Shown: positions 1 through 64,000 of the stretch, in pieces | Layout: every line of letters starts with the position of its first letter | How positions within the stretch are numbered: position 1 is the first letter of the stretch | DNA from: the human T2T-CHM13v2.0 reference genome, Homo sapiens | Length of the DNA stretch: 64,000 bases | Assembly: GCF_009914755.1 (NCBI RefSeq) | Contig: NC_060938.1 | Reading direction: 5' to 3' (one strand) | Program-made: the position numbers and the translations under genes | Notes under the pieces: generated by a model | What the model was told of the DNA's origin: nothing | The model's input: the letters and a program-made list of their open reading frames with translations, nothing else | Databases searched by the model: none

Positions 1-1925
1 AGAAAATGACCTTGTAGGTCATTTCGGGACTCTGGCTTTTACATTGAGTGTGATAGAAAGCTACTGGGGTGTCAGGGGCAGAGGAGGTATAGGATTCATA
101 TTATAACCAGATCACTCCAGCTGCAGCATTGAGAATAGATCATAGGAAGGCAAGGGTGCAAGGGAGAAGGATGCAAGAGAAGAGGCTCTAGTGGGAATCC
201 AGGGAGAGCCCCAGTGGCTTAAACGAAGATGGTGGCAGTGGACATGGAGACATGTGAATATATTTTGGAGAAAAATTCAGCAGGATTTCCTGATGTGTTG
301 ACATGCGGTATAAGAGAAAGTGTGGAATTAGTGACTCTAAGGCTTTTGTTGTTATTGTTGGGTTTGGTTTGGGGTTTTTGTTTGCTTTTTCATTTTTTCC
401 TGAGCAACTGAAAGGATAGAGTTATTTTCCAGATGGGAAGATCGTGGGTGGAAACTGTTTGGGGAAGAATATTAAAGTTTGCTTTCGGTGACTTGAGTTT
501 GATCCCCAAGCGAAGACATCCAGGAGGCGTTGGACCTGAGCATTTGGAGTTGGGAGAGGTATCTGGGCTGGGGGGGCATACGAGGGACCATTGGGGTACA
601 GATGGTGTTAAAAGCCAGAGACTACATGAAATGGGTGAAGGCGGGGTGCAGATGGAGAAGTGAAAAAGTGCAAGGACCAAGCTCTACGGCACCCCCAGAG
701 GTCTGGGGGACAAGGAGGGATCAGCAAAGTAGAGTGATGAGGAACTACAGGTGAGGTGAAAGGAAACTCAGGGCAATGTGGTGTCCTGGCAGCAAGTGTG
801 GTGAGGATGGTGAGGAAGAGAGCAAGGAGGCCAGTACCAAATGCTGCTAGGGGTCGAGTTAAAGGAGGACTGAGAAGTGACCATTGGATTTAGTAATGGG
901 GAGGCCATTTGTTACCCTGACAAGAGTAGAGGTGTTAAAGCCCACTTGGATGGGTTAACAGAGAAGGGAAGGGAGGAACTGGAGACAGAAGAGAGGAACA
1001 GGCAGTAGTTCATAGGGAACTGGGTCAAGAGGGTTTTTTTTTTGTTTTTCATTTTTTAAGTGAGAGTGATAATAGCATTTTTGTGTGAAGATGAGAATAA
1101 TACAATGAGAAGAGGAATTGTTGATGCCAGAGAGAAAGGAGAGCTGCTGGAGCAATGCCCTAGAGTAGGTGGGATGAGATGGGATCTATATGCAGGTGGG
1201 AGGTTGGCATTAGATGGGTGCACAGACAGGCCAGCTATTGTGTCAGGTGGGAGGCGGCACATGTGGGTGATGATGCTGGCAGGTATGAGTCTAATGATTT
1301 TCCTGATGGCTTCAATTTTCCCTGTGAAATAGGAAACTAAGAACTGGAGAGAAGATATCAGAGGCTTAAGGAGAGTGGATAAGGTATTATGTGGATGTCT
1401 AGGAGAGTGGGAGAGTCCATAGACCAGGGAAATGAACACAGTTGCCTGGCTGCACCAAGCACTCATGATGTTCACTATCACAAACATAAAGTGGGACTGG
1501 TGCATGTAGTTATGAGTTTTTCGCTAGCCACGTTTGGCTGTTCGGGTGCAGACACAGTTTGCTAGATTTAAACAGGGTTGAGGTGTTGCCAAGTGGGAAA
1601 GCTACAGAGAGACAAAGAAATAGAGATTAGATGCAAGGGGGCCATCATGATAATTGCCCAGGTAATGAAAGGAAGCTGAAAAGGGAAGATAGTGAGGGTC
1701 AGCAAAAGGTGGTGGGATCAGTGGATGGGTGCTGCCAGTGGGTTGAAGGTGGTGGGAGCAGTGATGGGGCTCCCAGTGGGTTGAAGGTGGTGAGAGAAGA
1801 GGATGGTCGTTCCCAGTGGGTTGAAGGCTTGTTGGAGTTGGGACACTGGGTGGTATGAACTGGAGAGTCAGGAGGTAAGTGATCAGATGCTGGGATGGAT
1901 GAAAATGAGAATATGGATGGCAAGG
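1..1925 (-). mobile_element. L2 LINE, ORF2 RT-side fragment (continues beyond window start)
   Basis: Minus-strand remnants of L2 ORF2 motifs in the correct order: LDPIP-like (~1180), PLDP (~1025), LVRVTNG-PITKSNG (~880-925), GVP-S-VL (~690), GF-HLY (~600). Confidence 0.85.
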
Positions 1926-1929
1926 TGGT

Positions 1930-2312
1930 TGTTCACCCCCAAACATGGCTGGAATACATTTTTTTGTTCCTTTTTGCAGTTAGATATGGCCAATGCTTAG
2001 TTCTGGCAAAGGAAATGTGGATGGAGATGATGTGCCCAGTTTCTAGGCCTGGCCCATAAAAAAATCATCTCATGCAATTCTATACCCTTTTTCTTTTCTG
2101 TCTGCCACTGAATGCAGAGAATCCAGCCAGGACTGTGAAGCCCCAGGGAATGGCTGCACTTCAAGTCAGAAGGAGCCTGGGTCCCTGAATCATCATGTGG
2201 AAGGCTCTCCACCCAGTTCAATGGTGCAATGGACCACAAGCAGGAACTTAATTTAGAATGTGCTTATTTTGTTAGATTTTGTAATTAAAAAATGGATCCC
2301 ACTCTGACTGAA
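1930..2312 (+). mobile_element. MLT1J-like MaLR LTR fragment interrupting the L2
   Basis: 'gcagttagatatggccaatgcttagttctggcaaaggaaatgtg' and 'agaaggagcctgggtccctgaatcatcatgtggaag' are typical of MLT1J-type LTRs. Confidence 0.7.
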
Positions 2313-2440
2313 TCAGAGATGTTGAAGTCATTGATCTGGGAGGGTATGTTCCTGGGAGTGGGTGGCTGAGGTGAGATTTCAAACAAGGTTGTTGAGGAAG
2401 AGGAGTTCAAGTGACTGAGAGGACATATTGTTGGATAAAT

Positions 2441-2490
<50 letters not shown>

Positions 2491-2900
2491 GAAATCACCA
2501 AGAATAGGGAAAGAAGTGTATAAGAGAGTGTGGCAGTGAGCCCAGAGCTAAAAGAAATCATGAGCAGGGAGTAATTCACGAGCAGAAAGTAGAAGCAACG
2601 AGAGGCAGTTAATGAGAGAAGCAGCTGAGGGATTTTAGCAAGGGATGGGGGAGGATGGTATGGAAGCAGTATCTGGGGGCCAAGAGGACGCCGCCCCATC
2701 TCCAAGCCCGGTGGTCAGGAGAATGAGGGGAAAATGTCAGCGCAGGAGAGGCTACGAGGGAGGAGGAGCAGCATCGGCAGGAGGAGCCCCAGGTGAGAGG
2801 GACATTCAGGGAAGAGACTGCAGATTACAGGGATTTTTCTAAAGAGGGTTTCTGAATCCAGACGCACATTGGAGGACTCTTGAGATGCTGGGGTCTTGTG
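2313..2900 (-). mobile_element. L2 LINE, ORF2 APE-endonuclease-side fragment
   Basis: The reverse complement at ~2489-2506 encodes ILGDFN, followed by NLSNNMSSQSLELLFLNNL (L2 'DPSNTLASQFLDLL'-like). KIPVICSLFPECPSHL near 2790-2840 resembles the ORF2 N-terminus. Confidence 0.75.
2441..2489. repeat. (TG)n microsatellite, ~24 units
   Basis: Directly visible. Confidence 0.98.
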
Positions 2901-3386
2901 ATGGGAAGATGGAGACAGAATGAAGGATGTGTGGAGCCCTACGGGGAGGAGAGAATAAAGAAGTGGGGTGACCTGGGAGCCTGGGATTCTTGTGACCATG
3001 GACACAGGTATCAAAGGCATGATGCAGTTAGCCCTGGGGAACCTGAGGCAGGTGGTGGTGATGAGGGGCAGGGAGCAGTGGTGTCTGGGACTCAGTCTTG
3101 GCTGCTGTCGCTGGAGGCAGTGAGGCCTGAGACAAATGGGATTAGTCCCACTTTAAGACCCTTCTCTGAGCCCATAGGCTTCTTCTTAACCCCTGTGCAT
3201 GGAAGGAAAAAGGTAGGACATGAGGTTGATAGATGTGATTAAGATGTGGATTCTTAATCACATCTACTAGCTTCAGCTGTCCTACTCTTGGGAGGCTCAC
3301 TTTTATACATAGAGAAAATATGTGCCATTATAACTGTGCTTCAGTGGGCAAAGTAGAGCAGACTTCATTTAAAAGGCTGCTCCATG

Positions 3387-3994
3387 CCTCTCTGCCCGGC
3401 CGCCCCGTCTGGGAAGTGAGGAGCGCCTCTGCCCGGCTGCCCCGTCTGGTAGGTGTACCCAACAGCTCCGAAGAGACAGCGACCATCGAGAACGGGCCAT
3501 GACGACGATGGCGGTTTTGTCGAAAAGAAAAGGGGGAAATGTGGGGAAAAGAAAGAGAGATCAGATTGTTACTGTGTCTGTGTAGAAAGAAGTAGACATA
3601 GGAGACTCCATTTTGTTCTGTAATAAGAAAAATTCTTCTGCCTTGGGATGCTGTTAATCTATAACCTTACCCCCAACCCCGTGCTCTCTGAAATATGTGC
3701 TGTGTCAACTCAGGGTTAAATGGATTAAGGGCGGTGCAAGATGTGCTTTGTTAAACAGATGCTTGAAGGCAGCATGCTCGTTAAGAGTCATCACCACTCC
3801 CTAATCTCAAGTACCCAGGGACACAAACACTGCGGAAGGCCGCAGGGACCTTTGCCTAGGTAAACCAGAGACCTTTGTTCACGTGTTTATCTGCTGACCT
3901 TCTCTCCACTATTATCCTATGACCCTGCCACATCCCCCTCTCTGAGAAACACCCAAGAATGATCAATAAATACTAAAAAAAAAAAAAAAAAAAA
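3387..3994 (+). mobile_element. 5'-truncated SVA (old SVA_A/B type): ~2 VNTR units, SINE-R, polyA
   Basis: VNTR 'gccccgtctgggaagtgaggagcgcctctgcccgg'; SINE-R 'gtgtacccaacagctccgaagagacagcgaccatcgagaacgggcc'; AATAAA and A-tail; 16-bp TSD aaaaggctgctccatg at 3371-3386 and 3995-4010; TT/AAAA endonuclease site. Confidence 0.96.
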
Positions 3995-4124
3995 AAAAGG
4001 CTGCTCCATGTTCATTACAGAAAACAAAGTCAATGTGCTGTTGACATTATTGCACATGACTGCACAGCTGTGCACAAGCTCCACCCACCAGGTGAGTCTT
4101 ACCACTTTCCCTAAGTCCTGGTGC

Positions 4125-4288
4125 CTTGCTTCTCACAGAGTGGTCCATGGGCCAGCAGCATTGGCATCACCTGGATGCTTGTTAGAAGTGCAGGATCTCA
4201 GCAAGACCCAGACATACTGAATCCTCATCTGCATTTTAACTAGATCCCCAGGTGATCCTTAGGCACGTTAAGCCTGAGGAAGCACTGT
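4125..4288. mobile_element. MER5A/B hAT-Charlie MITE
   Basis: 'ccagcagcattggcatcacctgg...ttgttagaa...ctgcattttaac...ccccaggtgat...agcactg'. Confidence 0.8.
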
Positions 4289-4643
4289 GATGCATTTCTT
4301 GTTATTAGTAGGAACAAAGCAGGTGCCTCCAAGAAGAAAAAGGCAAATGAAAGAAGCAGCTCCAGGAAAGATGACATGTTACTCATCAGCCTTAAAATTC
4401 CAAGTTCAATGCATTTTTCCCCCCAGTGCTGGCAGTGTATTGGATTCATGTGAACCTCATTAAAAATTAAAACAAACAAGTTCTAACTTGCATGACTCCA
4501 AAAACATTTCATTGTTTCTTTAGGGAGAAATAGATGAGAACAGACAAAGTTGATTACACAGAATAAGGACAAAACAACTCTGAACTTTTAACCTGCATGA
4601 GTTGTCAGTAGAATCTCGGAATCATAGAATTCCAGAGTTTAGA

Positions 4644-4822
4644 GCAGTTAGCTCAACACTGGCTACACATCAGAGTCACCTGGGGAACTTTCCAAAAAGT
4701 ACAAAATACTAGTGCTGAGCCCCAATCCCAGATATTCTATCTGAGGAAAGAAACGGGCATCAGGTATTTTTCAAAAGCTCTCTGGGTGATTCTTATATGC
4801 AGCAAGGATTGAGATTCACTGG
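4644..4822. mobile_element. MER5A/B hAT-Charlie MITE
   Basis: 'ctggctacacatcagagtcacctggggaactt...aaagctctctgggtgattctta...gattgagattcactg'. Confidence 0.75.
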
Positions 4823-5110
4823 TAGAAATAAGATGCAAGACACATATGTGATTTAAAATTATCTAGGACCCAAATTAAGTAGGTAGAAACAAATGAAATT
4901 AATTTCAATAACGTATCTTAATCCAATATGTCCAAAATATTATCATTTGAAATGTAGTTAATATAAAAAACTAATAATGATTTTTTTCTCAGTAAGACTT
5001 TAACATCCAGTGTGTATTTTACACATGTAGAACATCTCAATTCAGTTTAGCCACATTTCAAGGGTTCAATAGCCACATGTGGCTAATGACTGTCATAGTG
5101 GACAGTGTAG
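4823..5110. mobile_element. MER33/MER3-type hAT-Charlie element
   Basis: Ends in 'tagccacatttcaagggttcaatagccacatgtggctaatgactgtcatagtggacagtg'. Confidence 0.75.
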
Positions 5111-6030
5111 TTCCAAGTAATAACAGTAATGCTAGTCTATGAAAGATAGGTTTCCACCTCTGGAAAACAAAATCATTGCCCATTTAAAGTAGAAGAGCCA
5201 GTTCAGAAGATAATGAGATGTAATTCAGTATTATTTCTTGCTTGCAAACAGCCTCTTAAAATCATCGTGGAAGTTCAATGAAGAGGTAAGATTTAGAAAG
5301 TTTGCAAAATTTCTTCCAAAAAGGGAAATGTCTGGGATTTACGTGACAGAGGCAAACCCTTACGTGATGCTATGTTAAGGCATGTAAATGAATACTGTGC
5401 TGAGTTTCTCAGCAACCTATGGTGTTGGGAAGGGCTGATCTTCTGATTTTGATCTAGGAAACGATAGGAATATAGTCAATGGCTACATTTTCTTTTTCTC
5501 TCTTGGAATCAACCATTATAAAGAGCAGGCATCTTTGGGGATTTTGGTGTCTGCACAGCTGAATCAGCATCGGAATCAGGAATGTGCGAGGATAACATTC
5601 TGCGGTTTGGCATTCCTGTCTCAATTCCTCCACTTCTTAGAAAAGAAGCGTCACTCACTGATATTCTCCCAAACCAGCTGTTGAGTATAATAAAGACCTT
5701 CCTCTTAGTATTAACATTAGATTGTATTCTTAGGCTCTAATTTTTACCACGGGATTTTTCCCTAAAGAAATTAGAGAAATCACTTAGCCATTGGCATGTG
5801 TTAACTGTAACCAGGTCATGTAGCTCTTCTGAGCCTGAGGCAAATAAACAGAAAATCTTAGCGACATGTGCTGAGAACTAGGTTAAACAAATTTCTCAGG
5901 ATGGGTTGCAGAATAGTTTGCTGGTGCTGGCAATGAAGTGTAGAGGCACTTAAGAGGGATGATTTTTCTCGCTTTTTACCAAAATGTCTTTGCTTCCCTC
6001 ATAAGCCACTTTCTTCCGAAAGCCAACCAT

Positions 6031-6357
<327 letters not shown>

Positions 6358-6770
6358 GACCATGGTTTTGTAAAGAGAGAACATTGAAAACATAATTGGT
6401 CTTTGGTCTATCTAGTTTCTCCATTTTGTACCCTTCTTTCACCTTTGCCAGTAATACTCTTTTCTCTCGGAAGACCCTGGAATGTTTCTCTAGTGTCAAA
6501 ATTCATCCCAGCTAAGACTTGTGAACTTAACACCAAAGAGTAACCTGTTTATATCACAGTGCAAATTACACAGAACTATCACTCTTCCAGTGCTTTTGTG
6601 ATAAAGAAATAAAGCACTATCAGAAGAATACCATGCATCCGCTAGGTAGTGAAGATTTTTAAAAAGTGGGCACAAAATTAGAACAAATGGAACCCTGAAA
6701 CCGCACTACATAGGCAAATAGCTGAGTACAGATTGAAGTTAGAGAACCCTCGAGGGGCTAGGTATGAGTC

Positions 6771-6803
6771 TGCAATTATGATAGGCGGCCATCAGGGGGC
6801 ATT
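6771..6803 (+). promoter_or_regulatory. Candidate CTCF site with upstream (ZF9-11) module
   Basis: Core CGGCCATCAGGGGGCATT (6786-6803) versus consensus TGGCCACCAGGGGGCGC; TGCAATTAT lies 6 bp upstream; the site is in non-repeat DNA. Confidence 0.7.
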
Positions 6804-7024
6804 TCAGCGCCTTGGTCGTGTGGCCAAAGGATCAGGTTTACCATAATCAGAGAATAAGGTAATTTTTACTTCTTTAAAAATAGAGTAGTTTAAATAAAAT
6901 TATCAATTAGGGTTTAAAGATGATTCATATGAGCAAGTTCTTAAACCAAAGCCAAGGAAAAAGTGCGCTACCTGCCTCACTATGCGGTTTTCATAATTCA
7001 GGGTAGCCTTGCTTATGGCCCTAA

Positions 7025-7228
<204 letters not shown>

Positions 7229-7384
7229 TAAGGGAGAACTTTTAAAGGGGATTTTCACAATTTCAATAGCCCAGCAGTATCCTCTCACTCTCTTTTCCTT
7301 TTCCACTGCTACATGGAATGGAAGGAGCTGCTCGCTGTGTTAAAATGTGGAGATTATTTTGAAAATTTGAATATGAAGAATAAG

Positions 7385-7801
7385 TGTCTTAAGCCATTCT
7401 CTCATTTTTATAAAGAAATAACCTGAGACTGAGTAATTTATAAAGAAAGAGTTTTAATTGGTTCTCGGTTCTGCAGGCTGTACGGGAAGCATAGTGACAT
7501 CTGGTCCCGGGGAGGCCCCAAGAAGCTTACAATCATTGTGCAAGGCAAAGTGGGAGAAGGTACATCACATGGCAAAAGCAGGAGCAAGAGAGTGAAGGGT
7601 GAGGTGCCACACACTTTTAAATGACCAGACCTCCCAGGAACTCACTCATTATCTCGAGGACAGTCCCAAGGGGATGGCACTAAACCATTCATGAGCAATC
7701 CACCCCCATGATCCAGTCACCTCCCATCAGGCCCCACCTCCAACACTGGGGATTACATTTCAATGTGAGGTTTGGGCAGGGACCACATCCAAGCTATAAC
7801 A
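7385..7801 (-). mobile_element. MSTA/MSTB MaLR solo LTR
   Basis: tgtctta...ctataaca termini; 'ggttctgcaggctgtacgggaagcatagtg'; 'caggccccacctccaacactggggattacattt'. Confidence 0.88.
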
Positions 7802-8079
7802 AGTAGTTACTTTAAAAGAAGTGAAGTAGTCTTAGCTGATATCTGCAAGATATTAGAAGGGCTTTTCAGGTCAAATTACTCTGAGGTTCTCAAGAGAGAA
7901 GTCTGACACATATAAGATAAAATGTGTGAGGTTTAATCCATCTGAAACTCTACAGTGCTCCCCTTTGCTTAAAGATTAGGTGTAGATTATTCCATCTAAT
8001 ATGAATGAGTGTAGGACTCACATAGTGGATTAAGTTAATGCTGAGTGGCAAGGTAAAGACATAAAAATAAATCTTAACG

Positions 8080-8360
8080 TTTGACTCAGGAGATTGCATT
8101 TAATTTGGCAGCTAGTAGGAAACCATTGAATGTTTTTGAGTAAGAGGGGTGGCATTCATGCAGTAGTGCTTTAGTGTCAGGGGAAACAAAGGACAGAAAA
8201 AGCTCAAAAGCTTGGTGGAAGTGGAATCCATAAAACTAGGTAGCAGATCAAATGTAGAGACTAAAGAAGAAAGATGAGTTAAAGATGACTCTGATGATGA
8301 GTAGGAGGATGATAGTGTCCTGAAAGAATAGGGAGGCCAAAAGTTGGAAAGAAATATAAA
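8080..8360 (-). mobile_element. Old L2 fragment
   Basis: 'aggaaaccattgaatgtttttgagtaagagggg' and 'gagttaaagatgactctga' are L2 antisense motifs. Confidence 0.55.
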
Positions 8361-8717
8361 CTTGACCTTCAACATGCAGAGTTGAGAATCAGATAAAAAT
8401 GTGTATGTGAAGTGCTTTGGAAGGTGCACAGGATCATTGTCATGTAATAATACCATTTAGTAAACACAAGGCAAGTATTTTATGTGTAGGATCTCAGATA
8501 CAGGCTGTGCCCCCACTGTCAGGAAAATGACCCATAAGTACAGGAGAAAGAACTTCAGGGCAGAGGAAGACTATGTCCTGAGCTTTTTGTTTTGTTTTGT
8601 TTTTAATCAGTTGGGGCAATTAAAAGAGGCAATGAGAAAGTAGCAAAGAGAACATAACAAGTGAAACAACAGGAGGTCACTCTAAATAGCCCAACGAATT
8701 GGAGATGACAAGCTTCA

Positions 8718-8962
8718 ATGTGGTAGAAAAGACAATGGGCTTCAAGTAGGACTGGCTGAGTTCAAATTCAGACTCCACAAGTTAACTAGCTGGCTTATGG
8801 TGGGCAACTTCACCTCTGCATGCTTCAATTTCTCTATCTGTAAAACGAGGCTATTTAAAGTATCTGCTCATAGAGTTATTGTGAGGATTAAGGGAGATCA
8901 TACTCGAAAGTGCTAAAAGCAGTGCCTGGAACACCGCCACAACTCAAAAACTGTTAGCTGTC
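8718..8962 (+). mobile_element. MIR SINE
   Basis: Core 'cttcaatttctctatctgtaaaacgagg...gttattgtgaggattaa...cagtgcctggaaca'. Confidence 0.85.
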
Positions 8963-8996
8963 AGCAGTAGTATCATGGAAGTTAAATCAGAGAAAA

Positions 8997-9642
8997 AAAA
9001 ATTTAACTATTATTTTAGGTTCGGGGTACATGTGCAGGTTTGTTACACAGGTAAACTTGTGTCACAGGGTTTGCTGTACAGATTATTTCATCACCCAAGT
9101 ACTAAGCCTAGTACCAAATACCTATTTTTTTCCAATCTTCTCCCTCCTCCCACCCTCCATGCTCCAATAGGCTCTAGTGTCTGTTGCTCCCCAATTTGTG
9201 TCTATGAGTTCTTATCATTTAGCTCCCACTTACAAGCGAAAACATGTAGTACTTGGTTTTTTGTTCCTGCATTAGTTTGCTAGGGATGACAGCCTCCAGC
9301 TCCATCCATGTTCCTGGAAAATACATGATCTCATTCTTTTTTTATGGCTGCATAGTATTCCATGGTATATATGTACCACATTTTCTTTATCCAGTCTACC
9401 ACTGATGGGCATTTAGATTGATTCCTTGTCTTTGCTATTGTGAGTAGTGCTGCAATTAGCATATGTGTGCGTGTGTCTTTATGGTAGAAAGATTTATATT
9501 CCTTTGTATATATACCCAGTAATGGAATTGCTGGGTTGAATGGTAGTTCTATTTTAAGTTTTTTGAGGAATTGCCACAGTGCTTTGCACAATGGTTGAAC
9601 TAATTTACACTCCCACCAGGAGTGTATAAGCATTCCCTTTTC
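8997..9642 (-). mobile_element. 5'-truncated L1 (L1PA13-16 type) 3' end
   Basis: L1 3'UTR 'ggggtacatgtgcaggtttgttac...ggtaaact'; ORF2 C-terminus (..WYIYTMEYYAAIKK); TSD aaatcagagaaaa at 8984-8996 and 9643-9655. Confidence 0.92.
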
Positions 9643-10250
9643 AAATCAGAGAAAATTTCAAGGAGGTGGTCGATGATGCCAAACTTTTCTTAGAGTGGTG
9701 ATGGTGGAGGGCAAAATTTGTCTTTAAAATATGAAATTTCAATAAGAAGATTAGGGTGATTGCAATAGCAGTAACAACAGGAACAATAACTCACATTTAT
9801 TTCCTTCCATGTGGCCTTCTGATTGAATTTGCTATACGTTGGGGAAATTATTTTCAGTCTTCCTCATGCACATGAAAAAAGTCTGACAAAAAGTAACAAT
9901 ATGTAAAAAAGTAGGTGTTTAATATTTATAACACTAAGTAGCACGTTTGCTTTCTCTCAGAAGAAAATTTAACAGTATAATTTGCCAAGAGGAGGTAATC
10001 TAATTATCACGTCCACCCTGAATAGCATACTGCCAAGCCTAGGAACTGTGCTGGTGAACATTTAAAAATATTTTCTCAATGCACATCTTCTAAACACTGT
10101 GTACTCTGCTGTAATATACCCTACTGTAACACTTTTCCTAGGATTTATACTGGGTATATGTCAGTGATTTAATTACATTTTTTAAATGGATGCTATTTTT
10201 AGGATCCTCCTGAGCCTTTAAATTCTAGTTGACTATATATTGTTTAATAC

Positions 10251-10622
10251 CATATTAGTCGGTTCTCATGCTGCTCTAAGGATGTACACCAGACTGGATA
10301 ATTTATAAAGGAAAGAAGTTTAATTGACTCACTCTTCCACAGGGCTGGGGAGGCCTCAGGAAACTTACAGTCATGGTAGAAGGGGAAGCAAACATGTCCT
10401 TCTTCAAAAGGTAGCAGGAAAGAGAAGAATGAGCGAAGGGGAGAAAAGCCCCTTACAAAACCCTCATATCTCATGAGAACTCACTGACTGTCACAAGAAC
10501 AGCATGAGGGTAACCGCCCCCATGATTCAATTATCTCCCACCATGTCCCTCCCACAACACATGGGAATTCAAGATACAATTCAAGATGAGATTTGGGTGG
10601 GGACATAGCCAAACCATTATCA
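10251..10622 (-). mobile_element. THE1C MaLR solo LTR (inside the inverted block)
   Basis: 'gaaggggaagcaaacatgtccttcttc', 'agcatgagggtaaccgcccccatgattcaatta', ends '...gccaaaccattatca'. Confidence 0.9.
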
Positions 10623-13590
10623 CCCACCCCTAACACCCCTGTTTGCTTCTAGACCTATAACAATAGACTCAGGTCCCAGCAGGCCCCTAGAGGTGAGGTT
10701 CAGAGTGTGACCCATGAGGAGGGGCACTACGCTCCAAAATAACTGCTTGAGTTTTCTAATTTATGTAAGCAGAAATCTGGAGAACAGGAATGGGAATGGA
10801 TATTAAGGGTGTGGGGTAATGGTGGAAGGAAGATAAAGTTGGATCAGGCTGAATTTATTGATTTGGGCCCACTAAGCAGGGATTCTACATTTAATGTTGC
10901 AGCTTGGGGAGTTAAAAAAGGTTCTAATAGTTTATTTGCTTCGTTAGCTGAAATATGGATGAAAAGATGGCCCACTATAAGTGACCTAGAAATGCCTGAT
11001 CTCCCTTGGTTTAATGTAGAGGAAGGGATCCAAAGGCTTAGGGATATGGGAACACTAGAGTGGTTTAGTCACATTAGACCTGCTCATCCCAGCTGGGAGA
11101 GTCCAGAAGACATATCCTTCACTAATACCTTGTAAAACAAATTTGTGAAGGAGGCATCTGCTTCCTTGAAGAGCTCTGTGATTGTTCTCTATATGCCAGA
11201 TCTCACAGTGGGAACCGCAGTCACAATTACAAAACTGAAATACAATGGGAATAATTGAATCTCAAGGTAGCTGGGGCCAAGTGGCAGCCCTCAACCTTCA
11301 AAGGCAAGGTGGGCATAGTTACCGTAATGGACAGCAAAGGCAAAGCAGCAATCAGAATAGTCTGACTCATGTAGAGCTCTGGCATTGGCTAATTCATCAT
11401 GATGTTCCTAGAAGTGAAATTGATAGGAAGCCTACTGCATTCTTACTTAATCTATATAAGCAGAAAACTTCCAGGTTGAGTGGACAAAGACTAATTTGAA
11501 TTATAAAATGAGAGAATCATGGCCCCTCAATGAATTTCAAGACCTGAATGAGTTTACAGACCCAGAACCCCTTGAATGAAGGGGAGTCCGGATCCCCTTG
11601 AGGAAAGACCCCACTACATCACTGATAATTTATGCTGTTAATCTTTCTCCCATCCTTCCCCAAGAGACCTCTGGCCTTTTACCAGAGTGTCTGTGCACTG
11701 GGGAAAGGGGAATTATCAGAACTTTTGGGAACTACTGGGCACTGGCTCTGAGTTGACGCAGATTCCAGGGGACCCAAAACGTCACTGTGGTCCTCCAGTT
11801 AAAGTAAGGGCTTATTGAGGTCAGGTAATTAATGGAGTTTTAGCTCAGGTCTGACTTACAGTGGGTCCAGTGGGTCCCCAGACTCATCCTGGGGTCATTT
11901 CCCCAGTGCCAGAATGCATAATGGGCATAGACAGTCTGTCATACTTAGCAGCTCACAGAACCCCCACATTGGCTCCCTGACTGGTAAGGTGAGGGCTATT
12001 ATGGTGGGAAAGGTCAAATGGAAGCCATTAGAGCTGCCTCTACCTAGAAAAATTGTAAATCAAAACCAATATCGCATCCCTGGAGGGACTGCAGAGATTA
12101 GCGCCACCATCAAGGACTTAAAAGATGCAGGGGTGGTGATTCCTACCACATCTCCATTCAACTCTTTTATTTGGCCTATGCAGAAGATAGACGGATCTTA
12201 GAGAATGACAGTGTATTATCGTAAGCTTAACTAATTGGTGACTCCAATTACAGCTGCTGTATCAGATGTGGTTTCATTGCTTGAGCAAATTCACATATCT
12301 CCTGGTACCTGGTGGGCAGCCATTAATTTGGCAAATGCCTTTTCTCCATTCCTGTCCATAAGGCCCACCGGAAGCAATATGCCTTCAGCTGGCAAGGCCA
12401 GCAATATACCTTCACTGTCCTCCCTCAGGGGTATATCAACTCTGGCTTTATGTCATAATCTTGTCTGGAGAGATCTTGATCGCTTTTCCCTTCCACAAGA
12501 TATCACACTGGTCCATTATATTGATGGCATTATGGTGATTGGACCCAGTGAGTAAGAAGTAGCAAACACACTGGACATATTGGTGAGACATTTGTGTGCC
12601 AGAGGATGGGAAATAAATCTGACTAAAATTCAGGGACCCTCTACCTCAGTAAAATTTTTAGGGGCCCAGCAATGTGTGGCCTGTTGAGATATTACTTCTA
12701 AGGTGAAGGACAAGTTGTTGCATTTGGCCCCTCCTACAACCAAGAAAGAGGCACAGCGAGTCCTCTTTGTGGGCCTATTTGGATTTTGTAGGCAACATTT
12801 TCCTCATTTGGGTGTGTTACTCTGGCTCATTTATTGAGTGACCCGAAAGGCTGCCAGTTTTGAATGGGGTCCAGAACAGGAGAAGGCTCTGCAACAGGTC
12901 CAGGCTGCTGTGCAAGCTGCTCTGCCACTTGAGCCATATGACCCCCCAGATCCAATGGTGCTTGAGGTGTCAGTGGCAGATAGGGATGCTGTTTGGAGCC
13001 TTTGGTAGGCTCCCATAGGTGAATCACAGCAGAGGCCTCTAGGATTTTGGAGCCAGGCCCTGTGATCTTCTGCAGATAACTACTCTCCTTTTGAGAGACA
13101 GCTCTTTGTGGGTTTACTGGGCTTTGGTGGAAATTGAATGTTTGACTATGGATCATCAAGTCACCATGCAACCTTAACTGCCTATATTAACTGGGTGCTT
13201 TCTGACCCATCTAGCCATAAAGTGGGTCATGCACAGCAGCATTCCATCATCAAATGGAAGTGGTATATACATGATCAGACTCAAGCAGGCCCTGAAGGCA
13301 CGAGTAAGTTACATGAGGAAGTGGCTCAAATGCCCATGGTCTCCACTCCTGCCACTCTGCCTTCTTTCCCCCAGCCTGCACCAATGGCCTCATGGGGAGT
13401 TCCCTATGATCAGTTGACAGAGGAAGAGAAGACTAGGGCCTGGTGCACAGATGGCTCTGCATGATATGCAGGCACCACGTGAAAGTGGACAGCTGCAGCA
13501 CTACAGCCCCTTTCTAGGACATCCCTGAAGGACAGTGGCAAAGGGAAATCTTCCCAGTGAGCAGAACTTTGAGCAGTGGACCTGGTTGTA
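10623..13590 (+). pseudogene. HERV-L internal region: decayed 3' gag, protease, RT and start of RNase H
   Basis: Gag 'WGNGGRKIKLDQAEFIDLGPLSRDS'; protease LLGTGSELT (catalytic D->G, ~11732); RT 'QYRIPGG...TTSPFNS' and 'HYIDG' (YIDD-like); RNase H 'AWCTDGSA'; many stops and frameshifts. Confidence 0.93.
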
Positions 13591-14058
13591 CATTTGAGTC
13601 AGTGGACTGGGAGCGGCAGACCCACCCTCAATCTGAGTGGGCACCATCTAACCACCTTCCAGTGCAGCTGGAATAAAGCAGGCAGGAGAAGACAGAAGAG
13701 CAGACTTGCTGAGTCTTCACGCCTTCATCTTTCTCCTGTGCTGGATGCTTGCTGCCCTTGAATATCGAACTCCAAATTCTTCAGCTTTTGGACTCTTGGA
13801 CTTACACCAGTGGTTTGCCAGGGGCTTTCAGGCCTTTGGCCACAGACTGAAGGCTGTGCTCTTGGCTTCCCTACTTTTGAGGTTTTGGGACTTGGACTGA
13901 TCCACCACTGGCTTCCTTGCTACTAAACTTGCAGATGGCCTATTGTGGGACTTTACCTTGTAATCGTGTGAGTCCATTCTCCTTAATAAACCCCTGTTCA
14001 TATATACATCTATCCTATTATTAATAGTCGGTCCCTCTAGAGAACCCTGATTAGTACA
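13591..14058 (+). mobile_element. MLT2A(2) 3' LTR of HERV-L, lacking its first ~95 bp
   Basis: 'catttgagtcagtggactgggagcggcagacccaccctcaatctg' through 'ctctagagaaccctgattagtaca'. Confidence 0.9.
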
Positions 14059-14490
14059 GTGGGTGGTGAGGAGAATCAGCATTGCCTTGTCTGGCAACTG
14101 CCTCAGGGGAGGCCATCACTGTTGCCTCAGGCAGCTCAGGGTTTATCTCCTCAGATAAAGGTGGAAAGGCTGATGGCAGCCTGGATGGAAGAAAGGATGT
14201 TGTCACCACTGGGGCTGGGGAGGCTGTTTCCTCTGGCAAAAAAAGGCTCATCAGAGTTTACAAGCTCAGTGTCCCCAGCTTCATCATGGTCCTCCCACAC
14301 ATCCCCATTCCAAGTTGCAGGGTCCCATTCTTTTCCAATCAATACCCTCACTTTGACAGTAGACACCTGGTGAGACAGAGTGCACCTTTTGGTGCAGGTC
14401 AGCCACTTGCATGATAAGAGCTTGTGCCTGATTTTCCACATTTTCAGTCCTTTGTCCATAGGAGATAAGACTCTCACTCAGGGCAATTCT
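14059..14490 (-). pseudogene. HERV-L 5' gag fragment (original orientation)
   Basis: 'VSTVKVRVLIGKEWDPATWNGDVWED' and 'SEEINPELPEATVMASPEAVARQGNADSP' on the minus strand; this is the gag part immediately upstream of the piece starting at 10623. Confidence 0.92.
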
Positions 14491-14940
14491 ACGATAAGCT
14501 GTCTGCAAGCTGAGGAGCAAGGAAGCCCGTGGTGGATCAGTCCAAGTTCTAAAACCTCAAAAATAGGGAAGCCTACAGTGCAGCCTTCACTGTGGCCAAA
14601 GGCCTGAGAGCCCCTGGCAAACCAATAACGTAAGTCCAAGAGTCCAAAAGCTGAAGAACTTGGAGTCTGATATTCAAGGGCAGGAAGCATCCAGCATGAG
14701 AGAAAGATGAAGGCCAGAAGACTCCGCAAGTCTGCTTTTCTATCTTCTCCTGCCTGCTTTATTCTAGCTGCACTGGCAGTTGATTGGATGGTGCCCACCC
14801 AGATTAATGGTGGGTCTGCCTCTCCCAGTCCGCTGACTCAAATGTTAATCTCCTTTGGCAACACCCTCACAGACACACCCAGGAACAGTACTTTGCATCC
14901 TTCAATGCAATCAAGTTGACATTCGGTATTAACCATAACA
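14491..14940 (-). mobile_element. MLT2A(2) 5' LTR of HERV-L, 3' end deleted
   Basis: Reverse complement starts tgttatggttaatacc...caacttgattgcattgaaggatgcaaagta; it shares idiosyncrasies with the 3' LTR (gaatatc, gactgatccacca). Confidence 0.9.
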
Positions 14941-15023
14941 AATAACAAAATCTGGTTTCTTGGAGTATGAACATTTACTGTTATAGTTTGCTGGACTTGC
15001 TTCATTTAGAAAATGTAAAACTA

Positions 15024-15305
15024 GGCTGGTCATGGTGGCTCATGCCTGTAAATCCAACACTTTGGGAGGCTGAGGCAGGAGGATCACTTGAGGCCAGGAG
15101 TTTGAGACAAGCCTGAACAACATAAGCAGACCTTTATAAAAAATTGCCAGGCATGGTGGTGCCTGCCTGCCATCCTAGCTACTCAGGAGGCTGAAGCCAG
15201 AGGATCGATGGAGCCCAGGAGCTCAAGTCTGCAGTGAGTTATGATTGTTTGCACCATTGCACTCCAGCATGAGTATTAGAGTGAGACCCTATCTCTTAAA
15301 AAAAA
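15024..15305 (+). mobile_element. AluJ
   Basis: 'ggaggatcacttgaggccaggagtttgagac' and 'gagcccaggagctcaagtctgcagtgag'. Confidence 0.9.
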
Positions 15306-15491
15306 GGAATTATACTATTACCATGCAATAAATCACTGTAAGCAATTTGGTATATTTTTTTCAGACTTGTTTCCATATATTTCTTTTTATATAGTTGTAA
15401 TCATTCCACACATGTAATATTGGCACTGTTCTTTAATATGAAATTATTAATAACTTTTATTTTACTACATGGTCTTCAGAACCATGGCTTT

Positions 15492-15565
15492 AATTATTAT
15501 ATAATAATTAATTATTATGATATATATTATATATCATATATATATCTATGATATAGATATATGAT
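15492..15565. repeat. AT-rich (TA)n-like low-complexity tract
   Basis: Directly visible. Confidence 0.85.
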
Positions 15566-15763
15566 GATTTACCTCTTTATTCCCTTCTAACTGGACATTA
15601 GTTTCTTACTTTTTTACTATTAAAATGGCAGCATTTAGCATATTTAAGTATGTAGCTTTTTCATATTTAATATTTTTCCTTACACTTAGAAGTTTAGCTG
15701 AGGATTAAAGGGCACAGGCATGTTTATAGCATTTGGTAAACAACGCCAAATTATTTCCCAAAT

Positions 15764-15792
15764 GGACACACAGACACACAGACACAGACACA

Positions 15793-15825
<33 letters not shown>
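15764..15825. repeat. Compound (CACAGA)n/(CA)n microsatellite
   Basis: Directly visible. Confidence 0.95.
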
Positions 15826-15827
<2 letters not shown>

Positions 15828-16534
15828 ATCTGTTTATGTGAGTGTATGATTTTGCTAAGAGAAAAAAATGCCTTGTTTTATTTTGTATTTCTCTGATTTC
15901 TTGTAGGTTTGAATATTTACCTAATTGCATCTCTCTGATGTTGTTCGCTTGTTCAGCTCTTTTGTGTTGGTCTGTTTCTAGGAAAATGATTCTTTTGTTT
16001 ACAGTTAGTTTAAGATGGTTACACTAAAGTTAGATTATTTATTACTTTCTGATACTCCTCTGTCCCCACCAAAATATGGACTTCAGTCTAAAGATACGCT
16101 TTTGAAATGCAACATTTTATCAATGAGCTTTAAAAGGGCTTAATAATGTTTGTACTCAAACAGAATAAACCACCTGAAATACTTCCTTAAGAAAATCCCC
16201 AGAGGTCCTTAAGAAGAGAGAGATCTTCAAGAAGTAAAGCTTGAGATAATACACGAGCAGCTCAAACTACTTACAAAAAATAGTGGGGCAATCTTACATC
16301 ATTTATTTAAAATAATTAGGTATTGATAGACATGAAAATCTAAATGCAAGATTCCTTAGCATCTCATACTTACCAGTTTCTTTTCCTTCCATGAAAACTG
16401 CACTTTCTTTCAAATGAAAGCACAGAGGGAGAAAATGGAAAGTCTGGGGGAACAGCCAATGACCGGTGAGTGTGTTGAAAGTTCTAGGATTTGCTGCCTC
16501 CTGTGTTTGACTCATCCATTACATACCTCTTGCC

Positions 16535-16975
16535 CTGGTGTATTAATCTGTCTGCAAGGAGCAGAAACCAATTCTAGCAAAAAAGCAGGGAAAAGAGAGA
16601 AAGGAGAAGATGTGTTGGTTGAGTATGGAGTTATCTCAGGACTCCAAGTTGAGGATGAAGCTTGGCCCCAGGGGGACAGTCAGGGATGGGGGTCCTCAGG
16701 AATGCCTCTTTTCTCTCAGTCTCTGTCTCCACTCCTCTCCCAATGCCAACTTTATTCTTTTGCTTAAGATCTTTCAGTCATGGATCCAAAATTCCTAGGA
16801 AAGGAGCTAATTGGCCTAGCTTAGCAGAGGAAGCTACCCACATCCCAGTTAACTACAGCTGTGAGGTCAGGAATTCCACAGTATGGAGACATAGTATTTC
16901 CTACTACACTTATTTGGGTGGTGTGTGAGTAGGTAGAGGCAGTTTCTAGAAAAAGGATGCTGAACAAAAAATTAA
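16535..16975 (-). mobile_element. Old MLT1K/L-like MaLR LTR
   Basis: 'tgcaaggagcagaaaccaattctagc', 'attggcctagctta', 'gcagtttctagaaaaaggatgctg'; heavily diverged. Confidence 0.45.
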
Positions 16976-17249
16976 GCAGCATGCTTACTATGCTTGCTAC
17001 CCTATTCTCCTTTGTACCAGCTACCTGCAACCTTAGCTCTGCTGGACCTCTTAAGGTGCTCTAACTTGTCCATTCCTCCAATAAGCTACATATTTGCACT
17101 TCAAACAACATGCACATGATATGCAATCTTCTTTTTGTACGTTTAAGTTCATGTACAAACAACGTATTGTAAATGCCTATGTGTTTATCATATATGTGTA
17201 TAGAGAGAAAGAAGTATTTCTTCAATTATGTTTATGAGAAGTTTCTAGG

Positions 17250-17406
17250 GAAAAAAGTAATGTTCTCTGGTCGGATAAGTTCTAGAAGCACTGAGCTAAA
17301 CAAAGATATACAATTTCTTTATAGCATGACTTCTCAGGTTTAGTGGGCTAATGGGTACTACATATTCATGAGAGAGAGACCATTAGATTTTCCCTAAACT
17401 TATTTG
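17250..17406. mobile_element. hAT-Charlie-type DNA transposon fragment
   Basis: 'ggtcggataagtt...gctaaacaaag...tttctttatagcatgacttctcag...ttccctaaacttatttga'; family not certain. Confidence 0.45.
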
Positions 17407-18061
17407 AATATATGTATATATGTGAGTGTATGTATATATATTTTTTAATTTGAGGAATATTTGTAAATATATTGGTTATTATGTAGAATGCAATTTGGGA
17501 AATGTTGGCTTGGGTTTGAAGATAAGCATAAATTTCCCTTTGAAAAAGTAAGAGACAAGTAGATTGTATGCAAAAAGACATGAAAATGTGTTAGTATAAA
17601 AGCTCAGAGGGAGAGGCAAGTAGAAGAAATAAGCAACTTTGGAAAAAAAATTAGCCAGGGGACGACATGGGTTTTAGCCCTTCCATCTCCCACTGACTTT
17701 TCAAGACCTCCAGTAACCGATGGACTCTGCTTCCTCTAGTGTAAAATGTAAGATTAAGACATTTTCTTTTTGGAACACCAACTGTATTTTTCATGGTGTT
17801 TGTATTGATTTATGAAATACTGTGCCTCAGAATTTAGCACTCTTTGGAGTATGTTTCTATATAAGTTTAAGATCCAAATCTAGTTCAGAAACAGCAATAG
17901 GTCTAGCCACTCTCTTTAACTAAAATTATTGTATCATTATAACTGGTAACCAGATTGTCAACATTTTAATTTCTCTTTTCTTTTTTTTCCCTGTACCAGA
18001 TTCTTCCTTCTAAATCAAAAGCAGTGTTATTTTTTTTTAAATTAAAGCTAACATTCCATGA

Positions 18062-18402
<341 letters not shown>

Positions 18403-18469
18403 AGAACTTTTAGATACTTTATCATACCTTAAAAGAGTTTGACTAAGATTGTTTGGTGAGGACAAAACA

Positions 18470-19110
18470 ATTATCCATCCAACCACCATTTATCATGCCC
18501 TTTCTGTGAGCCTGGCTCTGTTTTAGATGCTCAGGCTGTGACAGTGAACAAGACAAAGCCAAGCCCTGCCCCATGGGTCTTCCATTTGAGTGTGCGTGCG
18601 TGCATATGTGAGTGTATATGCATGCGTGTGCATGTGTGTATGTGGACTGAGTACAATAAATATATAACAATGTCAAATAGATAAGTGCTAAGAAGAAAAA
18701 TAAAGCAGGCTAAAGGGATAAAGAATGATTGAAGGTGCTGTGTTAGAGAGGGTGGTCAGGGAAGGTCTCTTTGTTCAGATATCTCAGCAGACACTTGGAC
18801 TAAGGGAGTGCTTCACGAGGCTTTGTAAAGGAAGAGAGTTCCATCTGGAAAGGCAAGTGCTAATGCCCTGGGGTGTTCATGTGCTGGGTGTGTTGCAGGA
18901 GCAACAGGGAGGCCATAGTGGCTGGTGTCCAGTGATGAAAGGGAAGGGAGAGATGGCAGAGGAGTCAGAGCTGTAGTGGGGGTGAGAGTGTGTGTGCGTG
19001 TGTGTGAGTGTGTGTGTGTGTACATGGAGGGGGAAGGGGACCAGACAACAAAAGGCCTTGTTGGCTATAGGAATAATTTTTTATTTTATTCTAAGTGTGA
19101 TGGGATAAAA
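18470..19110 (-). mobile_element. L2 3' fragment with internal TG-rich tracts
   Basis: 'cagtgaacaagacaaagcc', 'gggtggtcagggaaggtctct', 'ggaggccatagtggctgg'. Confidence 0.8.
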
Positions 19111-19894
19111 TAACCAGAATACAAAACAGCAGGAACAACATCATCTACGTTCTTTTATTACTCTTTCATCTCAATCATTGTAGCCAAAAAATTCTTACGT
19201 GAAAGGAAATGAAACATTTGCACTATCTGGCAATCACTTTGAGAGAAGGGACACAAGGAAATAGCAGTACTGCATGTGGGAGAGCCATGATGAATAGGCC
19301 CTTTTTAAATGGGAAGGGCACCACTGCTGCTTTGGGGTTCATTTGTTGTCTATAAATATCACTGTTAATACAACCCATTAACTTGGTGACTGGGTGAAGA
19401 AAGGCAAGTAGCACCAGGTTGGAACTGCCTGCTGGTGAGTCAGAATGCTCTGTTCCTACTTGTACGCCTTAGGTGAATGGAAAGCTATTTGTAGGTAGAG
19501 GCATGCTGGCACAAGCTGGGAAGACGCATAAATCAAGTGACACTCAAGGCTTACTTGTGTCAGAAGCAGAGAGAGCTTTTACTGTACCCTCAGAAATCCA
19601 CTTAAGATATAAAGAGATTAGGTCAGAGGAAGTAAAGAGTCCTCTATCTTCCTTGTAATACACCTATTAGGTGGATTTCAAGCAGGTTGCTCTGGCCTGA
19701 CTCCTGGGAACATCTTTTTTAATGGCATTTAGAAATGTAACAGATTTCAGGTGCCAGGGCCTGACAAAGTGGCTCCCCAGTTGCTCTGAACTTGGTAGCT
19801 TTAAATTCTAAGTCTGGCTTTATCCCCCGAGGACTCTACGTATGAGTGAGACCTATTATTTCCTCTCTTCTTTTTCACCATCTCAGGTGTTGGA

Positions 19895-20080
19895 ACCGGA
19901 ATAAACCTGCGTTCCAGTTCTAGCTCCAGAACTTGGTTGCCATGTGTCCTAATTAGCAAGTACATGATCTTTCCGTGCCTCAGTTTCCTCATTTATAAAA
20001 TAGGGACAATAACACGTAGCTGTTGGGTGAGGATGTAAAGTGCCAGCGAAGAACCTGGCACTCAGAAAGCACTTGAGAAA
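19895..20080 (+). mobile_element. MIR
   Basis: 'ccgtgcctcagtttcctcatttataaaataggg...acctggcactcagaaagcact'. Confidence 0.8.
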
Positions 20081-20299
20081 TGCAATATATCTTGGAGTGC
20101 AATCAAAAGGGATCTGAGCCTCCTGGAGCTATCACTTGATGATTAGTTGACTTGAGGGTCATTTTTACACATTGTTGGCATTCAAAAAATTGAAATTCAG
20201 CTATAAAATATATGTGGTCCCTATTTACGCTTCATCTAGATACTCTTCCACTCTTCCCTTTCCTACAATCCTGCCCAGTCACAGAAAGGGAGAGGAAGC

Positions 20300-20520
20300 A
20301 AGACTTAGTAACCACCTACTGCAGACAAGGCGTTTTACATTATCTTGTCTCACTTGATCTTCATAACATTTTTAAAACGTAAGTGTGTATTATTATCTTC
20401 ACTTAATGATTAAGAAAATAGAGCTCTGAAAAGCAGAATTAAGAACCTAGCAACTGACAAAGTGGCCGAGATGGAGTATCAACCTAGGTCTGCTTGAATC
20501 CCAAACCTGAATTCCTTCCA
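20300..20520 (-). mobile_element. MIR
   Basis: 'tctcacttgatcttcataac...attatcttcactt...caacctaggtctgcttgaatccca'. Confidence 0.65.
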
Positions 20521-20899
20521 GGACCCTGGGTGATCTACTGAGACCACACTACCATCAGCAAATAGAGTGCTGCACCAGAAGAATCTCCTGAACACAAAAT
20601 AACAAGGGAAACTGGAGCCAGGTGAATTTTACCCTTCTGGCCTAGTCTCTGCATCTCACTGGACTATGTGAATAATTAATGTCCCCGAAATGGGGCCAGT
20701 CCTTTTGTGAATAGTTGAGTATAAATCTATCCTTAGGCAACATGAAGCAAGGATACTTCTGGCCTATTTTTAAAAATCAGCTCCCCTGCTTGACAACCAG
20801 TCCTAGGGTCTTATAGCCCTTATAGATGTCCTCATTTTGAGCCTCAGTCCCCATCATGGGGGGGCCACCATCACTCTTATAATAGCTCTACCCAGATGT

Positions 20900-21115
20900 G
20901 AAGACAGATCTTCAATCCCACCATAGGCTTCTCTTTTATGGAATGACTAACCTTTAGGTTCCTTTAGGTTTCTCATATGACCTATTTCCTTGGCCTTTTA
21001 ATACTTTTCACAACTGTTTTCTGGACACTTTCCAAACTTTCTGCCACTTGCCGAAGTTACTGAGTCAAAAAGGAGACATGAATTCTAATAGAGCTCTGAG
21101 AAAAGCTGAATTTAA
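20900..21115 (-). mobile_element. L3/CR1 LINE fragment
   Basis: 'ttcctttaggtttctcatatgacc...ttctggacactttcca...ctctgagaaaagctgaa' resembles the L3 antisense consensus. Confidence 0.55.
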
Positions 21116-21954
21116 AGGACTTCCCCGGCCCCCATCTCACATGCTTGCCTCCCGCTTCCACACCCCCGGGGTGTGCTCCGTGTCTATGCTGCAGCACTAA
21201 AGGATCAAGTCATTTTCCCCGTGGCAAAGAAATGCCAACTTTGAAAAAAAAAGCAAAAGACAAAAAACAATAAATTAGGAAGCCGGGGCTTCTGACAGTA
21301 TCTGATAGAGCTACTGTTGCTACTATTGTAATGAACAATCCTAATATATACGCTTTTTAGTTCTAAGAAGGAACATACATAAAAATGAGTATGTTTTCCA
21401 CTAGCATCAAGAGCTCACAAAGGATACCAAGGAAATGGATCAATTAAATGCCCCTTATTAATACTCTTGGCCTAAGAAAAGGAAAATCCTTAGTTAATAA
21501 ACAACTGGGAAGATACTCATAGCAGGCAAGCAGATAAGATTAAAAAAATCTTTACAGCACAAACTGTTTCAAAGTTTTAAGTACCAAGATTTGGTCTGTC
21601 TTTATAACTTTTGGGGAATTTAAAAGGAATTACTTGGAATAAAGAAAGAAGCAGCTGTTGCTTTTAAAAATACTTGCTCACATATATCTAGCCACAGGAA
21701 AACATGTTCATAATTTGACGTTTGAAGTTTCAGTATTTGATTTGGTTAATTATTTTGAGAGTTATCATTTCATTAAATGTGTTTCAATTCAGTTTGAGGA
21801 TTAGAAGAGCTTTCAGAATTCTTACATGTGATGTCTTTGTTGCATCTTTGATCAGTATTTTTTTTCCCTTGAAAATATATTTTCTGGTTTTAAAGAGTCA
21901 ATGAAAAAAATGAATGATTCAGTTTGCAGAAATTTCGGATCTAACAAATCGATC

Positions 21955-22120
21955 AAAACAACCAGACAAATCTGGCTACAAATCCTGTCTCCCACACTGG
22001 CAAACAATGGTACGTTGAGAAAGTGATTTAACTCTCTGTGCCTTAAGTTTCTGTGATAACTAATATATATGCAGGTCTTAATATGGGCTTGGAATGTGAT
22101 CACAGCTTAGAAAACATTTG
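21955..22120 (+). mobile_element. MIR
   Basis: 'cagacaaatctggctacaaatcctg...aagtgatttaactctctgtgccttaagtttc'. Confidence 0.7.
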
Positions 22121-22569
22121 TGTCCCTTACATCCTTGTCAACTTCTATTTGTTCAGTTAATTTGAATTCTAATCCAGTCCTTCAAAGTATTAGTTATCTC
22201 ACCATTTTAACAATCTCATCATTGATAAAAGCATTTAAAATGTCATTTAAATTAACAAACCTTTTGAAAGTCCAACTGAAATGCTGCTTATAAAAGCAAA
22301 TTATTTTCTGGCTTTTGTTTTTCTGACTTTACCTGGAAAAAGTCTTCATTATTTCTTCATGAACCTTACTAGCTTGTAACATTTCCACTCCTTGTAACGT
22401 TTAGGTGTGCCATATGTCTATGTTTTTTGTCACCCAGCATGCCATAATTTTCATCTGTGACATAAGCATTCCCCTATCACATGTGCACCCCTTGCTGCCC
22501 TGTGGTTCCAGGATAGTTATGGTTGTTTTTGATAAGAACTTCTATTTTCCTGACTTTATTTACCCATAA

Positions 22570-22918
<349 letters not shown>

Positions 22919-23055
22919 CCAATTTTCTTAAGCCAACTTAAAAATTAGGAAACATTGGTATTAAGTTTCTGACTTAAAAAATTGGGGGAGTGGGCAAATA
23001 ATACCAATTTTCAATTTTTCTCTACTAATGGGGAGAGACGAAAGTTACCACACTC

Positions 23056-23578
23056 TGTGGTAAACTCTTAGGTTGGTGACCCCCAATGAACCACAGCTGT
23101 TGGAGTTCTTACCCTTGTGTAGTCCCCTCCCACATGGACTCTGGGCTTGATCATGGAGCCATCTTTGGCCAATGGGACATTTGGCAAGTATGATGCAAGG
23201 AGAGGCCTGATAAGTGATTTCATATTGAGGCTTGTTTTCTTGGAATATTTGCTCTTGGGAACTTGTGGCCATCTTGTCAGAAAACCCAAACAGCCACATA
23301 GATGGATCTATGTGGAGGAGGAGAGAGGTCCCTGGCCAACAGTCCTAGTTGAGGTCCAGCTGACAGTACAAGCTTGCCAGTCTTGCAAGGAAACAATCTT
23401 GAAAGTGCATCCTCCATCCTCAGTTGAGCTGCCTCAGCTGATACTATGTGGAACAGAGACAAACTGTCCCTGCTGAACCTTGACCAAACTGCAGAACTGT
23501 GAGCAAATAAATGATTGTTGTTATTTTAAGCCACTATGTTTTAGGATGGTTTGTATGTGGCTGTAGACAATGGAAGCA
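23056..23578 (+). mobile_element. MLT1F/G-type MaLR solo LTR
   Basis: 'cccttgtgtagtcccctcccaca', 'gaactgtgagcaaataaatgattgttgttattttaagccacta'. Confidence 0.85.
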
Positions 23579-24577
23579 TAAAATCACTCTCATTCCTGAT
23601 CTTAAGTGCACAATCAAGAGAAACTGGCAGCAAATTGACAGTACTATGTTGATGCCAGATCAATATAATTCTCCCCCACCTAAGGCATAATTAGGTTGAG
23701 AACAAGGAGGGGTCTGAAGCTCAGATGAGCATCAAATGGCACTTTTCTAGTAGGAAAAGTTTTAATTATTTCATTCCTCCTTTTCTTCTTCCTCCTCCTC
23801 CTTCTCTCCCTTCCCTTTCTTCCTTTTTGACACATACTCATCAAGCACTTGCAGTCAAGAAGACAAACGCTAGCTCTGACAGAGCTTGTTTATCTTCCTA
23901 CCATTGTTATTCTTTACCAGATGTCATAATCTGTGATAGATTGAAGTGTGACTTCCTCTCTTGTCCATTACACAATGCTAAATTGTTGAAAAATGACCAA
24001 AAGATGGTTAGCCAAGTAGGAGGAACAACTGGGACATTAGCTCATCTTCAAAGAATGACTGATACAGATGAAAGAAGAGATGAGATTATATGTGCTGCAT
24101 TCATACTTACCTGGTTAATTCTTCCCAACACATATTATCTAAGGGTAGAAGAGCTCTGCACCCTTTTTTTCTTTAGTGGGTGGTGTGTCTCTCAACAGGT
24201 GTCAAAACTCCAGACTTTCCTGTAGAATGTTTCCTGGCTCCCCCTTGCTGGAGGGCATGGTTCTTTTCAGCACTCATCAGATTTATGAAGCCTCTGCATG
24301 TGCTGCATCCTCCTCGCTGTGTGAAAGAGACCGTAGATTTTAGAAACTGGGGCTAAGTCTGTTTCTCCCTGCTAAGGAAAAAATCAAATGGGCAGTAGGC
24401 TTCTGGTTCCTCTTATGCTAGCAGCTGACAAGAAGACAAGTTTCAGAAATCCTGCAAAGGAAGGAAAAAGTGGAGGAGATTTGTTGTAATATACTTTGTT
24501 TACTCCAAAGCAGAGGAATCACTGGTCATTTCATCAGGCAATTGAAGATGAGATGTTTTCCTTTTTAATCTGTAGAG

Positions 24578-24800
24578 AGATAGTGCAATGTAATAGTTGT
24601 AAGAATAGGCACTGGGGTCAGACTGCTTTGGTTCTTAGTGATCTTCTGCATTTACTAATCCAATGACCTTAGTCAAGTTGTTTAATATCACTTGATTGTC
24701 CAGATTTATAAAATGAAGAAAATAATAGGAACCACCTTAGGAATTATTGGAAAGAGCAAATGTGCATAATAAATGAGCAATAAATATTAACTATTAGTTT
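24578..24800 (+). mobile_element. MIR
   Basis: 'gggtcagactgc...tgaccttagtcaagttgtttaa...tataaaatgaagaaaataatag'. Confidence 0.7.
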
Positions 24801-25595
24801 TAGCTAGTCTGTCTTCAGAAACTTAGCATTTTCCTTCCACTCATTGAATGTATTCTTAATTCTGCAAAACAGGAAGGATTATTTTAACTATTCTATGGAC
24901 AAGCTGTTTTGGACGTATTCTATTTTAGTTTTCTCACAAGAAATGTAGCTGCAAATTTGAAACCTCTAGCTTCAGAAAAACTTTATTTAATCTAAAAATA
25001 TTATAAAGCTCTATCTCATGAGCCTTTTCATTTGTAAGCATTTAAATAATCTGTGTAGTCAAGATTTTAAAGTAATACATATCCCTCACAACTCATTACA
25101 GTATATAATGTAATACTGTATACAGTATATAAGTAAGATTTGTGAAGTAGCTTTAAGTCATCTCTGCCTGTGGAAAGTTTTTGATCACGTATTCTTTTTG
25201 AAAAAGACCATTCACTATGGAGAATTAGGACCACTATTATATGTTCAATCTTCAAAGAAGTTCTATGTTAGGACTTTTATTGTCAGGTCAGCCAAGTTCA
25301 TCCATATGCACACGCTTTTATTCAATAGAACTTCACAAATACTACATTTCCTTTTTCTTTCTTTTTTTTTCTTGTAGTGAGAACATTGAACATGAGATCT
25401 AGCCTCCTAACAAAGTTTTAAGTCTACAATACAGTACTGTTAACTAAAGGCACAATGTTGTACAGCAGCTCTCTAGAACCTGCTCATCTTGCATCACTGA
25501 AACCTTATACCCGTTGAATAGCAACTCCCCATTTTCCCCTCCCTTCAATCCCTGGCAACCAACATTCTACCCTCTGCTTTCGTCAGCTTGTCTGT

Positions 25596-25990
25596 TGTCT
25601 TAGTTCAGTTTCTGTTACTTAGAATACCTGAAACTGGGTAATTCATAAAGGAAAGGAATGTATTTCTTATAGTTACGCAGGCCAAGAAGTCCAAGGTCAA
25701 GGGGCTACATCTGGTGAGGGCCTTCTTGCTGGCAAGGACTCTTCTGCAGAGGTAGTGCAGGGTATTACATGGTGAGGGGGCTGAGTGTGCTAGCTCAGGC
25801 CTCTCTTCTTATAAAGCCACCAGTCCCACCCCCATGATAACCTATTAATACGTGAATGAATTAATACATTCATAAGGGCAGGGCCCTCATGACTCAGTCA
25901 CCTCTTAAGGAATCAATCTCTCAATATTGCTGTATTGGGGATTAAGTTTCAACATGAGTTTTGAAGGGAACAAATAATCGGACCATAGCA
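25596..25990 (-). mobile_element. MSTC-type MaLR solo LTR
   Basis: tgtcttagt...ccatagca termini; 'aagtccaaggtcaaggggctacatctggtgagggccttcttgctg'. Confidence 0.85.
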
Positions 25991-26525
25991 GTTCTTTTAA
26001 ATATCAAGTGTAAGTTAAATTATACAGTATTTCACTTAGCATAATGTTTCTCTAGGTTCATCTATGTTGTTGCATATTGCAGGAGTTCATTCTTTTTAAA
26101 GGCTGAATAATATTCCATAATATATATATATATACCACATTTTCTTTATCCATTCATCTATCAGTGGACACCTGTGTTGCTTCCACCTTTTGGCTACTGT
26201 GAATAATGCTGCAAGGAACGTGGGAGTACAAATATCTCTTTGAGATCCTACTTTCAATTCTTTTGGGTATATACCCAGAAGTGGGATTGCTAAAACATAT
26301 GGTAGTTCTATTTTCAATTTTTTAAGGACCCTTCTTTCTGCTTTCCCTAGTGGTTGTACCATTTACACTCCTACCAACAATGCAGAAGAATTCCAGTTTC
26401 TTTACATTCTCACCAGCGTGTGTTATCTTCTTTTCTCTAATAGACATCCTAACACTCTAATGAGGTGATGTCTCATTGCGGTTTTGATTTCCATATCCCT
26501 CATGATTAATGATGTTGAGCATCTT

Positions 26526-26830
<305 letters not shown>

Positions 26831-27458
26831 AGCATCTTTTTATATAACTGTTGACCATTTGCATGTCTTCTTTGGAGAATGTCTATTCAAGTCTTTTGCC
26901 CATTTTTAGTAGGGTTATTTGTTATTATTTTATTTTATTTTTTGCTATTCAGTTGTAGAAATTCCTTATACACTTTGGATATTACAGTCCCTTATCAGAT
27001 ATATGGTTTGCAAATATTTTCTCCTATTCTGTAGTTTGTCTTTTCATTCTGTTTCATTTGCTACGTGAAAGCTTTCCTTGCCTTTCCTTTCCTATTCCCT
27101 CTCTTCGTTCCTTTTCTCCTTTTCCTCCTCCTCCTTTTCACTCTTTCTCTCACTATTTCTCTCTCTCTCACTGAGACTTGCATCATTTTCCTCCTGATAT
27201 ACTTGAGACTGCTGAGTTAGGTTTTGTGTGTGTGACCTAGAACAAGTGGCAATGAAAGACATCTAGGTAATCTATAAACTTTACCTTGTGAAATGGGAGC
27301 TTGTCCCCTTCTACTCTCCATTCAAACAATGTTGTAAGGGCTGGGGTGGAACTTTCTGAGTGTCTTCCATCCCCCTTTCTTTTGGTCATTGATGTTATGG
27401 CCCGTCATTGATCTGGTTTACTTGGTTAACTTAGTCGATCATAAAACTGTTTGGAAGG

Positions 27459-28201
27459 CCTCATGCCCATTAGGATGGCTAGCCTAAAAACAAGTGTTGG
27501 CAAGGATGTGAAAAAATTGGAACCCTTGTGTACCGTTTATTGGTAGGATTGTAAAATGATGTAACTGCTATGGAAAACACTATGGTGAGTCCTCAAAAAA
27601 TTAAAGGTAGAAATACTGTATGATCCACCAATTAACCTTTTGGGTATATACCCAAAAGAGTTGAAAGCAGGGTCTCAAAGAGATGTTTGTACACCCATAT
27701 TCATAGCAGCATTTTTCACAGTAGCCAAAACGTGGATGCAACCCAAGCGTCCATTGAGGGATGAGTGAGTAAACAATATGTGGCATCTACATATGATGAA
27801 ATATTATTCACCCTCAAAACAAAGGTAATTCTGACATGTGCTACAACATGGATGAAGCTTGAAGACATTATGCTCTGCGAAATAAGCCAGCCACAAAAGA
27901 ACACATATTATATGATTCTCTTTATATGAAATGTCTAGAGTAGTGAAATTTGTAAAGACAGAAAATAGAATGGTGGTTTCCAGGGCCTGGGGAAAGATGG
28001 GACTGGGGAGTTATTGTTTAATGGAGGCAGAATTTCAGTTTGGGAAGATGAAAAGATTCTGGAGATGGATAGTGGTAGTGGACGTAAAACAATAGGAATG
28101 TACTTAGTACCACTGAACTGTAGGCCTAAAAATGGTTAAGATGGTAAATTTTATGCTACGTGTATTTTACCCCAATACAATTTTTAAAAAGATAAAAAAT
28201 A
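27459..28201 (+). mobile_element. L1MB-type 3' fragment
   Basis: 'gcagggtctcaaagagatgtttgtacacccat', 'ccactgaactgta..aaaaatggttaagatggtaaattttatg'; TSD ataaaactgtttg(g/a)aag at 27441 and 28202. Confidence 0.88.
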
Positions 28202-28606
28202 ATAAAACTGTTTGAAAGTCTTGCTTTGTTTCTTGCTGGTTGGAAAAATCCTTGTTATAATCCTAGCACCCAAGTTTTGTAATATTGTTTTAGGCCCAGC
28301 TACTGAAATTGGTTTTCTTGAGCATTTTTAAGAGAGAATTAAGGTAAGGACTAGACCCACTTAATTTTATTCAAATAAGGAAGTGGAAGAGACATGGGTG
28401 TCTACTTCTAGATACCAATAAAACTTTAGAATAAGTTGGCCCTAAGTAAAGCTTTGTTGTGTCTCTGTCTTGGAGATATAAAAATGAATCTAGAAAAACA
28501 AATGACACCAGATGTTTCTCTCAAATTGGTTGGTATCAAACACCATAGATTTACCTCAGAATGTGGACTCATTCTGAGAGCTGAGAGCTAAATGTGAAGC
28601 ACCTTA

Positions 28607-28688
28607 GATATACATGCACACACACACACACGAACACACACATGCACACACATGCATGCACACACACACACACACGAGACCCACACAC
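28607..28688. repeat. Imperfect (CA)n microsatellite
   Basis: Directly visible. Confidence 0.9.
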
Positions 28689-29874
28689 TATGTAATTAGA
28701 AAACTGTGTTCCATTTTATAACCATAACCAGTCTTCATCAGCTATTTGCACATCAGAACCACTCAGTGGAGATTTGCCTGTTCGGTGCCTGATCTTGATG
28801 TTTTCTAGTCCTAATATTTCCAGCAATGGGCCAAGTGGAGGTGCCAGATAATAGCAGAATCAGAACTTCAAATACTTGTTTCAACCAGAGATACCTAAAA
28901 GGCACAAATCCTTCTGTTTCTTCATAGGTCTGCTCAGAGGGCTGTGCCCAAGCAGTCAGTGAGGCTCCTGGGATGTTTCTGGCTTCCCATACATGAGAGG
29001 CGTCCTGATACTAGCAATGAACCGAGTCCTGGAGTCTGGAAAAGCACTTTATATCCTCAGTGATCAGGTGAGAAATGGCCAATTGATGGTGCTGGAAGGT
29101 GAAAATGTTTAATTATTTCCATGACGGTTTATATCAATATTTAACAGAAATATGCCATGGCTCATTCGATGTGAAGTGCATGGTAAAATGATGGATTTTT
29201 TTTTTCTTTTTAACTATCTAATAGTCTATGAATTTCCCCCCAGGAAAGAACTGTCCAGCCTAGCACTTAGCACAGTGTCTTGGCAGCAAGTAAGCACAGA
29301 GCTGATTGCTTGAAGGAATGCATGCTCTGTCCAAAGCCTCATCAATTATCACCTAATAAATGTAATAATTTTTGTGATGAAGACTCTTAAGTTCTGATGT
29401 TGGCAGAGAATATATTTCTAGAGTAAATCTCAGGATATTCCTTCAGAGTAACGTGAGGTCCAACCCATCTATGCTTTTCTGCTCTCCTGGCATCCAGTGA
29501 GATGTTCCCCTGGGGTGTGGAAATCTAGGTTTCCTGGATATGGGAAGGTTTGGAGGGGACACTGCAAGGAAGATCATTGGAGAAGGGTGGAAGGGGCCAC
29601 TCCAGAGGCCTGAGATCATGGCTAAGGGTGGTCCTGGAAAATGTTCCTCTTATCAATCATGGTAGCTATTACAGGGATGGATATTTGGTGGAAGAAAAAG
29701 AAAGCGAGTGAAGAAACTTGTGTTTACCTCTTCTATGTGACTCAGAAGTTGATCCATAATTGACATCTGCGAAAAAGAGAAGCAAAGCACCTCCTCCTTT
29801 CAGGACCACCTTGAGAAAAAAAAAAAAGAGGTGTTTTTAGCTTCCTCTTCACCTTTTGTCTTTTGTATATAGTC

Positions 29875-30330
29875 TAGCCTTTTCATTGTATAGATGAGGA
29901 AACTGAGGATCAGGATGGCAAAGTGACTTCTCAAAATTATCTAATCAGTGCAGGGCTGGAGCTAAAATCCAGGGCTCCCAACTCTGCAGACCAGCATTGT
30001 TTTTATGACTTTCCCCTCTGTCTTCTACCTAGTCCTCTTTTCTCAGAGCCTCCTCTCCTAGCCCCTCACTATTATCATAACTACAATTTATGGAGTGCTC
30101 ACTACGTCTTAGGCACTGTACACTTTCCATGTATTTTGTTTAATCCTAGCAGCTTTATAAGGTCGATATTATGATAATCCCCACATCATGGATGAGCCTG
30201 TTGAGGTTTAGTAGCTTACCTGGGGTTCCATCACTGGTGGTGATTCATGAATGAGCCTGTCGAGGTTTAGTAGCTTACTTCGGGTTCCATCACTGGTGGT
30301 GATTCCAAAGCCCATGGCCCAGCATTCCCA
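29875..30330 (-). mobile_element. Two MIR fragments; the second carries a 59-bp tandem duplication
   Basis: 'tagatgaggaaactgagg' at ~29891; 'atttatggagtgctcactacgtcttaggcactg...tttaatcctagcagc' from ~30086. Confidence 0.75.
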
Positions 30331-30438
30331 CAGAAGACTTGATTTGTTTGTAGTCTCTATTCCTCAAGACTAGGAAAGTTACAGGGCTCATTTTTTTTCC
30401 CTACTATCAATAATTCATGTTCAAGTGTAAACAGCCTG

Positions 30439-30821
30439 TGAATTATTTTGCTAGGGCTGCCATAACAAGGTACCACAGACTGGGCAGCTTAAATAACAGA
30501 AATTTATTTTCTAATAATCCTGGAGGCTAGAAGTCTAAGATCAAGGAGTCCCCAGGATTGTTCTCCTCCAAGGCTCCTGTCCTTGCTTTGTGGATGGCTG
30601 TCTTCTTCCAGTGTCTTCACACGGTCTTCCCTGTGAACAGGTCTGTGTCTCAATTTCCTCTTATAAGGAGACCCATCATATTGGATTAGGGCCCATCCCA
30701 GTGACCTCATTTTAACCTAATTACCTCTATAAAGACCCTGTCTCCAGATACAGTCACATTCGGAGCTACTGGGGGTTAGGACTTCCATGAATTTTAGGGG
30801 GACACAATTCAGTCTACAACA
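30439..30821 (-). mobile_element. MLT1B/C MaLR solo LTR
   Basis: 'gctagggctgccataacaaggtaccacagactggg' and 'ggattagggcccatcccagtgacctcattttaac'; 5-bp TSD gcctg at 30434-30438 and 30822-30826. Confidence 0.9.
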
Positions 30822-33800
30822 GCCTGATATGTTGCCCCTGGCAAGAGTATTTTTATTTTGAAAGAAGTTTCTTAGGTACAAAAACGCATAAGTCCAAAGG
30901 AATAACCTACAGTAGGTGTTCCAAACACCAGACTAATGTAGTACGTACTCTGTTAAAGGGAGGTGGGAAGAATACAGGTTTTACCTTTACTTTCTACAAT
31001 ATTGGCCAATTCTGACTCTCAGATCATATGTGTGAATTCTCAGGTCATTTTCAGAGGCTTGGATTATAGGAAGAAAACAAACTGGTGGTGCCTATTCATC
31101 AAACCTCCGTTGACACCTCACATTTCTAATAGTCATCCCTTTTGGAAAAATCTGTAATTCTCACGATTTAATGTAATTAACAGCTATTTTCAAATTTCAG
31201 AGGTGCCTTGGGTGAATTCCCAGGGTCAATGAATGACACAGCCCCAGAGCCATTTATTGTTAGCTTGGGAGCTATTTGCTTGGCGTGCAAATAATTCCCT
31301 GGCTCCTGACTGAAGAGAGGCCAATTTCTCTTTCTCAGGAAGGCCCTCAAGTTCTGTTTATAAATCCTCTTTTGTCATAAAATCCAGACACAGAGAGCCT
31401 GCTGTTGCACTCTGGCTACTTCCTGTAGTGAAGTAAAATCAGGGATAGGATGCAGGGACAGTTGATGCAACTGGACGTCTAAGCCCTGCCCACCTAGGAC
31501 CCCCGGAATCAGGAGTCAATAAGGAAATGAGGAAGAGGCACTGCAGGCTGCAGAGGATGGGACCTCCTGGGATCCTCCTTTCCTGAGGGACATGGGGCTT
31601 ACACAGGGGCTCTATTGTTCATAAAAAGATGAGGTGCCAGACTCCTGTCCTGAGAAAGAGGAGAAGCCTCTCCCCCTCCCTTGCTTCCTGTACTCTCCCT
31701 CTTCTCTAGTCACCTTGGCATTTGAACTTGTTGTTCAGGTCAAGCAAGTTGGTGCAGATGGCAGATTATTTTATCTGACATGTCCAACCTGTGTCAAAAA
31801 CGTGTCTGTTTGGTCACATAAATGCTGCCTGATGTTGCCCTTCCCCTCATCCCCACCTCCTACTGTTCCCAAAGCCCTGGCTTTATTTTCTCTTGAAGAA
31901 TAGCTGGATCAAAGTTATTACCTCTGATTTAAACCCATCCATAGGATGGCAAAACACTAAAAATGAAATCCCAACTCTTCTGCTAATTTGCCATGACCTG
32001 TGTGAGTAGTCTGACCTCGCTAAGCCTTAATATTCTTCCCTTTGTAAAATCATCTCTGAGTTCCCTTCTGACTCTCTGTGACTCTAATAAGAAAGGAACA
32101 AAAAATCTCACTACTGCCCAGCAAGCTGAAGGGCTTGTGAGAGCGAGCCACGCTGTCTTTGACTCTGAGGGGCACTGCTGGGCTGCCTCCTTCCACCTCT
32201 TAGGGTGGGTGAGGAGGCAGAGGCACTGCATGCCATGTGCTCCCAGCCTCCCTCCCAGAGAATCCCCTGTGGGACAAGTCTGGGCTTCACCCTGAGTGCT
32301 CCTGAAAGCAGGTCAGAGCCTGAGAGTGCAGGCGGGTGCGAGGGAGGGGAGGCTCCACACATTTGTTTTTGATCCTCAGAACACGCCAGATGGACTTAGG
32401 ATAACTTGGGATCTGTAAGTGAACATTCTTGTCAGGAGGCCAAAAAGGACAGCGCCAGGCCCTTCTGGGCTACATTGTGCCTAAGGGTGATGCTCCCTCT
32501 CCCAGGCTCGGAGGCCGAGGGCCTGCTCTTTGTTGCGAGGGGAGGCAGCTGTGGTGCAGAAAGCTACGGTGTTTGTATTTCCTACTTTTGTTTCTAGCTC
32601 TTAGGCACCTTGGCTAGCAAAGAATCCATCCAATCTCCCCTTCCTTCTTTCCCTTCCTTCCTGCCTTTTCTCTTTCTCTCTTCCAAAAAGGCATGTATTT
32701 TCTCTTTTCAAAGCCATAACAAAAAGGGATTTATTTTCTCTTTTCAAAGCCGTAACAAAAATGTTTATTGTTGTTTCTAAATAAAAGGGTGAAACCACAG
32801 TGAAAAAATGTAGTTCCTGCTTCATATAACATCCTTTCTCCAAAATAGTGATCTGTCTCACACTCCAAGACCCAGTAACTTTTGTTAGGTCGTCAACAAC
32901 TGTTTAATACACATTATTCAGAAAGCCTGGGAAGATAAAGATTTTCATGTTATAGATTTTCCCATATACTTGAGAAATACATTCCACGGCCTAGAAATTT
33001 GTTAAGCATGTATGTGCAGTCACAAATGTACTACTAGTTTGTAAATAACACGAATATTTGTTCATGGAGGTGGAAGGGATATTTCACATGATTCATAACC
33101 ATCTGGTTATAGAGCAGGAAATGAGGTGTTTGGCAAATATTCTGGGTTTTTTTTTTTTGCCAGCGAATTATTTTTTTCCCCAAAGAAGTTAAACATGTGC
33201 TCCATGGCCTACGACCTGCAAGAGGTCTTGTACTGTTTATCGTGATAATCTGTGGGCTCCTGGTGCCTGTGCTGCCACGGAGCTGTACAGCCACGGAACG
33301 CAGCTGCCTGAAGTTAATGATTCAGGAGTCACCATCTGTGCTGAGTTCTGTCTCTTTGGCACATACCACACAGACACGTCCAGAGGTGAAGGCAGTACTT
33401 ACACTCACAGATTAACATTCCTGCTCATCGGAACAACTTTCCAAGGAGAAGGCCCAGTTTTCTGAATATTAAAACTTTAGGTGAGTCATTAGAATCTCAT
33501 GTTTGGGGAGTCTGTAGGCCAAATTAGTCAGCCAGACAGTGTGACAAGCTGGACATGAATATATGTAACTGGACGAGCTACAGGGGCCTTACTAATCAAT
33601 TAGCCAGAACAACCTCCTTTTTTATATGTGGATCCAATTTTCCAGTTCAGTTTTGCAGAAGGGGCTATTCTGTATCCCTGTGGTTAGGGCTAAATGTTAA
33701 GGCACACCATGCGAGGGGCAGGGAGGATTTATCCCTTGCTATAAGTGTTCTTAACTTACCCTGTGTGAATTCTCTCCTAGAAGTGGGTAGGTTGGGGTCC

Positions 33801-34396
33801 TGGAGACCTGGGCAGGGAAGATCTGTTCCTTGAGTTTGGTCAGTGAGGAGCAGAGAAGGATCTCAGAGGTGGTATCTGATCTGCAAGAGGAGACTGGAAC
33901 ATAGATCCACGCTGCCTGCCTAGTGAGCTGTCATCATAGAAGACTTGGGCAGAGAGGCTGAGTCTATATATATACATCAGGAAGGAAACTGAGGCAGAAA
34001 GAGAGCATTCCAAACAGAGGCCAGGACGCATGCCCAGTCTGGAGGGAGTGCTCCTTCACAGGGCACAGCTGCAAGCCCTTTACATAAGGTATTTGTGGCT
34101 TCTGCCATAGGTGGAGAAGAAAAGGTTAAGATCAATAAGTTTGCTCAGACACCTTCCCTTTGACACCACACTATGGTAGGCAGGTACATACCTAGAGCTT
34201 GAGACAAGAGATGTGAAGTTTTCAGAAATTTGGAAACACTTGCAAAGTATATGTGTGTGTGAGTAGCAAAGATGATTTGTGGGAGAGAAAAACAACTTTT
34301 ACCTACTAATCTTTTTTGCTTTTCTTCAAAAGTTAGGGGCATAAGTGTGTTGTACTTTGTACCTGCTTTGTTAATAAATTGGTTGTGTTTGATACA

Positions 34397-34756
34397 AAGG
34401 TTGAACACCTGTAATCTCAAACTCCAAAATCTAAAATCCTCCAAAATCTGAATGTTTTGAGCACTGACATCGCGCCACATGTAGAAAATTCCACACCTCA
34501 CCTCGTGTGATGAGTTGCGGTCAAAACACAGTCAAAAGTTTGTTTCGTGCTTAAGATTATTTAAAATATTGTATAAAATTATCTTTAGGCAATGTTTATA
34601 AGGTGTATATGAAACATAAATGAATTTTTTGTTCAGACTTAGGTCCCATCCCTGATATATCTCAAGGTATATAGTCAAATATTCGAAAACCCAAAAGTAT
34701 CCAAAATCTGAAACACTTCTGGTCCCAAGCATTTCAGATAACGGGTATTCAACTTG
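34397..34756. mobile_element. Tigger4b/MER46-type TcMar MITE
   Basis: Terminal repeats 'aggttgaacacc...' and '...ggtattcaacttg'; internal 'aaacacttctggtcccaagcatttcagataa'. Confidence 0.85.
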
Positions 34757-35544
34757 AATTTAAAAGTGTGAAGTCCTTGAAAAAAAGTTTAGAAACATAG
34801 ACAACAATTTTTTTGGTCTCTAGAACCAAAAGGGGGAAATGTCTTAGGAGAAAGTTGTTATACATATTTACTTGGATATACAAAAAAATTATAAAAGTGA
34901 AGATTTTCCTCTCAGCATTAGAGCTGGTTAAGTGCATATTTTGAAACTAGTCATTTAATGCTTTGGTCTATTTCCTTGCTTCTGACATAGAGATATTGGT
35001 ACTTAGGTTTAAATTACAAGGGCCGTTCTGAGAATCACTGCACCTCCCCACCCACGATCCCCTCCCGTGAACACATAGAGGAGGCTGTATTCATTTCGGT
35101 GCACATGTTCCCAAGGTAGAAGTCATGGTCTTCAGACAAGGCAAAGCCAATTTTCTTTAGCTCTATTCTTGGTGGTAAAATGCTCTTAGCAACTTACTCA
35201 AGAACAATAGCTATGCAATTTTTCAAAGAACTTTCTCTCATCATCTATATAAGAAAAATATGTCATTGTCACAAACAATGTTAATTAAATAGCCAATATT
35301 TATAAGCTGAGCAAATTGCATTTTTTTTTTGCATATTTCACCATCTCACTAGAAATTCTTAGATTATGAAAAGTACACTAATAAGAAGTCTCTAACAACC
35401 AGGCTTTTGGAACAAAGAAATAATGATAAACCTAATTTCCTACTTTCATTCAAAAAATTACACCCTGATATGCTAATAATCCTCTCTGAAGACAGCAGGT
35501 AAACTAGAAAATTGGGAAAAAGAGTCTCAACCAGGGACAATAGA

Positions 35545-36122
35545 TTCCATAATTTTTTCACTGGTCTCCAGGTTTTCCCGACTCCAAATTATCCTATCCA
35601 CCATCACCAAAGAGAGTGCCCCAAACCTAGATCTGCTCACTCCTTGGCTCAAAACATGTCAGCAGATTGCCAGTGTGTACAGAATAAAGCCCAACCTCCC
35701 TGGAATGGCCTCTAAGTCTCTCCAGGATCGGGCCCTAGCCTGATGCTCCAGTTCTGTTTCCCACACACTTACTGTCCCCACCCCACATCGGCACACCCTA
35801 AACTCAGCAAACTGCTCACTGCTCCTAGCCAAGCCCTTTTCCTGTGTGTCTACCATTGCTCATGAGCTTTCTTCTGTTGATACCCTGGCCCCAGCTCTGC
35901 TCTTGGAAACCTTACCCTTTCGTCATTCCCTGAGTCAGAATTTACCACTCCCTCTTCTGCCTTCCTTAAACATTGCATTCAGCAGGTCTTCCTTCTCCTC
36001 CCCGTCTATCTTTATGCATGTCTCACACTTGTCTGCCAGGCTACTGCATTAAGGGACTATTTGTAGTTAATGGTTCACCCATCACAGTTACTTGAAAATA
36101 TTAAGGGCTCAATAAATATTAA
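35545..36122 (+). mobile_element. L2 3' fragment
   Basis: 'ctcactccttggctcaaaac', 'agaataaagcccaacctcc', ends 'gctcaataaatatt'. Confidence 0.7.
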
Positions 36123-36734
36123 ATCTACTACTTTCCTCTCTAGTAGACATTAGCCACCATCTGAATGTGCCCCATTTTTCGGTAGATACATGAGTGCCTA
36201 GTAAAACCTCATTAATCTAGATTAAATTTGGGATATATCATCTGAGTTAGAAAAATATCTGACTATTAGAATATTGTTTCCAAAATATAACTTTATTACT
36301 TTTGAGTGCCTGCAGTTATGAGAATTAGGCTGAAAAGTGTTGTTCTTCATTGAATTGATGGATTTGAAATTATTATATCACAATAGGCTTAGCAGTACCT
36401 CCTCTGTGCTTCAAATTTAGTTAAATTATTGATACATAAGTGGGTGCTTCCAAAGTGTTTCTCTCTATCTAAGAGAGCTGTTTTCTCAGTATTTTTATTC
36501 TGGTTATATTTATATTATTGATTGACTCTCATAGAATAAACTTTAGACCAGCTCTTGTCAAAAGTAGTGAAATCATTGAATTGACTTAAGTAGAAATAAG
36601 AGGTTTTGTTAGATAAGGCAAATACAGGCGAATAAGAAAGTGAGAATTTTTGAATTTATTTTTTCTTTTATGCTTCAATGTGCAGAGAATGTTGTTTTTT
36701 TTTTTAGTTAGCAAATATTCCTTTTTTAAAAAAA

Positions 36735-37207
36735 GTTTTATTTTTAATTGGCAAAAAATAATTGTATATATATATGGGCACAATGGAATGTTTCAATACA
36801 TGCATACATTGTGGAATGATCAAATCAGGCTAATAAACACAGTCATCATCTCAAATATCTATCATTTCTTTGTGGTAAGAACATTTAAAGTCCTCTCTTT
36901 TAGCTATTTTGAATGTAAAATGTATTATTATTAACTTTAGTCACCATGCCATGCAATAAGTCACCAGAACGTATTCCTTCTGTTTCTGTCTAACTGAAAC
37001 TGGTGCCCTTTGACCAATGTCTTTCCTTCCCCATCTACCGCTCTACTCCCAGCCTCTGGGAACCATTCTACTCTCTACTTCTACTTTTTTTAGATTCCAC
37101 ATGCAAGTGAGGTCATATGGTAACTGTTTCTCCATGCCTGGCTTATTTCACTTGGCATAATGTCCTCTAGGTTCATTCATGTTCATACAAATCACAGAGT
37201 CTCCTGC
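36735..37207 (-). mobile_element. L1MA-type 3' UTR fragment
   Basis: 'atacattgtggaatgatcaaatcagg', 'catttctttgtggtaagaacatttaaa', 'tgcctggcttatttcactt'. Confidence 0.85.
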
Positions 37208-39071
37208 ATCATTACTATTTTCTCCCCTAATATTTTACTCTTGTCCATTATCACCTAATTAATCAGTATTTTTATTTTTTGGCAACTCAACTTTATCCAG
37301 TCTTTCTAAAAATTTCAATCTGTTTTTTGGAGAAATAAAAATCTCTCTTTTGTAATTCCATTGGTGTATATACTATTTAATACAATTATATAATTACAAT
37401 AAAAAACTATAACAGCATAAACAGGTTTGGGAACAAACACACCTGATTCTTGGTGAGCATGGAACTCAACTACTGGGAATAAACATGTGTGGGTTAATGA
37501 AAGACAGCCTACAGGCTGTGAGCACTCAGCATGCTGGGGCATTAGACAAAAGTTTATTATGTAAAGAATGGAGAGTTATGGCTAATCCAGAGGGCTATTT
37601 AGGTTTTAAAGAGCCCTTCTACTACACAGTAATTTATTTAGCCAATTTTCTAGGTTGAACATCTTAACAGTTTTTCTCCCACTCACTGTTGAAAGTAATG
37701 CAGCATTAAATATCTATGCAGATAATTCTTCAGCCACTTCCATAATTATTCCTAGAATTGGAACTACTGGGTAAAATTATATACATTTTGAAGACTTTAA
37801 ATAGCACTTTCAAATTTTTCCTCAGAAAGGTTTTCCTGAATTTTTAAGTATTTTAAAACACAATTTAAAATAATGAGAAACCTTTTAATAGGCAGTCTAA
37901 TTAAGCAACCAACTCCATTTTTCTGCATGTGGTAGGAATTTAAGTCTGATCCCTTTATCCTAAAACAATGACTTCACCTCTTCCAAGACATGGCAGAAAA
38001 ACACCTTCCTTTTGTTTTCTGTGGCAATAGCAACAGTTCCATGGATGGAATTTATTTTTCATCCAGTAATTCAACCCATTTTGTTTTAGGATGTGGCTAG
38101 GAAAAACTGAGCCAAATATGCAAGATTAAGGCAACTTGATTTTTATGCTGTGTGTACAGTTCTGCTTTGGGTTTGGCGGACACAAACAGTTTCCATGGTT
38201 TGGGAGTTTTTGTTGTAGCAACAAGTTCCTTGGGCAGCAGTCTGAAATGCAAGGTCCCTCTGCAAGGAACATTTTGAACTCTGAGAGTAAAAGGATCAGA
38301 TCAGGTGATATCTTGGATGGGTTCTCTGGAATGCCCATCCTAACCCAAGCTCAGGCCAAAAGTAAAACAGTCTTCAATTTCTCTGAAGACTTTTTCCATT
38401 GTTTGGAACTTCCCCGTAGGAGTATTCAACTTGCTAATGTCAACAGGGCTCGAATGGGACGCTGACAGAGGCACGTGACTGAGACTAATATGAAATCACT
38501 ATACTGTGATGAATTTAAAGAAACTGCTCTTCCCTGACCTCCTACCCATGTATTTGGGAAGAACAGGGGGTGCCCAAGACAGCCAGACTTGTTCATCCCA
38601 AGAGTGTCTGTCAGGGGAGATCATGGCACATGAGGATTGAGAATAGATATTGGAAAACAGGCCGTGGAGGGAGTGCTGAAGATAAGGTTGAAACACTTGG
38701 CCCAGCCAGGCCTCCTATCACAAGAGCTGGACAAACAGCCAGAGCCAAGGAACTGGGCCAAAACGAGGGAATCTGAGTAACCAGGAAAGCTGGTAGGCCA
38801 GTAATATGAGGTCTGGGCAAATTCAGTGGAGACTAGATAACACTGTCCCTGGGATTTTTGATATACTATTGGCAGATATCTGTGTGGATAAATTCTGTTC
38901 ATATAAAAAGGCTGGGATAAAAAGAATCATTATGGCCTTGAAGAGAATGCCTGCAAATGGCAGTAGGAAGGTTGGGGAGTTTATTTGAACTCCAGGTTTT
39001 AAAAGAGATGTGAGAGAACAAGAAGGTCAGAGAGACTATCTCTGGCCAGGCAGCTATTTCACAAACCTTTA

Positions 39072-39738
39072 TTATATGGTTTGGCTCTGTGTCCCCACCC
39101 AAATCTCATTCCCACGTGTTGTAGAGAGACCCAGTGGGAGATGATTGAATCATGGGGGAGGGTCTTTCCCTTGCTGTTCTCATGATAGTGAGTGGGCCTC
39201 ACAAGATCTGAAGGTTTTAAAAACGGGAGTTTCCCTGCAAAAGCCCTCTCTTTGCCTGCTGCCATCCACGTAAGATATGACTTGCTCCTCCTTGCCTTCT
39301 GCTATGATTGTGAGGCTTCCCCAGCCATGTGGAACTGTAAGTCCATTAAACCTCTTTCTTTTGTAAATTGCCCAGTCTTGGGTATATCTTTTTTTCTTTT
39401 CTTTTTTTTTTTTTTTGAGACGGAGTCTCACTCTGTCACCCAGGCTGGAGTGCGGTGGCATGATCTCGGCTCACTGTAAGCTCTGCCACCCGGGTTCACG
39501 CCATTCTCCTGCCTCAGCCTCTTGAGTAGCTGGGACTACAGGTGCCCACCACCATGCCCAGCTAATTTTTTGTATTTTTAGTAGAGATGGGGTTTCACCC
39601 TGTTAGCCAGGATGGTCTCGATCTCCTAACCTCATGATTCGTCCACCTCAGCCTCCCAAAGTGCTGGGATTACAGGCGTGAGCCACCGCGCCCAGCTAGG
39701 GTATATCTTTATCAGCAGTGTGAATACAGACTAATACA
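39072..39738 (+). mobile_element. THE1A/B MaLR solo LTR, split by an AluY
   Basis: 'tatggtttggctctgtgtccccacccaaatctcat' through 'cagactaataca'. Confidence 0.92.
39392..39697 (-). mobile_element. AluY within the THE1 LTR
   Basis: AluY diagnostics; TSD gggtatatcttt. Confidence 0.93.
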
Positions 39739-40098
39739 CCATAGGTAGGGGACGCAGGAAGGTTCCCAGAATCCCTCTTCAATCTCTCTCCCAAATGCTT
39801 ACGAAGGCTTGAAATTCTCCGGTAGAAATTCACTGTTTTGGAAAGTATATGATGCTTGATGGTATTTTCAAAATAAAAGATAAAAGTAGATATATAAACA
39901 TGTGTAAGATAAAACAAATAAAAATACCATCTACCTGGTTTAAGAAAAATAGTTCATCCTTTAAGTCCTCTGTAGGACTCTGTGGGCTCTTCCTCTTTCA
40001 GAGAAAATTGTTATCCTGATTTTTGTGTCAATCATTGCCTTGCCTTTCTTTAAGATTTTACCTTTTACATTTATTGACCTATAAAACATATTGTTTAG

Positions 40099-40461
<363 letters not shown>

Positions 40462-41532
40462 TTGCAACTTTTTAAAATCAATATTATGTATTAAGTTTCA
40501 TATGTGTTTTTACAAGTACCTGTAGTTCTCATTTTATTGTTATATAAAATTGTATTGAATGAATATGCCACAAACTTAAACTCCACAATTGATAAACTTT
40601 TGGATTTTTTTCAAGATTTTTGCTATAACTGAACAGTGCAGGTACAAATATTCTTGCGTGGGTCTTCTGGTACAAGTATTTCCATAGGAGAGAAGATGTG
40701 AAATTACAGGACTTGTGAATCTCCAAATTTATTAGAAAGTGCCAAATTATTTTCCAAAGTGGCTGCACCCATTGGAACTTCTACCAGTGGTGTCTAAGTG
40801 TTATGTACCACATGTACATGTTATACATGTCATCACTGATTCTTGTTATTTTTAGAATTTTTAATTTTTGCTTTTCTGGTAGGCTTGAAATACTATTGCA
40901 TTGTAGTTTTAATCTGCATTTTTCTTAACACTAATAAAATTGATCTTTTTACATTTATTGATGTATTTTCTCTTTTGGAATATGTTCAAGCTTTGACCAT
41001 TTTTCTTTCTGTTTTTGCTGAATTTATTTTTATATATTCTGAATATTAAAAGTATGTCAGTTGTATTTGTTGCAAATATTTTCTCCCAGTTGGTGACTTG
41101 TCTTTTTACTATATTTATGATGTCTTTCAATTTGTAGTACTTAATTTTAATATAGTTAAAATTTGCCAAATTTCTCAAATTTCTGTTTTATGGGTTGAGC
41201 TTTTAAGTCTTATTTTAAAATGTTTTCCTATGTAACAGTCATAAAGATATTCTTCTATTTTTTTCTCTAAAAATGTTAGTGTTGTTGGCATTCTCCCTCA
41301 AGTCTTTGATTCACCTAAGAATTGATCTTTATATAAGCCATAATGTGGAAATCCAATTTGATTTGTTTTCCTTATGGATAACCAATTGTTCCAGTACCAT
41401 GTTTTAAAAGTCCATCCCTTCTTTAGTATTCTGCAATGCTTTCTCTGCCACAAGCCACATGTATGCTTTCTATTCTGTTCTACCACTGACTCACACTCCA
41501 TTGTTTTAGTTGATATACTATATTAATAATTC

Positions 41533-43430
41533 TTTTTAAAAATTTTTATTTTAGGTTTGGCAGTACATGCAGGTTTGTTATGTAGGTAAACTCTTCTCAC
41601 CAGGATATGTTGTATAGATTATTTAATCACCCAGGTATTAAGCCTAGTATCCATTAGTTATTTTTTCTGCTCCTCTCCCTCCTTCCACCCTCCCCCAACA
41701 TGTAGGCCCCAGTGTCTGTTGTTCTCTTCTTTGTGTCTATGAGTTCTCATCATTTAGCTCCCACTTACAAGTGAGAACATGCGGTATTCGGTTTTCTGTC
41801 CCTGCCTTCGTTTGCTAAGGATAATAGCTTCCAGCTTCATCCATGTTTCCGCAAAAGACATGATCTCACTCTTTTTTATGGTGGTATAGTATTCCATGGT
41901 ATATATATACCACATTTTCTTTATTCAATCTGTCATTGATGGGCATTTAGGTTGATTCCATATCTTTGCTTTTGTGAATAGTGCTGCAATGAACACTTGT
42001 GCGCATGTGTCTTTATGGTAGAATGATTTATATTCTTCTGGGTATATTCCAAGAAATGGGATTTCTGGGTCTAATGGTAGTTTTGTTTTTTGCCCTTTAA
42101 GGAATTGCCATGCTACTTTCCACAATGGTTAAACTAATTTATACTTTCATCAACTGTGTATAAGTGTTCCCTTTTCTCCAGCATCTGTTATTCTCCAGCA
42201 TCTGTTATTCCAGCATCTGTAAGTTCACCAGCATCTGTTATTTTCTGACTTTTAATAATAGCCATTTTGACTGGTGTGAGATGGTATCTCACTGTGATTT
42301 TGATTTGCATTTCTCTAATGATCAGTGACTTGAGTTTTTTTTTTCAAATGTTTGTTTACCGCATGTATGTCTTCTTTTGAAATGTGTCAGTTCACGTCCT
42401 CTGCCCACTTTTTAATGGGGTTATTTGTTTTCTCTTGTATATTTGTTTTCTCTTGTATATTTGTTTAAATTCCTTATAGATGCTGGATGTTAGACCTTTT
42501 CCAGATGCATGGTTTGCAAATATTTTCTCCCATTCTGTAGGTTGTCTGTTTACTCTGTTGATCGTTTCTTTTGCTGTGCAGAAGCTCTTTAGTTTAATTA
42601 GATCCCTCTTGTCAATTCTTGCTTTTGTTGTGATTGTTTTTGGTGTCTTTGTTATAAAATCTCTGCCTGTTCCTATGACCAGGATGGTATTGCCTAGGTT
42701 GTCTTCCAGGGTTTTTACAGTTTTGGGTTTTACATATAAGTCTTTAATCTATCTTGAGTAGATTTTTGTATATGGTGTAAGGAAGAGGGCTGGTTTCAAT
42801 CTTCTGCATATGGCTAGTCAGTTATCCCAGCATCATTTATTTAATAGGGAATCCTTTCCCCATTGCTTGTTTTTGTCAAGTTTGTCAAAGAGATGGTCAT
42901 AGGTGAGCGGTCTTATTTTTAGGCTATTCTGTTCCACTGGTCTATATCCCTGTTTTTGTACCAGTACCATGATGTTTTGGTTACTGTAGCCCTGTAGTAT
43001 AGTTTGATGTTGGGTAATATGATACCTTCAGCTTTGTTCTTTTTGCTTAGGATTACCTTGGCTATTCATGCTCTTTTTTGGTTCCTTAAGAATTTTTAGT
43101 TTTTTTTTAGTTCTGTGAAGAATGTTATTGGTAATGATAGGAATAGCATTGAACCTGTAAATTGCTGTGGGCAATATGGCCATTTTAATGATATTGATTC
43201 TTCCTAGCCATGAGCATGCGATGTTTTCTATTTGTTTATGTGTTTTCTGATTTCTTTGAACAGTATTTTGTAATTCTCATTGTAGAGGTCTTTCACCTCC
43301 CTGGTTAGCTGTATTCCTAGGTATTTTAGTCATTTTGTGGCAATTGTGAGTGGGATTGCCTGCCTGATTTGGCTCTCAGCTTGGGTGTTGTTGGTATATA
43401 AAAATGCTAGTGATTTTTGTACATTGATTG
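41533..43430 (-). mobile_element. L1PA13-16-type 3' 1.9-kb fragment
   Basis: 3'UTR 'tacatgcaggtttgttatgtaggtaaact'; contiguous ORF2 3' sequence to ~43430. Confidence 0.9.
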
Positions 43431-44918
43431 TTATACTAATTAGATCCTCCACCCCAGCCTAATTATTCTTCAAGATTATCCTCACTACTTCCATATGCAT
43501 TTGTAAACCAAGCTTGTCCAAATATATACATAACCACATGCATACAAAAGGCAGTCTTTCAAATAATGCTTTGTCATTTTCTCTATGAAGGCCTTGTGCA
43601 TCTTGTTAGATATATTGCTTTATATTTTTAATGCTATTATAAATAATATTGTTTAAAATCTCATTTTAGAACACCTTGTTGTTGGTGTTAAAAAATGCAA
43701 GTGATATTTACATATAGATTTTTGTATCAGACAAACTTGATAAACTGTTACTAGTTCTAATTATTTATTTGAGCGTTCATTGAAACTTTCCACATGGATA
43801 GTTATATTAACTGCAATTAATGTGAATTTTTTTCTAAGTTTCCACATTTCCTAGGACTGACTAGAACCTCTGATAATAAGGAAAATGTATAATATAATTT
43901 ACCATGTAGTATTATTTTTTTTAAATGTTAAAGTAATTGTGATTGTAACATCCATTTTATTTATTATTGTATTTGATTAGCTCATATTTTGTTTGGATTT
44001 TGCATCTGTGTTCAACAGTAAGATTGGCATGTAATATTCTTTTTTCATATTGTCCTTGCAAAGTTGGAATATCAAGGTAATGCTAACCTCATAAAATGAA
44101 ATGGAAGGTATTCCTCTTTTTCAATATTCTGGAATAGTTTGTGTAATTAGAATTATTTTTTCTTGAATGTTTGGTAATTTTTGTTAGTGAAGCCATCCAA
44201 ATATTGGCTTCACTAACAAATATTACCAAACATTCAAAATTGGTGAAAAATAAAATTTCACCAGTTTTATTTGTGAAATTTAATTTTTTTCATGGGTATA
44301 GAATCATTTAACTTTTCTGTTTCTTCTTGGGTCCATTTTGGTAATATACATTAAAAAAGGAATTTGTCAATTTTTTCTTTTCTCATATGAATATTTATTA
44401 CTGCTTTCTATATTTGGCAAGTAGACTTAAAAAATTCAGTTTAAAATATTTTTCTAATTTTCATTTTGATTTGTTCTTTGACCTATAAATAATTTAGAAG
44501 TGTTTCTTAATTTCCAAACATGAGGATGTCATCTCATTATGATTGTATTATTGATTTCTAACTTAATTGCCTGATTAGCAGAGAACATGAGATGTTCTTT
44601 ATGGTTCATTTAATTTGGGTAATTATCATAAATGCTTTATATATGCTTTGGCAGTTTGTGTATTTCAGTGAATTTTTCTACTGAATTATCTTAGTTCTCA
44701 AATTTATGGGCATAAACTCTATAGCATTCCTTTATTGTTCTTTAGGTAGAAGACTATGGCTGCTTTTAATGCTTTCTTTTCAATCTTTAGTGTTCTGGAA
44801 TTTGACTAGGTTGTCTTAATCTATGGACATTTTAAAACTTATTTTAACTGGGATTTATAGAGCATTCTGAGTCTTCACATTGCTGTCTTTTATTAGTATT
44901 GGAAAATTCTCAGCTATT

Positions 44919-45092
44919 CTTTTTTTTTTTTTTACAAATACAATATCACTCTGTTGCCCAGGCTGGAGTGCAGTGGTACAGTCATGACCCACTGCAGCCT
45001 CTACCTCCTCCTAAGCTCGGGTGATCCTCTCACCTCAGCACCCCTAGTAGCTGGGACTACAGACATGCGCCACCACACCTGGCTAATTTTAT
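44919..45092 (-). mobile_element. AluJ half / FRAM-like monomer
   Basis: PolyT, 'cactctgttgcccaggctggagtgcagtgg', ends at 'ggctaatttt'. Confidence 0.85.
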
Positions 45093-46339
45093 TAATTCTT
45101 TAATATTGTTTTCTCCTTATTTTCTCTCAACTCCTTACTGTCCTTCAGGAATACTGCTTGAATTTATGTTAACATATACCATAGTCTATATTACATAACT
45201 CTTAACTTCTCTTTTGAAATTTCTGTGTATTTATTTCTATATGTTGTATTCTGGATAATTTCTTCTGATCTCTCTTCCAGCTTGCTAATGCTCTTTTCAA
45301 CTCTGTCAAATCAACTTTTCAGATAGGCTTAGTCATTTTTGTAGTCTCTTGCCTTTTACTCATATTACAATCCCTTTATAGCCTCTTCTTCATAATCGTT
45401 TTACTCTCCTGCTCATATTTTTGAGGTTATCTTTTATTTCTTTAAACATGTAAAGTATTTTCTATTGTGTGTCCAATAATTTTAATATCTATATATTGTG
45501 TGTCTAATTTTCAGTTCTTTATTTTTCTGCTTCCTTTAATGGAAGCTTGTTTTCTGGCATTTGGGGAGTTTTTAATATGAGCTCCTATTTTGAAAAGTTT
45601 ATCTTTGGCAATTTTTTGCACAAGGATCCAAATGGTTTTCATCAGAGAGAATTGATTTCCTCAGGTTCCTGGGCTACTACAAACTTCGAACACTTTAAAG
45701 TAAAAATTCACCTTGAGGATTTTTGGATATCCTAGGTAGCGTGAAGGTATACAAAATCTATAATAGCTTTTGGCTAAGAATACTCGACAGGGACTTTTTC
45801 TCCTTCTCACCATCCCACAGTTTGAGAGAGACAGTTTTTCTCACATTTCACAGGGATGGGGGCAGGTTTATTTTTAGTCTACTCCTTACCTGAGCATGAA
45901 CCTCTTGTAAGCATTCATGGGGGTCTCCTATTAGCCTTCTGACCCTCTGTGTGCAGATCTGTGCTTCTTCTTCCTCCAATCCTTCGCGATAGGAAAACCA
46001 ATGCTCAGTTTCACCTGAGTTGACAAATCCCTCAGAGCAAAAGCCAGCCTAAGTGCTCGACTTACTCTTCAAGACTCTTGTTTTAAATTAAGTTTTTTGC
46101 TTTTTTTTTTTTTTTTTTTGCCTCAGAGAATGTCTTGTTTTCTGGATAGCTCATCAACTATTCTAAAAAGATGCTGAAAGGTCTTTCATTCAGGATTTTT
46201 AGTTGTTTCCAGCAGTAGAATTGGTCAAGGTCTCTAGCCCACCATTGAGAAGTGGATATCATCTTTACTCCTCTAACTTCAGGCTTTAATTCTTGTTAAA
46301 ATGCAAATGCCCATGCTTAAAAGCATGTTAAGGCAGTAT

Positions 46340-46647
46340 TTCTTTTATTTCCTTATTTATTGTTATTATTTTTTGACACAGCGTCTCACTCTATCACCCA
46401 GGTTGGGGTGCAGTGGTACAATTTTGGATCACTGTAGCCTCAACCTCCCAGACTCAATTGATCCTCCCACCTCAGTATCCTGAGTAGCTGGGACCACAGG
46501 CACACACCATCATGCCCTGCTCATTTTTGTATTTTTCTTAGAAATAAGGCTTTGCCATGTTGCCCAGGACTCCTTGGCTCAAGTGATCCATGCACGCCAG
46601 GCTTCCAAAGTGCTGGGATTACAGGTGTGAGCCACCACGCCCGGCCC
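46340..46647 (-). mobile_element. AluJ
   Basis: 'cactgtagcctcaacctcc', 'gctgggaccacagg', 'gctcaagtgatcc'. Confidence 0.9.
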
Positions 46648-47749
46648 AACGCAGTATGTTTCACAGTGCCATCTTAGACCATCTCCTTGAAAATCATCTG
46701 GCATCCTTGCTAAAATGCTGATCACAGGTCATATCTCAAACTTCTTGAATGTAAATCTTGGGATGGAAGAAGAGAGAATTATTACTCAGTGTTTCAATGG
46801 AGAACTACTTTGTTATGTTGCTATCTGTCTTATGCTTTTGTACAAATTAGTTTCAGATCTTTTTCTGAAACAAATTATCCCAACAAAAAAGCTTAGGAAT
46901 ATTTGGTATTTGGAGGAAAAAGTCTTCCCAAAATTGGCATTAAAAAAGTGGCTTTTCTCTGTAAAGAATCTAGCATTTGCTGATTCCGTGTCCCTGACCA
47001 CTACAGTGTGAGTACTGCCTCCTGTTTTCACCTGTATCTATAGGTTATTTAGTCTCAAAACCAGGAGTCAACTTGTTTTACTGAATTTTCTTCAGATTGC
47101 CCAAGGAATTGTAAAGGAGGCTCATTTTTCTGTCATACCTATGGAGAAACCATGGATCCTCAAAAAATGCTTACTTTCTTCTAGAAGGAAAAATAAACCT
47201 TTAAACTTTCATGTAAAAGTATGTTTGAACATAACTCCAATTATTCTCTTAGGAGAAGTTCTTTGAAATGGATTTACTAAGTCAAAAGCCATGCATATTT
47301 TAAGACTACCTGTCCCTTAATAAAAATAGCTTTATTATCCTGATTATTTAAAAAAGCAGCACATGTTCAAGGTCAGATATGTGAAAATACTTTAGAAACA
47401 TTTTAGAATAAATTAAAATTACCCCAAATCTACCACCCAAAGAAAACCATGGTCAAACACGTTCATACATTATATGTCTTGTCAGGCCTTTTTCTCATGC
47501 ATAAATACTTTTTTATGTTCCAAAAAACAGAATTATTTTGTACATGCTCTTTTGTAGTCTGATTTGTTATTAACATTTATATCGTGGCTCTTTCTATATC
47601 TGTGTGTAATGTAATGTCTATGTGTAAATGTGAATTTTAGAAAACTGAACAGTATTTTGTTGGTGGTATACACTGTGTGCTCAGCATCTAGCAGAACATC
47701 TGATACTATTAATAGTAGGTTCTTTGTTTATTCATTTAACACATATTTC

Positions 47750-48440
47750 TGACCCCTCCTGCTGTGCCTGTAACTCCCCGCAGTTAGTTAACCCCTGTCT
47801 TTGTAGAAACGGCAGGCATTAGGCATTTATGTTTTATACCATGTGTTCCCTCCTATCCTCAGTCATTGTCTGTTGGATGAAGGGTAAGAAGAGGCCCCAA
47901 AGCAGCCACTCCACAGGCTGGCTAATGACCTAACGAGTGGTCTCATAAGCAAAGGCTGAGCTAGCTAATACAATTCAATTTCTTAAGAATTTGAATTCAG
48001 AAATGCTTAAGAGGGAGTTGGCAGCAAGAGCAGAACTGAAAAGTCATGTAACAATGCAAGACTGGAGAGGTTATAACGAACCAAATTTAGGGGAATATTC
48101 ACCAAAAAAGCAGAAACTGGGAAGTAAGGACAAGACATGGAGGGGGAAGGAGATAACTGGTGGGGTGCAGAAAGAGGCAGTCGGTGGAGGGGAGCTGAGT
48201 CAGTTCATGCTTGAGCACTAAGCAAAATCCACACTCTCAGGCTGCTGGTCTCTCCCTTGGGGAACCTCCCCCTTACATTGGGGGCAGCCCACTTGTAACC
48301 ATTGCTTTATTATTAGATTTCTGTTATATTCGATTTCCCTAACTCCACTTATCATTACAATTGCATGCATCAATCTATGCACCCATGGTTTGATAATTTG
48401 AATGAGTCTCTGTTCTCTGAAGCCTAAAGAATATAAATAG
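47750..48440. mobile_element. Possible old ERVL-type LTR remnant
   Basis: 'ctgagctagctaatacaattcaatttcttaagaatttgaattc' resembles LTR33/16/40-type motifs; weak. Confidence 0.3.
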
Positions 48441-48489
48441 CACAATTGTTTTGATTTAGAACCAGGAGTTAATTAAGAGGGTGGATTTT

Positions 48490-49070
48490 TGGTTTTAAGT
48501 TTATAATTGGTTTGTGTGTATGTATGGAAATTTTTTGTTTAAATATCTTATTTCTAATTTCATAACAATATGATTAGGAAGGGTAACCTGTACAATTTGT
48601 GCTTTTTGGAATATGAGGTTTCCTTTGTGGCTGAGAATAGTATGCATTTTTACACATGCTAAAAGGAAAGCATGCTCAATTTGAAGGTATAACATTTTAA
48701 ATTAACTTTATTAAATATATCATTGAAATACTATAAATCTTTATTTTTGGCTTCTTAATCTATCAGGATCTAAAAAGTAGTCTGTTAAAGTCTTCACTAT
48801 TGTACTGTCTCTATCTTATTTCCTTTGCTTCCAGTTGGCACGTTAATGTAGTTTGATGTAATTTATTCCTTAAGTCTTTTTTCTACTTAACATCTATTGC
48901 TTTCACACTTTTTGTCGGAGGCTAACATGGCCACTCTGCTTTCTTTTTAAATATATATTTTTGATATATCTTTAGTCATCCTTGTATTTTTAACTGTTCT
49001 GCATTACATTTTTTGTTCAAGTGTGTCTCTTGGTGAAAGTATAGCGATTCTGTGGATAATTTTGTTTGGA
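48490..49070 (-). mobile_element. Old L1ME fragment
   Basis: 'tgttaaagtcttcactattg', 'ccactctgctttcttt', 'gtgtgtctcttg'. Confidence 0.65.
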
Positions 49071-49328
49071 CTGTCATTCGAGAAAAATGACGTGATGAAT
49101 CTCAATCATTTTAGAAGATTTATTTGCCACAAAGTTAATGATGCGCCCAGGAGACAGGTCTATGCCTTTCTCTGAAGATGATTTTGAGAGCTCCAAATAT
49201 AAAGAGGAAAGGGTGGGATATTGAGAAGTACACAATTTTCATGTAAGAGAGGGGGAGGGAAAAACAGTCATTCATGCTTTTGTCTGGCTCAGTGAATCTG
49301 CATTTTTTTACATAAGATAACACGGACA

Positions 49329-50097
<769 letters not shown>

Positions 50098-50134
50098 TGA
50101 TGTTCCCCACCCTGTGTCCAAGTGTTCTCATTGT

Positions 50135-53951
<3,817 letters not shown>

Positions 53952-54014
53952 TATGATGTTAGCTGGTTATTTTGCCTGTTAGTTGATGCAGTTTCTTCCT
54001 AGCATCAGTGGTCT

Positions 54015-55038
54015 TTACAATTTGGCATGTTTTTGCAGTGGCTGGTACCGGTTGTTCCTTTCCATGTTTAGTGCTTCCTCAGGAGCTCTTTTAGGGCAGG
54101 CGTGGTGGTGACAAAATCTCTCAGCATTTGCTTGTCTGTAAAGGATTTTAGTTCTCCTTCACTTATGAAGCTTAGTTTGGCTGGATATGCAGTTCTGGGT
54201 TGAAAATTCTTTTCTTTAAGAATGTTGAATATTGGCCCCCACTCTCTTCTGGCTTGTAGAGTTTCTGCCGAGAGATCCGCTGTTAATCTGATGGGCTTCC
54301 CTTTGTGGGTAACCCAACCTTTCTCTCTGGCTGCCCTTAACATTTTTTCCTTCATTTCACCTGGGTGAATCTGACAATTATGTGTCTTGGGGTTGCTCTT
54401 CTCAAGGAGTATCTTTGTGGTGTTCTCTGTATTTCCTGAATTTGAATGTTGGCCTGTCTTGCTAGGTAGGGGAAGTTCTCCTGGATAACATCCTGAAGAG
54501 TGTTTTCCAACTTGGTTCCATTCTCCCTGTCGCTTTCAGGTAAACCAATCAAACCTAGATTTGGTCTTTTCACATAGTCCCATATTTCTTGGAGGCTTTG
54601 TTCATTTTTTTTTACTCTTTTTTCTCTAACCTTGTCTTCTCACTTTATTTCATTAATTTGATCTTCAGTCACTGATACCCTTTCTTCCACTTGATTGAAT
54701 CAGCTGTTGAAGCTTGTGCATGTGTCATGTAGTTCTTGTGCCACGGTTTTCGGCTCCATCAGGTCATTTAAGGTCTTCTCTACACTGTTTATTCTAGTTA
54801 GCCATTCATCTAATCTTTTTTCAAGGTTTTTAGCTTCCTTGTGATGGGTTCAAACATCCTCCTTTAGCTCGGAGAAGTTTGTTATTACCAGCCTTCTGAA
54901 GCCTACTCCTGTCAGCTTGTCAAAATCATTCTCCATCCAGCTTTGTTCCATTGCTGGTGAGGAGCTGCAATCCTTTGGAGGAGAAGAGGCTCTCTGGTTT
55001 TTAGAATTTTCAGCTTTTCTGCTCTGGTTTCTCCCCAT
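54015..55038 (-). pseudogene. L1 ORF1, disrupted
   Basis: MGRNQSRKAENSKNQ start at 55038, premature stop at 54850; KRPNL...RHIIVRF and KGKPIRLTADLSAETLQARREWG fragments. Confidence 0.95.
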
Positions 55039-55639
55039 CTTTGTGGTTTTATCTACCTTTGGTCTTTGATGTTGGTGACCATCATCATGGGGTTTTGGTG
55101 TGGATGTCCTTTTTGCTGATGTTGATGCTGTTCCTTTCCGTTTGTTAGTTTTCCTTCCAACACTCAGGTCCCTCAGCTGCAGGTCTGTTGGAGTTTCCTG
55201 GAAGTCTACTCCAGACCCTATTTGCCTGGGTATCACCAGTAGAGGCTGCAGAACAGCAAATATTGCAGAACAGCAAGTATTGCTGCCTGATCCTTCCTCT
55301 GGAAGCTTCATCCCAGAGGGGCACCTGCCTGTATGAGGTGTCAGTCGGCCCCTACTGGGAGGTCTCTCCCAGTTAGGCTACACGGGGGTCACGGACCCAC
55401 TTGAGGAAGCAGTCTGTCCATTCTCTGAGCTCAAACACTGTGCTGAGAGAACCAATGCTCTCTTCAGAGCTGTCAGACAGGGACGTTTAAGTCTGGAGAA
55501 GCTTCTGTTGCCTTTTATTCAGCTATGCCCTGCTCCCAGTGGCAGAGACTACAGAGGCAGCTGGCCTTGCTGAGCTGTGGTGGGGTCCACCCAGTTTGAG
55601 CTTCCATGGCCACTTTGTTTACCTACTTAAGCCTCAGCA

Positions 55640-56074
55640 ATGGCGGATGCCCCTCCCCCTGCCAGGCTGCTGCCTTGCAGGTTGATCTCAGACTGCTGCG
55701 CTAGAAGTAAGCAAGGCTCTGTGGGCTTGGGATCCACCAAGCCAGGCACGGGATATAATCTCCTGGTGTGCCATTCACTAAAACCATTGGAAAAGCACAG
55801 TATTTGGGTGGGAGTGTCCTGTTTTTCCAGGTACCATCTCTCATGGCTTCCCTTGGCTAGGAAAGGGAGATCCCCCAACTCCTTACGCTTCCTGTGTGAG
55901 GTGATGCCCCGCCCTGCTTCAGATCACCCTCTGTGGGCTGTGCCCACTGTCCAACCAGTCCCCGTGAGACGAACCAGGTACCTCAGTTGGAAATGCACAA
56001 ATCACCAGTCTTCTGTGTCAGTCACACTGGGAGCTGCAGACTGGAGCTGTTCCTATTTGGCCATCTTGGACTAA
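55640..56074 (+). CDS. L1 ORF0-like antisense ORF, open for 144 codons (expression unknown)
   Basis: [20 protein letters not shown] matches the primate ORF0 N-terminus (MAGAPPPASLPPCSLISDCC); strong Kozak context gcaATGG. Confidence 0.5.
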
Positions 56075-56479
56075 TTTTTGTATTTTTAATAGAGATGGGG
56101 TTTCACCATCTTGGCCAGGATGGTCTCAATTTCTTGACCTCGTGATCTGCCTGCCTGTAATTCCAAAGTGCTGGGATTACAGGCATTAGCCACCATGCCC
56201 AGCTGCCATGGTCAAATTTTAACAGAAACACCTTAAAAGATCTTACAGGTCACTAGGAATTTCCTTGTGGGCAAAATATGGGGGAGGCATGTAGCTTTTC
56301 CTCTTGTAACAATCTTCTTTAGGAACCAAATGAGGGAGGCAGGTTTGTGTGATCCAGTTCCCAGCTTGACTTTTCCACTTGGCTTAATGAGTTTGGGGTC
56401 CCAAGATTTAATTTCCTTTCAGAAGACCTATCTGAAAGTCTCTGAAATTAGTAGAATGAGTTCAGACACTGTCTAGCCA

Positions 56480-57040
56480 TCTCCAAGCTTATTTGATTTT
56501 CTTTCAAAGAATACCCACAAAGGTCTACAATCTCTTGTGTTGTTAGGTGTGGCCATGTGAGTTCCTTCTCTTGTTAGGTGTACTCATGTGACTTCCTTCC
56601 CTCATTTGGTATAGTCACGTGACTTCCTGCCCTTGCTAGGTACAGTCATGTGACTTCCTGCCCTTGTTAGGTGTGGTCATGGGACTTCCTGCCCTCGTTA
56701 GGTGTGGTCATGGGACTTCCTGCCCTCGTTAGGTGTGGTCATGGGACTTCCTGCCCTCGTTAGGTGTAGTCATGTGACTTCCTGCGCTTTTTAGGTGCGA
56801 CTGAGTTCTGGCTAATAAAATATCGTGAAAGTGAAGCACATTCACTTCCCAGGCATGTGCTCTTTGGTCTGCATGTCAAGGCCCAAGGCAACCTTGTCAC
56901 AGATAAACTAACAGATCCTTTATCTCTCAGAGTCCCTGAATAACTGCATGGAACAAAGACTGTATATGAGAGAGAAATATACTTCTATTATGTAAAGTCA
57001 CTCTACTACTATTGTCACAGCAGCTAATATGAACTAATGC
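56480..57040 (+). mobile_element. MLT1J-like MaLR LTR containing a minisatellite
   Basis: 'gttaggtgtggccatgtga...ctgagttctggctaat', 'agtccctgaataactgcatggaaca', 'gagagagaaatatacttctatta...aactaatgca'. Confidence 0.75.
56542..56798. repeat. 31-bp minisatellite, ~8.3 copies (GTTAGGTGTGGTCATG(T/G)GACTTCCTGCCCT(T/C))
   Basis: Units start at 56542, 56573, 56604, 56635, 56666, 56697, 56728 and 56759; units 5-7 are identical. Confidence 0.97.
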
Positions 57041-57275
57041 AAGACGTGGTTAAAAAATTTGGGCACTATAACAACAAAAACTAAAACATACAGTACTGTC
57101 TTCATAGTTGGAGAGCAGGCAGCCAGAAAACTGATATTGAGGGTTAGAGGGATGGAGACTTATGACTAGTAATGGCAAAACATTTGGGAAAATGTCAGTG
57201 ATAACTTTTAAGTTAGACAAAATGCTTATTGGGCTTATAGTTCTAAGGAAAGAAATGGAATAAAAGAATGTTAGT

Positions 57276-57921
57276 ACACTTGGCCCTCCATATCTGTGGG
57301 TTCCTCATCCATGGATTCAACCAACCACATATCAAAAATACTTGGAAAAAAATGGATGCTTGCATTTGTACTGAACATGAACAGACTTTTTCCTTATCAT
57401 TCCCTAAACAATACAGTGAAACAGCTATTTACATAGCATTTACATTGTATTAGGTATCATAGTAATCTAGATATGATTTAAAGTATAAAGGGTGATGTGT
57501 GTAGGTTATATGCAAATACGGTACCATTTTATTTTATTTTATTATTGTTTTGAATGGAGTCTCGCTCTGTCACCCAGACTGGAGTGCAGTGGCACAATCT
57601 CCACTCACTGCAGCCTCTGCCTCCCGGTTCAAGTGATTCTTCTGCCTCAGCCTCCCGATTAGCTGGGACTACAGGTGTGCCCCACCACACCTAGCTCATT
57701 TTTTTGTGTGTTTTTAGTAGAGACGGGTTTCACCATGTTGGCCAGGCTGGTCTTGAACTCCTGAGCTCAAGTGATCCACCCCCTCAGTCTCCCAAAGTAA
57801 TGGGATTACAGACGTGAGCCACTGTGCCGGCTGTTTTTATATTCAAGACTTGAGCATCCATAGATTTTGGTATCCATGACAGTCTTGGAACCAATCCTCT
57901 ACAGATACTGAGGGACAACTG
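57276..57921. mobile_element. MER2 TcMar-Tigger MITE, split by an Alu
   Basis: 'ggccctccatatctgtgggttcc..catggattcaaccaacc' through 'gatactgagggacaactg'; TA flanks. Confidence 0.88.
57527..57831 (-). mobile_element. AluS (Sz/Sx-type)
   Basis: Full dimer; 'ctcaagtgatccacc'. Confidence 0.92.
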
Positions 57922-58814
57922 TACTGTATGTGTGTTGACAGCAGCTACATTTTGCAAGGCTTTAGGAGACAGCACTTAAGCAAAAACTGACCAGCTCAAA
58001 AGCAGAAATGAAAGAAAACAGGGTTCAGGAATCTGAGGATTGAGAAGTAGGAAAAGCTGACTGCCACTGGATTGAAAGCAGCAGGAAAATAAGTTGAAAA
58101 AAGATTTTGAGAAGTTAAAGCCCTTCAAGACTCAGTCCTAAGGCCAAGACTTCATTAAGGGTGTGGTGTTCTGTCCCAAGCCTCTGCAAATCACCGCCAT
58201 TGAGTTAAAAAAAGAGTGGAAAAGAGTTGAGTGAGAACAAAATAAATTAGGCTTGACAATTGTGTCTAGGAAAGAAATCTGGGTGTGGTTCTGGATATAA
58301 GGAACTTCCTGGAGGCAAATCAATTAGAAGCTATTAAGAATTGTATAGCAAAAGAACCGTAAGAGCCTGAGTGCTATAGGGAACCTCCTCTCTGATCTTA
58401 AAATAGAGCACTATAATTGAAGTGACACATCTGTGTCATGATAGAGCAAGCTGGGCAGAATGGCCAAAGACTAGGGCCATGGTGAACCCCAGCTGGTCTA
58501 TTTCCAGGCAGTCTCTGCCCTGAGTTTGGTAAAGCTGCTGCACAGGAGACCAGGTTTTAAACATCGTTGGCCCACACATCAGGAACAGTCCCACAGCATG
58601 AGGAAGGCAGCCCAGGCCTGCAGACTTTCCCCTTGCTCTGGTGGCACTTGGCCCCACACCATCTGTGTAAAGCTTCTGGGTCATGCTGCGGATCTGCCAT
58701 AGGAAGTAGGGTTCAGGGGAGCTAGCCTCATCCATCTCACAGCTGTTTCTCACCTCCAGCCCTTGGCCCTCCAAACTTAGGAGAGTTACTAAGGTTCCCT
58801 GAGGCTCACTTCCC

Positions 58815-58900
58815 TTTTTTATTTCTTTTCTTAAAACCTTTTTTATAACAGCTTTATTGAGATGTAATTTATATACCATAATACAATTTACCCATTTAAA
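58815..58900 (-). mobile_element. L1MB/MC 3' terminus fragment
   Basis: 'taacagctttattgagatgtaatttatatacc...tttacccatttaaa'. Confidence 0.7.
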
Positions 58901-59584
58901 ATATATATCATCATCATAAAGCCGAAATTGTTCCCTGAATTAATTCAGGGTGTATTGACATAGTTCCGGTTGTTATTTCACAAAATGGCCTTTGAAAAGA
59001 CTTTCCCCCTTACTTACCATTATCATCATCATCAACAGTAGCAACAGTAATGCTTTATTGAGCACTTATTATGTAATGGGCCAAGAATGGCAAATGGTAT
59101 TTAGGAAATGATATTTATGTATTTTAAGTTTTCTTTGCTATAATTAGGAAAAAAATTAAACTAATTTATTGAAAATTCCTTAATAAACAAGTACATGACT
59201 GATAAATAAACCAATAAATCAATACAATATTGATTACAAATTGAATGATTACAAATAAAAAATTATATGAAGGAAATTAACAGGGTAAAGTAAAAGAGGA
59301 CAAGAGGGAGGAAACTACTTAATTAAAAAGATCTGGGAATAATTATACAAGGAGAAATTTCCATTTAATCATTTATTGCAATAAAATTGATTAGTAAGGT
59401 TTTAAAAAAATTTATATTGAACTCTTTTCATATTTTGGAAACATTTCAATGATGACCTGAAGTCAAGGAGGCAAATCAGTTTTCAATCCATTTGCATTCC
59501 CGGAGAAAAGACTTTTTTATGGTGCACAGGTGGGTCAACACCCTTTGGGTAAGGAGGTTGTGCCCTGGGATAGGATGAAGTTGT

Positions 59585-59925
59585 TAGTGCTGTTCACAAA
59601 TATTGCCCTGTAGAAACATGGTAGGATTGTACTTCACTGCCCTTTTGAAGTTAGGCATGGTCACATGGTTTGCCTTGACCAATGAGATGTGAGCAGAAGT
59701 GATGTATGTCACTCTGGGAGGAAGCCTCAAGAGCCAGTATGCTATTCGCATCTTTCCTTTTCCACCACCACATGAACATGGAAGTCTTCCCCAGCCTGGC
59801 TTCCTAAGTGGTACGGCAAGCTGACTTCTGCCAGCCTGCTTTGGACTGTAGTGTGAATGAGCTAGAAACCTTTGTTGTGCTAGGCCACTGAGATTCTGTA
59901 GTTGCGTAGCTTATTCTGTCTGTTT
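59585..59925 (+). mobile_element. MLT1I/J-type MaLR LTR
   Basis: 'gaagttaggcatggtcacatg..gaccaatgagatgtgagcagaagtgatgtatgtcact', 'aggccactgagatt'. Confidence 0.8.
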
Positions 59926-62439
59926 CAGCACATAAGTCTCAGGATATGGTCACTTTATAAGATCAAAATAAACCAGTCCTTTCTAGGATTCATTTCCTTC
60001 CCCACATCTCACAAGTCTCCAAGCTTCTAGTTCTCACGGCAGAGCCTCCCTGGCCATTTCCTTACATGGGGGCACCCGTCTGTCACTGTCTGAAGGATCC
60101 ACGCACTGCAGCCTTCCAGGCCTGAAAGTCCCCTTGTCTTGGAAAGGGGCTTCTTCTCACCTTGCGTGTAGCTACTTCTTCATGTAGACTCTAAGTCTTA
60201 GGCTCTTTTGCATGGTGGTGTTACTATGACCAGTAGCATTTGCCTTGGGACAGGAACTGAGCTCCTGAGATGGCTCTCCCCTTCTTTTTTCACTTTAGAG
60301 CAACTTTCTGTCTTCTCCTTCTCACCCTTTAATGGACACTGGCCCAGGTGGTTAAACTCCCCTGTCCCATACTCTTCTAGACAAGCTGTCCTGCTCCCAT
60401 GTGCCAGGACTCTCCGGAAGGTTCTGCAGCTTGTCCCTGTCATCTCACTGAACCAGAGCGTGATTCTGACCACACTCCTATTTCTTTTGTATCAGCAGAA
60501 TTTTACCAGTTTCATCTATTTATCTGACATTTTTGTCCCCCCTTTTCATCCTTACTCCACACTTCTTAGGGCTTTAGTAATAAGGTTCCTTACATCTGGA
60601 GAGCTGGGCTGTTACTGTAAGTGGATATGTATCTAGCAGTCTCCTGGGGCTTGATATAGGAAAATTTAGGAAGTAAAATGTATAATTCTTGAATACAAAA
60701 TGTCTACAACCTTGAGAAAGAACTTGTGTATGTGAAATAATGTGTGAATGAAAGAGTATTGCATTTGAGCATTGTATATACAACAGTAAATTGTATGTCA
60801 TATGGTTTAGGCAACTGAAAAATTGGGCAGTAATTGATTAGGCTCAAACTGCATAGTGATCATTTTATTAGCAAGGTACATAAGCCTTGATGAGGTGTTG
60901 AAGAAAAAGACTGCTGCATTTTCTTTCTCATCCTCTCGGGTGTGAAAGAACAATAGTTAAAGGGGAAGTAGAAGGTAAAAGCCACCGATGAGATCAGCAG
61001 AAATGTGGAAATGGGACACTTTTGCTTCATTGGATGACAGAACCTGTACTGAGATGACCACCCAAGTTCACAAGTGGATACAGACAAACCAAGCATTTAC
61101 TGAAACTGTTTTCTTGAGATTCTATAAGAATTATCAAGAGCACAAGTGAAAACCATGGCAAAAGCAAATCCTTTAAATTCATATCGTTGATCTTCATTGT
61201 GAAGGTAGAGAGTGCCTTTTAAAGCTACAGAGACTACAGAAATTAAAGGCTGTGAATCAGGACGCTTCCGCTGAAAGGCATTTAAATACAACCATTTTTG
61301 TTAGCCTCCTGTGGATACCCAAATATATCCCAGAAAATGTCCTCTCTTCTAAGGAGATGTGGCTTTTGGTACATCCCCCTCTTCAGGGAGTCCCACAGCA
61401 TCACTGCAGCTAAACTCCTCCCTGTGGCTTTGTTGTTGTCTGAAACAGCGTTCCAAAGAGGAATTTCTGTCTCTCATTCTTGCAGATGTAAAAAAGTTGG
61501 TGTGTATTGTATGGCTATTTAGCAACAATCAACAAAGCTTATGGGAAAAGAAAAGGTCTCCAAGAAGGGGAAAGAAGTGTGAGAAAAAGCAGCTGTTATC
61601 ACACTTTTATCTTTTCTGAGCCATTAATTTAGTTGTAGATTTCTCCAGATCAACTCCCTTCTCTAACTCTGCTCTAGTCACTCACAAGAGGACAAAAGGT
61701 CAGCAGTTCCTGTGAACACATGGTGCATTTTGACTTGGGCAGGACTAGCTTTCATACAAAACAGCTGAGACAGGGAATTCCGGGTCATGGTTCTTTACCA
61801 CCAGGGCCATTGCATCCACTTCAGCTCGGGCAGCATTTGCCCCCAGCCCTTTCCTCCTTTTGTCTCCCCAGGCTCCATCCTCTGCCCTCACTGGCACCAA
61901 GCAATGCTGCCCATGCTGTTGAGCAATGGACGGGACTTTGGCTGGGCTGGATGCTGCCACCCAATCTCATTCCCTGCCCTGGTCTTGGCTCCCTCCCTGA
62001 TTATCCTCGTCCTTGAGCCCCTGAAGGGCTCTTTGTTCTCCACCACCTCGGTTCACAAGCTGGACCTGTGACCCCCTGAGGATTCCCAGGACTGACCCTG
62101 CACGCCCCAGGATTCTATTTGTATGTCCATATATCCTGTGTCTTGTGTGTCCATACATCTTCCATCCCTCTCCTTGGCAAACCCTGCCAAATGACCACCT
62201 CCATGCAGGTGATCCTCTCTTCTGAGCTTGTCAGCAACTGCTTGATATCTTCTTCTGGGCGCCCACTGGCTCCTCATCTGTAATATGTCTCAAACTCACC
62301 TTCTCTTTTCCAGTTCTCATATTCTGTTCTATCACTTCCCCCTGTTCAGGTCTCAGGGTCTTTTCCACACAGCCTCTTCTTCCTAAAATGTGTCCCCTTT
62401 CCCTGTCTCAGCCACATTCTGTGTATGGCTGCAGTCTCC

Positions 62440-63370
62440 TCATCCCTCTAGGATCAGCAGAATGTTGCCTGCACAGATAACCTACCCCAGACCACCCTCT
62501 CTGAGTAGGTCTCTCCTCTTGTCCTCTCCTGTCACTCTGTGAACTTCCATCATGACACTTCCAACTACACTTGTAATTGTTTCATCTTTTCTTGTCTCTA
62601 GTCTGATTTCCTGACTATCCTCTATGCTCCGCCTGGCAGGGATGAAGTCTGTTTTTTTCAGCACTGAATACTCTTGAGTGTGATGCCTGGCACATAGCAA
62701 AAGCACAGTGATTATGTGCTGAATGAGTGGATGGATCTTCCTGGCCACCCTGCCCTGAACTTTATATATTTTTTCCTCTTTCATGCTCTCCAAATCCAGT
62801 CTCATAATTGTTAACAATCTTGTTCAACATGGGCCCTCATTTTTGGATTCTTGTAATGGTTTCCTAACAAATGTCCCATTTTATTGATTCCCCCTGTTGT
62901 CTCTGTCACCATTACTGCTTGGTGACTTTTTCTTGAAGTGTTTGTCATAATCGTTAGTTATATTCAAAAACCTTCTACTTCTCTTGGAACTTAGCCTGGC
63001 AATCAAGATATCCTGATTGTGTTTTCCATTCCATCCCCTCCAGATCCTCCACCTAGTCACGTGGTGTCTCAGCCTCACCATTTGCACTCTCTGACTGTGC
63101 CCGCGTCTGTGTGTCCTTCCCATCCACCTGCAAGCCCCACTCCCCACTAGAATTAGACCCCGCTCTCTCAGAAGTCTCTACTTTTGTCTGTGTTCACTTA
63201 CAACACATGACTTTCTACCTTGTACTATAGTTTTTTTAATATACCCTCTATTTTCCTAAGTGGTTGGCAAACTTCTCAACAGAGAAGACTATATGTATTT
63301 TTGCACTTTATTTACTCAATGCCTAGAAAATTTGGACTTAATAAATATTTGCTGAATGAATACACAAGTA
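62440..63370 (+). mobile_element. Two L2 3' fragments (about 62440-62735 and 62760-63370)
   Basis: L2 3' ends 'tgcctggcacatagc...tgctgaatgagtggatgga' and 'ttaataaatatttgctgaatgaat'. Confidence 0.75.
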
Positions 63371-64000
63371 ATGTATAACCTTGAATGCAGATCAGCTACA
63401 CTAAGTAGGATAAGAGATGCCAGGTACCGTGAGATGGGGGGAGTGGATCAGAGAGTGCAGAGTTTAAGACCCTTCTCGTTCTCTTCTCAGAGAGGGCTCA
63501 CCTAGTGTGGAGAACTTTCTCTTGAACTCCAAGCTTCTCTGCTACCTTCCTTATTAGACCTTGAAGTGGCAGTGAGGACCCTGGCTCGCAGGCTGTTGTG
63601 AGGAATGGGATGGGGCCTGATCCCTGGCTTCACCTCCTATTGTTTCACCCCACTGCATTAGCTTAGAGCTGACAGAGCAGAATTTGCCTGAGCCCAAAAT
63701 GACCACAAGAAAATAGATCTGGATTGGAATTAGCCTACTGGAAAATGGAACAGTTACCAATTTTTCTTTAACTTTCTTTTCTCCCCTCCTCATCAGATAT
63801 GAGAGTCTAAGTCCTATTGAAATGGTAAAGTTAAAATAATTGCTTTCTAAGACCTAGTAGGTATATTATTTTTTTCCTTGAGGCTCAGGACCTTTTATTA
63901 GCAGAACTTATAGCAAGGTGGAAAATCGGTTTATCTCATGGGCTAGTTCCAACTGTGGGGAAGTTCCCTAGAGCACATTTTCCTCAAATTATTTATCCTC

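What the first reader, a model, noticed from the sequence alone, without database searches (positions are those of the whole stretch)
10246..14945. 3.8-kb inversion with breakpoints exactly at the termini of two different LTR families (THE1C and MLT2A)
Seen: HERV-L gag is cut in two and the halves point in opposite directions. The minus piece ends ...ctcaccaCCCAC (14059) and the plus piece begins CCCACccctaac (10623), so the 5-bp THE1C TSD survives as an inverted pair: cccac after THE1C and gtggg after the MLT2A LTR. The provirus TSD is also split: aatac (10246-10250) now abuts THE1C, and aataa (14941-14945) follows the 5' LTR. Flipping 10251-14058 restores a normal minus-strand provirus with THE1C inserted in gag. 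The two exchanged ends are nearly identical (THE1C gagaac-c-gactaatatg versus MLT2A gagaac-cct-gattagtaca). Inference: either recombination or template switching over only ~17 bp of shared LTR terminus, or an integrase-linked event using heterologous ends; MaLRs are thought to borrow ERV-L machinery. This would be an unusual route to structural variation.
Basis: partly seen in the sequence, partly recalled or inferred. Interest (0 to 1): 0.8.

Follow-up and report, generated by a model that had tools for sequence, protein, structure and literature searches.

The report
Retrovirus fossil flipped at its ends
A long-dead retrovirus copy upstream of FRMD6 has most of its body turned around, and the turned piece runs from the virus's own end to the end of a second retroelement lodged inside it; this is either a fossil of a misfired integration reaction or a rare inversion guided by ten shared bases.

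Summary
A HERV-L-type provirus is split in its gag region. The 5' LTR and first gag piece lie on the minus strand (14059-14940). The rest of gag, pol and the 3' LTR lie on the plus strand (10623-14058). A THE1-type solo LTR (10251-10622, minus) caps the far end. In other HERV-L copies the two gag pieces abut with exactly 5 shared bases, so CCCAC/GTGGG is a real inverted 5-bp duplication. The outer flanks match 4 of 5.

One correction: the last 10 bases of the two swapped LTR ends are the same in both families. The exchange can therefore only be placed within those 10 bases, not "exactly at the termini".

Two histories give this same sequence.
- (a) Integration-coupled: THE1 and HERV-L DNA ends were paired in mixed integrase complexes. 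One pair inserted into the virus's own gag, as in autointegration; the other inserted into the chromosome.
- (b) An ordinary nested THE1 insertion, later inverted through the 10-base inverted homology.

No longer homology exists, about 9 equally good chance repeats lie nearby, and THE1 is not detectably younger than the provirus. I lean slightly to (a), 0.40 against 0.35. Orthologous loci in other primates would decide; they could not be examined here.

The parts
10246..10250 (.). Left copy of the outer 5-bp target-site duplication (aatac); it now abuts the THE1 3' end
   Evidence: It matches aataa at 14941-14945 in 4 of 5 positions.
10251..10622 (-). THE1-type (MaLR) solo LTR, 372 nt and complete end to end. 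The 5' end TGATAATGG... faces gag. The 3' end ...GACTAATATG faces the flank.
   Evidence: 39 other scored copies at 82-85% identity, from 7753 first-look candidates; comparator ends. The terminal dinucleotide is TG here, CA in 24 of 29 comparators.
10623..10627 (+). CCCAC, one copy of the 5-bp gag target site
   Evidence: these 5 comparator bases are shared by both gag pieces, and uninterrupted copies have the site once.
10623..13589 (+). HERV-L internal region: the rest of gag, then pro and pol with reverse transcriptase and RNase H. It has many stops and frameshifts and is colinear with comparator L072 positions 2161-5125.
   Evidence: 2991-column alignment at 86.8% identity. RVT_1 (E 1.9e-6) and RT_RNaseH_2 (E 9.7e-7), both just under Pfam's cut-offs. 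57 stops in frame 1.
13590..14058 (+). MLT2A-type 3' LTR lacking about its first 95 nt. It ends ...GAGAACCCTGATTAGTACA. About 1600 nt of internal sequence before it is also missing.
   Evidence: inverted repeat with 14491-14845; L072 jumps from 5125 to 6821; family 3' ends.
14059..14063 (-). GTGGG, the inverted second copy of the gag target site, directly after the 3' LTR terminus
14059..14490 (-). HERV-L internal region, first gag piece (comparator L072 positions 1735-2165). About 400 nt of internal sequence between it and the LTR is missing.
   Evidence: 85.9% over 432 columns. (39 other copies match up to 14059 or 14067 and no further).
14491..14940 (-). MLT2A-type 5' LTR lacking about its last 110 nt. 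Its outer end TGTTATGG... faces the right flank.
   Evidence: LTR-LTR K2P distance 0.130 over 355 sites.
14941..14945 (.). Right copy of the outer 5-bp target-site duplication (aataa)

Best explanation
A fossil of a misfired integration, not a later inversion.

Inferred sequence of events. A HERV-L DNA copy and a THE1 DNA copy were together in one particle or preintegration complex. THE1 is a non-autonomous relative whose LTR ends are the same as HERV-L's. Integrase paired the four DNA ends across the two molecules instead of within each.
- The pair made of the HERV-L 3' (U5) end and the THE1 5' (U3) end attacked the HERV-L DNA's own gag with the usual 5-bp stagger, as in autointegration. This turned the gag-pol-3'LTR portion around, left the 5-bp site as an inverted pair, and hung THE1 on the new end.
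- The resulting linear molecule had the HERV-L 5' end and the THE1 3' end as its only free ends. That pair integrated into chromosome 14 and made the outer 5-bp duplication.
- Later, THE1 collapsed to a solo LTR and the provirus lost two internal stretches.

Shown: all four junctions sit at LTR ends, the two 5-bp duplications, and the shared end sequences. Inferred: co-packaging, mixed end pairing and the order of events.

No present-day function is implied. The element is dead and lies between lncRNA genes.
For: 1. Every junction is at an LTR terminus with no base lost or added.
2. The inner duplication is inverted, and its length of 5 bp is the length these families make. 16 of 21 THE1 comparators have a 5-bp duplication matching at 4 or 5 positions. 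Autointegration is known to give inversion circles with an inverted portion between the LTRs (passages read in PMC7197481, and PMC2644782).
3. Both inferred reactions pair a U3 end with a U5 end, as a normal integration does. This follows from the layout.
4. Both families share the terminal 10-mer (16 of 29 and 15 of 29 copies) and have similar 5' ends. One integrase could therefore act on both.
5. THE1 is not detectably younger than the provirus. Its private branch is 0.099 (bootstrap 0.070-0.128) against 0.070 (0.045-0.098) for the 3' LTR. THE1 was the younger in 8% of bootstrap pairs. LTR-LTR distance is 0.130.
6. A generic homology-driven inversion has little to work with. No THE1-MLT2A similarity exists beyond the ends (local score 20 against a shuffle mean of 19.2, sd 2.2). 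Nine chance perfect inverted repeats of 10 nt or more lie in the same 4.7 kb.
7. Neither chimeric junction occurs elsewhere in the genome (0 of 39 other scored hits span either). It is not a copied or retrotransposed arrangement.
8. My rough base-rate estimate, made from recalled numbers and from no call, expects far fewer than one short-repeat inversion of this exact kind genome-wide.
Against: - No such germ-line product has been described. Four searches found autointegration only as dead-end circles.
- It needs several unproven steps: two complete DNAs in one particle, mixed end pairing, then a second successful integration.
- The THE1 3' end that integrase would have joined to the chromosome reads TG, not the CA integrase needs. 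CA is kept in 24 of 29 comparators. Two later substitutions must be assumed, next to the one mismatch in the outer duplication.
- The outer duplication is 4 of 5.
- No second example turned up in the 58 LTR loci I could look at (0 of 58). That sample is far too small to count against it.
- The sequence itself is equally well predicted by the rival below.
Confidence: 0.4

Rival explanations
1. Ordinary nested insertion followed by an inversion. HERV-L integrated on the minus strand. A THE1 element then integrated antisense into its gag, making a direct 5-bp duplication. That placed the THE1 3' end and the HERV-L 3' LTR end as inverted copies of the same 10 bases (16 of 19 with the GAGAAC block), several kb apart. 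A reciprocal exchange or a double template switch within those bases then flipped everything between them. The breakpoints only look as if they are at the termini because the shared bases are the termini.
For: - The terminal 10-mer is identical at family level, so a homology-guided exchange would leave exactly this sequence with no loss or gain.
- Each step is of a known kind. Solo LTRs inside proviruses in sense or antisense are common (passages read in PMC4724089). Clean inversions flanked by short perfect or near-perfect inverted repeats of 3 to 75 nt occur in the human-chimpanzee comparison (passages read in PMC8755829).
- The two junction 10-mers carry 4 changes in 20 bases, plus a mismatch in the adjoining duplication. 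That is somewhat above the 7-10% background and could be a scar of error-prone synthesis.
Against: - The documented repeat-flanked inversions are 17-33 nt long. Here the arms were at least 3.4 kb apart.
- No homology fit for ordinary homologous recombination exists.
- About 9 other chance inverted repeats of 10 nt or more were equally available in the region, so using this one is about a 1-in-10 coincidence at best.
- The exchange must have come early, before the two 10-mers diverged. They now match at 6 of 10 positions.
- THE1 is not detectably younger than the provirus, which leaves little time between the three events.
Confidence: 0.35
2. End-directed breakage and rejoining after integration. 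Some nuclease or repair intermediate cut at or within 2 nt of both LTR termini of the nested arrangement, and the fragment was religated in reverse by end joining. Candidates include an unrepaired THE1 integration intermediate, or a retroviral integrase acting on integrated ends.
For: The left junction is not canonical. It has TG instead of CA, next to the mismatched base of the outer duplication. That is 2-3 adjacent changes, as end joining can leave. One-ended integration completed by host enzymes is known to cause inversions of adjacent DNA (passages read in PMC5041404).
Against: - No known activity makes double-strand cuts at the ends of integrated LTRs.
- The right junction is perfect.
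- Two random breaks at exact termini would be an extreme coincidence.
- The host-completed integrations in PMC5041404 usually truncate the viral end and give large duplications or deletions. Neither is seen here.
Confidence: 0.08
3. Assembly artefact: the 3.8-kb segment is misoriented in the T2T-CHM13 assembly.
For: None from any call. It could not be tested here because no reads and no second assembly were available.
Against: The inverted LTR arms differ by 11-16%, so they cannot be confused in assembly. The segment is far shorter than the long reads used for such assemblies (recalled). A misjoin landing base-exactly on two LTR termini with a matching inverted 5-mer is implausible.
Confidence: 0.02

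Closest known systems
Autointegration inversion circles of retroviruses and LTR retrotransposons (HIV-1, Ty1, Arabidopsis SISYPHUS)
   Same: An LTR end is joined to an internal site of the element's own DNA, and the portion between is inverted. The reaction is the same chemistry as chromosomal integration (passages read in PMC2644782, and PMC7197481). An inverted duplication of the target at the family's usual length is what I expect from that chemistry. I recall this, and saw it in no passage.
   Different: Known products are dead-end circles made with the element's own two ends, and none is reported in a genome. Here the second end belongs to a different element (THE1), the product is linear, and it sits in the germ line between a 5-bp flanking duplication.
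Aberrant retroviral integrations with host rearrangements (ASLV end mutants; HIV-1 with integrase inhibitors or resistant integrase)
   Same: Integration-coupled inversions, deletions and duplications next to a provirus, and viral ends joined to extra viral DNA in either orientation (PMC5041404).
   Different: In those cases one end is joined by host enzymes. It is usually truncated, and the duplications run to hundreds or thousands of bp. Here all ends are complete and both duplications are 5 bp.
Inversions flanked by short inverted repeats (human-chimpanzee microinversions)
   Same: Clean, balanced inversion with perfect or near-perfect inverted repeats at both edges, explained by double template switching or break-induced replication (PMC8755829).
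   Different: Those are 17-33 nt long. This one is 3.8 kb now, and probably longer before the internal deletions. Its repeat is the functional terminus of two mobile elements.
Alternative transposition of DNA transposons such as Ac/Ds, where ends of two elements are used in one reaction (recalled; no paper read)
   Same: Ends of two separate elements are paired by one transposase. The products include inversions bounded by an element end and a new target site.
   Different: Those enzymes cut integrated elements out of the chromosome. Retroviral integrase works on free DNA ends, so the mixing here would have to occur before integration.

Membership tests
HERV-L (ERV-L) provirus with MLT2A-type LTRs | Two related LTRs with TG...CA ends flanking an internal region that encodes reverse transcriptase | tested here: met
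   LTR pair with K2P 0.130. Outer ends TGTTATGG... and ...GTACA. RVT_1 and RT_RNaseH_2 matches at E about 1e-6, just under the cut-offs. Colinear with two-LTR copies L072 and L073. The pairing of HERVL with MLT2A1/2 is from the Repbase table in PMC5753468. No repeat library was available to name the family.
HERV-L (ERV-L) provirus with MLT2A-type LTRs | 5-bp target-site duplication at the outer ends | tested here: inconclusive
   aatac against aataa, 4 of 5. No empty site was available for comparison.
HERV-L (ERV-L) provirus with MLT2A-type LTRs | The split site lies in gag | tested here: inconclusive
   The site is about 830 nt into the internal region and upstream of RT. No gag family matched in Pfam and no solved structure matched. 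Calling it gag rests on position and on recall.
THE1 (MaLR) solo LTR | An LTR of about 370 nt with the family's ends and a 5-bp duplication | tested here: met
   372 nt, 82-85% identical to 39 other scored copies. The 5' end is as in comparators. The 3' end matches except for the last two bases. Its matching 5-mer is found 3.4 kb away in inverted orientation. Subfamily C was not tested.
Autointegration-type inversion product | LTR terminus joined to an internal site of the same element, with the segment between inverted | tested here: met
   3' LTR terminus at 14058 joined to gag at 14059.
Autointegration-type inversion product | Inverted duplication of the internal target at the family's usual length | tested here: met
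   CCCAC and GTGGG, with a 5-bp overlap in 6 of 9 comparators plus L072 and L073.
Autointegration-type inversion product | The element's own other end is joined to the other side of the target, closing a circle | tested here: not met
   The other side of the target is joined to the THE1 5' end, not to the HERV-L 5' LTR. This is therefore not a classical autointegrant. At most it is a mixed-end variant.
Autointegration-type inversion product | A non-inverted state never existed at the locus | not testable with these tools
   No other primate genome or human haplotype is held here.
Inversion mediated by inverted repeats | Inverted repeats at both breakpoints and a balanced product | tested here: met
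   Shared terminal 10-mer at family level, and no loss or gain at either junction.
Inversion mediated by inverted repeats | Homology long enough for ordinary homologous recombination | tested here: not met
   Nothing beyond the termini.
Inversion mediated by inverted repeats | An ancestral non-inverted allele exists | not testable with these tools
   Same limitation as above.

The most novel reading that the evidence does not exclude
This locus is the first germ-line fossil of an autointegration-type reaction. A HERV-L DNA and a THE1 (MaLR) DNA shared one particle, their ends were paired crosswise by one integrase, and the rearranged product still integrated. If so, it is physical evidence that MaLRs travelled inside ERV-L particles and used ERV-L integrase. 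It would also show that mixed-end integration is a route to structural variation.
Probability: 0.4. Interest if true: 0.8.

Novelty: new variant of a known kind. Interest (0 to 1): 0.6.

Why it matters
MaLRs make up about 4% of the human genome (figure from PMC4724089, passage read) and encode no enzymes of their own. That ERV-L moved them is an old inference (recalled), resting on similarity and timing. A product in which a THE1 end and a HERV-L end were used together in one 5-bp staggered reaction would be direct evidence for it. It would also show that the "suicide" pathway of autointegration can leave heritable products.

If the rival is right instead, the locus is a rare kilobase-scale inversion guided by only 10 bases. 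That would be of modest interest for how small inversions arise.

Either way the locus comes with a cheap decisive test: the same site in other primates.

Tried and rejected
- Ordinary homologous recombination between the THE1 and MLT2A LTRs: no similarity beyond the ends.
- Two independent proviruses: rejected by the exact 5-bp overlap of the gag pieces and the complementary, non-overlapping pieces.
- A copied or retrotransposed chimeric unit, or a surviving source copy with THE1 at this gag site: 0 of 39 other scored hits span either junction.
- LTR tree as proof of one provirus: inconclusive. The two window LTRs fall in a clade of 4 tips with support 0.54 and are each other's 4th and 6th nearest among 30. 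The two-LTR comparators L072 and L073 did not pass my length filter, so they gave no control.
- Structured RNA: no Rfam match in 9000-16000.
- Naming gag: no Pfam gag family and no solved relative. There was a weak DUF5535 match only.
- A second example: I looked for HERV-L internal sequence next to LTR ends in the 58 LTR loci already fetched. 4 of 29 MLT2A loci have it, all in the normal orientation. 0 of 29 THE1 loci have it.
- Literature: searches found no report of a genome-resident autointegration product or of an inverted target-site duplication at an LTR element. One search gave only general reviews on MaLR and ERV-L.
- Garfinkel et al. 2006 on Ty1 autointegration is not held. I saw it only as cited in other papers.
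- Supplements were not opened. Published inversion call sets might list this locus if it varies among apes or humans.


Full report
**What is there**

Reading 9600-15600 and aligning the parts gives this order on the plus strand:
- flank ending aatac (10246-10250)
- a complete 372-nt THE1-type solo LTR on the minus strand (10251-10622)
- HERV-L internal sequence on the plus strand (10623-13589)
- an MLT2A-type LTR on the plus strand, lacking about its first 95 nt (13590-14058)
- HERV-L internal sequence on the minus strand (14059-14490)
- an MLT2A-type LTR on the minus strand, lacking about its last 110 nt (14491-14940)
- flank beginning aataa (14941-14945)

The two LTRs form inverted repeats of 256 nt (89%) and 104 nt (84%). 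No repeat library was available. The Repbase table in PMC5753468 (passage read) pairs HERVL with MLT2A1/2, and THE1_I with THE1A-D under MaLR.

**Is the split real?**

I did not build the re-inverted sequence. Instead I aligned each piece separately to uninterrupted HERV-L copies found in the same genome.
- In 6 of 9 copies the minus piece ends, and the plus piece begins, on the same 5 comparator bases. In the other 3 the alignments stop short of the site.
- Two further copies, L072 and L073, show the same overlap.
- All 9 copies carry the site once.
- The reading frame runs on from one piece into the other.
- Against the near full-length copy L072 (LTRs at 890-1329 and 6726-7153), the window's pieces map to LTR 890-1188, internal 1735-2165 (minus), internal 2161-5125 (plus) and the 3' LTR. 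They are complementary and overlap only in the 5 bases.

The pieces are therefore one provirus, and CCCAC (10623-10627) with GTGGG (14059-14063) is a true inverted 5-bp duplication.

The provirus is long dead. Frame 1 of the plus piece has 57 stops. About 510 nt are missing across the 5' LTR/internal border, and about 1700 nt across the internal/3' LTR border. Reverse transcriptase and RNase H domains are still recognisable. No gag family or solved structure matched, so "gag" rests on position.

**The ends**
- THE1 comparators end in a 5-bp duplication that matches at 4 or 5 positions in 16 of 21 copies with both ends aligned.
- The window copy's own two flanks match at only 2 of 5. Its missing partner is the 5-mer beyond the 3' LTR.
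- The commonest terminal 10-mer is GACTAATACA in both families: 16 of 29 THE1 and 15 of 29 MLT2A copies (raw ends). A shared GAGAAC block precedes it.

This is the key correction to the finding. Because the last 10 bases were the same, an exchange anywhere within them gives the same product. "Exactly at the termini" cannot be told apart from "within the terminal 10 bases".

The window copies now read GACTAATATG (THE1) and GATTAGTACA (MLT2A), which is 4 changes in 20 bases. The THE1 end has TG where 24 of 29 comparators have CA and none has TG. With the neighbouring mismatch in the outer duplication, that makes 2-3 adjacent odd bases at the left junction. I cannot explain them.

**What can be excluded**
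- Ordinary homologous recombination. The THE1 and MLT2A LTRs share nothing beyond the ends (local score 20 against a shuffle mean of 19.2, sd 2.2).
- A duplicated or retrotransposed chimeric unit, or a surviving source copy. No other scored hit spans either junction (0 of 39 each).
- Two independent proviruses.

The LTR tree neither helps nor hurts. The family is a star-like burst, and the two LTRs are no closer to each other (0.130) than to the best unrelated copies (0.108-0.119).

**Two histories predict the same sequence**

*History A, integration-coupled.* Four DNA ends from two molecules are paired crosswise.
- The HERV-L 3' end and the THE1 5' end make a concerted 5-bp staggered attack on the HERV-L DNA's own gag. 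Of the two possible outcomes, one deletes a circle. The other inverts the gag-pol-3'LTR portion, leaves the target as an inverted pair, and attaches THE1 by its 5' end.
- The linear product has the HERV-L 5' end and the THE1 3' end free. These integrate into the chromosome and make the outer 5-bp duplication.
- Reading the window's minus strand gives exactly this order. Both pairs are U3 with U5.
- Autointegration and its inversion circles are well known (PMC2644782; PMC7197481), but only as dead-end circles made by one element's own two ends.

*History B, insertion then inversion.* HERV-L integrates, THE1 integrates antisense into gag, and the segment between the two inverted 10-base termini then flips by a reciprocal exchange or double template switch. 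Clean inversions flanked by short inverted repeats do occur, but the documented ones are 17-33 nt long (PMC8755829).

**Weighing them**

For A:
- Base-exact use of four LTR ends.
- Two duplications of the family's length.
- No loss or gain at the junctions.
- Little else to guide a generic inversion to this spot. Nine chance perfect inverted repeats of 10 nt or more, with arms at least 1 kb apart, lie in the same 4.7 kb. The other 7 of the 16 counted are LTR-LTR matches.
- Timing. The THE1 LTR's private branch is 0.099 (0.070-0.128), against 0.070 (0.045-0.098) for the 3' LTR and 0.065 for half the LTR-LTR distance. THE1 came out younger in only 8% of bootstrap pairs. A needs equal ages. B needs THE1 to arrive after the provirus, and the flip to follow before the 10-mers decayed.
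- The comparators were the best 29 hits of each search. These branch lengths are therefore biased and include unknown differences among source elements.

For B:
- Every step is of a known kind.
- The shared 10-mer explains the location without any new biology.
- The odd bases at the junctions could be a repair scar.

Against A:
- It has never been described.
- It needs two complete DNAs in one particle.
- It needs the non-canonical TG end to be a later change.

My rough base-rate reasoning uses recalled numbers and no call. It expects well under one B-type event of this exact kind in the genome, and puts A somewhere between rare and several. That is why I lean to A, but only slightly: A 0.40, B 0.35, end-directed breakage and rejoining 0.08, assembly error 0.02, and the rest unknown.

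**Age**

The LTR-LTR K2P distance is 0.130 (0.109 with CpG sites masked). With a recalled neutral rate of about 1.5-2.2e-9 per site per year, this is roughly 30-45 million years. The event predates the apes, and Old World monkeys, perhaps also New World monkeys, should carry it. I could not look at them, so the decisive test remains undone.

**Verdict**

The structure is a new variant of known kinds of event, either autointegration or aberrant integration, or a repeat-guided inversion. It is one locus, old and functionless. Its interest lies in what it may record about how MaLRs and ERV-L moved.

Noticed in passing
window 10245-10257: The left junction forms a small palindrome: TAATA, then CCA, then TATTA. 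It arises because the flank's last bases are the reverse complement of the THE1 end. With the family's usual CA end, the arms would have been 6 nt with a 1-nt spacer. This may be chance or a hint about how this junction was made.
   Followed up: partly
window 10250-10252: Two to three adjacent bases differ from expectation. The THE1 terminal dinucleotide is TG instead of CA (CA in 24 of 29 comparators, TG in 0 of 29). The neighbouring base is the one mismatch between the two outer duplication copies.
   Followed up: partly
window 13589/13590 and 14490/14491: There are two internal deletions, each spanning an LTR/internal border. About 1600 nt of internal 3' sequence plus about 95 nt of the 3' LTR start are missing. 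About 110 nt of the 5' LTR end plus about 400 nt of internal start are also missing. Neither touches the exchange points.
   Followed up: partly
window about 11366-11488 (plus strand, frame of 10624): Weak match to Pfam DUF5535 (E 1.1e-4, 22.8 bits, below the cut-off of 25) in the gag-side part of the provirus.
   Followed up: no
window 10613-10638 and 10798-10823: A 26-nt inverted repeat, 77% complementary, whose left arm spans the junction between the THE1 5' end and gag. It is one of 200 weak pairs listed and is probably chance.
   Followed up: no
window about 15020-15310: An Alu-like element with an A-rich tail lies about 80 nt to the right of the provirus. The call is from reading the sequence and from recall.
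   Followed up: no
loci L012-L040 and L042-L070: The THE1 copies nearest to this one differ more from each other (mean K2P 0.156) than the MLT2A copies nearest to this provirus's LTR do (0.112). In this sample the THE1 relatives are at least as old or as varied as the HERV-L burst, so the two families' activity overlapped.
   Followed up: partly
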